From: Amoebophrya sp. A120
Lineage: Eukaryota; Protista; Dinoflagellata
NCBI GenBank assembly: GCA_905178155.1
Contig: CAJINV010000003.1
Coordinates: 1,359,557-1,423,556 of the forward strand
DNA length: 64,000 nucleotides
Direction: 5' to 3'
This document shows, piece after piece, positions 1-64,000 of this stretch; positions within the stretch are counted from its first letter, which is position 1, and each line of letters starts with the position of its first letter. The position numbers and the translations under genes were made by a program. A model generated the notes under the pieces. It saw nothing but the letters and a program-made list of their open reading frames with translations. It was not told where the DNA came from and did no database searches.

Positions 1-239
1 GGCTGGCGAGTCTGGTGCGCGTTTTTGCATGTTGAGGTGCGAGCGGTGGATAGCCGGTGGGCTTGGTAGCCGCTCGGGCCGATGTAGCGCTAGCAAATTC
101 TGGTATACTATCCCTCCGCGACGATGGCTGGCGAGTCTGGTGCGCGTTTTTGCATGCTGAGGTGCGAGCGGTGGATAGCCGGTGGGCTTGATAGCCGCTC
201 GGGCCGATGTAGCGCTAGAAAATTCTTGTATATCAACCC
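1..239. repeat. Tandem repeat, 125-bp unit, ~1.9 copies (probably continues left of the window)
   Basis: ggctggcgagtctggtgcgcgtttttgcatg...gtagcgctag starts at 1 and again at 126 with only a few substitutions. Confidence 0.9.
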
Positions 240-2623
240 TTTGGTGTTGTACGTATATCATGGGGCCTGTAGTTGGTAGCAACGAAACCGGAAGTAAAAC
301 GAAAATCCCCGAGGGGCCCAGAGCCTGGACGAACCAAGCCGGATGCGGTCAGGGTTTCCTGCACGTCCCACCGATGCAGCCCAGAGGAAGGTCATGTCAT
401 CTTTTTCTTTTCTTGGTGCGAGTAGAAAATGTGTTTTCTCAGTTCCGCTACAATATACGGCCCCAGATTGCTTCGCATGATACTTATCAACATCGATTTC
501 CATGTTGTCATAATCCTACTTCAACCAGGTCAACATCTGGATGGTGACGCGCCGGCGGACGGGCAAGACGCTGGGCTGGTGCCAGACGGAAGTGGTTTTC
601 CTGCCTGCCACGTCAGGTTCTGTATTTTGTTTGTGGTCCTCGAAGTGTTGCTGCATGTTCGTGTTTCTACTAAGTTGATCCTGGAAAAGAACTGACCCTT
701 CGTTCACAAGTGGCTCGTTTTTGTGTCAGTTTCCAAGTTGAAAAATAACCAGGTCGGGGGCTGCCGGAGTGCGGTCGCTGAAAAACGATGGGTTTCCGTG
801 CTCGGAGCTGCCGCAAGCGTGACAGGTGCTGTAATAATTATCCATTTCTAACAAGCAGGCTGGCCATGTGCATGTGTTTATCTACCATGAAGGCGTAGTT
901 ACAAAAGCAAAGTATTCTTCATGCAGAAAAAAGAAAAACATCATCACCCAGGACCGGCGCCAAAAAATCATCGACCGGATCTGGTTTAACTCAGGGGACC
1001 GACGACCCGGCTGGACACGCCCCGTGCGTCACTCTTCAAGGTCCTGTATTCTATTTTTTTTTGTTGAAGGGTGCAACTTTGTATTGCCTCTCTAGTGCTG
1101 TACTTGTTACATTAGCGATAAATAACGCCACCGCGGTGCCTACAGATGAAGTCAAAGTTTCTGCATACGCTATCGTCAACACCTATCAGGCACACGGGGA
1201 GGGCGGAAAACGCAACATTACCCAGTAAAGCGTGGAGCACGAGCAGGGGTTCGTGGAAATTCCCAGAAATCATGAACGTGGCCCAGGAACTCCTGCGGGT
1301 CTTCGTGCGTCGGCGCCCAGGTTGATAAATCTTCCTCTTGTAGTTCTCGGGCTTTCGTTCAGAGTGTCGATCGATGGCTCTGGTTTGTTACTCTACGTTT
1401 GATGCGCACTACACGTCTTTGATCTACAACTACGCAATCAGGAGCGACGCCAAGGTTGTCCGAGAGGGACGGGGCGGATGGGCGGACTTGTGTGCCGCGC
1501 CCGTGCAGCCTCTGCGTGGCCCAGGTCAGTATTGCGTTTTCGCTTCTTGTCCTGGTGATCTAAGCTTAGGGTGAATAGATTACGTTTTTTCGTTTCGCCA
1601 TGATTACTCATTAGAGCAGGATTAGCACGCACAATAAACTTAACAGCACCTCTGCCGCACGCAGTCCGACGGAGACCACTATGCGCAGGGAAGTTTTCAA
1701 GCAGGACGACATCCCCGTGGCCCAGGTTCTGTATTTTTGCTCATTGGACGACTAGATCTAGACCGTGTTTTTACAGTCATTCCCAGTCAAAACCGAGCAG
1801 CATATTTCAACCGACAATTCGCCAGGACCGCCATCAGCAGAGTCGAACCAGGGAGGGCAGGTGGCCCAGATACCCAGGTACTGAGATCAATTTTTACTGT
1901 CTTTGCCTAGCAAAAGCAATACTTCAGAAAACGAAAACGCGTATTAGCACTCCCTCTGTAGGTATCAAAAAACCTGTTTGTTTCCTACGCAAGTCAACAT
2001 GCGTCATGCACATGACGATTGTGAGGTCGGTCTCTGCATAAGCACACTTCGGTTAATGCGAAAGACGAACTTTGATCAAGTTTAGCAGAATAACGAGAGA
2101 GTGTAGCTACACGACTACCTGTTTTCCTTGCAAGTTTCTTGCAAGTTTCCTTTCGCATACACGCCATTACGCAGTCCATCGTTTTTCAACCATTGCTGAG
2201 AATGCAGTGCTTGTTACAGGACTTCGCTTTATTCCTACTTGCCTCCATGTCAATTCTCTTCCTCCTCACACGTCCGACATAGGCAACGAAGTTTACCTCG
2301 ATTACCCTATTCTCTTTGTGTAGTAGGTTCTTTCTGACTTCGGAAAGTCACGATTTCAAGCTTGTAGTGCACCTCTGTTCTACTTGAGTGTGACAGAAAG
2401 AAGAGACGAGAATGAGACAAGCAGGTGGGTGGTTGCGCGTTGCCTTGCCGCACTCTGCACCAACCACGAAATTCTCAGATTCATTTATACGCGCATTACT
2501 GTAATTATCAACACCAGGCCGCCACAAAATAGACGCGCGACCACCAGCAAGCGTAGGTCACCAGAAGGGAGTTCGCCACCCCCGCTGGCGTGTTTTGATA
2601 TACCAGAAAGAAAGTAAGATAAG

Positions 2624-5600
2624 ATGCCGGCGCCCGCCGGTGATGCGGCTACTGGAGGTGGACCATCTCCTGCATTTCCGGCACCAGGGGGCACAGGCAC
2701 TTCGAAGCCGACCGAAGTGTCCTGGTCCGTGGCGACTCGGTTGACTGTGATCACGGCCGCTATGTGCAGCAACGTTTTGCTGATGAACGTGACCCGGGGA
2801 GTGTTCACGGGGGACGACCACTTTCGGTATCCGCTTTTTGTCACCTGCATTCATTTTCTCACCTCGTGGTTCTGCGCCTGGCTGTTCCTCCGGATGCGTT
2901 GGCACATACCGAAGCAGCTCAAGCAGCTACGAGGCGGGGGTGCGTCCCGAGCAGGAGCTGCTGCTGGTTCTTCTGGCCTTGTCACAACGTCGCAGGCGGC
3001 CACGGTGCTAGGAGGAGCGACATGCACCACGGGAGGACCACGACCTACTGGAAGCGATGAGGGCAACATAAACGTTGCAGCGCCCAGCAGTGCATCGGAG
3101 CAGGTCTATCCAGCAGCAACAGCTGCGTTCTCGTCGGAAGACCCTGGCATACCGGATACGATGGACATTCTAGAGGAGGACGAGTCGCTTTTGAGCGACC
3201 TGAGTCGCACCGGCGGCTTCGGGAGTGGACTGGAGCTAGTTCACCTGGTTTCCGGGGGTGCTGGCAACAATAAACTTTCTGACCAAAGTGGACAACCGCA
3301 AGGCGAACTACAACTAACGCAGGAGTTCAACAATGCGAAGATTACGAATCCCGCGGCAGTGCAAGCGCCTGGTCCTAGTACGAGTGCTATCGGTTCCTTC
3401 TCCTGGACGTTCCTCCGACGCCAGAAGCGGGAGCGCACGATTCCCTTCGGGCTCACCCACCGGCAGCAGCTCCTCCTCATCGGCCCGCTGTCGTTCTGCG
3501 GTGCGGCCAGCATCGCGAGCAGTAATACGGCTTTGCTGTTCTTGTTTCCGCACGTGCACGAGCTGTTGCAGCAGTTGTGCCCGGTCTTCAACCTTTTGCT
3601 GCAGCGCACCAGCAAGAACTACCACGTTTTCGTCTACTTGGCCTTGGTTCCGATCATCATCGGCAGCATGCTGTGTGTGAAGGGAATCTCCCAGCAGTCG
3701 GACGAGGGCCTTGCCAGTGGGACGCAGCAGACCTCTGGTACCGCGGACCTCCACCTGCACCACCCAAACCGACCAGCCTCCTCGCCTGGCGGAGTCCTTG
3801 ATTTGTCAAAGGAGGCGGAGGAGGCCCATGCGGCCATGGACGTTGCGATGGCAGATGCCAGCGACGCATCCGGGGAGGACCTGTTTGTTGCGACGAAAAT
3901 GTTAGGCGCATCCGCACTTCTACCGCGCGGTAATGAAAGCACGCTCTGCTTTGCGGTCATGCGCACAATCGGGGAGGTTCCGCTGCTCGGGTCGTATTTC
4001 CTCGGAACTGGCACAGACTCATCTCAGGTGGCACGGACTTTCTGCTCGTCGGCCGACCAAGTGATGATTTTTGACACGACCCAGCTTAGGGACCTGCTAG
4101 GGTTTTTGCTTTCCGTCGACATGGTCGCCATGCTGCAGAAGACGGCGAGTTCTACTTGGCGAGTTTTTGCCGCAATGTCCTTCGAAGCGCGGTGCGGGGT
4201 TATCCTGAGTAAAAACGTACCCACACCAGAGTCAGGATGGGGATTTTGCAACACAAACCTAGGAGTTTTGTGAGTCACGCATGACAAGTTGCAGTCCGTA
4301 GTGTGGTGCAGGTTCGCAAGGCCAGCTGCGTCAGAAATCCATCTGCTCATCCTGTTCACAGCATCACAAATTCCAAAACACGATCAAAAATGGCTCTCAT
4401 GCGGATGCGCATTACAAGTCTTCCTGTCTTTGCAAATCTGCATTACAACTCTGGTGTGGGTACGTTTTTCCTCAGGATAGGGGTCGTCTTCTCCCTGCTC
4501 GCGTGCTTCTTCCGCGCGTTGAAGCTGGTGTATCAACTGTAAAAATGTCTGGGTCTGGAAGATTCTGACACTTGTCATGCACGTTTTGCATGAGCCATGA
4601 TGTCTGTGATGCGTACCCTAGCAATACAGATTTTCTGAGGGCTTCTTGATGCCTATTCCGCATGGCAAATGCCTTCTCAGCGTAGGAAAAATTGCTTTCC
4701 CGTTGGTACTCATGCAATACAGATTTTTTTGGAATCCAAATGCAGCATCACAAGTTGCATTCTTCCAGACCCCGACATTTTTACATTTGATATGGTGACG
4801 CAAGAAATGATACTGTGCGGCGAAGATGTAGGAGACACAGTAGAGCCTGCGATAGCGGCGCAGCAACTTGTACAACCTGTAGGTGGAACTAGCAGCACAA
4901 CAACCTCCACTGCACAGCCTCCGCCACACCCCGCTTCGCCGACGAAGAAGCAGTTGCAGTTGGCTACGAAGATTCACGCCCTCGACCCGCCGAAGAAAAC
5001 GTCCGTAGTGTCGAACTCTGTTGCGGTCGAGGGGACGGCCGGAACAATCATTACCGAAGGCAATAGCTCAAGTTCACCAAATTACAAACGTGGTACGGAA
5101 GTGGAGAACTACCAAAGTTCTGTCGTTTCCACCCGAGCAAGCGGACAGGGAGGTGCTACACTTACGCGCGCGACCACCACTTCTCCGATCGAGTCTCTGA
5201 CTCTGCCTTCAAAAGAAGCCGACCGGATTCGGCGGCGGCGCATGGCGCAGCTGATTGCCCACATCAAATCGTTGGACTCGATTTGCCTGCTGTACTACAG
5301 CAGCCCGGTGAACGCATTTCTGCTGGGGGCGCTGTCCCTTCTGTGGGAGGGCGTAACTCCATTCTGGCAATTCTGCACTTTTTCCTTGCACGTCCGCACC
5401 TACGCATTGATCCTGGTGTCCGGCGTGATAGCGGCGGCGTTCAACATCTTCTCCTACCTCCAAGTGCAGATGTTTGGCGCACTGACCAGTGCGCTAGTCG
5501 GGCAGGTGAAAGTGCCCTTTTCGCTCGGCATCTCCGTCCTGGTTTTTTCCCGACCCTGTTCCCCGTCGCAGGTAAGCGGGATTGCGCTTTCGGCCCTGGG

Positions 5601-5946
5601 CGGCATGCTTTACTTCGCTGCAAATCGCATGACCAAGAAGAAAACTACGGTATTAGCAGGCAGCCCGGGCGGGGACGAGAATGAGAAAGTAGATAGCACA
5701 ATGAATGGCAACACACTCGGAAAAAATAAGATGAAGCGCGTGCAGCTCCTCGACACAACAAATCCAAAGCAGATGAAGGCCGAGGGCGAGACCGGGGAGA
5801 TCAGCCGCCAAAGTAGCGCTTTTGTCGCGCCCGTCCGTACGTGGAGCAAGTACTTCGATCGCGACGGGTTTGTCGGCCAAGTTGTGGGTCAGCTGGAAGC
5901 GCAGTGCGTACGAGATTCGCAGTTTGACCCTTCGAAGCATGACTGA
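2624..5946 (+). CDS. Triose-phosphate/nucleotide-sugar transporter family (TPT/SLC35, DMT superfamily), ~923 aa with long low-complexity loops
   Basis: Exons ~2624-4199, 4484-4529, 4797-5946 after removing two TIR introns. Motifs FRYPLFVTCIHF, SIASSNTAL, the rebuilt CGVVFSLLACFFRALKLVTQE, LLYYSSP and ALTSALVGQVK are typical of TPT-family helices. Confidence 0.8.
4201..4479. mobile_element. Introner element, family A
   Basis: ~32-bp TIR tatcctgagtaaaaacgtacccacaccagagt / actctggtgtgggtacgtttttcctcaggata; TSD ggggt at 4196-4200 and 4480-4484; removal restores frame. Confidence 0.95.
4531..4792. mobile_element. Introner element, family B
   Basis: TIR tatcaactgtaaaaatgtctgggtctggaag / cttccagaccccgacatttttacatttgata; TSD tggtg; removal gives KLV|TQEMILC. 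Confidence 0.95.
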
Positions 5947-7685
5947 GGGTTGATGCATGACAGATGCGTAGCAAGCTCAATGCCCAGACATTTTTTCCCT
6001 ATCGAGTTCTCTGTTGTACAAAAATTTCGTCTTGAAAAAAAGCACTGCATCCTAGAAATTGATTCGGTTTTGACCTTTTGGTCCTGTACAATGGGTTGTT
6101 GAAACTACACATAGATTGTGGACAAGTACTAACGCAAAAACGCAATATCTTTCTGTAAAATAAACGTTTGTAGTACTGCGCATGTTTCTACTACTTCCAC
6201 ACTTGCCGGCGATAGATTCACTACACAGGATTCAACTTTTTCCAAAGACAAAGAAACGACATGACGGCGTATATTGCCGTGCACGTGCGGCTCAGCAGCT
6301 CTAGTTGCTCCTAAAAGGGTGAGTTCTACCAGCACAGCTTGAGGGTTTTGTGTCCTGCCGCGCTGCTGTATCCTCGAGAACCTGACTGTGCTCATTTTTG
6401 CTTCAGAAGTGCAAGTGCACCCCTCGTTTAGAAAAAAAAATGCTTTCTGAGTCGTTGCGCAAAACGTGAGTCGTGTCAGTTTCACAACGCTGAGTCGGAT
6501 TTAGAGAAATGATTTCGTGCGAGCGTGTCAAACCGTCGGACGAGACTTTCCCAAGGAAGTAACTAGGCGCTAGCGCTCAGAGAGTAGCGAAAAGAATTTT
6601 TTATCGAGATATCCCCCTTCCTTCGCACAAATCAGGTAGGAAAATAGTGTTTTTTGAAGCAAGTAGAAGCTCGTTGATTTTTTTTACACATCATGCGGAA
6701 TTTGAACCTTTTGGCTGGCGGAGGGCTTTGGCCCTGCAATCGGCAGTTATAGAGCGAACTCTTTTTCTTGGTTGGAAACGAGGACGGTCCTCGTAAAGTG
6801 CTTCGTATGTACCACAGCTGTTCGTTGGCTCCCGCGTTTGATGCCAAGCGCAAAGCGCTAACGTCGCGGCGGTAGTTCAATTTTCTGCTGTTGGGCGGGC
6901 ATAAACACGTCAGCGCGCCCTTGCAGGAACCGTCAACCTGTCCTGCTTGTTTAACGTCGACTGGCAGCGCCAGTACACCGGCATCACGGACCCGAGAGAG
7001 TCCGTCGGTTCAGCAGCTGCGGTCAGCGAAGATCGAAGAAGCAAAGTAAGATCAACTATACAGAGCAAAGGCCTGTTGTAGCGGAGAAGTTTATAGCGCC
7101 GGCGCCGACAGAACTGTTTTTATTCCGGTTCCTCGCAAAAGCACAACGAGTACCGGTACCGCGTCGAAGAACGATCACAGGCCGCGAAGAAGGAGATAAC
7201 TCCTTTCCCAGTTGAAACAATGATGTCATCACCGAAGTACAGATACTAAGCCACGAAAGTAAGCAGTTCCTTGAACTGTGATCGCATCGCAGGTGCTGCA
7301 CATACGTAAAGTTTTGTGGGCAGCAGAGCTGCTTTTGGGCGGCAACAGGACCAACAAGCCATCAAGCGACCACGGGACGGCGTGTGAGTGGAAAGCAGTG
7401 GCAGCGAGGTGTGCTGTCATCGCGAGACTCGAGCCCGTCCGGCCTGCAAAGCAGCACTGCACACCTTACTTCTACCGAGGTACCTATCTGCAGAAGCAGC
7501 AAGACAAAGCGCTTTGATCCTTCCCCCGTCCCGTTGAGAGCTTTGCAGGGGCACAGCGGAGACAGCGGACCAGGTGGTTCTAATTTTCAGTGAAGGAAGA
7601 TAAAAACGCGGCCGCTGATTTCCCGTGGTCGTAGCCGGTCTCCTCTGCATCAGTAAAAATTGACCGGCTCTTTCTGCCCAAAAAG

Positions 7686-10600
7686 ATGCCGGACCACTAT
7701 GAGAAGCTGCTCCAGCGCGTTGGGGAGCTGGAGATGGATCTGGGCCAGACGGTGGCCGCCAACACGCGTCTCGCGTCCGACGTGCAGAGCCTGCGAAAAG
7801 TGCACCAGGAACTCGTCGACGCCTACGATCGCATGAAGACGCAGCACGTAGCCGCGAAGCAGGCCCTGTCGGACGAGAGGCAGCGCTACAACAAGCTCGA
7901 GCACGAATTTTCCGCACAACTGAACGAATGGCACGACAAAATGCTGCACAAGGCCAAGGAGCTCGAAGAATTGCAGCAGATGCCCGACCCAGCAAGGGAG
8001 ATAGAAATGATCAGGTAAAACTGGAATTTTCATTACGCTAAGTTGCTTTCGTTGTCCTCGAAATAGCGGCTTTGGAAGCACCTACTTCTTGATGGGATCA
8101 TCCAAGACGTTTTCGTCCAATTTTCGTGTCAAAAAATTTGAGCTCGGTGGTTAATGGTGATGCATCGTTGATGCGAAAAGGAAAACTCACCTCAGGTTAA
8201 AGGTGTCAGAAGAGCTTGAAGGGCCGTACCTCGAGAAGCTGGAGCAAGCAGAAAAGCGTGCGGAGCTAGAGCAGCGGAAGTTCAACGATGCAAAACGGCA
8301 GATCGAGGTGTTGAAGCTGGAGCTGAATCAGAAGAACAAGGAACTCCTGTCTTTTGAGGAGGACACAAAAGCCCGGCTGGACGCGCAGCGCCAGCTCTAC
8401 CAGGGCAAGATCGATTCCCTGCAAAGTGACTTGGACAAAAACACACAACTGGCCGGGACCACGACCAGCCTGCGACAGCAGGTGTATGAAAGGTAGCTGA
8501 AAGTACTTAGATGATCATGATGTCGACATTGTTTTTTTGGATCAATTCGTGCTCGTCAGGATAAGGGTCGCAGTGGATGTGGTATCAAAGTCGTGCCAGT
8601 CAGGATTATCTTTCTATGCAGGATGCGATAGGAGATGTTTTGGTTTACATAAGTGCAATCACACTCATCTGCAGGGCCGCGAAGAACAAAGCGCTGCTAG
8701 AGGAACTCGAAACCGCGGAGGTTCGGCATAAAGAAGAAGTCGAGGATTTGAGAAAAACGGTGGCCAGTGCGCAGGCCAAGACGCGGGAGATGGAGAGCAG
8801 CACGCGCGAGCTGGAGGCAGCACTGCAACAGCAGAAGCGCGAGAAAGAGGACCTCAGCACGAAGCAGTTGCGTTACATAGCAGAAGTGGACCAGTCTCGC
8901 GAATCTCTTCTGCGACTCAGGCATCTCCAAGACACGGAGGCCGAGCGGGAGCGCGCACAGACCGAGTTTGCGGGCCGGCTCAAGCGAGCAGAAACCGACG
9001 CGGAGCTACGCAGCAAAGAAATTGAGGTACTAGGGTTCGGAATGTTGTGCCTGGGCGAGGCACAGCATGAGCACGCTCCGATGTACTCACAGCACTGTTG
9101 CAAACTGCTTTTTAGTAGTCATCTCTCTTTCTCACAGGTAAAAGACGAGGAGATAAAACGTCTCAAGGCGCGAAGCGAACAGTTTCAGAAAGAAAGCGCG
9201 GCAGCCATAACAGAAGCTGATCAACGTATCGCCGCTCTTCCTTTTCGTTTTTTTCAGTTGCTGCTTTTGGGTTGCAAAGATTTGATGTTCACCTAAAGAA
9301 ATAAAAATCAATCTTACGTGCACGTGGCGACACGCAACATGCATTCATTCTTCATCACAGGCATTGCGGATGCAGAATTGCAAGTCACAGCGGAAAAAGA
9401 CGCAACTACGCACGCCCTGGCCTCATTGAAGAGCGAAGTAGAGCACCTGCGCACCCAACTCCGCGATAAGGAAAGCACCTACACCAAGGACCTATCCGAG
9501 TATGAAAACAAGCTGGAGGCCCTGACACGCGAAAGCCATCAGCTAAAGCTCACTTGCGAAACCGAAGAGAAGGTACTGGTTTTGGACGATTTTGTAGTTT
9601 CATCCGGTCGATGAACAGAAAATTTTCGGACTACAGGCGAGTATAATTTACGAAAACCTCCACTTGCATCATCGACATTTGCGGTCGTGTTTCCTTTTGG
9701 TGATAAAAACCAAAAATTCATGTAACTTCTCCAGCGCGCTCGCGATAATGACCGGAAAGCGCGCGAGTACGACAGTTTGGAACGGCAGCACTACGACCTC
9801 GAGCGGCAGCACCGGGAAGTCAGCAGTGCGCACGCGACGCTGAAATCTACCAACGATGCCGCGGTGAACGAGAATCGGAAGTTGGTAGAAAAGCTGGAGG
9901 AAGTAAACCGTCTGCACGCAGAGAACCGAAGACGAACAGAAACAGACAGCGAAAAGCAGGTGAGACAAGTGGTTTTTGCTTTACTTGTTGTTATGTCAAC
10001 CTTATTTGATGTGTTCAACAACATTCATTGAAGAAGCCAGCGGCAATATGGTGGCAGTACGTATCTATGTATCTGTGAGTTCGTTGTACAGTTTGCCCAT
10101 ATCCTTTATTTGCAGAAGTCACTCCAATTTTGTTTCTCCAAAATGAACCCCGCAGATGGAGACTATCAAGGCCACGCTCCAGCGAGCGGAGAAGCAAATA
10201 GATGAAAAGGAGAAAGCCCTCCATCGCGTCAAGGACGAAACAAAGCAGCTTGCTACCTCGAGTATACTGTTCACTTCTGTTTACTCCGTGTTTGTCCTAT
10301 TTTGTATCTATGTATGTTGTTGTCGAAGTTCGCCTTTGGGAATACTATGCTACGGTCGTGCCTCCTGCCCGCGAAGAACGCACCTCGCCCGCGGTGCAGC
10401 TCACCCGTGGAGCCTCACATGCTATATCCTCCCCGACGACCACAACTGCAGGTAAAAAGAAGATCGAGGGGCAAAAGCAGAAGACGAAGCAGCTGCTGGA
10501 CCGGTATACGAGTATGGTCACCGAGAAGGAGCAGGCTATCCGCATCGCGGAAACGAACAAGAAAAAATACGAGCTGCAGATGCTTCAGGTCCACAAACTC

Positions 10601-10786
10601 CTGAACGATCCCATACTAAAGGAGCACTTGCAGCCGAGCTTCGACCAAAATCTGGGCGTCTTCAAGGAGTTGCAGAACCTCCGCGACTGCCTGAACGACG
10701 CAATTTACAATCCCTCCGCAACAGTTTCGCCCACGACCGGGGTAAAGGAGCCGCCCGGGGCGCACAACGCCGGCGCCATGTCGTGA
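7686..10786 (+). CDS. Long coiled-coil protein, CEP83/CCDC41-like (centriole/basal body), canonical GT-AG introns
   Basis: ORF pieces at 7686, 8203, 8577, 9318, 9777, 10156 and 10202 join through GT-AG introns (e.g. 8015-8195, 10262-10451). Heptad-rich; IEMIRLKVSEELEGPYLEKL resembles the CEP83 N-terminal region from memory. Confidence 0.55.
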
Positions 10787-11585
10787 AAGTACCTCGTCCT
10801 ACTTTCTCCGCAGGCCGAGGAGCTTGACTCCAGAGAACTTTTTTCTCTCGACGCCCTAGCTGGTAGTTTAGAGAGTCACTTATACCTAATATACGCAGAA
10901 AGCAGTTTGAAAACAGGCAAAGTTGAAACAGAACAGAACCTTTGCAGCTTCGCAACGCAAGCCGCGCCACCGCTTGCTAGAAGTGCTTGAGAACTTATTT
11001 GATTTTTCGCAACTTGATGAGAACTTCGTCAGGATGAAATCGATTTTGATTTCGCAATTGATTGTTTTTGAACTTTACGCAATGGAGCCGCGAGCTCAGG
11101 ACTTGAACAAGTCCCCAGACCAAAAAAGAATGACCAAAACGAACAGCACGGCAGCGCCAACTTAAAGGTGGTATAGCGATGCAGTCACTTTTGCTACAGC
11201 GGAGTTTGCTCTCATTGTGGTCGGCGATATGTCGCTCGCTCGATCCGTCGACGTGATTTTTTTTCGCTGTCGTGTCGATCCAAACAGCGGGCTACGCGAC
11301 AAGATCTTCACAATGGACTTCATGGAAGAGATAAAGATCATGCGGCTTGTGCGAAAACAGAGCCTAGCGTAGCTTTGTAATTTTCTTTTGCAAAATAGTG
11401 CTTTTTTTCGAATCTGCAGGTCGTGCTCTTGAAACGTCGCACTTCCTCCCATTTTACTTTATGGCTATATCTTTTTATTAACTTTTTACACATATTACAT
11501 TGTACGAACAACACATACGTTCGGAAGTAGTTGGCCAGCATACGTAGCAAAAATAGACGGAAAATATTGAAACCCCCCAACCAGC

Positions 11586-13002
11586 ATGGAGGCCTCTGCG
11601 CAACCATCGTCCTCGGCAGGGGTACGTGGAACAGACACTGGATTTCCGAATGTGGATGACATATCCTGAGTAAAAACGTCCCCACACCAGAGTTGTCATG
11701 CAGATTTGCAATGACAGGAACATTTGTAATGCGCATCGCCAGGAGAGGCATTTTTGCTTTTAGTCGTGTTTTGGAATTTGTAATGCTGTAAACAGGATAA
11801 GCAGATGGATTTTGATGATGCTGGCCTTGCGAACCTGCACTACACTACGGACTGCAACTTGTGATGCGTGACCCCCAAAGGTTCTAGGTTTGTGTTGCAA
11901 AGTCCCCATCTTGACTCTGGTGTGCGGATGTTTTTACTCAGGATATGACACTTTTTTTATCCATGCGCAGCGGAGTGGTCTATTGTCGACGGCGGAATTA
12001 TTATCCACGGGGAGCTCCTCCGCGTCCTCGTCATCTTCGACTACTAGAGCCCGTGATCCGGCAATCTTTTCCGCCGAACCTCTACTACTCGCAGCCTATC
12101 TCAGATCGCGGGGATTTTCGGTGCAAGTGGTCCAGCACGACTTTGCCTACCTCCAGTCTTTCGGTCGCCTCCCCTGCGCGGTTTTTGGATGGCAGGTTCT
12201 CGATCTCGCGGAAATATGGACTCGGTGCATTCTTCACGACCCGTCCATAGCGGACACGGAAGAAGGTGCGGAGGATCGTGCGCTGGCGCTTCGGCTGCTG
12301 CCCGCGTTGGAGAGCTGTCTATTCCGCCACTTTCATCTAGACGGTTACACTGATGCAGTAGAGGGTGAACAACAAACACCAGAGGGCTTCCTGCGAACCG
12401 CGAAATTGCAATGCTACCGCTTCAATCTGCTGGACCCGGGGCGGGGATACCTCAGCTGCTCGCTGCGATCCCGGGCGCGCGAAATCGGAGACGAAGAGGC
12501 AGCTAAAGTGCTGATTCCTCAGAGCGACATTGCGCAGCTGTTGCGCCACGCGGCGGGAGTTTTGAGCCCGACGAAACAACCAGAAGGACGTGAGAGCCAG
12601 CGGTACAACTACCCTCTGGTCCACTTGGTCTTTTCTGTATATTTTGGGCTCAACGAGTTTCTTCGCCAAGCTCTCTCTCCAACTTTGCGCGCTGCCAACA
12701 TGATGCAGTCTGTATTTGATCTAGCCGACCAGCAGCGAACAAGTGTTGAGTTGCCGCCGAAGGAGAAGTCGAATGCTAAGAAGGCGCTGCTGAAATTGTT
12801 GCGACCAGCAATGCTGCTAGACACGAGTGCCGAGGAAGCCGCGAGTACAGAGGACACAGATAATGGGGCGGCTGCAAATCCGTCAGCTAGAAATAAGACT
12901 GTCGCTTTGACACCCGAGGAAAGAAAAAAGCAACAGTGGAATCTGTTGTTTATAGCTGCTGCTACTGCGATGGTTGTCACAATAGGCATGCAGCGTCGAT
13001 GA
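11586..13002 (+). CDS. Metaxin/Sam37-like mitochondrial outer-membrane protein (GST-N-like fold, C-terminal anchor), ~375 aa
   Basis: ATG 11586 (MEASAQ...NVDD) joins TFFIHAQ after removal of 11662-11945. LLAAYLRSRGFSVQV...SFGRLPC resembles the metaxin N-domain; C-terminal hydrophobic WNLLFIAAATAMVVTIG followed by RR. Confidence 0.5.
11662..11945. mobile_element. Introner element, family A (interior inverted relative to 4201-4479)
   Basis: TIR tatcctgagtaaaaacgtccccacaccagagt / actctggtgtgcggatgtttttactcaggata; TSD tgaca; interior matches the reverse complement of the 4201 copy. Confidence 0.95.
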
Positions 13003-13514
13003 GATGAGATTCTGAGGAAGATTCGGCTCAGTACCTCCATCTATATTGATTTTATTTCTGTACAAGCTCAAGCAAGCGCTCTTCGGAGATGGGTAGCATC
13101 ACCATCCCGCGTCCTGTCAAAAAACGCAAGCATAATGCGAGGGCTATGGTAAGTCGCTATGTTCCATCTTTGGTCGCCTTCGTCAGGCAGCAGCCAGGAA
13201 GTGATTTTCATGTATCGCACGACGATCGTACAAGTCGTGTGGTGCCGCACCGATACAAAACGAAGCATCGTCCAATCTTCGCCAACAACACGGAAAAACT
13301 CGGCGTTTTTGATGCATGTCGTGTAGTTGAGCTACTCGTTGTTTTCGCGTCCTCTGTTGTTGAAGGAAATTCATTTGAATCGCAAGTGGTAGCGCAGCAG
13401 CGTTGTAGTATGACTTTGTCATAATTATTCAAGAAGAAGAACAGTTACTTAATTTTTGATGACGGCATCAAGGACGTGATCAACAAAACCAGTAGAAAGC
13501 GAAAATAAATCATC

Positions 13515-13910
13515 ATGGGCAATTCCGTTCTTAAGTGTGACCAGGCGAACGCGCACGCCACCTTTGTTGCGACCTTGGATCGGCTCTCGGACCCCACGGT
13601 GTGTATGGTGAGGATGCTGAAGCGGCTCCAAAGCGACGCGGAGGGGCTGGACCGGCTGCGCGCCGGGGCGAGATCATCGAGCGCCTCTTCCATCTACGAA
13701 ACGCACCCAGAAGCTGTGGACCTGCTGAATGATGCTTTGCGGGCAGTACTTGAAAGTGAGGATGAAAATGATGTGGCAGGGGCGTCGTCCTCAGGCCCGG
13801 AAGGCCGCGATGGTGAACCGCGGACGATGAAACTAGCGGCGCTGTCCGCATTCGCAGCCCGGCCGGCGCAAGAGCGGTACGATGCTTCGTCCAGAAGAGC
13901 TTTAATCTAA
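13515..13910 (+). CDS. Hypothetical protein, 131 aa
   Basis: ATG start after an A-rich leader, GC-rich coding-like composition, MGNS N-terminus (possible myristoylation); no recognisable family. Confidence 0.45.
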   Translation: MGNSVLKCDQANAHATFVATLDRLSDPTVCMVRMLKRLQSDAEGLDRLRAGARSSSASSIYETHPEAVDLLNDALRAVLESEDENDVAGASSSGPEGRDGEPRTMKLAALSAFAARPAQERYDASSRRALI

Positions 13911-13944
13911 TAACTATAAGGGGAAGGCTTGGCAAAATTGCTGC

Positions 13945-14460
13945 TGAACCTTCAGAAGCTTTCTCTTCTGAAGGTCTTCTGAAGGTCCAAAATCATCACT
14001 GGAACCTTCTGAAGAAATGGAAAAAAGCCTCTTTTTTTTGAGCGAGCATACCATCGGTTTAACCGTGAGCATTTTTTTCTTCTGAAGGTCACGCCTTCAG
14101 AAGGTTTTTTTTGACCTTCAGAAGAAAAAGATGGAAAATGAGCAAAAAAACCTTCAGAAGGTGAAAAATGACCGCTTTGAAATCTTCTGAAGGTTGAAAA
14201 CCTTCAGAAGGTGGCACTTTTTTGACCTTCAGAAGACTTTCCGACTTTTTAGACAAAAAAAGGCAGTGAAGTGTCGCAATTTTGGCCAACCTTCTGAAGG
14301 TTGAAAACCTTCTTCAGAAGGTTTTTCAATTGTGTCTCCAAAGCGACAACTTTTTGCGTCCTTTTTTCCGCATTCTTCAGAAGCTTTGACCTTCTGAAGA
14401 CCATTTTCTGTAGAATCTTCTGAAGACTGAAAAGCTTCTGAAGACTTTTCAGAAAATACG
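13945..14460. repeat. Array of ~17 copies of the quasi-palindrome CTTCWGAAG
   Basis: cttcagaag/cttctgaag recur every 10-70 bp between A/T tracts; followed by atttcgaaagtgcc twice and a (gc)n run near 14540-14585. Confidence 0.85.
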
Positions 14461-14920
14461 CAAGACGCACGAAAGTGCTCAAAAGCTTTTCTGATGCGCG
14501 TTGCTTTGCTGGGCGTTTTAAAAGCATTGCTCGCGCCGCCTATTTCGAAAGTGCCACCGGCGCGCGCGCGCATTTCGAAAGTGCCCACAGGCACGACTTA
14601 GTGCGCGCCTTACTTCCTTGTGCGATGAAAGAGCGCTGCTTGTGCTAGAAGATATTTTCACAGGACGCGCTTTGGAGTTATTGTTCAGCTGCTCGCTCTG
14701 CTATTGTGCTTTTTCTCGAACTCCCCTTTGGGATTTTACTTTTGCATCAAAAAAAAGCCGTTGGCGCCTGCGGTTCCATTCTGTGTCGAGGCCTGTGCTG
14801 CTTTTTGCCTCTGAAAAGCAGTTTCTTCGGCCGCGGTGAATGCCCTGCCCTGGAGACGTCGGCTTTTTTTTATCTTTTTTGGTTCTTCTTGGCAGTTGAG
14901 TACTACCTGGAGCTTGGTCA

Positions 14921-15445
14921 GTGAGCCCGGCCGCGGACGGCGTCGCCTATGACTACCTGTTGCCTGTTTTCACTAACCAAGCAGAAAGCGCTTGCAATGC
15001 ACGTAATAACTCCAAATTTGGCCGGCTCAAGAGCGGTACGATGCTTCGTCCAGAAGAGCTTTTTATGTATGATGCTTTTGGTCTTCTATTCGCTAGTACC
15101 GCTAGGAAGCTGCAATGCAGAGCAGATGATTTGAAAAAGGACGCGACAGCTGGCAAAAAAAGTACGAAAAAACACAGGGTCGACCTGCTGCTGAGGCAAC
15201 GACTCATCACGCGAACGAAGCAAGCACATCTGTGTCGGGGACTCCTGACGCGGCTACGTTTTACGACGCTTCCGCCGAATCACGATGCTGTGAGGGATCT
15301 GAAGCTTTTCCTCCTGGCCGCGATGGAATGCATTGTCATCTACGCGTCGTTAGAGGAGCAGCTCCCCGCGCTGGGGGAGGAGGAGAGAAAAATGGTGTAC
15401 GGTACCGCTGTGTCAGATCAGCTGAGTTACTGGGAAGTTATGTGA
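14921..15445 (+). CDS. Hypothetical protein, ~174 aa (start uncertain)
   Basis: Open frame on the gene strand with protein-like composition; GTG start in the track; no family recognised. Confidence 0.3.
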   Translation: MSPAADGVAYDYLLPVFTNQAESACNARNNSKFGRLKSGTMLRPEELFMYDAFGLLFASTARKLQCRADDLKKDATAGKKSTKKHRVDLLLRQRLITRTKQAHLCRGLLTRLRFTTLPPNHDAVRDLKLFLLAAMECIVIYASLEEQLPALGEEERKMVYGTAVSDQLSYWEVM

Positions 15446-16081
15446 AATGTCGAGCCTAGGCAATGGGGCATGGTAGCGAGGCTACATGGTAGATCGTTGA
15501 ATTTCTGCTCTGATCTATTTAACAGTGATTCATTCCTGTTAATACGTCGACCCTCGACCTGGTTCTCATTCTAGTGTTAAAGACCTGAACTACAAAGCTG
15601 TCAAATGCGCAAAAGTTCTGTACAATTTCCACTAGATAACTTTCATAGAGTTGCAAAACGCTTTCCACCGTTCAAAACGAATATCACGCATTCTTTTTGC
15701 AAAGTAGTAGACCAGCCGCTGCGGGCGTGTGAAATCGACTCCTACTGATTTTCTCTAAAATTGAAGTTACTTACCCGGAATAAACGAAAAATCTGTACCT
15801 TCGTTCTTTCGCTGACTTTCACGTTATCCGTCTCTGTACTTACTGCCCCTGACGATTCTATCCGTGGTAGGTTACCCTCCTGAAGCATGTTTATTTTTCT
15901 TGTCAGATTCCTTTGTCTCTTCACTCATTTCTTTTGGCTCACTCACCAATGAATTTCCATTCTTTCGACCACGATAGATGTGTCCAAAACATGATTCCTG
16001 ATAGCGCCACGGCAACAAGTCTTCTCCCACCCACCGACGACCATCGCAGAAGTCCCCAGTAGCACTGCCTCGAACGGTGCC

Positions 16082-16897
16082 ATGTTGCCTGCGCTCTCGA
16101 GGAACGATCTCCGGGACAGCTCCTGGCGCGGCTACGGTCCAAGCGGGTTCTCGCACCCAAGCCACGCTCCAGCAAATGACAACGCACCTGAACAACAGGA
16201 GCCAAAGGGGCCATTCGACAATCCGCTACCGGCCCCGTGGCGCGCACGATTCACCCTGGTGCGGCGGCCGGCGGAGGGCGAAACAAATAAATTGAACACA
16301 AACAACGGTCCGGAATTTCACTTCACCACCACGAAACCTACAGCGTCGGCGCAGCATCAACTTGACAGAGATCATCGCGACGGAACATCAAACAGCGGTT
16401 CGCGCGTCTCCCCAGCGGACAAAATCACCCAAGAAATCGAGTACTTCGTGCCCGTCTCCGATATCCCCCACGTGGGCAGTGTGCGGCTGGTTGCTAGCCG
16501 GTTGAAAGAACTGCAGGCGGAACGGAATCGCCAAGGCGCGCAGCACGGGCAGTACCTGATCACCTCACTGAAGCGGCCGGCGGGGCCTCCGCGCTTCGAA
16601 ATCGGCTGTCACGCGTGGACGCGGGACGCGGACGGAAACTCCTGGCGGGTGCGCATCGTGGACATTGATCCGGTGTTCGGCCGCTACGACTGCATCGTCC
16701 TAGACTCTTCGCGGACCAGGCTACTGCTGTTTGAAGCCGAGCTGAACTGCAGAAAAAAAGTTTCGGCAACGACCCAGTTCCTGGAGTCAAGCTTCGGAGT
16801 AGCACAGGACGCGCTTGGAATCCTGTCTTGGACTGCAGCATTACTGCAAGACCTGCCTCGGAAGTGGGCGCACGATTACGTGGGTAGTAGCGCGTGA
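16082..16897 (+). CDS. Hypothetical protein, 271 aa, possible Tudor/SH3-like beta domain near the C-terminus
   Basis: ATG-started GC-rich ORF; FEIGCHAWTRDADGNSWRVRIVDID...YDCIV has a Tudor-like pattern (weak). Confidence 0.55.
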   Translation: MLPALSRNDLRDSSWRGYGPSGFSHPSHAPANDNAPEQQEPKGPFDNPLPAPWRARFTLVRRPAEGETNKLNTNNGPEFHFTTTKPTASAQHQLDRDHRDGTSNSGSRVSPADKITQEIEYFVPVSDIPHVGSVRLVASRLKELQAERNRQGAQHGQYLITSLKRPAGPPRFEIGCHAWTRDADGNSWRVRIVDIDPVFGRYDCIVLDSSRTRLLLFEAELNCRKKVSATTQFLESSFGVAQDALGILSWTAALLQDLPRKWAHDYVGSSA

Positions 16898-17545
16898 AGG
16901 GAAAAAAAAACTAAAATGACTACGTTTCGTTTTCCAAAACACAGAAAATCTTCCATCGATCGGCATGATTTGATCGATCGCCGCGAACTAGTTGGCTGCT
17001 ATGTGCCCTCTCTGCGCATGTATTCATGCAGCGTGTTGTGAAGGAGCAACGCCTTTTTAAACAAGAGCCAGATCTTCGCTTTTGTTCTCACCTTTACAGA
17101 TGCAAGATATAAGAAATACTGTCTATGAGCCTTAACCGAGATCGAACTTTCACTTCTCTTTCGACATACTATCGAGTTCGACGATACGACGCGTGTACGA
17201 TAGAGGACACGGGCTGATAAGTAAACATCTGGTTCATAAACTTGTTAATACGCAACTCTATAACTAAGAGAGTCGATCAGAATTAAGTAACTAAACATGA
17301 AACTAGACCACTAACTAGTAGTATCGCTATTGAAGATGCTTACCACTTCATCCTTACACAGATACTGACATGAATCTTCCTGCAGAGTCAATTTCTACGG
17401 AAACGAATGTCAGGTACCAGCGTCACGTGCTTCAATACGGATCGACCACCATTTTAGCTATTTAGGTAGTCTTTATCTTTCAAAAGAAAACGCACACGCA
17501 CACACACGACTCTCTCGTAGTCCTATTTGACACTGCAAAATCAAA

Positions 17546-19181
17546 ATGGGAAAATTCAGCCTTGAAGCTATCTACAACGGCGACCCCACGGCCTGCCACC
17601 TTCAGGAGATGACGTGCGACATCTGCCAGTGTCTTTTTGACGATGCGGTACAGTTTCCGTGTACCAACAGCCACGTCTTCTGCAAGGACTGCGTGTCTTC
17701 TTGTGACGCCTGCCCGAACTGTCGAGAGCCCTTGCCCGCCGGGAAGAAGAAAGGCAAATCGATCCAAGAGGTTAACAAGCCCCTGAGCCGCATGATGAAT
17801 AGGCTCCCCGTGCGCTGCCCCTACCATGATCTCCCTTCGCCGTCGTATGACAGAATTCGTCCCTCCAGGGATGCGGGTGGTGTCATCGACGCGGGCGCTG
17901 ATGAAGGTTTGTTTTTATTCATTGTGTGACTTCGCTTATTTGCAGCTCGTGTATTTTTTGCCTGAGCGATTCGGATCATTTTCATTTCGATTCATTGCCA
18001 TTTTCATTGCCTCTGATTCTGAGCCTGAAAGTGAGCCAGCTTGCAACTTTTCTCTTTGCTCGTCCTCCTGGTGCCGTATTCATATGCAGTTTTTCATATA
18101 AAACTACCTCTTTTCGAAAATGCAATCAGATCCGAGTCCGTCGCCACTCGCCGACGTCCTCCCTTCTTCATCTTCAACGGATAAAAAGCACCGCCCTGGA
18201 CGGAGTTCGTTGTCGCTTTCGTCTGCGGCTGATGCAGACGGCACTCGAGCAACGGATCCGGCACACAAACGAAGGCGCGTGGAGCAAGAGGACGCAAATA
18301 ACTTGCGTCCTCTCCTCGACGAACCGGCGGTGATCCCCGAACTGGTATCAAACGACACCCCCACAGACGATGATGAGTACCATTGTACTTGGACGGGTGA
18401 GTATGGGGATCTGTTGGCGCACCATCTTCGGGTTTGTCCTTTCCATTTCGTCAAGTGCCCGGAGGGGTGCGGAGCCCAGATACGACGAAAGGACGTAGAG
18501 AAGCATTTGAAGAGCTGCGAAAGTTGTCTGGTCTCGTGTGAGATATGCGGCATGCAACTGAAGAAAGACGAGTTAGCCGCGCACAACGAAGACCATGCTC
18601 AACTGCACGTGAGTATCCTGCAAAAGCGGCTGACGGACAGGTCCGGCCAAGGCGAAGATGTGGCGATGCTTACGCAGCGCCTGACTGCCCTGGAAGAGCT
18701 GAGCAAGGGTTTCAACACTGCAGAGTGGTGCGTGCCGACTCGAGAATGGTATGCCGATGCCAGCATGCCTCGTGACGCGTACGTGTGGTCACCCGACATT
18801 GATTTGGGGCGCGCGGGGGTTTGGAGGATCTCGTTTACCCGGGGGTCCGATTCCACTCCGTTTTGGCTCGGAGTGTGGGGCACGTTTGCAGGGGAAGTTT
18901 CCGTCCAACTTACGGACAAAGCGACGGGAGCACGCATTCCATTGAGCACTGGTAACACGGTGAAAGTTGTGGCAGCCTCTGAGAGGATAGGGAAGCCACC
19001 ACGTTCAAATAACCATAGCTACATTCAAATGACGGCTCGGGGCTCCTATTGCCTCGAAGGAAAGGTCGAGCACGTCCGCAACGTCAAGGAGCTTATCCTC
19101 CGTCTGTCGATCTTGAAGATCGAACACGCAGTGGTTGACACTCTAAAAACCGATAGGGCGTTCAATCGCGTACGATCCTGA
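17546..19181 (+). CDS. RING + TRAF-type zinc finger protein with a MATH-like C-terminus (E3 ubiquitin ligase-like)
   Basis: RING CDICQC...CTNSHVFCKDC...CPNC; VRCP; TRAF fingers CTWTG...HHLRVCPFHFVKCPEGC...HLKSC...CEICG...H; GT-AG intron 17907-18129 joins the two ORFs in frame. Confidence 0.85.
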
Positions 19182-20455
19182 TCCTACCATGCCGAAGTAG
19201 ACACTCTTCGCGGCTGCAGATAGCTCGTTCTTCATTCCAGAGGCGGAAATCGAAATTGGTGAGAGAAAACACAAATGAAAACGATATTCGCTTTGCACAG
19301 GAAAACTGTACAAAGACTATATCTATGCTTTCCACAGGAAAACAAAAATGATATTTGCAGTGGCCTGTAATATTCAAATTGTCCAAGGACAGGGATGCGC
19401 GCCGCACCCTCTCGGTCAGCTTCATGCTTGCGAAACGACCCCGCACTAGTGGAAGGGCGACGGCATAAACTTGATGAATCTGAGCCGTTTAGAGCTCCTC
19501 TTTCGAAAATGTGTTCCGGACATACATGCACCGGACGTTTAGCGGATTTTTTTTCCGAAGCGACGCCCCAGCATGTGGCTTGACAGATGGGAGATCCTCG
19601 CTTTTGCTCGACCTCGCTCCGGGGCCGGGCCAACTTCTCTATGCGAACGCAAAACGTGCCGGCGATTTCGAGTTCTTTGCGTGGTAGCAACGTTGTGCCG
19701 TTTGCTCTGGAGAAGTCAAGTCATAGGAGAAGGCGATCTGAAATGTTAACGTGAGCGCAAGCGCGCCTCGGTGATGATCTAGCGCGCATGTTTCTTGATG
19801 GAGGCCCCGCTTTTCTGCTCGTCTTGCTACTTATATGCAAGGCGGAAAGATGTAAGTACTCTATCATTTTGAAGATTATTTCAACGTCGGTCGCTGCCAC
19901 AGCTGGTTTTTTGAAGCGTTCATGACATGCTAGCTAATCACGAGATCTTTTCCAAATCAAGAGTATTAAAAGGTTCCCGTCGGTAAAGATCAAAATGTGA
20001 TGGCTCTTGATGTTGCAGCAAAGAAACCCATCAGTCTCGCTTTCGCAGGAACTCAGGCGCAAAGCTTTCCTCTACGACGCACAGACGGAATCCAGTAGTT
20101 TGGTCCGAAATTCTTTGTTGACATCGGTCTAATCCGCATAATAACAACTCGCCTACAGATCCTTAAATGAGTTGTTCAAATTTGAGTCGTATTTTCAGGC
20201 GTCAAAAATCCAGTTTGTCAGATTTGCATAGTCTTCACGAGTCCTCTTCACTGTATTTTCACTAGCTTCAAGTAGTTTGTCTTTGGCCTAATAGCGAATT
20301 TCTGCATCTGCCATCATTCTCCACTATTTCAAGAGTGAAAAAGTAGGAAAGTTCCAGAGCTTTGGGACCTGATTCTTTGAACAGGACAAGTGCAGCACTT
20401 CGACCAGAGCAGTTCGACTTTGCACTATTACATTGGATTTGCCATCAAAAACTGA

Positions 20456-23400
20456 ATGACGATGCGATTGCGGCAGCGGCTTTTGCTGGTTGCATTGGTT
20501 GCGTTTGATGTTGGGCCCGTGATCCAATGGCAGCACTTCTTTTCGCCAGTCGCCGGGGCGCTGGTCACGGCAGAGAAACCGGGTAACATTCAAGAACGCA
20601 AGCTGTGCCCTCTTCGTTGGCCGCAAGAACGAGAACTACCGCGAGTACCAAAACGCATTGACATGCTTCGTCGGGATGTGACTGTGGCCCTCCGACCCTT
20701 TCCAGCCGAAATGTTGAAAGATGAGCCAGGCGTCCGGGGGGGAACAGTGACCGCGTCCTCCTCGGGATTGCCATCGTTTGAGCTTTTCACGCAACAATGG
20801 TACAACATCGCGAGACGGTCGGTGGAGTTATTCCACGGAAATTTCGCGCGGTACAACAAGACTCTTGTTCAGAGTCAACGCAGTAAGTCGCCGGCGCGGA
20901 GGGCGCGGGCGAAAGCCCGTGTGTCCCGGTCGCCGCGCAACAAGACGAACAAAAAAAGCAAGGGCCGGGTGTCCCGGTCGCCGCGCAGCAAGAGGGACGA
21001 AAAGCGTGACGCGGTGCGTGCGCCGGAGCCGCGGATTGATGAGGAGGTTGATGTCGAGTCTGACATGGAGCTCGCTGACGAGTGGCTGGAGCAGTGGATG
21101 TCTTTCCAGCGTTTCCAGAGTCTTCGGGAACTTGGGGCGAAGCGGGAGCAGTCGAAAAGTAGCTGGGAAGCTGTGACACCCGACGGGGAGCCGGCCAAGC
21201 AGCAAAATATGTTTTTTGCTGCAAAAAGTATTAAAATAAATGAAATCCGTGGGGCCGAAGAAAAGGAAGAGAAAGTCATGCGAGCGGAGTTTGCGAAGAA
21301 GCTTAAACGGGCGGTAGAGAAAGCTCGAGAGTACGCGGTGGACGACGTCTCAGTCTCTGCTGGAGCTTTGGCGGGACTGCGGGGAAGCGGATCCTCGATC
21401 GCGGGAGAGGGAAGGGGGGGTCCTCGAGTCAACGCTGAGGATGCAGCACGGTCCCTCGCCGTGACGTTCTGGATGGCCGAAGCCATGTGGCGCCACTACG
21501 CGTTGCACTACACGGCGACACACCCGTACGCGCCCATTGCTGAGGAAATGGGAAAAGGTGGCCCCTATCAAAATGAAAAATCCCCCCTACCCATATCAAA
21601 GCGGAAACCTGTGATGCGGGATTTTGTTCGTACACAAGTCAACTTTGTTTTGCAGTAGAGAACTGCGCGCAGATCGTAGCCGTAGGCCTAGGCAGGGGCC
21701 TTTCGGTGTAGGCGTCTAGCATGGCAGACGTCTCACCTGTTGTAGGCCTTACAACATTGCAAGCCGCCCACATACCGCGGCGGACTCTGTGAGCTTGCCT
21801 GCTTGCAATACAGACAGGATTTGTCGTGACAAATCTGCGGCGGAAATTTTCAGAAACATGCGCGTTCCACTATGGGGCGGGGAGATATTTCCTCGCAATA
21901 GCAATACCTCTTCTCAGCAGGAGAAGTCCGTGCTTCATCCGGATATGCTCCTTCCGAAAATCACGGCGCTGCTTTTTGAGTTGTTTCGCCCGCAACTGGA
22001 GGCGAGGGTCGCACGAAAGGAAGCGGGCAGACGAATGCGGGAACGACAAACAAAAACTGACACGTTGAGCACGCAGCAGCAGCAGGGGCAGAGGGCAGGA
22101 GGAAGACGTCTGTTGTTTCCGCGGCCTTTTCTGCTGTACCTAGGCGGGGACGGCTTCGGCAGCCTTCCTCGGGAGGAACAGGACTGGGGGGGATTTGACT
22201 TCCGCGGCGCGGCGGTCTATGTAATACCGGAGGCAGTATTCGCTGGAGGGTCTGCGCCGAGGATAGTACGCGGAGGCGTAGCGAGTGGCGCCGGCGCAGA
22301 AGAAGAAGAACGCGCCGTGCTGGTTCCGCTGCGGATGCAGCCTCATGTTGAAGCTCCGTCCGCCCAGGCCAACGCACACGTGTTAACTCCCCTCCCGGAA
22401 GGCCTTTTTGCGAAAGTGGAAATGCCGAACCCGGCCCCGCTCACAGTAGGTAGCAGTTCCCTTTTTTCCTCATCTACCTCGTCGCGAAAATGTCTTTACG
22501 GGTTGTCTACCACTGCATCTTCTCCCGCCGCGTCCCTCTCTGAGCGAGCTCCTGCACGAAAAAGCCCCGGAAAGGTGCGGCAGCGTGAGGTGTTAACTGG
22601 GAGCTCGCTTGTGGTGCATTTGGTGCGGCCGATGTACTATTTGCAGCAGATCGCGCGGTCACATCTGATCGAGAAAGGAAAGCTTCCCTGGTCGGGCCTC
22701 CAGGGAAAGTTCAATTTGACGGTGCACGCGCAAACCCTGATCCTCCTCGATAAAATTCTTGACGAGGAAGATCTGCAGTCGCAGATCGACTATCACAGGC
22801 AAATATGTCTCCGTCTGGAAAGACGCAGCAAAATCGTGTTGCTGAGTGTTGCATGACACAGCGATCTTTTGTTTGGCGTCCGTGCATCACAAACTTTTCG
22901 GATGGTATTGGGGGTTCTACAATTTTTTGCATGAAAATAAACCGCCTTTCAGCACGACAAATACAGAGCTTGCTAAAAATTCTTTTGCTCTAGGTCAACT
23001 TTCGCGTCACAAATCCAGACCGAGACATAATGGTTGCAATTGATATCGACGCGGAGGCGGTTTTAGAGCGGTTAGCGAAGACGTGCTTCGTCGGGATGGG
23101 GTTGGACGTGGACGACCAGGAGGTGGAGGGAGGTCAAGAAGATGGTGTCAAGTTGTCGCTTATTCTGAGTATAAATGTTCCCACCCCATAGTCAAGTTGG
23201 TAAATCTGCAACACAAGTCTCCAACTCGTGGGAGTTATGCATGACCAGTTTCCATCTGCACCTGCAGCGTAGTGCTACTCAGCAACGACAACCGCACGAC
23301 AAAGACTTCGCTTATCCTGTTCACAGCACTGCAAATCCCAGAACACAGCGTGCCAATTTCTCTTTATATTCGGATGTGCATTGCAGATGTTTGTGTAGAC

Positions 23401-25815
23401 GCAGATCTGCGCGACAGCTATGGGGTGGCGGGGACGTTTTTCTCCAGGATATCGCCGGCCGCTTCGTCAAAGAGTCGTGAAAGATTCACCGAGTTCATGG
23501 AGACGGTAAAGCGCGCTCTTCTTTCTCCGCTGCCTTGGATCCCCAAGGGGAGCGACAAGATGACCGAAGAAGAAAAATACCGCTGGCTGCAGCAACTGAC
23601 AAAAGAAGACATTTTTGTTTCTGTCGTGATGGAGCACAATGGCATTGCGTCGTCGTCGTCGTTGGGCCAAGATTTTGAGGAAAAAGTTGCCATTTTGCCG
23701 CATGATGACGAACGGACGGCTTTTTTCGCGCAGGGTCTGGCTCGATCGGCATCCTCTACTTCCTACTCTTTTGCAACGACTCCTCTAGTTCCAGGTCCGC
23801 ATCCTCTAATTCCAGGCGTGGCTGCTACGACTCCTGCTGTTGAAGATGGTCGTCGTCTACAGACAAAACAAGACATTGCCAAGATCCTCGCGACGCGAGA
23901 CATGATATCGTCCGGGCTGGCCACAGTTGCACTGCCGCTGGCGTTATCAACTGCAAGTATGTTTGGGTCCTCTGGAGGAATGCAAGACTTTTCATGCATC
24001 TCGCGGACCACGTGCAATGGGTGGTCCGGAATGCACCCACAAGCATCACAGAATTTGTCAGACCTCCCTCGTGCTTATCCTGCATGAGACGTGCGCCTTT
24101 TGGCCTACCAAGAAGTGGGTAGTTTTTGGTGTGCATGCAAACTAATAACAGGTCCCAAATGGAAATTATGGAAGTGGACCGCTCCGGAACTAATTATGTA
24201 GCGAATAACAGTTCCCAAGTGGTGGAATTGTTTCTTGGGAGTTACGGACATCGACCAGAAGCTCCTATCACTCTAGTTTTTATAAGATAAATATATAAAG
24301 ATGGCTCGCGCAAGGCAGATTTTCATTTTTTTGGAAAGCGAGACTTTGCATATGCATGACAAGTTGCAACCTTCCAGAGGAGCCAAACGTATTTGCATTT
24401 GATAGGCACTTCCGACTGGGGAGGACGACGAGGACGAAAAGTGGGACACCGTGATTCTAAAGAATCTCCTGCTCGATGCGAGTACTACCACAGCGGCTCG
24501 TGAAGCAGGCGAACATCAAACTGGAGATGATACTACAGGAAGCGAACTAGGTACTAGTGCCCCTGCTTTCTTTCCCTTTGACAGCGAAGACCAGTTGCGA
24601 GAATACATGGGGGAAAAGCTGGACGAGGAGATCGAAACTCTGAGGGATGTTGAAATGGAAGATGCGCAAGTCGAGGAGATGTTGTCGTCTTCTACCTCGT
24701 ATCAAATGCAAATATGTCTGGGTCTGGTAGGTTGCAAGACTTGCCACGCTAAGTTTGGACCGCGCAAAAATCTGTGTTGCGTGATTGCCAAAAGCGGTTC
24801 AATTTTGACCACGTTGGTGTTGGGAGGCAGTTTCTTACGCGACGAGAAGATAAGCATGATAGAAATCTCACAGAATCTGTCGTGCTAGGTTCTTCATTCT
24901 AGACCCCACGGGTCATAGAATACGTGCATGGCAATCACCTGCTCTCTGCCAGACCCAGACACATTTGCAGTGCATACCTCGTCGCCCACAGTGGCAGAAG
25001 TCCATGTCGACGACGACCTGGCCACGCGACTTGCGAAGATGAATGTCGGCACGAACGGTAATGGAAAAAAGTGTAGTAGGGGACAAGCTTCTATGGAGTT
25101 TGGTTCAGGTTCTGCTCTTCTAGCAGGTCCTCGTGGGTCAACAGCAACAGCTGGTGCTATGTCTAGTACTCGCGGAACAAGTACGTCGCATCTGCTCGCG
25201 GCCTACTTCCCGAACGGGGAGCTCACTTTTTCAGACGCGCGCGCACCGCACGTGTTGGATCCGTCTGTTGAACGGCTGGAAGAAGAAAGCGCAGCATTTC
25301 TCGCGGCAGCGAGTGTCGAGGAGCGCGTGAGGCTTGATAGAGTTCGGAAAAACGACCGCGAGGCCCTGCTGCAATGGCAATCGAAGTGGCACGAACAAGC
25401 ACGGTCGGAGGCGGTTGCTGGCGAAAGAAGTGCAATCTATGGGAACCAGATGAAGCCGACTCAGCAGCGACGGAAGAAACGCGGTGGTCGTAAACAAGCT
25501 ACTTCTCGATCTCCTTCTCCTACCACGCGCCGGCAGGCGAAAAGAAGTGAAGGAAAAGAAGGAGATGAGGAAAGTAGGCGGAAAGAGGCCGAGCGCCGGG
25601 CGGCGTTGCTCGCGGCAAAAAAGCAGAAGGTCGTGAACGATCTCACGCGAAAGTTGGGGAAGTTCCGGTTGGTGCTGAGGGAACTGCGCAAAACGGCGGG
25701 GATTTTGGAGGGGGGAGTGCGGGCAAACTGGCAAGGTTCCCACATCAAGATGCATGCGGAGGGGGGAGGCGCGTGGACACTTCGGGTCCCGCACGGACAG
25801 GGAAGCCACCGATGA
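20456..25815 (+). CDS. Large putative secreted protein, ~1238 aa, five TIR introns, C-terminal HicA-like GSH...VPHG motif
   Basis: Exons ~20456-21564, 21905-22789, 23050-23159, 23456-23943, 24409-24698, 24981-25815 total 3717 nt with no stop. N-terminal RLRQRLLLVALVAF looks like a signal peptide. Confidence 0.7.
21566..21900. mobile_element. Degenerate introner element, family A-like
   Basis: tatcaaaatgaaaaatcccccctacccata pairs loosely with tatggggcggggagatatttcctcgcaata; TSD decayed (gcccc/gcaat); removing element + 5 nt joins ORFs 20456 and 21789 in frame. Confidence 0.65.
22791..23045. mobile_element. Introner element, family B (diverged)
   Basis: tatcacaggcaaatatgtctccgtctgga / tccagaccgagacataatggttgcaattgata; TSD tcgac; removal gives SQID|AEAVLERL. 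Confidence 0.88.
23161..23451. mobile_element. Introner element, family A (diverged)
   Basis: tattctgagtataaatgttcccaccccatag / ctatggggtggcggggacgtttttctccaggata; TSD tcgct/tcgcc; frame restored. Confidence 0.88.
23945..24404. mobile_element. Introner element, family B variant, 460 bp
   Basis: tatcaactgcaagtatgtttgggtcctctggagg / cttccagaggagccaaacgtatttgcatttgata; TSD ggcgt/ggcac; removal gives LPLA|LPTGEDD. Confidence 0.88.
24700..24976. mobile_element. Introner element, family B
   Basis: tatcaaatgcaaatatgtctgggtctgg / ccagacccagacacatttgcagtgcata; TSD cctcg; frame restored. Confidence 0.92.
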
Positions 25816-27455
25816 GAGATATGAGAGAGGCAGGAAGATGCTGAGAGGCAAGAGAATCTTGGGGAGTATTACAGAAGGTGGCGATGAAAACGTGGGAGGT
25901 TGAACGGCGGAGAAAATAAAAGCCGTTGGGGTCGTCACCATTGACAACAATGTTTACTCGCTATTTGTCAAACAGGCTGTATTTCTAGTCAAAGTAGTGG
26001 CGCTATTTGAACGAAATCAATCTGAAAATCTCGAGTCCCCTCATATTTACAAACAGTATGCATTTGACGTGAAGCTGAAAAATAATGGTCGTGAAACACC
26101 AGCTCCTATGTCCAATCAATCACGGTGTACGTACTTGAAACTGCCTCTATGTCCAATCGAAATTATGTACCCAGACCTACAATGAGAATGAGTAGCGCCG
26201 TACTTCTCTCGCCTAATTCAAAGTCGACTGGTTCTACGTGTAGGATTGAAGCTGAAAGATCTCTACTTGGTTCAGCCCGTAAAAAAAGCGAAGAAGTAGT
26301 GCCGAAAAGAACTCAAAACCAAGCATAAAAGTCGTCTATTTTCCATGTGGTTTCGCGCGTGTATAATTTTGGAAATTTAAAAAGAAAAGCGAAGCCCCAA
26401 GGCATGTGAGACGATGATGGCAACGAGGCTGCGGCTCCCGCCCGTAGTTCAAAAGAAAGAAAGAAACCCTCGCGTCAAAAGAAAGAAACTTCGCCCGTTC
26501 AAAAGAAAGAAACTGCGCCCGTTTGAAAGAAAGACCGTTTATGGGTTGGACTTCCCCCGTCGCCCGTTACCCGTTCGTAGTTTCGGACTCGGAGCTTGCG
26601 GGTCTCGGTTTACTTGCCAAGGTCTTCGAGAGAGGCACTGTTTAGGCAGTGCCGGTGACGCTGTGTTTGCTTTCACTCGTCCCAGAGACAAGTTCGGAAG
26701 GACTCGCGATCTGTGTTACTACTTACTTGAAGGTCATACATCAAATTCAGAGCTGTTCTCTCGATCTGCAAGTATTGCTTTAGAACGAACGATCCCTGCC
26801 ATCTTTCTATTCCAAAGTGAAAGCATAAGCGCACTTTTGAGGCTCTGCGATTACTTTGAGACTACACCACACGAAGCGATCCTCTGATGAATACGAAGTA
26901 AGTGCTACTCTGCCTTGATCAACAGCTACTCTTCCCGTTTTGAATCGTTTTGTTGGTTCAGAATCCGAATACAATAAAGTGCTTAGGCCAGCGTCGCTCC
27001 ATGATCTTTGTGATTCGTACGTATGTACCACCTCAATGGCCAAAACAACTAAAATTAGAAGATCCAAAAGTCTACAACTAGCAACCACTGACGTGCGTTC
27101 GTTCAATCGAATGGATGTTTTTCTATATGACTTACCAGCGACAAGAGCAAGACTGTAGGAATGTAGCATTTTTACACAGCATTATACACTAGCGACTTGA
27201 AATAGGCTTTCCATTTGCGGCGCTTGCTATAACGAGTATGTTAAGACGATACGATTATCAGGTGTGCGACGCATGAACCCCGCCTCCTGCAAGAACGCAT
27301 TTTATGACGCAGCAGCTGCCAGGTTGACTATGAAGCTGCATTTGAACGCCGGGCTGCACGACCTTCCTTCCTTCCAGAAGCAGAACGCTACTGCTGTGGT
27401 TTTCTTATAAGCGGCCGCCCGTTTTGTTCATTAATCATCCCGAGCTCCAAACGCC

Positions 27456-30400
27456 ATGTCGGCGATTTCCCTGCGGTGCGAGCTGGAAGCGGGTGGGGCC
27501 GACTTTGACGCGGTGGTGGCCCGGCATGAGAAGTTCCTGGAGGCCCTGGCGACGCAGCAGCCGGCCGCTCGGTGGTGCCCCAGCTCCGCCAGCCTGTGCG
27601 TGACCAAGCGCCGCAAGCTGCGGGCGGCCGACCTGCGCGAAGAGCTGCAGCTCCCCTCCGAAGACCACGTGTACGACCTCTTTCACTGTTACCAGCAACA
27701 CAAACTCACGCAGCAGTGGCACCGGTCCGAGATCAACACGAGGGAACTGGACGAGGAGGACGTGGCGTCGTTTGACCTGTACGACCAAATGATACAGAGC
27801 TTGTCCACCCCCGCGGAGGGAGGATCTACTTCTACAGCATCTTCACAGGCGGCCCCGGCGCAAATAATCACCTCGTCCACTGGCGCAACAATAAATAAGT
27901 CGAGAATTATACAGCAGAACCAGCAGCGGGAATTGCACTCTTTAGCCCCGGAGGAGTACCACCGGCAGCTGCTGCAGGAACTCCGCTACTTCCTCCACGC
28001 CGAGCGCGTTGCAGTGCTGCAGACGTTTGCGCTGCTGGTTGGCGAGTTCGCGAACATCTCCACGGCTGCGTCCGCGAAGGCCGCACGAACCAGCGGGACG
28101 AGCTCCTCCTCGAGCAGTAGCAGCAGTAGGCTCCGAGCAAGCGTGAATAACAACTCCTCGTCGAACATGATGAGTGGAGCGCCATCTCCTGCAAGGTCGG
28201 GTGCCGACGTGCTGCGGAATTTTGTGTTGCGCAACTGGCAAAACATGGTGGAGCGCACGTACGAGACGTATGTGTCCACGAACAAGATGGACCCCAACGC
28301 GGGGGAGGATCTGCAGGTGGGGCTGGAGCTGCAAATTGCCAGCCTGGAAACTCTGGTCGTTTTCGTGCACGCGGCGGAGTCGCACAACATGGCGCTGGAA
28401 ATAACCAAGTCGTTCTCCTCAAACCCCTCGCACCAGGCAGTTCTGGTTTCGCGCCGCTCAACCATGCTTGAAATTGTGAACGACAGTAGAGAAACTACTT
28501 CAACGACTGAAGACGACTCTTTTTCTCAGCCGAAGATGACCCACACTGCCCCGCAAGCGCCGCCTGCCAACGCCCAGCAGCCACTGCAGCTGGGCATCAG
28601 TCTGCTGGACCTGTGCCAGAGCTTCGCGGGGACGCGGTTTCTCGGGTGTTCCCACTTTCTTCGTCCGAAGCTCGAGGGAGAGCTGTTTCAGAAGACGCAC
28701 CCCGACGCCCACTTGCTCCTGGCCGAGAACGACTTGCTCTACCTGCGGCTCGCGCAGCACCTGAGCGACTTGCAGGTGGTGTTGCTGTTGCAGATCCTGC
28801 AGGCGGCGGCGACGGTCCCGGGCATGGACTTGGAGAACGCGGAAGTAAAGCAAATCCACCAAGAACTCACCGATTACTCCGTGTTGTTCGACAAGTGCGG
28901 CCACAACGTGTGGGTGGGCAACGATTTTGCGGCGGACACGCTGAGCAACCCCATGGCCTGGGAGGAGCAGCACATGCTGAAGCAGACCAGCATTTTGACC
29001 CTGGGCTGGTTCGTGTACGTTACCTCGAAGCCGGACTACGCACCCCTGGTTCACCGGCCGGACACCGTGTTCGGACGGTACAAGCAGGTGTTGCGCAGCG
29101 AAAAGCTGGTGGCCTTTGCCCTGCAGGAGATCGTGCAGCGTTCGCGGCTCTTTCCGACGGACGCGGCGCACGCCCCGCCGAACGCGCCCTTGGCGCGCTT
29201 TTCCCGGCACCGCGTGCTGGCGTTTTTGGGCTGCTCCTTCCAGAAGTTCCACGACATCCACCGCATGGTCTTCGTGCAGTACTGCAGCCGCGTCGCGGAA
29301 ACGTTGAAGCTGGAAGACTGTCCGGTGCTTCTTCCGCACGGTTTGACCCTCGTGGTGCGGCAAGCATTTAGTATTTGTGGCGCCCCCGCCGGAACATCAG
29401 GAGGTTCATCTTCACCATCATCTTCGTGCAGCAGCGGTGTCGAGAGAGTGAAGAAACGCATTTGGGCACAGGACATCGCAAACCGTGCCGGGTTGCAGTT
29501 TCTGCTGGGACACATGGTGAACGACCTGGGCACCTACCTGCCGAATTGTTTGGATCTGCTCGCCGCCCTACTCCCGGGAACAGACAGTTTGGACGCGCAG
29601 AGCGACATGGTGTACGACAGTCTGATGCTTTTGATGCAGGAGACAAAAGTTCCGTCGTTCACCACACTGCTGCCCTCCGTGACCGACTGTGTGCGGTCGG
29701 CCAATCAGGAGACCGCGGAATTGCAACGCCCGGTCTACGTCGAGCACTTCTTCCTGCGGCAGTTTGGTGTGAGTTGCGCCCCCGTTTACGATGCAACGTG
29801 TACCGGGATGCGGGCCGGAACCCAGGGTCGGCTCCTCCGGAAGGCCGTGGTGGAGCCGCAACGCACCAAGCTGGAGGCCTCCGTGTGCGCCCACTGGCAG
29901 CTCGGGGCCGGCGAAGGGTTCTGCATGCTTCCGCTGGTTTTCACCACGCTAGACTCCTTCATCGACAAGTACAGCAGCGCGGTGGGCAGAAAGCACGACC
30001 CGGCGCTGCCTCCGTCCTCCACCCGGGACGCGTTCTCGGCCGACGTACAGTCTTTGAAGACCCACTTGATTGAGCAGAACCACATTTGCGTGCCGAGCAA
30101 CGTCGCGCTGTCCCTGGCCGCGATTCGGTTCGTGTGCAAAATGGTGATCGCCTTTCCCGACCGGTGGCAAAGCAGCGACCTGCACCTCGCGGTGTCGGCC
30201 GAGGGAAGGAAACTGACGAAAGAACCGACCTTGACGCTTCCCCTGTTCCAGCGGCTCTTTCGCCTATTTCTGTGCTGCAGCGCAAAACCGGAGTTTCGCT
30301 CCTTGGTGCCCTTAATTCTTCAGGCGATGGCCACGTTTTTCCAGGATGTGGAGGCAATAGCAAAGTCAAGAACAGGAGGAGCCTCAAGTAGTACTGCTGC

Positions 30401-33400
30401 CTCACAGCTGCACTCCATGTACGACCCAGAGCCACGACCGGTATTAAACGACACAGCATCCACGTTTCACCAGCAGAGAACTACGTCAAGCACTATGATG
30501 GAAGAGGACCACCATCCGCAGCTGCAGACCACGACCAACCTCCAAGCGCAGTACGGACGCCGACGACGACGGGGAGGTGGACTCGCACCCGCGAGAGTTT
30601 CTACAACCGGACGGGACCACGCCGACCACTACGAAACGGCAGTCCCAGACCAACAACGAGAGGAACTACTAGTACAACCCGAACGCAAGACCAACAAGGC
30701 GCGGGCGTTTTCGCTGCTGCTCCTGCTCGAGCAGAACCAGTCCCAGTTCTTTGCCTGTCTGCACCAAAACTTGAACGCGGAGAGGGCCGAGGGGCACTAC
30801 ACCATTTTGCTCGCGACACTGAAGTTTTTCGAAACGATGTTTGACGCCGTGCCCCCGGCCAGCTGGGGAGCCAACTGGAACTTGCAGGCGGCGGCCACCC
30901 TCAACGTGGGCGGGGGCGGGGGGACCGCGATTCGCACCCTCGACGACCTGGACCAGTCGCGGCACACCGTGGTGCGGGAGGCGCAGTTTCTGCTGCTCGA
31001 GGAGATCCTCAGTTTCGTCCTGGCCTCTGTGTTCGCCAAACACGGCTCTGGCTGGGCGTACGCCGGGGAGAAGCACGACGCGTCCTCCGTGAAAAACGAC
31101 ATTGGAAAAGTTTGCATTCGCATCGCAACGGTGAATTTCGTCTCGCTCTTCTTCTGCAAAGACTTCTTCCAAGACGCAAGTAACATTCTCTCCACGCGCG
31201 CGGACGCGGATCTGGTCAGCGAGCTCTTCAACACGCTGCGCAAGCGCCAGCACCGGTTATTGCAGCTCTTTGCGGAAAATGCGGTCCTCCCGCGGGTGCT
31301 GCAGACCCTGGTTTGCGAGATGATGGTTTTGTCCTGTTCCGGCCTGTCATCCGTTGTTACTGAGAAGTCCAGCGGAGGAACATCATCGGCAACCGGCGCT
31401 TTGGTAGTTTCAACATCCGGAGCAAACGCACGCCCAAATGAAGGGTCGTCGTTACTGGACGAAAGTGCAACAAAGAAGCTCTCGCGGCCGGTGGTGTTCG
31501 GGTTCACGAACACAGCGCTGCTGCAATCGACGCCCCCGTCCGCGGTCAGCGACTACGAGAACACCACGCGCATCATCCACCGCTTTCTCTACGCGGCAAA
31601 TTGGATGCCCAACGTGGCCAACGGCACCAGGGACCAGTTCCGCGCCACGGAATACGAGAACTTCTTCAAAACGAAATCGCAGAGCGAAGACTTCTTGCTG
31701 ACGTCGTTGGATTTTCTGCTCGCGCTGCTCACGATTTGCTTGCGGCCGAGCGAGGATCTGGTCAACAAGGAGGCCGTCCGCGAGCTCGAGGAGTACTTGC
31801 TGTCGCAAACCAATACCCCCTCCTGCAAGCGGCAGTACTCCGTGACCTGCGGAGCCGACAACATCCAGTGCGAAGTCTTTTCCGTGGATTTGATCAAATC
31901 GCTCTTTCACCTGTCCTCCTGGAACACGGGAGGTGGTGGCATATCGTCCACCGCGGGCAGCACCACCAGCTCCATTGCGGTGGCCATTCTCGCGGCACAG
32001 ACGCTGCAAAAGATGTGCCTTCTGTGGGAGCAGACGGACACGTTTGCAGCTAGTAAGCACCTGCTGTCCGAATTTCTCACCTTCAACTGCGCCCCGGCCT
32101 ACCACGCGGAAACGGCGAAGGAGAAAACGAAACTGGAGCTGCAGATGCTGCTGAAGGACATCACCGACGCCAACGCGGCGGCAGCGGAACCTGCGTTGCC
32201 TGCGTTGCCTGACGGGAAAGAACCGACAGAAGTAAAGGCGGTGGAAGACGCGAAGCCGCCACAAGAGGGCCAAGCGTCGGGGCTGTCAGCAAGCAGAGGA
32301 GTTTATCTCTCCGGAGGACGTCCAAATAAACCGAGCGTGCATCTCGGGGCGTCCATTGTCCAGAAGTGGCTGCAGATGATGGTCAGGCCCGACCCAAAGC
32401 TGGTCGAGCTGCGTCACGCCTTGCTCTCGCTCGCCTGCGTGGGCGTCCGGACGCAGAGCTCGGTCTTCCTCACACTGGAAGCGCGCCCCGGGCAAAATCT
32501 CATCCGCAAATGCAGGCAGATCGTGGAGGAGTGTTTGCGCAGCTTTCCAGTGGAGAAGAGCGGCGGAGGGAGAAATACGACACCAGACGACCTCGCAGCG
32601 GAAAGTACACGACCCACCGTCGACAAGAAACAGAAGGAGAAGCTCCGCTGGGTCGCCAACAAAGTGCCTTTACTGTGGCACGCGATGCACCTGCTGGGCG
32701 AGATTGTGAACACGCTCTTTGTGGATTTCGAGTCGCTCGAAGACGTCTGGCTGCTTCTCATCAACGTGCAGGGGAAGGTGTCGCAAATCATCAAGGAGTG
32801 TTTGCCGTATTACCTTGACGTAACCGCGATGTCCTCCCCTCCAGGACGTCGAGGGAATAACGACGAGCAGTATGATCATGCTAGTAGGGTTTTGAAGGTA
32901 AAATACGCGACGCAAATTCGGTCGCAGCAGTACTACTTCTACCTGGTGCAAGTCGTGAAGGAGATCCATTTTCTCGCGTACGTGGGCATGGCGAAGGTTT
33001 CCCAGTGGATGGACACGAAGAAGTCCACCATTGCGCAGCTCCTGGACAAGTCCAAGAGCTTCAAGAAGCTGCAACTGCTGGTGATGGCGGTGCTGTTCGA
33101 CGAGCATGACTTGTGGTCCCGAGACCCAGACGCCGCAAACCAAGCGGCCGCGGCGGCCATGAACAACACCGGTGGACCGTCGGCGAACACCTACATCTTC
33201 TCCCCGCGCACGCGCGCAGCTGACCAAAGAATGGAAGTAGAGCAGGATAATTATATGCAAGAAGCCAATAACGTGATAATGAACGCGAAAGACACAACTG
33301 ATTCCAGCATGTTCGTACCTCCGTCGGCGTACACCGCGAGCCGGGAGCGGTTGTTTCAGCTGTGCCACAAGGCGGGAATTCAGGACGACGTGTACGCAAA

Positions 33401-36400
33401 CCTGCTCTCGCGGGACGACATCACGAAGCAAGTGACGGGGACGAGCTACCGCAACATGCTGAATAAGGAGGTGTGCGAGGACTTGGACGACTACATGTAC
33501 GGCAACTACTCGGGCGTCAGCAGCGCTTTGCTCCTGGAGCACCACGTGGTCGGGGGCACAAACGCATTTGCTTCCGATTTCAACGACGACCCAACAAGTT
33601 TGATGCAGCAACTTCCCCGGCAGCAGCAGCAGAGACTGTTCCGAAAGAATGACTTCGGTGGGCAATTCCGTTCGGGTTTCGGGACCGACAGTCTGAGTCA
33701 CGACTACCTGGCGAAAAACACGGCCTACGGCGCGATTTCGCGCGGAATGCGCGCGACCCGGAGCTTGTCGGACGTAAGTGTGGTCCGGTCGGAGACCGTG
33801 CGTCGCTTTATCGCCGCCTTCGACCGCTTGGAGCGCGAACAGCTGACTAGAAAAAGGCTTCTTGTTGGGACGGGCGAATCCGCGCCGATATCCTCCACGT
33901 CCGCGACACTGCGAACAAAGACCAGCCTGACGCAGACCCTGAACCTTCTGTCCTATTATTACGACGTGAAAACTGGCGGCAGCGCGACGACCGGTGTTCA
34001 GAGACTCGACCCCATGGGTGTTGATGTTACCATGACCACGAGCAACAATCCAACCCCGTTTCGCACGCCGGAAAGAGGCGGATGGAACCACAACAGTACA
34101 GTTTCTAACAACCCGTACAACGACAGCAATAGATTCGGCGGCGGCTCCTATTCACCTGCGCACAGGAGTTGTAGAGCAGCAGTGTCCGCTGCCTCGTCAA
34201 AGCAGGCGTTGCTGGCCGAGGCCGACACCTTCGGGAACCTCTCGGCCATCGTGAGTCTGCAGCACGAATCCCTCGCAATGTATTCGCAACTGGTGTTGGC
34301 GGTGTGCGAGCTCGCCTGTGCACTGGCCAACGCGCCGAAGAACGACGATCCGCAGATGGTGCACGACCTAGTGTCTCCGCTGCTTCCGATATCCTGAGTA
34401 AAAACGTACCCACACCAGAGTTGTAATGCAAATCTGCATGCTGAAAATGTTTCTCATGCGGAGCTCCATGAGAAGCATTTTCTAGTCGTGTTTTGCAATT
34501 TGTCATGCTCGAATCAGCATGGTATGCTAGATCTGTGATGCTGCTGAGCTAGCTCAATCAGCACTACACTACGACTCCAAATTTGTCATGCAAAACAGCC
34601 AAAACTTGTGGATTTGTCTAGCCGATTCCCCATCTTGACTCTGGTGTGGGTACGTTTTTACTCAGGATATCCGAAGCTGATCCCCTACATCTCCTTGCTG
34701 CTGCACGACCACCAGATTTATCAACTGTAAAAATGTCTGGGTCTGGAAGAATCCAACTTGTCATGCTGATTTTGGATTCTAAAAAAATCTGTATTGCATG
34801 AGCAGCCAAGAGAGTCCAAGTTTTGCTACACGAAGAGAGCATTTGTCATGCGGTATAGGCATCAGGAAGCCCTCACAAAATCTGTGATGCTAGGGCATGC
34901 ATCACAGACATCAAGAGTCATGCAAAATGTGCATGACAAACCTGGCAATCTTCCAGACCCAGACATTTTTACATTTGATAAGATTCTCACCGATCCGAAA
35001 GCAGGAGGTTCCGGCGTCTCTACGGCACTCCTCAACCGGGCTGCAACAAGCACTTTGCACGACTGCGCGAGCGAGGCGGTGCGCAAGCTGTTCCCCGCCC
35101 CGTTGCTCCCGACGCTGAGCATGTTTTTGACCATGACCACGCGCATCCTGCAGTTCCCCATGTTCTCGAGCCCGGCGTTCCAGTTTCCCCCGCTCGCCAA
35201 GTACTTCAACGGCGCCGTGCGGGTGCCGGAGGAGATGATCAGCGTGCTGAAAATGACATCCGAGGAGTGCACGCAGGGCAAGCTGTTCTCGCGGCAGCTG
35301 GCGCAACTCCTGAAGGTGTTGGTGCGGCAGCTGCAGAGCCAGGGCGTGAAAGACGTCCGGTTGCACAGCGACGTGCGGGAACGAAGCGGCGGGCAGCAAT
35401 TCGCATGGTCTCGAACGGCGGCGCACCTCGTGCAGGACCGCAGCATGGTGTTGGACGCGTTCGCGTCTACTTTAGGCTGTCTGTTCCAGCTCGTGACGGC
35501 GTTTCTGCCCGAAAACGCGGCCAGCGAAAGAACCACGAGCGTTGAGCAGGAAGCCGAGATCGAGGAGATCTTCGTGCTGGTGCTCGAGAGCTGCACGGAA
35601 TTGCTGCAGGTCCATCACCAGCAGACGGGCATGCCACTCGTGTCCGACCGGGTCTTGAACGAAAGCGACGATAATTTGTTCGACGATCGACTCCGCGGCG
35701 GAGAACAGATGTCAAAACTAGCGACTCCCCGGGGCGGTGGTCCTGCGCGAAAAAAGCAGCGGCGTGGCGTCGACTCAGCGATGTTGAATAGTAACGGAAG
35801 TCAAAAGGAGAGAACTACCAACTATATGACCGGCGCACAACAAGGTAGAAGTACGTTGACAGCGGCGCAGTCGGACGAGGAACACTACGTTGCACAAGCG
35901 GCAGCGAACAAGAGTCCCTCGTCCTACCAGTCTTGGTTTGCGAATTCGAGTGTGACCAGCGCCAGCTTTGGCAGCTTGATCCTCGCCATGGTCCAGCGAA
36001 TCACGGGCATCGTTCCCGTCGAAAAGTACTACGATTTGTACGTGTCCTTGACCACGGTGCTGATGCAACCCACACCCAATGGCATGTGGCAGTTCACCAA
36101 CTCCGCGGACCACGGGTCGTCCCGGGCGAAGGGCCCTTCCGCGGCCAAGCTCCTCCTCGCGGCGAAGCTGAACAACGTGCGCAAAGCAGTGAACGGCGAG
36201 CTGGGTCTGGGCGGCTCCATGAGTCAACAACATCTTGACGGAAACACTAACAGCAGCAGCGACGGCGGGGTCTACTTTGCAGAACTGCAGTTACCCGCAT
36301 CCATGTCGATCACTGCGGAAGATAACGTGCGGAGAAAAATTGTGCTGGATCGCGAACCTGCACTGCAGCGAATACTCGCGCGGCGGATCGACGCGTGCGT

Positions 36401-39400
36401 GGGCCTCTACATGTCCATCAGCAGCTCGCTCCACGGCGCAACACTCCTGCTCGAACGCGGACTGCTGTCCCAGCTGGCCGCGCACCCGGTCCTGCAGACC
36501 TTCTACGGGAATGGAAAAGCCGAACTCTCCGCCTACGAGGCCGACCAGCGAAAGCCGTTGCATGCCTCGTGGTGCCAGGTTCTCGCCCTGGTCGGACACC
36601 TTCTCGCGACCGCAGCACCGTAATACTTTCTGGATTTGTCATCTTGAACGCCCGGTCTTCATGTTCGCGTTTCTCAGAATAAACCTTTAATATTCCCTCT
36701 GTAGGCCTGAAATTCTACGTATAGGATTGGGATTCTCTTTACGTATACTCTATACAGGGTCGACGGGGTGTCCGAGTTTTTGAACGCGTATGAGGACCGG
36801 TTTCTGCACGTACTGGAGGAGAAGGAGATGATATCCGAGCTGGCGATGGTGGAAGAAGTATGCGCGATGAGCAAAATTTTGTGCCACGTCCCCTCGCACG
36901 ACGCGCGAACGGTGTACCTCCTCAGCATGGCTCTGAAGGCCCAGAATTTTCTGGCGTCCGTTGTCCATGTCGAACGTACTCGGTTGTTTGTAGCTAAAGT
37001 GGTTCTTGTACTTTACATGATGATCATTTTCGATATTTTTTTGCCTGCCAAAACGTTTGTTCGCTTTTGCCTGTCTTGTCTTCATTGAAATCTCCTCATA
37101 TGCACAGATCACGGCAGCGGGTCTGAAGTCGTCCGCCCGCAATCGATTCCGGAGCGCGTCGCTGCTGGCGTAAACGAGCTGTACGGATTTTTTCCCGCGG
37201 TGGTGCCCTCCCTGTTTCACCAGAGATCACAGTATTCTACTGGAACTTTGTTTTTGGTTCTCTTCCTGATTTGGTCTCTATGCTGAAAGCAACTGCCCAT
37301 GCTTCATTCGGATCAGTAGAACTGAATTTCCACGATAGCGAAATGCAAGTAAGTAAGTACTTACATCCAATTCCACAGGTACCTCACCTACGACATGTGC
37401 CGGCATGTCTTACTAAGCCTCTTGCGACTAATGGCACAAGAACCGCAGCTCTTGGCGCAGAATTTCTTCGAGGTGGACTACGCGGGCGACAATATCCTAT
37501 GTAAAAACGTCCCCACACCATAGTTGTAATGCAAATCTGCGTGCTGAAATTGTTTCTCACGCATAGCCCCATGAGAAGCATTTTTCAGCCGTATTTGCAA
37601 TTTGTCATGCTCCAATCAGCATGATATACTACGTCTGTGATGCTGCTGAGCTAGCTCAAACAGCACTACACTACGAGTCCAAATTTGTCATTCAAGACAG
37701 CCAAAACTTGTGGACTTGTCTAGCCGATTCCCCATCTTGACTATGGGGTGGGGACGTTTTTACGTGGGATAGACAAGAATGACAGGCTGACGAACAGCGC
37801 CCGGCTTCCTCGGGCGCTCGGTTCCTTGCAGGCGACGGGCGAGCGGGTGTTGGCGGACCCAATCCTGCTGCAGCCCGGGCACCACCGAGGTGCCGTCAGC
37901 CGAATACTTTACTTCGGTGGGCTAGCCGGCACTGCGCCGTATTACGCCGACCGCACGAAGTACAGCCAGCGGGTCCACTGGTCGGCCGTTTTCGAGCACG
38001 TCGTGGAAGGCGCGCGAAGGTGCAGCCACTTCCTCGCGCAGACGGTCCTAGTGCCCCCCAGCGAAGGCGGACCCGGGCAGGCCGAGACGAATCTGCAGAT
38101 CATCCAGGAGCAATTTCAACTGGCCGCGAGGAACCTGGACGCCCGGGCGGACTTGCAGCGGATGGACGCAAGAGAGTTTCTTCCCGAGCAGCTCGACCAG
38201 GACCTGAATGTGTTAGACGACGAGTTCGCGTCGGACGACGACGAAGAAGAAGAAGACTTTGGCGAACTGTATCCCAGTATTAGCGTCAGAGGACAGCAGC
38301 GACAGGACGAGGTAGGAGGGAACAAAAAATTACCTCAGGAAGGAGCGCAACCAGACCACGGAACTATAGGCGCGAAAAATAAGCAAAAAGCAGCAGTCGT
38401 CCCAAGGTTAGATCGCGAACAGCTGCGCAACCTCTCTGCCGCCCAGCGGAGAATGCTGCAACCTGGTGCGACGGCTCGCGGAGGTGGCAGATCCGCGCAC
38501 GCTTTTAACGTCGCGGACCACATTCACGAGGACCTGGAGGAAGTCTGTATCCCGCTGGCGTTGTACCTGGTCCCGAATCCTTTCGACAACAGCAACTTTC
38601 TGCCCTCTGCAAGAAAAGCCCTGTTTTCGCGGTTCGCCTCCCAGAGTCCGCTGCTGCCGTCGGTGGTCAAGAAACCGACCACGGCGGGGAACAACACATG
38701 GACCATGTGCACGATGTCATTGGGTACTCAATGCTTTTTATATGAAAATAAGCATAAAACATCGCTCTCCGAGTGGAGTGTTGCTTTGTTTTGACTTTAG
38801 TGTGTTTTAGATAGGCTCTTTTCATCCCCCATAATATACTGAGCAATTTGCATTTAGATTTTTGCGCGGCCTCGCAAGTTTCTGGGGAAGTTGATTTATC
38901 TAAAAAATCGTTCAGGTTCTTGCGGGGGTCAGTATCCGCTGGGGATTGTTCCAGAGGCAGTGACTTTCAAGGAGTACAGGTATCAAATGTAAAAATGTCT
39001 GGGTCTGGAAAATTGTGATGCTAAAATGTGCATGATGAAAACACTTCCGAATGCAGTCCGGCATGACAACTTCCCAAAACGCTTTCTCGTAAGCAATCCG
39101 CATGGGAAACTGCGTTTTTATTGCATGACAAAAGAGGCTGCGACTTTTGTTGGTTATGCAATACAGATTTTCTAGATATAGCATTACAAGTTCCAACCTT
39201 CCAGACCCAGACATTTTTTCAATCCATAACAGGGACTTGTGCACCATGTGCTTGGAGTTGTCGGCAACTATCCTGTGGAAAAGTATCGTACTCGTAGTAA
39301 TCGCAATCATGCATTACAAATCTCCATCCCAAGGCAAAACAGCATGACAAATTCTATTTGTCATGCTGAGCTAATTTGTATTGCAATTACTACTAGCACC

Positions 39401-39734
39401 ATACTTTTGCAGTTCATAGCAACGTGCGTCTACCAATACTGTGTCACCCAAGGTATAGTTCTTTGTTTTACCGATGAAACGAAAAACTTGTGCACGTGCT
39501 GATGCTCTAACTGTGATTCGCCTCTGCTTGAACAGGGCGGATTTAATTCATATTTTGCAGTAGCATCTAACCTAAAAATATTCTACAGGAGCCTACAATG
39601 ATAACGTGCTGTACGCGCTTTTAAATCTGATGCACGAAATTGGAGAACATGTACTTGAAGACGGAACGCGCACTCTTCTGGAGGGTTTGGGCGATGAACT
39701 ACGGGAGCGCAGTGTGTTGCAGAAGCGGATCTAA
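27456..39734 (+). CDS. Giant alpha-solenoid protein, Nup188-like nucleoporin, ~3400 aa
   Basis: The 2313-aa ORF continues through five TIR introns and several GT-AG introns into ORFs 34794, 36768, 37748 and a last exon 39589-39734. FLHAERVAVLQ (N-terminal) and GATLLLERGLLSQL...RKPLHASWCQVLALVGHLL (C-terminal) resemble Nup188 motifs from memory. Small exons at 37.0-37.4 kb not fully resolved. Confidence 0.55.
34390..34669. mobile_element. Introner element, family A
   Basis: Perfect 32-bp TIR tatcctgagtaaaaacgtacccacaccagagt; TSD tccga; removal gives LLP|KLIPYI. Confidence 0.96.
34719..34980. mobile_element. Introner element, family B (interior inverted relative to 4531-4792)
   Basis: TIR tatcaactgtaaaaatgtctgggtctggaaga / tcttccagacccagacatttttacatttgata; TSD agatt; removal gives HQI|LTDPK. 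Confidence 0.96.
37493..37771. mobile_element. Introner element, family A
   Basis: tatcctatgtaaaaacgtccccacaccatagt / actatggggtggggacgtttttacgtgggata; TSD gacaa; interior roughly 90% identical (by eye) to 34390-34669. Confidence 0.95.
38981..39228. mobile_element. Introner element, family B, removable as canonical GT-AG (38980-39232)
   Basis: tatcaaatgtaaaaatgtctgggtctggaa / ttccagacccagacattttttcaatccata; TSD acagg. Confidence 0.92.
39269..39418. mobile_element. Introner element, family C, 150 bp
   Basis: tatcctgtggaaaagtatcgtactcgtagtaatcgcaat / attgcaattactactagcaccatacttttgcagttcata; TSD gcaac; removal gives SAT|CVYQY. Confidence 0.88.
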
Positions 39735-40624
39735 GGCGAGTGTGAACGCCCGGGATTCTCCGGAGAAGGGGATTCTTACGAGTGCGAAGACGTTAAGCGC
39801 CAACGAACATGATTTTAGATTTTTCGTAATTATGGGGTGCCGTAAAGGGGAAAGTTAAGCAACTTTGCAAGAAGCATCGAGGGTTATACTAGGCAACAGG
39901 AAACATCAAACATATGAATGAGATCGGCGAAGAACGCGATGAAGATATGCGACAGTGTATTTGTTTTGCATTACCAGGGCGAGGTACATGTGACTCGAAT
40001 CACTAGGAACAGAAAATCCCATTAATCTGTCTTGGTGGGGCTACATGCCTTGTTGATTCTTTCGTGCAATGCTGTTCATTCCTATTCTTGGAGGAAAAGT
40101 CGGTGTTTTTAACTTCGGTACACGCGGTATTTCAATTACTAATACCTTGCACGACCATCATTGCTGGGTTTCTATTTCGGTTTTATTGCAAAAGCAGTTG
40201 CCAAATTCAGCTTTGTGATCGGTTCTGGATTTTATTTTTAAATCGATATAATGTTTTTTGTCGCTGGAGAGTTTTTTTTTGCGGGTGAGGGACGGAGAAT
40301 CACTGAGCGAAACGTGCTTGGTTTTTGCCGATACTTCCTTCTGCGAAATCCGACACAATTGTAAAATATTTTTCTCAGGTCCACGTGTCATTTTTTCTGT
40401 TATTAGAGATTTTGACCGTGCAGTGAGGGCCAAGTAGAGTGTCCCAAGCACCCCAAGTATCACCCCTGTAAGCACGATTGCACAACACGAGAATAAAGTT
40501 TTTTGCGTGGAACGAAGCAAATCTTTTTTCGGCAACCGTATACGAATAGGAGATCACAGAGTTGTGATAGAGGGAAGTGAGATACTTTTTAGAGATACAA
40601 TAGAGAACTAAAACAGGAGACAAA

Positions 40625-42811
40625 ATGGTGGACACTGCGCAGTACGCTATGGCACAGATGGAGCTGACTCACGAGTCGGGCGGCGTGTTGGGCGCGCACG
40701 ATGTGGTCGGTAGCACCTTTTACATCGCCATGAACGCCATGCTTGCGTGCACCGTGTTCTTCTTGTACGAAACAAAAACTTTTGTCGCTGATTATGTCGC
40801 TTGATGCATGTTGTGATGAAATAAGGACAGCAGCACTATCAAAATGGAACTAAATCCCGATTTACAAGCAGAAGGCATGTATCACTATGGGACTTAACTC
40901 GAAACGAGAAGGATAGATGCAATTCCACAAAACAAAGTATTGTCACGAGGAGATTGAATCGATTGACAAATCGTTTTTGCTTTCATACCGTCCTCGAGCG
41001 GGACAGCGTTCCCAAGCAGTGGAAGAAGTCCATCACCGTCGCCATGCTGGTTACGGGCGTCGCCACATGGAACTACTTGTACTTGATTTCGTTGAGTGAT
41101 TTGCATTTTCGTTTTAGATTGGCATTTAGATTTTAGCTAGCTGAATGTGGATTTGCATTTAGAGCTGTAGGTTTGCATTTAGACTTCGACGAAAAACTAC
41201 GCCATGATCAATGTCCCTCCCGTAGGCTGAGCAACGCTTCTTTGGCTTCTTGGCAATTGCGACTCACCTGAAATACTCCCAGGTTCATGAAGACCACGTG
41301 GGTGCGCACGCAGAACTCCCCGACCGTCTACCGGTACACGGACTGGTTGATCACCGTGCCCCTCCAGATTGTTGAGTTCTACCTTATCCTCGCCGCCACA
41401 ACGAAGGTGTCCTCCGGTTTGTTCTACAAGCATATGGAAGGAAATCTTTTGATCGCATCTGTCAGCAGATTTGTACAGTAGGTGTCGTGTGCTTGTAGTT
41501 CTGGTACATACTATACTTTTGCTTCTGCGCGAGAAAATAGCAGGAGGTCGCATAGAACTGCCCTTGTCACAGCGAGCACCTGCAATTTCAGTATTGCGAT
41601 TGATTTCATGAAAAGAGCTGACAGAGCATTAAGATTCTTTCTCTGCATACGTCTTTTGGTTACCTCCGTTATTATGCTCGTCGGTGGCTACTTGGGTGAG
41701 GTTGGTGCCGTCTCCGTCCTGTGCGGCTTTGTCATCGGTAAAAGAGATATTTTCTTTTGTTTCGCGGCAAAAGACCTCTTTGTCGCCGTGTTTAATGAGC
41801 AATCACCATGTGATGTACTAAGATCATTGAATTTCCCAAGGCGGTACTGCCGAGATAAGGCCGTTGGCGGTGTTGTTACAATGAGCCGTGAAATCAAAAA
41901 CTACATCAATCAGGCATGTTGGGCTGGTTGTACATCTTGTTCGAGATCTTCGCGGGTGAGGCCGCCGCCACCTCCGGTGCTTCCACCAACAAGGCCGCCA
42001 CCGCCGCCTTCAACACCTTGCGAATGATCGTGTCCGTCGGCTGGTATAGATTTTGTCTGGTTTATTTGGATTCTGCATCTGCTCTTGTAGACGTAGGACT
42101 GCATCAAACAATAGGATTCTTCGGCTTATGCAGGAAGCTTATTGTACCGCGATGCCGAACAAGAGGCTGTCTGTCAGTACATTTTGCAGCCGCCAGTGCA
42201 TGGACGAAAAGGAAATAAATTCTTGTCCGAAATAAAACGAAATGTTCTGCATTCTGCACCAATGAATGGGCGAAAAATTATATTTTGTGTGCTGTCACAG
42301 TCACATTCACAACGGCATCATCCGTTTTACTAGATGTTCGTTTTTAAATCTCCCACCATGCGCATTAAATTCACAGGTGCATCTACCCGATCGGGTACTA
42401 CCTTGTGTACTTGGGCCCGACCTTCTCCTACCACTCCCAGAGCTGCGTCAACGTCGTCTACAACCTGGCGGATGTCGTCAACAAGGGTGCCTTATCAAGC
42501 GCAAAAATGTCTGGGTCTGGAAGAATGCATGTTTGTCATGCTTGTCTGGCATGAGTCCTAGATCTGTCATGCACGTTACCCAAGAGCTCCATTTTTCTGT
42601 GATGCAGGAACGCACTTTGTCATGCAGCATAAGCAACACCTAAGAGGTCAGAAACTTGTCATGCTGAGCCAGCATTTGTGGCCTCATCATGAGACGCCAC
42701 CCAGCATCACAAGTTTCCAGACCCAGACATTTTTGCATTTGATATGCCTTCGGCCTCTGCATCTGGGCCGCCGCCAAGTCTGACGTCAAGGCCGGCCAGC
42801 TGTTGAAGTAA
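40625..42811 (+). CDS. Proteorhodopsin (type-1 microbial rhodopsin, DTE proton-pump motif, Q105 blue-tuned), 255 aa, 7 exons
   Basis: Exons 40625-40764, 40992-41078, 41283-41431, 41654-41737, 41914-42043, 42377-42491, 42749-42811 (768 nt). Motifs FFFLERD, TGVATWNY, SPTVYRYTDWLITVPLQIVEFYLIL, GYLGE, GWCIYPIGY, YNLADVVNKGAFG (retinal-binding Lys). Confidence 0.95.
40766..40987. mobile_element. Old TIR intron (rhodopsin intron 1), non-canonical
   Basis: tacgaaacaaaaacttttgtc / gacaaatcgtttttgctttcata; TSD decayed; removing element + 5 nt restores VFFFLERD. Confidence 0.75.
41433..41649. mobile_element. Old TIR intron (rhodopsin intron 3), non-canonical
   Basis: tatggaaggaaatcttttgatcgcatctgtcagc / gctgacagagcattaagattctttctctgcata; removing element + 5 nt restores LFYKLLVTS. 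Confidence 0.75.
42493..42744. mobile_element. Introner element, family B, two codons after the retinal-binding Lys
   Basis: tatcaagcgcaaaaatgtctgggtctggaa / ttccagacccagacatttttgcatttgata; TSD tgcct; removal gives NKGA|FGLCIW. Confidence 0.95.
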
Positions 42812-42821
42812 GTGTGATCAT

Positions 42822-43032
42822 TATCCAGGAAAAAAACTGTGTAAGTGTAACTTTGTAGGAAGATCAGCATCACAAATTCTTTTTGCATTTCAGGGAAAAC
42901 CTGTCATGCGCAGGTAGTACGTGGAAACACCTTATTGAAGTGGCCTATGACGCACCTCTAGCATGACAAGTGTAAACAGTTTAGCATTTCCTGCGTCACA
43001 GACTTACACTTACACATTTTTTTTCTTGCATA
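42822..43032. mobile_element. TIR element, family D, in the presumed rhodopsin 3' UTR
   Basis: tatccaggaaaaaaactgtgtaagtgtaa / ttacacttacacattttttttcttgcata; TSD atcat/accat; carries gcatcaca, tgtcatgc and gcatgaca motifs. Confidence 0.85.
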
Positions 43033-44125
43033 ACCATGTCGCTTGAAGATCGTCAGTCGACAATTTTCAGACCGCGAGACCCAGTTGACACGAAAAAATG
43101 TAGAAAAATATGACACTTCCAGTACACGGTTTCAGCGATTTAACAGAACAAGACTTCAATCAGACAAAAATACACGTTGCAGTTTGGTAAATTGTATCAC
43201 AGTGAAGAAGCGGGGTGTGGCTGATGTCGCATGTCTGGTAGCATACGTTTAACGTTGTGACAAAGTATAGATCGAGTGCCGCAGTGTACGTGCTGCAACC
43301 GCGGGTTGCATGAGTCGAAAGTTTCAACAGTAAAAATCTATACAGAGTCGGTATGCTCCACAGGGCGTCATCAGAAAGGAACAGTCAGTATCTCACTATA
43401 TCGAATTTTTTCAAAAACAAAACTACAGAATAAGCCCGTAGAACAGCGCAATTAAAAAAAGTGACTCTTCTCTGCTCTATTCCGCGATCTGATACGTTTT
43501 ATTTCGTAGGCAGAACCAACAGACACTCCCTGGAGGAGGGTAGAAGATATAGAGGAGTACACAGCAGCAAAACGGGCAGGGTTTCGAATCAGACTGTAGT
43601 TAGAGCCAAAATTTTGTGTAATAGACTATGCGAATCAGACAACAGAACAGACTATGTAATGGTACGTGTTCAGAGAATCACAGGAATAATAGCATCATCA
43701 CCTATAGGAATCATCAACTATACAGCATTTTATGTGGTTTTAATAGATACATCATCAGCATTTCTAGATACACATACAGTCAATGGAATCAGACAGAGGA
43801 GTACAGCTTCCACCGTCATCGTGGCGTTGTGTCGTGTGCTCTCCAACAGACTGGAGTATTACGATTCTGAAATGGGAAATGCGTAGATACAAAACTAAAA
43901 TGTTGAGACATGATGCGCATGTTGTACCCTACCCGCTGGTGGCAGGGAAGAGCATGTTGCGACGAAAATATCATCCGAGAATACAGTAAAATTAAGCTGC
44001 AGAGTAAGGCAGCATTGGTTATGAAAGTCTTTAGGCTGATGTTCTAGCGGTAGATGTAAGTCCTCATTCACCACAATGCTCCGCAAGAAACGAGTTTGAT
44101 AGGTGGATCTGCTGATGACGTTTGT

Positions 44126-44244
44126 GTTTTGATGTGCGTCGACCGTCGGTGACGACATGCAGCCTGAAACTCACTTTCATTTTTCGTTGAATGTTGAGGT
44201 TAGACAGATGCAGTTCCTTGTCAGTGCTACAAAGGACGCGGTGT
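44126..44244. repeat. ~119-bp direct repeat, copy 1
   Basis: gttttgatgtgcgtcgaccgtcggtgacgac...aaaggacgcgg matches 45901-46019 with about 10 substitutions. Confidence 0.92.
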
Positions 44245-44285
44245 TCTGTGGTCTGTTCGCGGGCGTAACAATCGCCCCGAAAAAA

Positions 44286-45443
44286 ATGCGGTCAATCTCG
44301 TTGCAAACTTTCTGCCTTGGCGCCTCTCTGACCGCCCTTGCAGAGGACGCGACTATGTCGAACGTGCTCAACGCCGAATTCGAATTTGCAGATGAAGGGG
44401 AAGGAAATAAGGAATCCGTTGAGGAGCGGGGGTTCAGCCCGGTGCTCCCCCCCCCCCCATGCGTTCCAGAACACCAAGGTGAACGACGCGGCGGTGTGCG
44501 AAGCAATGAAGACGCCGCTGCTCGGAATTTTCAACAAGATGATCGAGCCAGACCTGTCTTCTTCCGAAGAGCTCGACGCCATGGACTGCGCCCTGAGTGC
44601 GCAGCGTATCAAGCGCGCCGGTGGGGACACGAACAGTACAATATTTTTCTCTAGGTCTTGCTGTAGGAATTTCGGCCAGTGGATAAGTCATATTGATTGC
44701 ACAAAGAGGAACAAGTAATACACAGCTGAATCCGACTCGGATCATGACATATTGTAAAACGCTCCTTATCAGATGATGGCAACCTGAGCCGGGCCGAGAA
44801 GGAAATTTTCTGTGGGAGCGTAGCGCTGTCAGGAGGTGAGCGCATCAGTGGCGGGGTCACGGGATCGTTTCTCGAGTTCACCTGGCAGGACCTCTGGAAC
44901 AACTGCAGACGCAGCACGGGATGCTGCGATGCCCACGAGGAGACGTTTGGAACCACCGTCCAAAGAACATACTGGGGAACAATCGGGTACGGGATGCCAC
45001 AGGGCGAATACCACAGGTCGGTTGTTTCGTACGGCACCGTCGTTTTCAAGACGGGTTTCGGCGACGTCTTCACAGTGGAGTTCACGAACGACGTCGGTCG
45101 TCCGGGAGATATCCTCGTGAACAAACAGGACATCGTGTCGCATGCCCTGAGCCTCAAGACAGCAGCGAGAATGGATCGAGCAAGAGGACATGGTCTCTGG
45201 GCAGACAAGCTCACGATGTGGGCCTTCGCTGAGCTGCGCGGAAAACTACAACTGGTGGCGAGTTTGGGGGTAACAAGACCCTGGATGGTGTTGTACGGTG
45301 TGGACTTTAACAAGGTGGAAAGCAACATTTCGAAAGCGGACAACCTCGTTAACGAAATGAATCTGTCTATTGCGCACTTTCCAGACTGGGTCAAAAACGA
45401 AGTGAATAATTTTGATACCAATCCGCATCCAAGTTCCAACTGA
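44286..45443 (+). CDS. Putative secreted EF-hand-containing protein with an apparent +1 frameshift in a C12 tract
   Basis: MRSISLQTFCLGASLTALA is signal-like; frame switches at C12 (44447-44458); GT-AG intron 44636-44772 creates the loop DTNNDGNLSRAE (canonical EF-hand); then reads into ORF 44994-45443. Confidence 0.55.
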
Positions 45444-45900
45444 TTCTTTGACGAAGATGCTCGTAAGCAGTTTTCTTTTTCCTGAATAGAAGTAGAACAA
45501 AGATTGTCTAGATAGAAACCTCTGGAGGGAAATAGTTCGCGGTGCACAATATGGAACAGCAAAATCAACTACCAGTAGTGCAGTGTCAGCATCATCATCA
45601 TCATCATCTTCTTCATCCAACATTGAACAGCTTCCCATACAGGCGATAATGAGACTAAGAGGTCGTAGAAGGGAATTCTAAGGCGAAAACGCCGAGCAGA
45701 ATAAATTCATCAGAAGTAGAACAAAGAGTAAAGCAAACGTAGCGCAATGTAGATCAGCAGCATTTCTGTGATTCTATCTTTCCTTGATAGTCTTCGTTAT
45801 TTTTGTTGTTGTTCGACCGACTGGGTCACGACAATGAACAACACAAAGAAACGCGGGCGATGTGGCCACTTTCCATCTTTGAACTCAAGTAGAATCAGAC

Positions 45901-46019
45901 GTTTTGATGTGCGTCGACCGTCGGTGACGACACGCAGCCTCAAACTCACTTTGATTTTTCGTTGAGTGTTGAGGTCAGACAGATGCAGTTCCTTGCCAGT
46001 GCAACAAAGGACGCGGCGT
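45901..46019. repeat. ~119-bp direct repeat, copy 2 (upstream of purH)
   Basis: Matches 44126-44244. Confidence 0.92.
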
Positions 46020-46292
46020 CTGCTTTGTGCTTAAAAAGACTACACGATATCCGGTGAGTGCAAAGTGGCATCGTGCAAAAATAATGGGACAAAGTGGCGT
46101 TTCGAGGGGCGTTAAAAAGTACTCGCTGCATTGGGAGACGCACTGCATCTCGAGTACTGCACTTGCTCGTTTTCTGATGATACTGATAGATGATGATTTC
46201 TTCTGCGCAGTTCCAGTTTGGTACCGTTCAGGTTGAAGAACAGCTCGCAATTTTGACGAAAAATCTTACACCGACTACCAAGAAAAACAAAC

Positions 46293-48508
46293 ATGATTCC
46301 CGTCCGACGCGCCATCGTCTCTGTCAGTGACAAGGCAGGCGTTGCCGACTTTGCATCCTTTCTCCAGAAAGAATGTGGCACAGAGCTCCTATCTACGGGT
46401 GGGACGTGCAAATTACTCCAAGAGAAGCAGATTCCAGTGACGGAGGTGTCCGACTACACGGGCTTTCCGGAGATGATGAGTGGGCGACTGAAAACGCTCC
46501 ACCCGAAAATCCACGGGGGCATACTGGCGCGCCGGGGAACCGACGATGAGGCTCTGGCGTCGCAGGGGATCGGGTTCATCGACCTGATCGTTGTGAACCT
46601 GTACCCTTTCGCCGCCACGATCGCGAAACCCAACTGCACCCTAGAAGATGCGATCGAGAACATCGATATCGGCGGACCGACCATGCTGCGCGCGGCGGCG
46701 AAGAACTGGGAGCACGTTGCGGTGATCTGCGTGCCATCGTTCTACGAGAAAGTGAAGGCCGATTTGGAGAAGAATTTCGCCAGTTCTGGCAAATACACGA
46801 TTTCGCGGGAAACGCGCTTCCAGCTAGCACGGGCTACGTTTGAAGCTACCAGCCAATACGACGGCATGATCGCGAACTACCTGGGAGCCCTGCCACCGCT
46901 CTCGGCCGCCGACAGCGGCGCGGGTGGCAACGACAGCGCGGATGAAAAAAAGGCAGAAAAGCAGCAGTTCTCGGAATTCTTCTACAACAGCCTGAAGAAG
47001 AAGCAGGACCTGCGCTACGGCGAGAACCCGCACCAATCGGCGGCGCTGTACTCCGAGGAAGGATTCGCGAAGCCGTCCGTGGCGACCGCTGAGCAACTCC
47101 AGGGCAAGGAGCTGTCTTACAACAACATCGCCGATGCAGATGGCGCGCTGGACTGCTGCCTTGCGTTTGATCCCAAGTACAGCTGCAAAACCTAAAAGCG
47201 TACTTAGTCGTACCTAGTCGCGTTTCATCCATCGTCCAGTAATATGCGTTTGATGTTTTTGATTCTTACGGCCGATGCTGCTGATTTTCCGTAGTTTTAG
47301 GCTGAGTTTTTAAGTAACAAAAAATGAAAAGGGTACCCTGCTGCGTGATAGTGAAACACGCGAACCCGTGTGGCGTTGCCGTGAGCGAAAATTCGCTGGT
47401 GGAAGCCTACGAGAAAGCGTTCCAGACAGATACGACCTGCTCACGTGCTACAGTCTCAAACGTTACAATTGAATTCGGATTCTGTCTACTTGCATGATCA
47501 GCATATGAGACACACAAATCGTTCCGCTTTCTGCAATGCAAAGTTCGCCGGCTTCCAGTGCGGTTTGGGGCTCCGGAACTTGTCATGCGCAATCCTGTGC
47601 GAGTAAGGCAGACCATGCACTTTTTGCATCACAGAGTTCCATTTCTATCAGTAACGTTTGAGATTGTATCATCTGAGCAGGGTATAACAGACCCGACCAG
47701 CGCGTTCGGCGGGATCATCGCGGTCAACCAAGAATTGAACCTGGAAACCGCCGAAAAAATCGTGAAAAACCAGTTCGTGGAGGTCATCCTCGCGCCGACC
47801 GTTGCGCCGGAGGCGTCGGCAGTGGTGGCGACCAAGAAGAACGTGCGTTTGCTGGCCTACGCAGGAACAACAAGCAAGCCAACGACCACTACCGGCACTT
47901 CTGTGAAGGAAGAGCTAGAGTACAAGAAGATCCGCGGAGGATTGCTCGTGCAGACGCGCGATGAAGAGCCGCAGGACATCACTCTGAAGGTGGTAACGGA
48001 GAAACAGCCCTCGGAGAAAGACATGGAGGATTTGAAGTTCGCCTGGAAGGTGTGCCAGTTCGTGAAGAGCAACGCGATCGTGTACGCCAAGGACGGTATG
48101 ACGTACGGAGTGGGTGCGGGGCAGATGAGCCGTGTGTTTTCCAGCAAAATTGCTGTGGAAAAAGCAGCGGAGGCAAAGCTGGAGCTGCAGGGGTAGAAGT
48201 GCTGTGGTTACGTTCTTTTTACGCTACTAACTTCTACTGTGATGCTGCAGCTGTGCGTTCGGTATGAGCGAATGATCTCTCATGTACAGATCGATGCGCA
48301 AGCAAAAAAGTCTATCTTCTATATCAGCGCTGCTATGGCGTCGGACGCCTTCTTTCCATTTCGGGATGGCATCGACACGGCTGCGAAAAGTGGAGTTGGC
48401 TGCATCATTCAGCCGGGCGGGAGTATCCGAGACAAGGAAGTTATTGACGCCGCCAATGAACACGGCATAGCCATGGTTTTTACTGGTTGTAGGCATTTCA
48501 AGCATTAA
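46293..48508 (+). CDS. purH: Bifunctional AICAR transformylase/IMP cyclohydrolase (bacterial-type), 554 aa
   Basis: Exons 46293-47176, 47332-47429, 47691-48192, 48328-48508. Motifs [101 protein letters not shown]. Confidence 0.97.
47431..47686. mobile_element. Introner element, family E, in purH
   Basis: tacgacctgctcacgtgctacagtctcaaacgttac / gtaacgtttgagattgtatcatctgagcagggtata; TSD acaga; removal restores the conserved D-PTSAFGG. Confidence 0.93.
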
Positions 48509-49161
48509 GGGAGATCGTCTCAAAGCTGGATCCTCTAGGTACATCAAAGATGATTTTTGACTTTCTGTTTCTAACATGTTTTCAAGAATAGCGTTGGCGT
48601 CCTTTCGGAACAACAGTCTGTGATCGGAATACGCAAAAAGTTACTTTAGAAGCACCTGCGCCCCCGCTCGTGCGAAACAAGGCGTTCGAAAAAGGTTTTT
48701 TGGAGTTAGCACGCTCATTTTCCAGTATGAACCGTGAAACGTGAAAGGTAAAAGCCTTTCGGTTGCATTTAACGATTTGGATACAATATTGTGCAGAAAG
48801 AGGAACGTTGCCAAAATGTGCAAATAGAACTGCGCTTGCGCCGGTGATTTGTGTGTGCCAGGAGATAAGTGAGTTTTCCGTTTTCCAGTTGTTTGCTTCT
48901 GTGTCGGTAGAATTTTGTGATGGTCACGTCTTTGCGTTTGCGTTTTTCGACGCCTCTGATCTTGTACACCATGGCCTTCAGCGTATTCTTGATTGACAGA
49001 AAAGATCCCCGAGTCCGCGTTGCGTTTCGATCAGAGTGGGGAAATTGAATCTCCAATAAGGAAGCGCAACGTACTAGCAAAGTCACGATATGGGTACCTT
49101 GAGCCAATAACTACGCGCGGGAACAAGCGGATCCGCTTGCCTTGCCGGGTTTTCTGCGTGA

Positions 49162-52100
49162 ATGCCGACGATGGCGGTAAAGACGTCGCAGGGCCATCGG
49201 CGAGGACAACTACGCTGCGCGTCGAGGGAAAAGCTTTCGTCGATTCATCCTGGCCTTGGGATTCTCATTGCACACGCGAGCTGCACCATCTCCCAGTTTT
49301 CCTTTTCTACTCCAGCGCGAGCGGCATGGTTGCGAGCAAATACGCCCCCACTCGATCGGGACTTTCGGTCGCCGCGGGGCGACACAGGAGCTGGCGGCCC
49401 TCCGTCCGAACAAGCCGAGCTCTACTACACCCCCGCGGGCTCGTGCGAGGATTTTGCGCGGTTCATGGCACAGACCGGAGAGGAGCAGAACCCGTGTCTT
49501 CCGCTGAAGCGAGTTGCGGAGGCAAATTTAGATACAAGCACGGAAAAAACGATGTTGGACGAAGACGACGCCACGCCCGCAACTACCGCTTGTTCCCCCC
49601 CGCGCCGCGGTCACCGGGGCATGTCCGAAGTAGAGGCAGATTTCGAGGAGGAGGAGCGTGCGTTGCTTGTCACCGGTCGAGGCACTCACGTCTCGGACAG
49701 CGCGGACGAGGAACACGGCCACCGGGTTGTACTCGGGCGGGGGCACCCTGACTACAGTTACAGCAGCGACCGGGAGGACGATGTCAACGGTACTGCGCCT
49801 CTACTCGTCATGCCAGCACCCTTGTGCGGCACAGGGTCGTTACTTGTGCGCCACGCTGCTGGATACGAGGGGCGGAACGACACGCTAGCCACCTTGACGT
49901 CGATGGCAGAGGAAGAAAGAGGCGAGTATTGGAAAGAACGAGAAATAAACATGCAAAGCCGCTCGTTCGGGGCTAGCGAGCCGGTCGCCGTAGCAGAGCT
50001 GCAAGCTCCAGCTGCCGAGGCACTGGTGCCACCAGCTGCCGAGGCACTGGTGCCAGTTGTAGATGGTGAGCAGAAGAGCGACAGGAAGACCACAACTTTT
50101 AAGGCGCCACCGGCGGAAATCGACGTGCACAGTATGGGCCTCAATGGGGGAGATAATTCACCAGTGCGAGCGGGTGGAGAACCAGATGACAGACTAACGT
50201 ATGTTTTTCAGGACTACAATTCCGTGCCTTCGCCGAGCGAGATGATGCGGAGCTCATCTGACGCCAAATCGGAGCAACCGCAGTCGTGGATGTCTCAGAC
50301 TAGTACACCTCCAGCAGCTTTGAACATTCTCACACCGGATGCGTCGCCGCAGAGCCGACGATTGGCGCTTGAACAAATTCACCGCATCAACTCTTGGGAG
50401 CACTTGCGGCGCATCAGCACCCCGGAGCCGTGGTTGGATTCGAATCCAGCTATGTGCGGCAACGGGTTCGATCTTGATGTTTGCTTTGTGCCCTTGACTT
50501 TTCTTCAACAGCAATTTCGTACACCATTTGGATGCGAGTGTAGTTACATAAGTAAGTTGTATGTGAAAAGCGGTAGATGATGCTGCCCTTTGATTTGAAT
50601 AGTTGGGGTCGGATAGATACTGTGTCGATCACGAAAGCTTTGTGACTCACTCCTATTTCACTTGACAGAGCTTCAGGATTGCCATTGGTGCAGATGCAGT
50701 TGCCGGCCACAATGACTATGGGTAGCAGCATGGCCGCTGCAATCGGACCGGAAACGATGTGCGCCGCCCCAATGGTGCCAGAACAGCGACGAAGTGCAGC
50801 GGCGTCCTCGGGCGACGCGACCTTACCGGGGGAAGCCGAAGGCAATGCCTGGCACACCGAGAGGACGCTTCCCGAACAGGTAGCGGAGTCGGCCCTCGAC
50901 GTCGGCGGCCTCTCCTCTGCCGCGTCAAGTTCAGGTGGAGGTAGACCGGGCTCTGCTGGCCCAGCCAGCAAGGATGCTCCTGTCACGCGGGGTAGCAGGA
51001 AAAGAAGCGGTACCCCGACTGGAGCTGGCTGCGCACCACAGGATGATTCCAACGGACGGAACTGCAGTTCATCTAGTGAGCAAGGCGCGACCTTTGGACG
51101 AGATGCGCGGCACGAAGGACCAGAAGAAACACAGCCGAAGCAGCAGACCGCGGAGACCATCGATGAGGTTTGCACGCAGTTGCGGGACCAGCTGCGGGAC
51201 GCGTTGACGATCTTTCGCGAGCGTCGGCGCGTTCAGGAGACGGGAGGACCGGCACAACCACAGGCACCACCAGCCGCGCAGCCTCTTCTGCAGCAGGGGC
51301 GGTCCTCCGATGCTAGCCAAAGCAGTTCGGGTGCTGCGGCGCCAGCATCTGTGTCTTCGTCCTCAGTTGTAGCGGTCCCCGGGTCGAAGCAGTGGCTGCA
51401 GGGCTTAGCGAACGACGTTCGACAAGCGCTGCAACAGGAATGCAGTTACGCTCATCTCGTTCATCTTGCGCACGCCGCCACTTCAGCCGCAGCGTTTTGG
51501 CAGATGAATGGTGGAGCTTACGACCCCAGTGGGCCACCCTGGCCGGTGCCTCCTGGATATTTCGGTACAGAATCAGCCTATAATCTTCTTTTCCGGCGTA
51601 GTTGCTGCATTCGATAAGGTGTTCCGTCCTGTTTGTGTAATTTTTCTTCTGCAGAAGTTTCGTAAAGTTATTTTCCGTGTTGAATTTCGATCTGCAGCCG
51701 GTCACAGTACCAGTCCAATCGAATCGCTAGTATCGAACAGCCAACCGATCACTTTCGCAGGAGACAATGCGGGTCATATGGCGATGATGGGCGCGGCGCC
51801 GATGATGTTCTGTCCGTACCCCTGTCCACCTCCGCAAGTGGGTGTGCCATCGCCGCCCCTGGGACCGCCGCCGCCGTACTCTCCACCATTTGCCGCTCCT
51901 CCCTACATTGCAGCTGCACCACCTCCGCGTACGCCGATGCCTCCGGCTCCGCCCGGCGGCTTCCCCCCGTCGACCCGAAATGGGGCACTAGCGCAACATC
52001 CGCAGGCGATGGGTACTCCGGTGTCGCTCGCATCTCATCTGAACTTCAACGCAGCTTCATCCCCGCCTGTTCGGCCGCCACACGAAGTGGAATTTCCTGT

Positions 52101-53362
52101 GCGACGGAAAAGAGACCAAGCTGTCGAGGACGACCGCGGTGGCGCAAGGATTTTCGTGCAAAGAGGGCCACGACCAGGGCAGCCTCGCGGGGAGCGGACG
52201 TTCGTGCACGCAAGTCAGCGCAGGGATGAGCAGGGTCGGCGTATCACCAGAGGGACGATTGTTCACGACGAAGACGGATCCACCGCCGGGACAGAAAATG
52301 ATTCGCCAATGCGGGAAGCAAATGAAGAGTCTGCAGTTCTCGCGGAGTTGGTAGGAAATTTGTTGTTTAGTGCGCGGAAGATTTTTACGTAAAGCTAAAG
52401 ACTTTTCTTTGTGATTTTTGAACATGAAGGGAGTTTCTGTTTTTTCGAGCTAAGTCTACTACGCCCAATGAAACAGGTTTCCACCTCTGGCTCTTCGTCA
52501 AGTGCGGGCTCAGCTGATTCGTGCGGAGGGACCAAAGGTGGGTTTCTCGGTAAGCAACGCGACTGCGCTGCTGCCACGAAGGAGGTCACAACGCAGCAGG
52601 ACGCGACCCGAGCGGACGTGGCCGCAAAAGAGGAAGAGACCCCGATGGAGCTAGATGGCGAGGAAGCTCCTGCTCCGCAGGAGATTATGCCAAAGGATCG
52701 CGAGGAGGGGGAGGGGGAGGAGCTTCAAGACGAGGTGTCGGAGGAGACGTGGGCGCGGCGTTGCGCCGCCCGAAGACGCCAAGTCGAGATCGGGCTGCGG
52801 CGTTCGTATGCGAAGAAAAAAGTGTCACAATTACTACACTTTGTGTTGTAAAACATGCAAGGAAGTAGACAAACAACCTCTGTCATGCGCAAAATGCTTG
52901 CAAGCCTCGTTTTGTGTGTGTTTTGCCTTACGATCTCCGCACTGCAAGAGTTTTTTCTGTCATGCAAGGCAAGTTTGTGATGCTGAAACTGAATGCACTA
53001 AAAAACAGTGTGCAGCTGTAACACGTTTTTCCTTGGATACTTCGGAGCATCAGCTTATTGCGCGCATGGACTCGCGGTACTTGCCCGAACCGCCGTCCTG
53101 CACACAGGAATCAGGCTCGAAACGGAAATTTGACCGAGCACTTAGCAGATGGCGGCGCAAAATGCACTTCGTAGCGGATCACATGTCGTTCTTTCACAAA
53201 TACAGCGTGTCGCCCTTGGACGCCAGTTTTTTGTTCGACAAGCTAGAAGCCTGCAAGGGCGGTTATTTCAGCCGCCATTTGGATGAAGCGACTTCACTCA
53301 CCGAGAGCGAGTTTCGAAATCTGATTAGCGAAACATTCAAAGAAGCTCGGTGCCGTTGGTGA
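49162..53362 (+). CDS. Large low-complexity protein with a C-terminal SLBP-type (histone mRNA stem-loop binding) RNA-binding domain; start uncertain
   Basis: ORFs 49162, 50679, 51508 and 52411 join through GT-AG introns. Removing 52807-53039 gives RRRQVEIGLRRSEH...PEPP...SKRKFDRALSRWRRKMHF, matching the SLBP pattern RQKQIxYGK...P.TP...SRRxWD...WRRxLH. Confidence 0.65.
52807..53039. mobile_element. Introner element, family D-like, in the SLBP domain
   Basis: tatgcgaagaaaaaagtgtcaca / tgtaacacgtttttccttggata; TSD gttcg/cttcg; internal tgtcatgc twice and tgtgatgc. Confidence 0.85.
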
Positions 53363-54120
53363 GACATGGTGGTTGTAGTAATCTCTTCATCTTAACTTAC
53401 CTTTTGACCTTTGATAGAATGAAATCGGACTCCTGTTGACTACTTTATTGATTTATTCCAAAGAATACAAAGTAGAAGAAAACCGTATTTTTTTGTGTGT
53501 TGGGGACGGCGATAAGCAGGGCCTTTTTCATCTCCTAGCCATCCTGTTTTTCACCGTTTTGCTTTTGGTTTGTCTGTTTGTGAGACAGATCACACCTCAA
53601 TCATCAACTAGGTTTCAAAATGACCCGTCTGCTAAGCACTAGAAACAGATCTGTCCTTATCAATCACATTTTGCTGACGTCTTCAGGCAACTTTTTCTAG
53701 AATAAAGTCAAGCCAAATTTTATTGCCCGCTTTTCGGACTGTATGAAACTGAAACGAAGCTTCTTGTTATCTTCTGCAGGTAATCGTAATGTTTTGGCCT
53801 GTAATCAATAAAACTCAGCCTCAGTGCAGAATTGCTTTTGGTGTCTTCTCCCTTCTGACACGGTGTGGCGATCCGCTGGTAAGGGAAAGCGTACGTTTGT
53901 CCAGGTACAAATGGGGTTTTCAATCAGTCCTTGCCAACAGAAAACCACTTCGTCGAAAGAAAAGAGCGGAATTAGTGCAAGCGCCTTTCTGTGGTTCCTG
54001 TTTCCGCTGAAAATAATGCTATCGCGCACCAGAATATTCTGTACGAACGAATGTCATTGAGCTATGAGTAGGTACTGGACGTGAGATTGATTATCATAGC
54101 GGAAGGACAAGAACGACAAG

Positions 54121-56790
54121 ATGAGTTGCGCAGTTACGCTTCCTCGTCGTTGTGTTGCGCCCTCAACCGCCGGTGCAGCGGCAGCCGCGGCGAGACTGGC
54201 GCCCGTCGGTGGTCGCATGCAACATGGCGGGTCACAGAGCACGCGAAGCGGCCGAGTCGGTAACGAAAGGGTCGTTGCTTCTTCCTCCACGAGAGGCCTG
54301 CACAGCATGTCGCCAGTGCGACGGAAGCTACCCGTGGCAACGCTGTACGATAAGCTGGAAGGGTATGGGCTGAACTTCTACACCGGCGTGCCCGATTCCT
54401 TGCTGAAAGATTTCTGTGCCTACGTTTCGGATACGTCACAAAATCACGTCATAGCAGCGAACGAGGTACTTACACCTCCACAAGGAAGCTGCTCGTTTTA
54501 TTCAATTTTCTGGACAAAAGTGGAGCTATAACCTGGATTACGCACTTTCTTAGTGTTAATTTCACCTTCGCTGGCCATCAGCATAGTGTGAAACAAGCTC
54601 GTTCATAACTGCCGTATATCTCTATTTCATCTACAGGGGACGGCGATGGCAACGGCTTGCGGCTACCATTTGGCGACCGGGAGTGTGCCGGTGGTGTACC
54701 TTCAGAACAGCGGGTTTGGCAACATAGTAAATCCACTGCTCTCGCTCGTGTCACCCGAGGTCTACAAGGTACCGATGTTGATCCTGATTGGCTGGCGGGG
54801 CGAACTATCAAATGTAAAAGTGTCTGGGTCTGGGAGAGTCATGCTGTTTTTGCATGACGCAGAAGGTCTGGCATGGAAGCGCCAGCATCACAGGTTTCGA
54901 GAAGCCTCCGCAATGCCGAATCCGCATGACAAGTCCCCTATTTTGCTGACAAAAAGTGGGCAGCTTTTGCTACGTATGCATGAGAGACTTTTCTGCGTTC
55001 TGAAATACGCATTACAAGTTGCATTCTTCCAGACCCAGACATTTTTACATTTGATACGAGCCCGGGGTGAAGGACGAGCCGCAGCATAACGTGATGGTAT
55101 TTTGCTACCTTCTATCAAGTGCAAAAATGTCTGAATCTGGAAACTTGTAATGCTAAAAATGAATGATAGACGCACTGCAATACGTAGCTATGAGAGCTTT
55201 TTCGTGCCTATGCAACACAGATTCCCGAGTCATGCCAGACAAGCATGACAAACTTGCATTCTTCCAGACCCAGACATTTTTACATTTGCTACCTTCTATT
55301 TTTGCGATAGAGGAGTTGCGTAAAGCTTTACTCTTCACCCGTCTGTTCTCATGCAAAAAGGCCATTTGCATGCTTCAAAAACTTCAAACTTATTTGTGAG
55401 GAAATAATCCCACAAGAAGTCACGCGGAACGAAAACGAATCCAACAGGGCCGACTGCAGGAGGGGCTCCTCGACGCCGTGGAGCTTCCCTATTCCGTCCT
55501 GCCCGAAGAGCCCGGCCCAGCGTTGGACGCGTGCCTCGCGAAGGCGGTGGAGACGTGCCAGGCCGCCAACAGCCCCTACGCCCTGCTTGTGCGGAAGAAC
55601 GGCTTCGAGAGCTACAAACTGAAGTCCTCCCCCTTTCCCAAGGAGCTGGCAGACAAGTGGAGCAACCCGGACAGTCCGGCGTGCCCGGTGTTGAAGCGGG
55701 AGGACGTGTTGAAGATTTTGGTGCCCTTGATGCGGGAGTGGAGCGTGGTGTCGACCACCGGCGTGCTGTCCCGGGAGCTCTACGAAGTCCGTGAGGCCGC
55801 GCAGGAACCCGTGGGCAGTGACTTTATGTGCGTCGGCAGCATGGGTCACGCGTCGGCCATCGCACACGGCATCGCCTGGGGAGGTGGTTCGAAAAGATTT
55901 TTTTTGACACAGCAAATAAGAACAGATTGGTATCTGTACTAGGCAAGCTGGTCGTTCTTCTTGTTCATTTGCTCTTCGGGAAAAATCATTGTGGCACCAA
56001 TCAGCCTAGAATAAAAACCAAAAATTCTGCTCTTTCTCAGGTAACACTTCTGCCGGCGCGGTCAAGAAGCAGGCGAAGGGCGTGATATGTTTGGACGGTG
56101 ATGGCGCCGCGCTGATGCACATGGGCCAGCTGGCAATCAATGGAACCTACCGCGGCGAGACGAAGTTGCTCCATTTGCTAATCAACAACGGCCTGCACGA
56201 GTCGGTTGGCGGCCAGCCAACCGTCGGGCAGAACATCAACTTTCCGGAGATCGCCAAGGGTTGCGGCTACCAGTACGCCGAGACTGCCACCACGGAGGAG
56301 GAGATCAGCAGCAGGGTAAAGGTACGCATTACAAATGCGTCTGGATCGGGATCTGGAAAAGTGGACGAGCCTGTTCCTGTAATATTGTGTGTCTTGCATT
56401 CCTGTAAAATCTGTATTGGATCATGACCAACTACATCAATAACGCGAGCGCTTTTGTCATGCAAAAACGCAGTTTTCTGAAGTGAATCTCAATCTACATC
56501 TAATGCGCACTACGCATGCGGTTGCGGTTGCGGAAGCGTCCAAAAAAATTGTCATGCTGGACTGCACTCAGGAGTATGCTCAACCTCAATCATCGCCAAG
56601 CAGCATTCTTTCCAGACCCAGAGATATTTGCAGTGGATAGAAGGAGATGCAGAACCTTCCGAGCGGCCAAAGTTCGCTCTTCCTAGAAATCCGTGTTAAA
56701 TCTGGCGTGAAAGAGAACCTCGGGCGGCCGAAGACCTCGCCAGAAGAAAACAAACTCGCGTTCGTCAAAAAGCATTACTCGATGGGATAA
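54121..56790 (+). CDS. aepY: Phosphonopyruvate decarboxylase (ThDP-dependent), ~470 aa including an N-terminal extension
   Basis: Exons 54121-54465, 54637-54804, 55061-55096, 55448-55883, 56041-56321, 56644-56790. Motifs FYTGVPDSLLK, ANEG, GYHLATG, YLQNSGFGN, GWRGEPGVKDEPQH, VGSMGHAS, DGDGAALMHMG, NNGLHESVGGQPT, LGRPKTSPEENK. Confidence 0.93.
54806..55056. mobile_element. Introner element, family B, inside the WRGEPG motif of aepY
   Basis: tatcaaatgtaaaagtgtctgggtctggga / ttccagacccagacatttttacatttgata; TSD cgaac/cgagc. Confidence 0.94.
55113..55291. mobile_element. Family B element nested inside a canonical GT-AG intron (55097-55447)
   Basis: tatcaagtgcaaaaatgtctgaatctggaa / ttccagacccagacatttttacatttgcta; TSD ccttc. 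Confidence 0.9.
56323..56639. mobile_element. Degenerate family B element now bounded by GT-AG (intron 56322-56643)
   Basis: tacgcattacaaatgcgtctggatcgggatctggaaa / tttccagacccagagatatttgcagtggata; TSD aaagg/gaagg; internal tgtcatgc twice. Confidence 0.8.
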
Positions 56791-57320
56791 TAAGTGATGA
56801 GTATGGCGAGTCGTTGTGTTTGTGCTGATTTTAGAGGTCATTCTTATTGGGCGACCACGAGGTTTTTCTTCTTGTCGTTCACAGGGCCACTTGCGTCGTC
56901 GCTCTGCTTGTTGTGTTCCAAGGAAACCCGCGTATCTTTCAGAAGTAGTTCCGTGGAACAACAAGTGCTAAAAGCAGTGCATCTGCAAGTGAACTCATTG
57001 TTTCTTTGTGTCGTCCGTTCCGGCTGTCTTGTGGGTGTCCGTCTTCTTTGCTAAACCACAGTTTTGTGCTTTTTCGCTTGGTTCAACAAGATCGATGTTT
57101 TGATTATCTGCGCGGAACAATACAGTTACAGCCGTGACGAGATCGGCATATCTATGGGGTGCAGCGCCGTTTTGTCTTATTTTCCCGCTTTCGAAAGGTA
57201 GAGCATTAGAAATAGAAAACGAAATACGGGCAACAAGCCTGCGACGTCCAACTCCACTACACTTTCGGTTCGTTTGTTGCTTTGTCTCGTCAACACGAGC
57301 TGAATCTCCCCGTCTTCAAG

Positions 57321-58253
57321 ATGGCGTCCAGTGAGCTGTTTGCAAAACTGAACAAGTGGAAGGACAAGGCGGATCTCACCGCGATAGAGGCGCAGGGGCA
57401 GAGTACGGAGGATAGGTATCTCTACAAAAAGGTAGTTTTTGGATTTCCTAGTAAGTGTGTTTCGCCCCACGTACTTGCTTGAAAAAAGGAAGAATCTTTT
57501 TCTTTTTGATTTGAAAAGAAGAAACATGAAAACAGGGCAAAGTATTGTCGTGCGAGCGACAGCACCGCGAGTACGTCTTCTTCCTTGTCGAATCGAGGAA
57601 CTACTGCCAGCAATGGGAAGAACTGCACGACAGCATCCACGAGCCACCAGGGCGGCAGCTCTAGTAGCACCAGACCTCCTGCTGCCGGACAAGTAGCATT
57701 GCAGCAATTGCCGACTGTGGCCAAGGGCGGAGCGCAGGAGCTTGCCGCGAAACTTGGAAAGTGGAAAACCGCCGCGGAGGAGACCGCACTGGAGAGTACG
57801 ATTGGCGAGACCACGGCGGATGCGAAAAGCACCGATCATATCGACGATAGCAGTAAAACGATCAGCACGCGCGGCAGTCCCACAAGCTGCTGCGAGTCGG
57901 ACAGCAAGGCAAGTACGCCCGCGGAGACAGACGGACAAGGACAAGACCAGCCACAGGACCTTCTGCAAAAATTGTCCAAATGGCGAGATAAGGCCGAAAA
58001 CCAGGGCGAAAAGTACCATGTTGTATAGCACACGACCGGCTCCTTACTTGTTCAGGACTGCATTCATTCCTTTGCGTGTCCTGCGTCATCGAAGACAGAT
58101 CTGAATCTTCTGTCGATTTTGGAACGGATCTATTTTCGGTTTCAATCTCTCAGGTTCGAAAGCGTTCCGACGCAGAGCTGCGTCGACCGTCGGGCAGGCG
58201 ACACTAAGTTGAAAGTAGGCGCAGCTGAGTTTGTCCCGGGCGGATTGAGGTGA
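57321..58253 (+). CDS. Repeat protein with a C-terminal PAM2-like motif, 223 aa
   Basis: Exons 57321-57415, 57536-58012, 58154-58253 (GT-AG). Three repeats ELFAKLNKWKDKAD / ELAAKLGKWKTAAE / DLLQKLSKWRDKAE; ends KLKVGAAEFVPGGLR. Confidence 0.7.
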
Positions 58254-58330
58254 TTATTAGATCCAGACTTGATACATTGATTTGGACCCCACATCTGCTG
58301 ATGGTCTGGTAACCAAAGCGTGCGCAAGCG

Positions 58331-58385
58331 CTCGCAAGAGCGCTTTGCGCGCGGGCTTGCCCGCGCGCAAAGCGCTCTTTGCGAG
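58331..58385. repeat. GC-rich hairpin (21-bp perfect stem, TT loop, plus 5 bp beyond a bulge)
   Basis: aagagcgctttgcgcgcgggc-tt-gcccgcgcgcaaagcgctctt, flanked by ctcgc/gcgag. Confidence 0.9.
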
Positions 58386-58698
58386 ATGCTCATCCATCGC
58401 AAACGCAGCGCGAAGGCTTTGCCGTTACCATATGGGAGGAACTCAGGGGTATGCAATCACTCGCAAAATCGGGCATTATCAAGTGCGTTTTGTCTTCAGA
58501 AAGCGGATCGGGCAGAATTTCTGGGAGTTTTACGGAAAGCAGCCAAAACAGCAATTACCAAGTGGGAAAAGGGTAAAAAAGAGCATTTTTGCAACTCCGC
58601 CCGGTCTGAATCTCAAAAAAGATAGCTTCATTTTCGGCAAGGGCCGATGGTGTAATGCGTTTTATAGCGGAAAATGCGTCACTTCCGGGCAGCTCCGG

Positions 58699-58910
58699 CC
58701 GCTTGAAAATTGAAAAAAAGTGCTTAAAAAGTGTGTTTTTTCACAGCATGCAAGCGGGCGAAAAAATTTACCAAATTCGTCCGGAACCTGGAAGCCGCTT
58801 GAAAATTGAAAAAAAAGACGAAAAAAGTAACATTTTTCGCAGCGTGGAAGCAGCCGGGAGAAAACGCGGATTTTGTCCATGGCGCAGCGGCCGCTTGGTA
58901 ATTGAAAATG
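58699..58910. repeat. Degenerate tandem repeat, 96-bp period
   Basis: ccgcttgaaaattgaaaa at 58699 and 58795, a variant at 58891; tttt-c(a/g)cagc(a/g)tg blocks also ~96 bp apart. Confidence 0.75.
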
Positions 58911-59291
58911 ACAATTTGTGATGAAAAAGCGAAAGCCGCTTGGAAATTCCCGCTCAAGGGCGGTTTTTCAAATTGTCACACGGCCCATACCGTCGAGATT
59001 GGACGAAAAAAAGCAGCCATCAAGCCTGCGGAGGTGTGTCCACCCCCCACGGTTTTCGACCTCTCTGAGGGTCGCAAATTGAAACCCTCCCCCCGCTTAG
59101 AAATGCCCGATTTCGGTGGCCCAAAAGGGCTGCCGGAAATGAAGGAAATGGCGTAACTTTTTGAAGTTTCTGCACTTTACCTGGACAGCGTTCCGCCGTG
59201 CATAACTTCATGCGCGACGGCGCAGTGGCCTTCAGAAAAGGCTTTGCTTTTCAAGGGGCATCGAAAGGATGCCCCGCTGCGAAATAGCAGA

Positions 59292-59438
59292 CCGGATTTC
59301 GCCTTCAATGCTTATCGCAGGAGCCTGCGGGCCGCCGCGGGCGACAGTAGTTGCCCGCGGCCCTTTAGGGCCGCGGGGAAGTGGTGGAGCCCGCGGCGGC
59401 CCGCAGGCTCCTGCGATAAGCTTTGAATGCGAATCCGG
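59292..59438. repeat. ~147-bp GC-rich imperfect palindrome
   Basis: 33-bp perfect arms gcttatcgcaggagcctgcgggccgccgcgggc / gcccgcggcggcccgcaggctcctgcgataagc; inner stem cccgcggccct-tt-agggccgcggg; outer arms ccggatt...aatccgg. Confidence 0.9.
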
Positions 59439-59814
59439 AAGCCCCCGATGACCCGAACAGGTCAGGGCCAGGGGTCAGCTTGCACAAGGTTGGCGGGCCT
59501 TCGCGTTGGCTAGATGTTCGCGCACGCTTTTGGTTACCAATATCGCCCTCCGGGCGCGACCTTAATACTCTTCGTTTGGAGCATGCCTTTCCTCGTAGTT
59601 TTACTTTTTCATCAACAAAATTTATGTCTGTTGTAGCAAAAAAAAAAAAACAGCGAGATGCTCGGCAGAAAAGTCGCAGTTTCGGTGGAGTCCATGGCGA
59701 AGAGCGGGGTGGTTGGATCAGCCACATGGAGCCTGAGCAACGTCCCAGAAGCAGCTGACATGCAATCCGACCAGTTCTCCATGTACTTACTACTAAATTG
59801 CTTTTGATGTTGTC

Positions 59815-60408
59815 GTGCTGGCACGAGATCATGATGAAAAATCTCGAGCCACAAAGAAAGTCAAAGTTAATTACGCCGTCTTTTCAACTAAAGCTCAACA
59901 CCACCTTCATTTTTCCTTCCAAAACTTACCCAGACCAAACCTGGCTGGTGATTGGCAGCTGGAACTGTGCAACAGCGTGGAGGACCAGAGCGTTTTGAAG
60001 TTGACCGGGCCCACCCACGTGGTCGGCGTGCGCGTTTCTTTCTTCGCTGGGAAGCAGCTGCAGATCGCGCAGCCGTGGGGCACGGAAGGAGTGATGACGA
60101 AGGTTTTCAAGAAGCTGACGTCGGATGACGCCGTCGAGGTGGGTATTCGGTGGAAGACGCCGCCGGGCCTGGTGCCACCGCCCGCTGCTAAAAATATTGC
60201 AGCTGCGGCTGCGCCGCAGGATCACGCGCCGGCTGGAGCGGCTGCGCCGTCGCTACAATCGTCGTCCACGGTCTCGCAACAAGCTACTACCGATCATCTT
60301 TCGCGAGGAGCGGACGATGCTGATGCTGCCGAAAAGAAACCAGCCCAGGAACAGCAGACAGCTGAGGAAGCTGAGCCGGACTCTACACGACCAGGTGGCA
60401 CAGAGTAG
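59815..60408 (+). CDS. Hypothetical protein (5' end uncertain)
   Basis: GC-rich coding-like frame from ~59930 with a beta-rich segment and an Ala/Glu-rich tail; no family recognised. Confidence 0.45.
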   Translation: MLARDHDEKSRATKKVKVNYAVFSTKAQHHLHFSFQNLPRPNLAGDWQLELCNSVEDQSVLKLTGPTHVVGVRVSFFAGKQLQIAQPWGTEGVMTKVFKKLTSDDAVEVGIRWKTPPGLVPPPAAKNIAAAAAPQDHAPAGAAAPSLQSSSTVSQQATTDHLSRGADDADAAEKKPAQEQQTAEEAEPDSTRPGGTE

Positions 60409-61429
60409 AATTTGCTTTTTCGTACGAATCTTTGAACTGTGATGTTCTTGAATATCAGCTTCAGCCGTAGTTACTACGCAACCTCCGGGGACGGCTGTGC
60501 ATGCCTTGTGCTTGCCATACGGATGAGCCGAGAGCCAGAAGGACCGACGCGCCGCAGGAAACAACATAACTCCGAGCCAAATAATAGCAGATTCTTTTTT
60601 ACCGATACAATTTTCACGAACAGATTAGTCTTCTTTGTGTCCTCCTCTTACATTTACAGTTTGCTAACTGTTGCTACTTCTTTCATACTGTTACATACTA
60701 CACATTGCAATCTGAATATCCGAAACCGAATGACAAGAAAAATCACCACCACTCGAAGCCCAAGGAATCATCGGTCTCTTTGCATCTAGGAAACCGATCA
60801 TGGACCAAGATGAGAACTATATCTTGCCTACCGTCAAATCTAATGGAAATCTGTAGTACAACCAATGGGGAGGTTGTGTATCTGAATCTTCCTATACACA
60901 ACATCGATTTCTTAGCCATAGCGATAGCCACGTACCGAATGGTCGTACTTTTTTTAAGTCTATCATAGCCGATCCATATAAACACGTTCAAATGCCACCC
61001 TGTCACCACTTCCTGACACCAGAAATGCACATGCCTTCCCTTGCTTCTGTATGATAAGTAGACTTTCCTATGAAATTCGAATTTCGTTTGGGTTCGTTTG
61101 CCTACACGTACACGGACCAGTCGCAGAAGCTAGAAAAGTCCACTGTGTCTCTCCGTCTCGTTTCCGTTTTTCGTCGTGCTGCTTGCACTTGCGTTAAGTA
61201 CTCCGGAGGGTAGGATCAAATAGACCCTGTGTCGTGTGGTAGTACTACTGCCGACACGGTCATTTTGTCGATTTGAGGGGCAGAATGCAGGCTTCCCGGA
61301 TCTTTGTGACCTGCTGTGAAGATGCTCCTAGTCATCAGCAGGAACAGGTGGTTGCGAGTTTGAGGTTTTTAAATTTTTGTGAGAGAACAACGCGTTCTTG
61401 GCTTCCTTTGGTGATTGCGACCCATAATC

Positions 61430-64000
61430 ATGGCTCCCGTTGCTGGGAGCTCGGTTCGCAACAAGGCGACCAAGTCGCCCATGTTCCACGTCGGGCCCAT
61501 GAGCCGCAATGTGGTGGATGCGTTGGCGGAGTTGTGCGACGAGTTGGAAATCACTATTGGGCTGCTTCCCTCCCGTCGGCAGATCGATTTTGATGGAGGA
61601 TACAGCAACAATTGGACGACGAAAGGCTTTGCGGAGTACGTCGCGGCAAAGAACGCAAGCTTTGCGGGCACCGATTATGCGCTTCTTATGGAGCGGGACC
61701 ACGGTGGCCCCAAGCAGGGCTCTGTGGAAGACGATGGCTGTGAGTCGTTCGCGACCGACGCGCAATATTTCGATCTGATCCACGTGGACCCGTGGGCGGC
61801 GTGCAAGGACCTGCAAGAGGGCATCGACATGACCATCAAGCACATTCAAGACATGTGCAAGCAAAGCACCGAGCCGAAATTCGAAGTGGGCACGGAGGAG
61901 GCTATTCGTCCATTCACTTCGGGGGAGCTGGAGATTTTGCTGCGCCAGCTGAAGATTCGGCTGACCAACGAGGAGTTCGCGCGTATTGAGTACGTGGTGA
62001 TCCAGTCCGGTGTGGCGTTGGATCTTGCGAACCGCCAAAATGTGGGGGTTTACAACAAGGAGCGTCTGAAGGAGATGGTAAAAATCGTCCACAAATACGG
62101 AAAGAAACCGAAGGAGCACAATGGGGACTACTTGTCGCGGCAGCAGTGCCAGGAGCGGTTCACCAACGGCGTCGCAGCCGTCAACATCGCGCCGGCCTTC
62201 GGGCAAATTGAAACCGCCTGCTTGCTGACGCTGCTGCGAGAACAGGACATTTCCGCCTCTTCGCCGACCAACGCCTCTGGTAAAAGCCTGTTCGAGGAGA
62301 TGTACCAGCTGTGCTACGACTCCGCAAAGTGGAAAAAATGGAACAAGAACAACCTGCTGAACCCGAGAACGGAAAAAGAGAAGCTCATCCTGATTTGCGG
62401 ACACTACGTCTTGTCGTACAAGACCTTCGTCGAGGAGTTGAAGCCAAAAATTCTGGAAGCTGCGAGGACGTTCCTGGCCCAACAGTCGGAGGAGGTGATG
62501 GTGGAGCGGAACGGCGCAACCCTTTCCCCCGACATCAATGTCCTGTACGACAGCTACGTGGTTTCGGAGGTGAAGAAGTTTTTCACACCGTATCTGGAGA
62601 TGGCGAAGGAGCTCCAGACGATTTACGGCGCTAATTCCTCGGGTTTGTACGGAACCAGTATCTCCGAGGTGCCCGGAAAAAACATCTTCACCGAAGAATG
62701 CGACTTGGAAAACCGTGCGGGCGGTTTGACGTTTCAGTACTACGACGGGTATGGAGACGCATCTGCGGCGGAGACGAGGAAGACGGAAATCCACCGGGTC
62801 GTGTGGTCTGCGGCCCCGTCGCCGTACTACTATGCAACCTACATGTTTCCGCTTCCGGGCAAGGATGTGACCAGTTTGAAGTTGTCGCTCGACTTCCTGG
62901 ACGCGTACACGCTGTACTTCCGAAGCCACGGCAGCAACACCGCGTCTGGAACGTTGTCCTTGAAGTTCTCGTCTGCGGCCGGTGCTGGCACGGAGTCCAC
63001 GCCTGTTTCCACCTTGGGCCTGGACCAAGCCCTCGACGTTCGCGGGTATTTTTTGGAGGTGGAATTGACCGGCGTCAAAAACGCACACGAAGGCACCACG
63101 TTCTGCCTGTACGTGGCGGGCATCCCCTCCTCGCGCAAGAGCGTGGTCAACAACTTCGTCGAGGACTGTCGGGCCGACAGTAAGAATTCGTTTACAAGGC
63201 GCAACTTCGCCCCATTCTCGGGATTCGTGTTGCATGTAACTACTTGGCTTCAATGCAGATCCATTTGAAAGCTTCGCATCACGTGCGTGTCTCCACATGA
63301 TGGTCGACAAAAAATTATCGTGAGTTCTTCTCATGTTTGACGTACAGAACTATCCGTACTGTACCAAGCAAATTGTTCGAAGTCAGTTGTGCGTGTTGCG
63401 GTGGTGCTGGAAGAAAGTAGACTGCAGGAAGTAGATGAAAAAGAAATCCGGATGTTGCATGACAGAGCGGGGTGATTTTCCTTACCATTCTCTGGACAGT
63501 GGTGAACGATGCGGATAGTACTAGCGCTGCTGCAACGGGCGTTGCGGGTCTGACAGGTGGAGCCGACAAACCTCCCGTTCAGGCGACCATGCCGGGTGGC
63601 CGGCCGCGATCGAAATCGGTGGAAGAAGTGACGAAGGTGATCAAGAAATCGGAGTCGGTGAAAAAAGTAGTGAAGCCCTGGGGACACGAACTCTGGATCA
63701 CCTCGCCCGAGAACATCCACCTGTACTGCTTGAAGGAGATCATGTTGAAAAGCGGCAAGAAAACCAGTCTGCAGTACCACGTGATGAAGCGCGAAACGAA
63801 TGTACTGGTTGAGGGCCGGGCCGTGATGTGGTACCAGAAAAACGCAGACCCGCCGACGCTGGAGGCCAAACTGGCAACACTGTCGGTCGAGGAGCAACAA
63901 GGAAACGCGATGTACAAAGACGTGAACTTGGAGCTTGGGCAGCAGCTGCTGTGGCCGCTCTCTGCCGTGGGTGTGACCCCGCCCTTGATCCACCGTGTCG
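61430..64000 (+). CDS. KbaZ/GatZ-like (tagatose-bisphosphate aldolase non-catalytic subunit family) domain fused to a cupin sugar-isomerase-like domain; truncated by the window edge
   Basis: GPMSRNVVDA, SRRQIDFDGGY, ERDHGGPKQG, DLIHVDPW, EVGTEE, KEHNGDYL, NIAPAFG. GT-AG intron 63180-63499 leads in frame to VVKPWGHELWI...YCLKEI...GKKTSLQYHVMKRET. Confidence 0.8.

Follow-up and report, generated by a model that had tools for sequence, protein, structure and literature searches.

Gene structure

The window analysed here is a stretch of 64,000 nucleotides from Amoebophrya sp. A120 (contig CAJINV010000003.1, positions 1,359,557 to 1,423,556 of the forward strand). On its plus strand, at positions 40625-42811, lies a rhodopsin gene of seven exons and six introns (Table 1), which is the annotated nuclear gene GSA120T00001574001 encoding the 255-amino-acid protein CAD7938991.1 (hereafter P0002). 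The protein was retrieved by a word search seeded with the open frame of exon 4, and the exons were placed by tblastn of P0002 combined with a scan for splice junctions. The joined exons translate into P0002 followed by a stop codon, without any mismatch, as was verified by a script. A complete seven-helix gene with six introns had been proposed in the original prediction, which was made from the nucleotide sequence; both the architecture and the exact start and stop positions were confirmed. Full-length comparisons were run with the public record P0002, and the exon frames were searched singly.

Table 1. Features of the rhodopsin gene in the window and of the carotenoid/retinal locus on the same contig
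Feature	Coordinates	Strand	Length	Content
Exon 1	40625..40764	+		Start codon, hydrophilic N-terminus, helix A; Tyr33 at the Trp34 position
Intron 1	40765..40991	+	227 nt	Non-canonical: GT..GT or TG..CG borders; GT-AG impossible
Exon 2	40992..41078	+		Helix B; Asn74 (codon 41071-41073) in place of bacterial His75
Intron 2	41079..41282	+	204 nt	GT-AG possible; 18-nt direct repeat, three copies, at 41113-41183
Exon 3	41283..41430	+		Helix C; R93, D96 (codon 41341-41343), T100, Q104 (41365-41367), E107 (41374-41376)
Intron 3	41431..41652	+	222 nt	Non-canonical: CA..GT or AT..TC
Exon 4	41653..41737	+		Helix D
Intron 4	41738..41913	+	176 nt	GT-AG possible
Exon 5	41914..42043	+		Helix E, E-F loop, start of helix F
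Intron 5	42044..42376	+	333 nt	GT-AG possible
Exon 6	42377..42488	+		End of helix F, helix G; D229, retinal Lys233 (codon 42483-42485)
Intron 6	42489..42745	+	257 nt	Non-canonical; introner plus one flanking TGCCT copy
Introner in intron 6	42493..42744		252 bp	Terminal inverted repeats
Exon 7	42746..42811	+		End of helix G, C-terminal tail, stop codon (42809-42811)
CrtI-CrtB-CrtYc/d-Blh locus	G000:C3:1647167-1657159	-		Same contig, 245 kb from the rhodopsin gene

GT-AG borders are possible in three of the six introns and impossible in the other three. The 3' boundary of exon 6 is ambiguous within 42487-42493 as a consequence of a direct repeat. Intron 4, which follows residue 154, is located at the same position in the paralogue P0050, and the position of intron 5, after residue 197, is common to P0050 and approximately also to P0192. 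The terminal inverted repeats of the introner in intron 6 have 30-nt arms that are 93 % complementary, and the element is flanked by the direct repeat TGCCT(T). At least 39 other copies were found at 93-95 % identity, with 2307 candidates at first look. Introners of Amoebophrya have been defined as non-canonical, multicopy introns with terminal inverted repeats and short direct repeats spanning the boundaries (Farhat et al. 2021), and intron 6 has these properties.

Protein family and functional residues

Searched exon by exon, the gene matches the Pfam family Bac_rhodopsin with 34.4 bits in exon 3 and more weakly in the other exons; such single-exon Pfam matches are insufficient by themselves to establish the gene. 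P0002 as a whole carries a precomputed PF01036 match. The frame of exon 3 alone matched solved blue and green proteorhodopsins with E values around 1e-16, as opposed to around 1e-3 for xanthorhodopsin. Using the full-length protein against the sequences in the PDB, the highest score, 269.8 bits, was obtained with the blue proteorhodopsin Med12 (4JQ6, residues 2-229 aligned with residues 19-249 of P0002), followed by other green and blue proteorhodopsins at 231-237 bits, whereas Gloeobacter rhodopsin (6NWD), psXR (9WFA), and xanthorhodopsin (3DDL) reached only 84.7, 82.7, and 69.4 bits, respectively. The protein thus groups with proteorhodopsins and not with xanthorhodopsin, bacteriorhodopsin, or sodium pumps, whose scores are 69-85 bits or less. 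Identity to bacterial proteorhodopsins amounts to 55-59 %; in structural alignments with bacterial blue proteorhodopsins it is only about 50 %. In the AlphaFold model (pLDDT 88.3), the predicted helices follow the seven-helix pattern of rhodopsins, and the best Foldseek matches of the model are proteorhodopsins, with a probability of 1.00 and target-normalised TM scores of 0.82-0.96; for the blue proteorhodopsins 4JQ6 and HOT75 BPR (4KLY/4KNF), these scores are 0.89-0.93.

The residues R93, D96, T100, Q104, E107, D229, and K233 of P0002 correspond to R94, D97, T101, Q105, E108, D227, and K231 in green-proteorhodopsin numbering, K233 being the Schiff-base lysine that holds retinal in helix G. 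P0002 shares all seven with the bacterial blue proteorhodopsins. Among 78 members of the clade described below, R94, D97, and T101 are invariant, D227 and K231 occur in 77 (the remaining one has a gap there), E108 in 76, and Gln at position 105 in 71. These are the seven residues named in the original prediction, and its motifs SPTVYRY, EFYLILAA, and YNLAD were likewise all found. Its classification of the protein as a proteorhodopsin with the DTE set and Q105, rather than a xanthorhodopsin-like pump, is thus supported both by the residues and by the bit scores. By its sequence, GSA120T00001574001 is a bacterial-type proteorhodopsin, predicted to act as an outward proton pump driven by blue light; absorption near 490 nm is predicted from residue 105 only.

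Unlike the bacterial blue proteorhodopsins, P0002 is encoded by a eukaryotic, intron-containing gene, and no signal-peptide-like stretch is present in its N-terminus, which is encoded by exon 1. A further difference concerns the surroundings of the proton acceptor. In bacterial pumps, the acceptor has a higher pKa owing to His75 and Trp34. The Asp-His-Trp cross-protomer triad is absent from P0002, in which His75 is replaced by Asn74 and Trp34 by Tyr33. In eubacterial pumps, His75, hydrogen-bonded to Asp97, is conserved together with Trp34 of the neighbouring protomer (PMC4374980). Both residues are present in all 127 bacterial relatives examined, while in the Amoebophrya clade Asn occupies the His75 position in 73 of 80 members and the Trp34 position is relaxed. 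The latter count includes P0106 and P0114, which were first tallied with the bacteria and then assigned to the clade, raising its membership from 78 to 80. Neither this almost clade-wide exchange of His75 for Asn nor the relaxation of Trp34 appears to have been described before. As the lost residues, His75 and often Trp34, raise the acceptor pKa, the parasite pump is predicted to be active at lower pH, and since His75 is kept in every one of the bacterial relatives, transport may differ from that of the bacterial archetype.

Paralogues, phylogeny, and origin

Nine rhodopsin loci were placed in the genome of A120 using matches to PF01036 and P0002. All belong to one clade, and none of the nine looks xanthorhodopsin-like. 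Some of the paralogues carry long N-terminal or loop extensions. The clade also comprises copies from the strains A25, AT5.2, and Ameob2 as well as environmental sequences; the named eukaryotic members that were found are all Amoebophrya. Its support is 88/91, a moderate and unstarred value that applies to the node joining the insert-bearing paralogues to the core clade; the core clade itself is supported by 100/98 (starred). In trees computed without xanthorhodopsin-like dinoflagellate sequences, the proteorhodopsin-type sequences of Karlodinium and Tripos, and Tara unigenes, the clade is nested among prokaryotic proteorhodopsins, in a group supported by 99/95 (starred) together with Opitutales/Puniceicoccaceae and Neomarinimicrobiota. 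Among named prokaryotes, the closest relatives are Opitutales/Puniceicoccaceae (Verrucomicrobiota), Neomarinimicrobiota, and a cluster of a Marine Group III archaeon, and the specifically proteobacterial origin put forward in the original prediction is not supported. No relatives were found in a collection of viral contigs; this collection is limited, and the result gives no pointer to a viral vector.

The orthologues of P0002 in A25 and AT5.2 are 88 % and 91 % identical to it, while Amoebophrya orthologues have on average 48-51 % identity (Farhat et al. 2021); the gene in the window was identified as a highly conserved family member. Since one clade holds all A120 loci together with their counterparts from three further strains, the transfer predates the divergence of the strains. 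The Amoebophrya/MALV-II lineage would thus have acquired one bacterial-type proteorhodopsin before the known strains diverged, and adaptation to the host genome would have followed, as indicated by a very high GC3, the gain of introns, and the insertion of an introner. The independent acquisition claimed earlier holds at the level of the lineage, represented by four strains, and is not specific to this gene.

Two other origins have to be weighed. An identity of 55-59 % to bacterial proteins is what might be expected of bacterial contamination or an assembly artefact, yet the gene contains six introns of the spliceosomal type, one of them a genome-wide Amoebophrya introner, it is located on a contig of 11.99 Mb, its GC3 (0.867) equals or exceeds that of neighbouring ORFs (0.74-0.76), and three further Amoebophrya data sets, assemblies or transcriptomes, contain orthologues. 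Contamination is ruled out by the introns and the introner and has a negligible probability, and the gene is resident, as had been proposed. A single ancient transfer giving rise both to this gene and to the common xanthorhodopsin-like pumps of dinoflagellates, with no separate acquisition, is also very unlikely. All microbial pump rhodopsins are homologous, and the trees were computed without xanthorhodopsin-like sequences of dinoflagellates. However, bit scores to proteorhodopsins are three to four times those to xanthorhodopsin-type structures, psXR included, bacterial and archaeal proteorhodopsins surround the clade in the tree, the nine placed loci all belong to it, and Carradec et al. 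(2018) keep the two clusters apart. A separate uptake by the Amoebophrya lineage is therefore the preferred reading.

Retinal supply

On the same contig as the rhodopsin gene, CrtI, CrtB, CrtYc/d, and Blh domains follow each other in this order on one strand, as was revealed by Pfam and NCBIfam matches and by collinear tblastn alignments. The locus is collinear with residues 49-1147 of the CrtIBY protein of Aurantiochytrium (P0396) and with residues 1-1441 of an environmental CrtI-CrtB-Blh protein of 1450 amino acids (P0401), and its domain order is that of the quadrifunctional protein of Thecamonas. Fusions of the CrtIBY and CrtIBY-Blh types have been reported from thraustochytrids, Thecamonas, Noctiluca, and Oxyrrhis under the name "SAHNTO," with no mention of Amoebophrya (Rius et al. 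2023, PMC10016063). In contrast to these fusions, the frames of the Amoebophrya locus are interrupted and contain long low-complexity inserts. The C-terminus of CrtI and CrtB share one frame of 927 amino acids, and the second lycopene-cyclase (CrtYc/d) domain and Blh another of 898; the remaining joins between domains need introns. An annotated protein for the locus was not recovered within the length range searched. Three RPE65 loci are present in the genome. Neither a polyprenyl synthase nor an HMG-CoA reductase was found in a six-frame search, which proceeds exon by exon and is not read as evidence of absence.

Given this collinear locus, the parasite may cleave retinal itself, and the retinal-making enzymes are, through this locus, probably its own. 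A retinal-synthesis locus near the rhodopsin gene in Amoebophrya has apparently not been described. The suggestion of host-derived retinal is weakened by the locus and by the RPE65 genes; the search for a Blh domain, proposed along with it, was successful. The question thereby shifts from the source of retinal to that of the isoprenoid precursor (GGPP).

Relation to known protist rhodopsins

Among eukaryotic parasites of the ocean, marine Syndiniales rank with the most abundant. In a parasite of this kind, devoid of a plastid, a proton pump driven by light would join parasitism to light harvesting, an idea that to our knowledge is unexplored by experiment. The genomic copy offers an exact exon model and thus a clean experimental template, and the clade-wide change of His75 is open to mutagenesis. 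Carradec et al. (2018, PMC5785536) raised the combination of parasitism and light harvesting for "Cluster 2" of the Tara Oceans data, whose blue-tuned pumps are associated with Syndiniales and distinct from the xanthorhodopsin-like Cluster 1, and already inferred a separate acquisition for it. A blue-tuned proteorhodopsin of Amoebophrya is named by Coesel et al. (2021, PMC8017926), and a 2026 preprint reports proton-pump rhodopsins in MALV-II. The gene in the window resembles Cluster 2 in its proton-pump consensus, its blue-tuning residue 105, its alveolate/Syndiniales attribution, and its separation from Cluster 1; almost certainly it belongs to this cluster as a genomic copy. Since the gene had been annotated before and its family of parasite rhodopsins had been published, the original observation is correct without being new. 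The two studies used transcripts and unigenes, whereas the present gene is a genomic copy; judging from their available text, they do not describe how the gene is built, how many paralogues exist, the replacement of His75, or a pathway to retinal. The supplement of Farhat et al. (2021) has no entry for the gene identifier, rhodopsin, carotene, or phytoene.

Like the xanthorhodopsin-like pumps of core dinoflagellates, Oxyrrhis, diatoms, and haptophytes, which have been suggested to supply additional energy from light, the protein is a type-1 rhodopsin of bacterial origin in a marine protist. It differs from them in belonging to another clade, xanthorhodopsin-type structures scoring only 69-85 bits, and in position 105: the consensus of Cluster 1 has the green-tuned Leu105 according to Carradec et al. 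(2018), versus Gln105 in the Amoebophrya clade.

Proposed function and expression

Taken together, GSA120T00001574001 very likely encodes a blue proteorhodopsin, one of nine paralogues derived from one transfer, and a putative proton pump. By analogy with the proteorhodopsin mechanism, all-trans retinal bound to Lys233 would absorb blue light near 490 nm, the proton of the Schiff base would pass to Asp96, the Schiff base would be reprotonated from Glu107, and each photocycle would transport one proton to the outside or into a lumen.

It is unlikely that the protein serves mainly as a blue-light sensor, one that would, for instance, inform the dinospore about depth or guide its phototaxis, rather than as a source of energy. 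Blue proteorhodopsins of the Q105 type have slow photocycles, which once prompted sensory proposals; the clade lacks the His75 and Trp34 partners of the acceptor, and nine diversified paralogues, some with long extensions, could include signalling forms. Sensory rhodopsins, however, usually lose the proton donor; here 76 of 78 clade members still have the complete set of pump residues, the donor E108 among them. In addition, no transducer-like gene was seen adjoining the rhodopsin gene, and the cluster consensus is read as proton-pumping by Carradec et al. (2018). With a pump as the preferred function, a wider proposal may tentatively be made: syndinian parasites might possess a complete and self-supplied rhodopsin photosystem, consisting of nine blue proteorhodopsins without the Asp-His-Trp triad and a quadrifunctional CrtI-CrtB-CrtYc/d-Blh enzyme encoded on the same chromosome, in which the altered acceptor would suit an acidic compartment or the energy-limited, non-feeding dinospore. 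If this is true, Amoebophrya would be a photoheterotrophic parasite without a plastid.

Evidence for expression of the A120 gene is indirect and comes from its orthologues and the existence of a transcript-guided annotation. Clustered at 90 %, the AT5.2 orthologue groups with an MMETSP transcript, and members of the clade are present in the MERC eukaryotic metatranscriptome data. Transcripts of MMETSP0795 cover other groups of paralogues.

The gene and its product

The rhodopsin gene appears in the ORF list in fragments only. Bac_rhodopsin (Pfam) was matched exon by exon, with exon 3 scoring 34.4 bits and the remaining exons falling under the cut-off. The frame of exon 3 alone matched solved blue and green proteorhodopsins at E ~1e-16, and xanthorhodopsin at only E ~1e-3. 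A word-index query with the exon part of the 181-aa open frame containing exon 4 led to a public protein of 255 aa, P0002 (CAD7938991.1; gene model GSA120T00001574001), deposited as 'unnamed protein product [Amoebophrya sp. A120]'. Seven exons were found for P0002 by tblastn combined with a junction scan. Since their scripted splice translates to exactly P0002 plus a stop, the coordinates, exon count, start and stop of the original prediction are correct, and its observation of a proteorhodopsin gene is fully confirmed.

Among all PDB sequences, P0002 aligned best with the Med12 blue proteorhodopsin (4JQ6; 269.8 bits), followed by the HOT75 blue and SAR86 green proteorhodopsins (231-237 bits); Gloeobacter rhodopsin, psXR, and xanthorhodopsin scored 84.7, 82.7, and 69.4 bits, respectively. 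An AlphaFold model built on 34 sequences (pLDDT 88.3) has the helix pattern of the seven-helix rhodopsin fold, and its top Foldseek matches are proteorhodopsins with TM-scores of 0.82-0.96. The residues R94, D97, T101, Q105, E108, D227, and K231 (green-proteorhodopsin numbering), all listed from the DNA beforehand, are kept in P0002. The protein is 88 % identical to its orthologue in strain A25 and 91 % to that in AT5.2, against a mean of 48-51 % for orthologues between these strains (Farhat et al. 2021, PMC7789003), which places P0002 among the best conserved Amoebophrya proteins. Transcripts point to expression of relatives of the A120 gene: the AT5.2 orthologue shares its 90 % cluster with an MMETSP transcript, and MMETSP0795 transcripts occur in other paralogue groups.

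Features of the rhodopsin gene, its paralogues, and the carotenoid and retinal loci in the A120 genome (G000; C, contig; plain positions are those of the window)
Feature	Location	Strand
Rhodopsin gene of P0002	40625-42811 (C3)	+
Tyr33 codon	exon 1	
Asn74 codon	41071-41073	
Direct repeats in intron 2	41113-41183	
Element in intron 6	42493-42744	
Neighbour: 2313-aa open frame, without Pfam match	27456-34397	+
Neighbour: purH-like gene, AICARFT/IMPCHase and MGS domains	46293-47195	+
Rhodopsin tandem pair P0018, P0050	G000:C8:4242668-4245125 and 4249590-4251271	
Long-necked rhodopsin P0055	C3	
Insert-bearing rhodopsin P0192	C8	
Insert-bearing rhodopsin P0198	C13	
Rhodopsin tandem pair	G000:C4:6130961-6131716 and 6135690-6136402	
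Rhodopsin orthologous to a 726-aa A25 protein	C2	
CrtI-CrtB-CrtYc/d-Blh locus (L094, L098)	G000:C3:1647167-1657159	-
RPE65-family loci (L088-L091)	G000:C15:39574-43339; G000:C1:9261929-9263263; G000:C2:10096515-10097572	

Residence in the A120 genome

Farhat et al. (2021, PMC7789003), who determined the A120 genome, reported that the plastid has been lost and that non-canonical introns and 'introner' elements are unusually abundant. The assembly comprises 115.5 Mb in 401 contigs, and that with the rhodopsin gene measures 11.99 Mb. None of the neighbours in the window adjoining the gene is photosystem-related. Its six introns are 227, 204, 222, 176, 333, and 257 nt long, with a GC content of 38-46 %; a GT-AG reading is possible for introns 2, 4, and 5 and impossible for 1, 3, and 6. 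An 18-nt direct repeat ending in GCATTTAGA occurs three times in intron 2.

Intron 6 holds a 252-bp element with 30-nt terminal inverted repeats, bordered by the direct repeat TGCCT and inserted two codons past the retinal lysine. At least 39 other full-length genomic copies, 93-95 % identical, were found when 40 of 2307 first-look candidates were scored, and the element matches the definition of Amoebophrya introners given by Farhat et al. (2021). The GT-AG introns after residues 154 and 197 occupy positions common to the paralogue P0050, while most remaining intron positions differ among paralogues. The GC3 of the rhodopsin coding sequence is 0.867, compared with 0.74-0.76 in neighbouring ORFs; this high value, far from the intron GC, is consistent with strong codon bias. 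Contamination was rejected as the source of the gene because of its introns, the introner copy, the intron positions shared with a paralogue, and the high GC3, which together point to long residence in the A120 genome.

Origin of the proteorhodopsin lineage

Nine rhodopsin loci are present in the A120 genome, all of one proteorhodopsin-derived clade, and none of the nine is xanthorhodopsin-like. Three trees were made, the careful one from 67 rows under LG+C20 PMSF with ultrafast bootstrap and SH-aLRT. In one clade (support 88/91) it united all 15 known Amoebophrya rows (A120, A25, AT5.2, and Ameob2) with 18 then-unnamed rows, one of which, P0197, is from AT5.2. The core of the clade is supported at 100/98 and the insert-bearing group at 96/92. 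As every paralogue group contains several strains, the duplications are older than the divergence of the strains. The clade sits within a group (99/95) with proteorhodopsins of Opitutales/Puniceicoccaceae and Neomarinimicrobiota and a cluster that includes a Marine Group III archaeon. The proteobacterial affinity originally proposed is thus not borne out, these nearest named relatives being not specifically proteobacterial; the best named bacterial matches are 57-59 % identical.

The proposed independent acquisition depends on the absence of other relatives, and for this reason a full HMMER search was made of 1.84 billion cluster representatives. It gave 1514 clusters at E ≤0.001; near the clade, none came from a named eukaryote other than Amoebophrya, and the clade's named eukaryotic members, among those identifiable, are Amoebophrya only. 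A scan of viral contigs found no viral relative. A separate transfer is supported for the lineage, with its one clade of strains and paralogues, rather than for this gene in particular. Elsewhere in the trees, outside this clade, an environmental proteorhodopsin-type cluster (P0183/P0184) falls among bacterial sequences, beside one from Pseudomonadota; one of its members is listed in the MERC eukaryotic catalogue. P0184 (314 aa) is extended at the N-terminus by about 78 residues. The cluster may represent another transfer into eukaryotes.

The central claim has already been published, and the gene was already annotated. Carradec et al. (2018, PMC5785536) described a second large eukaryotic cluster of rhodopsin unigenes that has the consensus of proton pumps and, at 105, a residue that tunes to blue. 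They assigned it mostly to alveolates, Syndiniales among them, kept it apart from the xanthorhodopsin-like cluster, which is green-tuned, and proposed that it was acquired separately and more recently and that photoheterotrophy is linked with parasitism. A proteorhodopsin of Amoebophrya tuned to blue light was named by Coesel et al. (2021, PMC8017926). Proton-pump rhodopsins in MALV-II single-cell genomes were reported in a 2026 preprint. Ma et al. (2023) placed classical dinoflagellate sequences under xanthorhodopsins and listed blue pumps annotated as Karlodinium and Ceratium, with a proteorhodopsin as best SwissProt match, so proteorhodopsin-like pumps may extend beyond Syndiniales in dinoflagellates. 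Neither rhodopsin nor carotenoid nor retinal is a topic of the A120/A25 genome paper (Farhat et al. 2021, PMC7789003). With lineage, relatives, and retinal supply corrected, the original interpretation is right in substance. The clade-wide loss of His75/Trp34, the inventory of nine rhodopsin genes together with the introner insertion, and the CrtI-CrtB-CrtYc/d-Blh locus linked to the gene seem to be undescribed.

Replacement of His75 and Trp34

In bacterial proteorhodopsins, His75 hydrogen-bonds to the acceptor Asp97 and to Trp34 of the adjacent protomer, and the unusually high pKa of Asp97 has been put down to it (PMC4374980). Both Trp34 and His75 are present in all 127 bacterial relatives. 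P0002 has Asn (N74) in place of His75 and Tyr (Y33) in place of Trp34, a replacement absent from the original prediction. The His75 position is Asn in 73 of the 80 members of the Amoebophrya clade, and about half of the members have Tyr or Phe at that of Trp34. Since His is mostly retained in the deep, insert-bearing paralogues, the change from His75 to Asn arose within the eukaryotic clade.

Retinal and isoprenoid supply

The suggested search for blh gave a Blh match on the contig of the rhodopsin gene, 245 kb further downstream. CrtI, CrtB, two lycopene-cyclase domains, and Blh follow one another there, arranged as in the quadrifunctional protein of Thecamonas (Rius et al. 2023, PMC10016063). 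Collinearity extends over the entire Aurantiochytrium CrtIBY (P0396) and is also seen with an environmental CrtI-CrtB-Blh protein of 1450 aa (P0401). Rius et al. described the fusion family and covered Oxyrrhis and Noctiluca, with Amoebophrya unmentioned. Judged from the sequence of this locus, both the synthesis of beta-carotene and its cleavage to retinal are probably carried out by the parasite itself.

Host-derived retinal, as initially envisaged, thus probably gives way to the parasite's own enzymes; what may still be the host's is GGPP or a ready-made carotenoid. A six-frame, exon-by-exon search of the whole A120 genome gave no match to polyprenyl synthase (PF00348), matched in 14 of 14 control genomes, or to HMG-CoA reductase (PF00368), matched in 5 of 14, and the plastid isoprenoid pathway is absent according to Farhat et al. 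(2021, PMC7789003). These findings together leave room for supply by the host, although the two negatives weigh little because the search goes exon by exon: they reflect either intron fragmentation or real reliance on host isoprenoids. Three loci of RPE65-family carotenoid oxygenases are also present in this plastid-less genome, the best scoring 154 bits.
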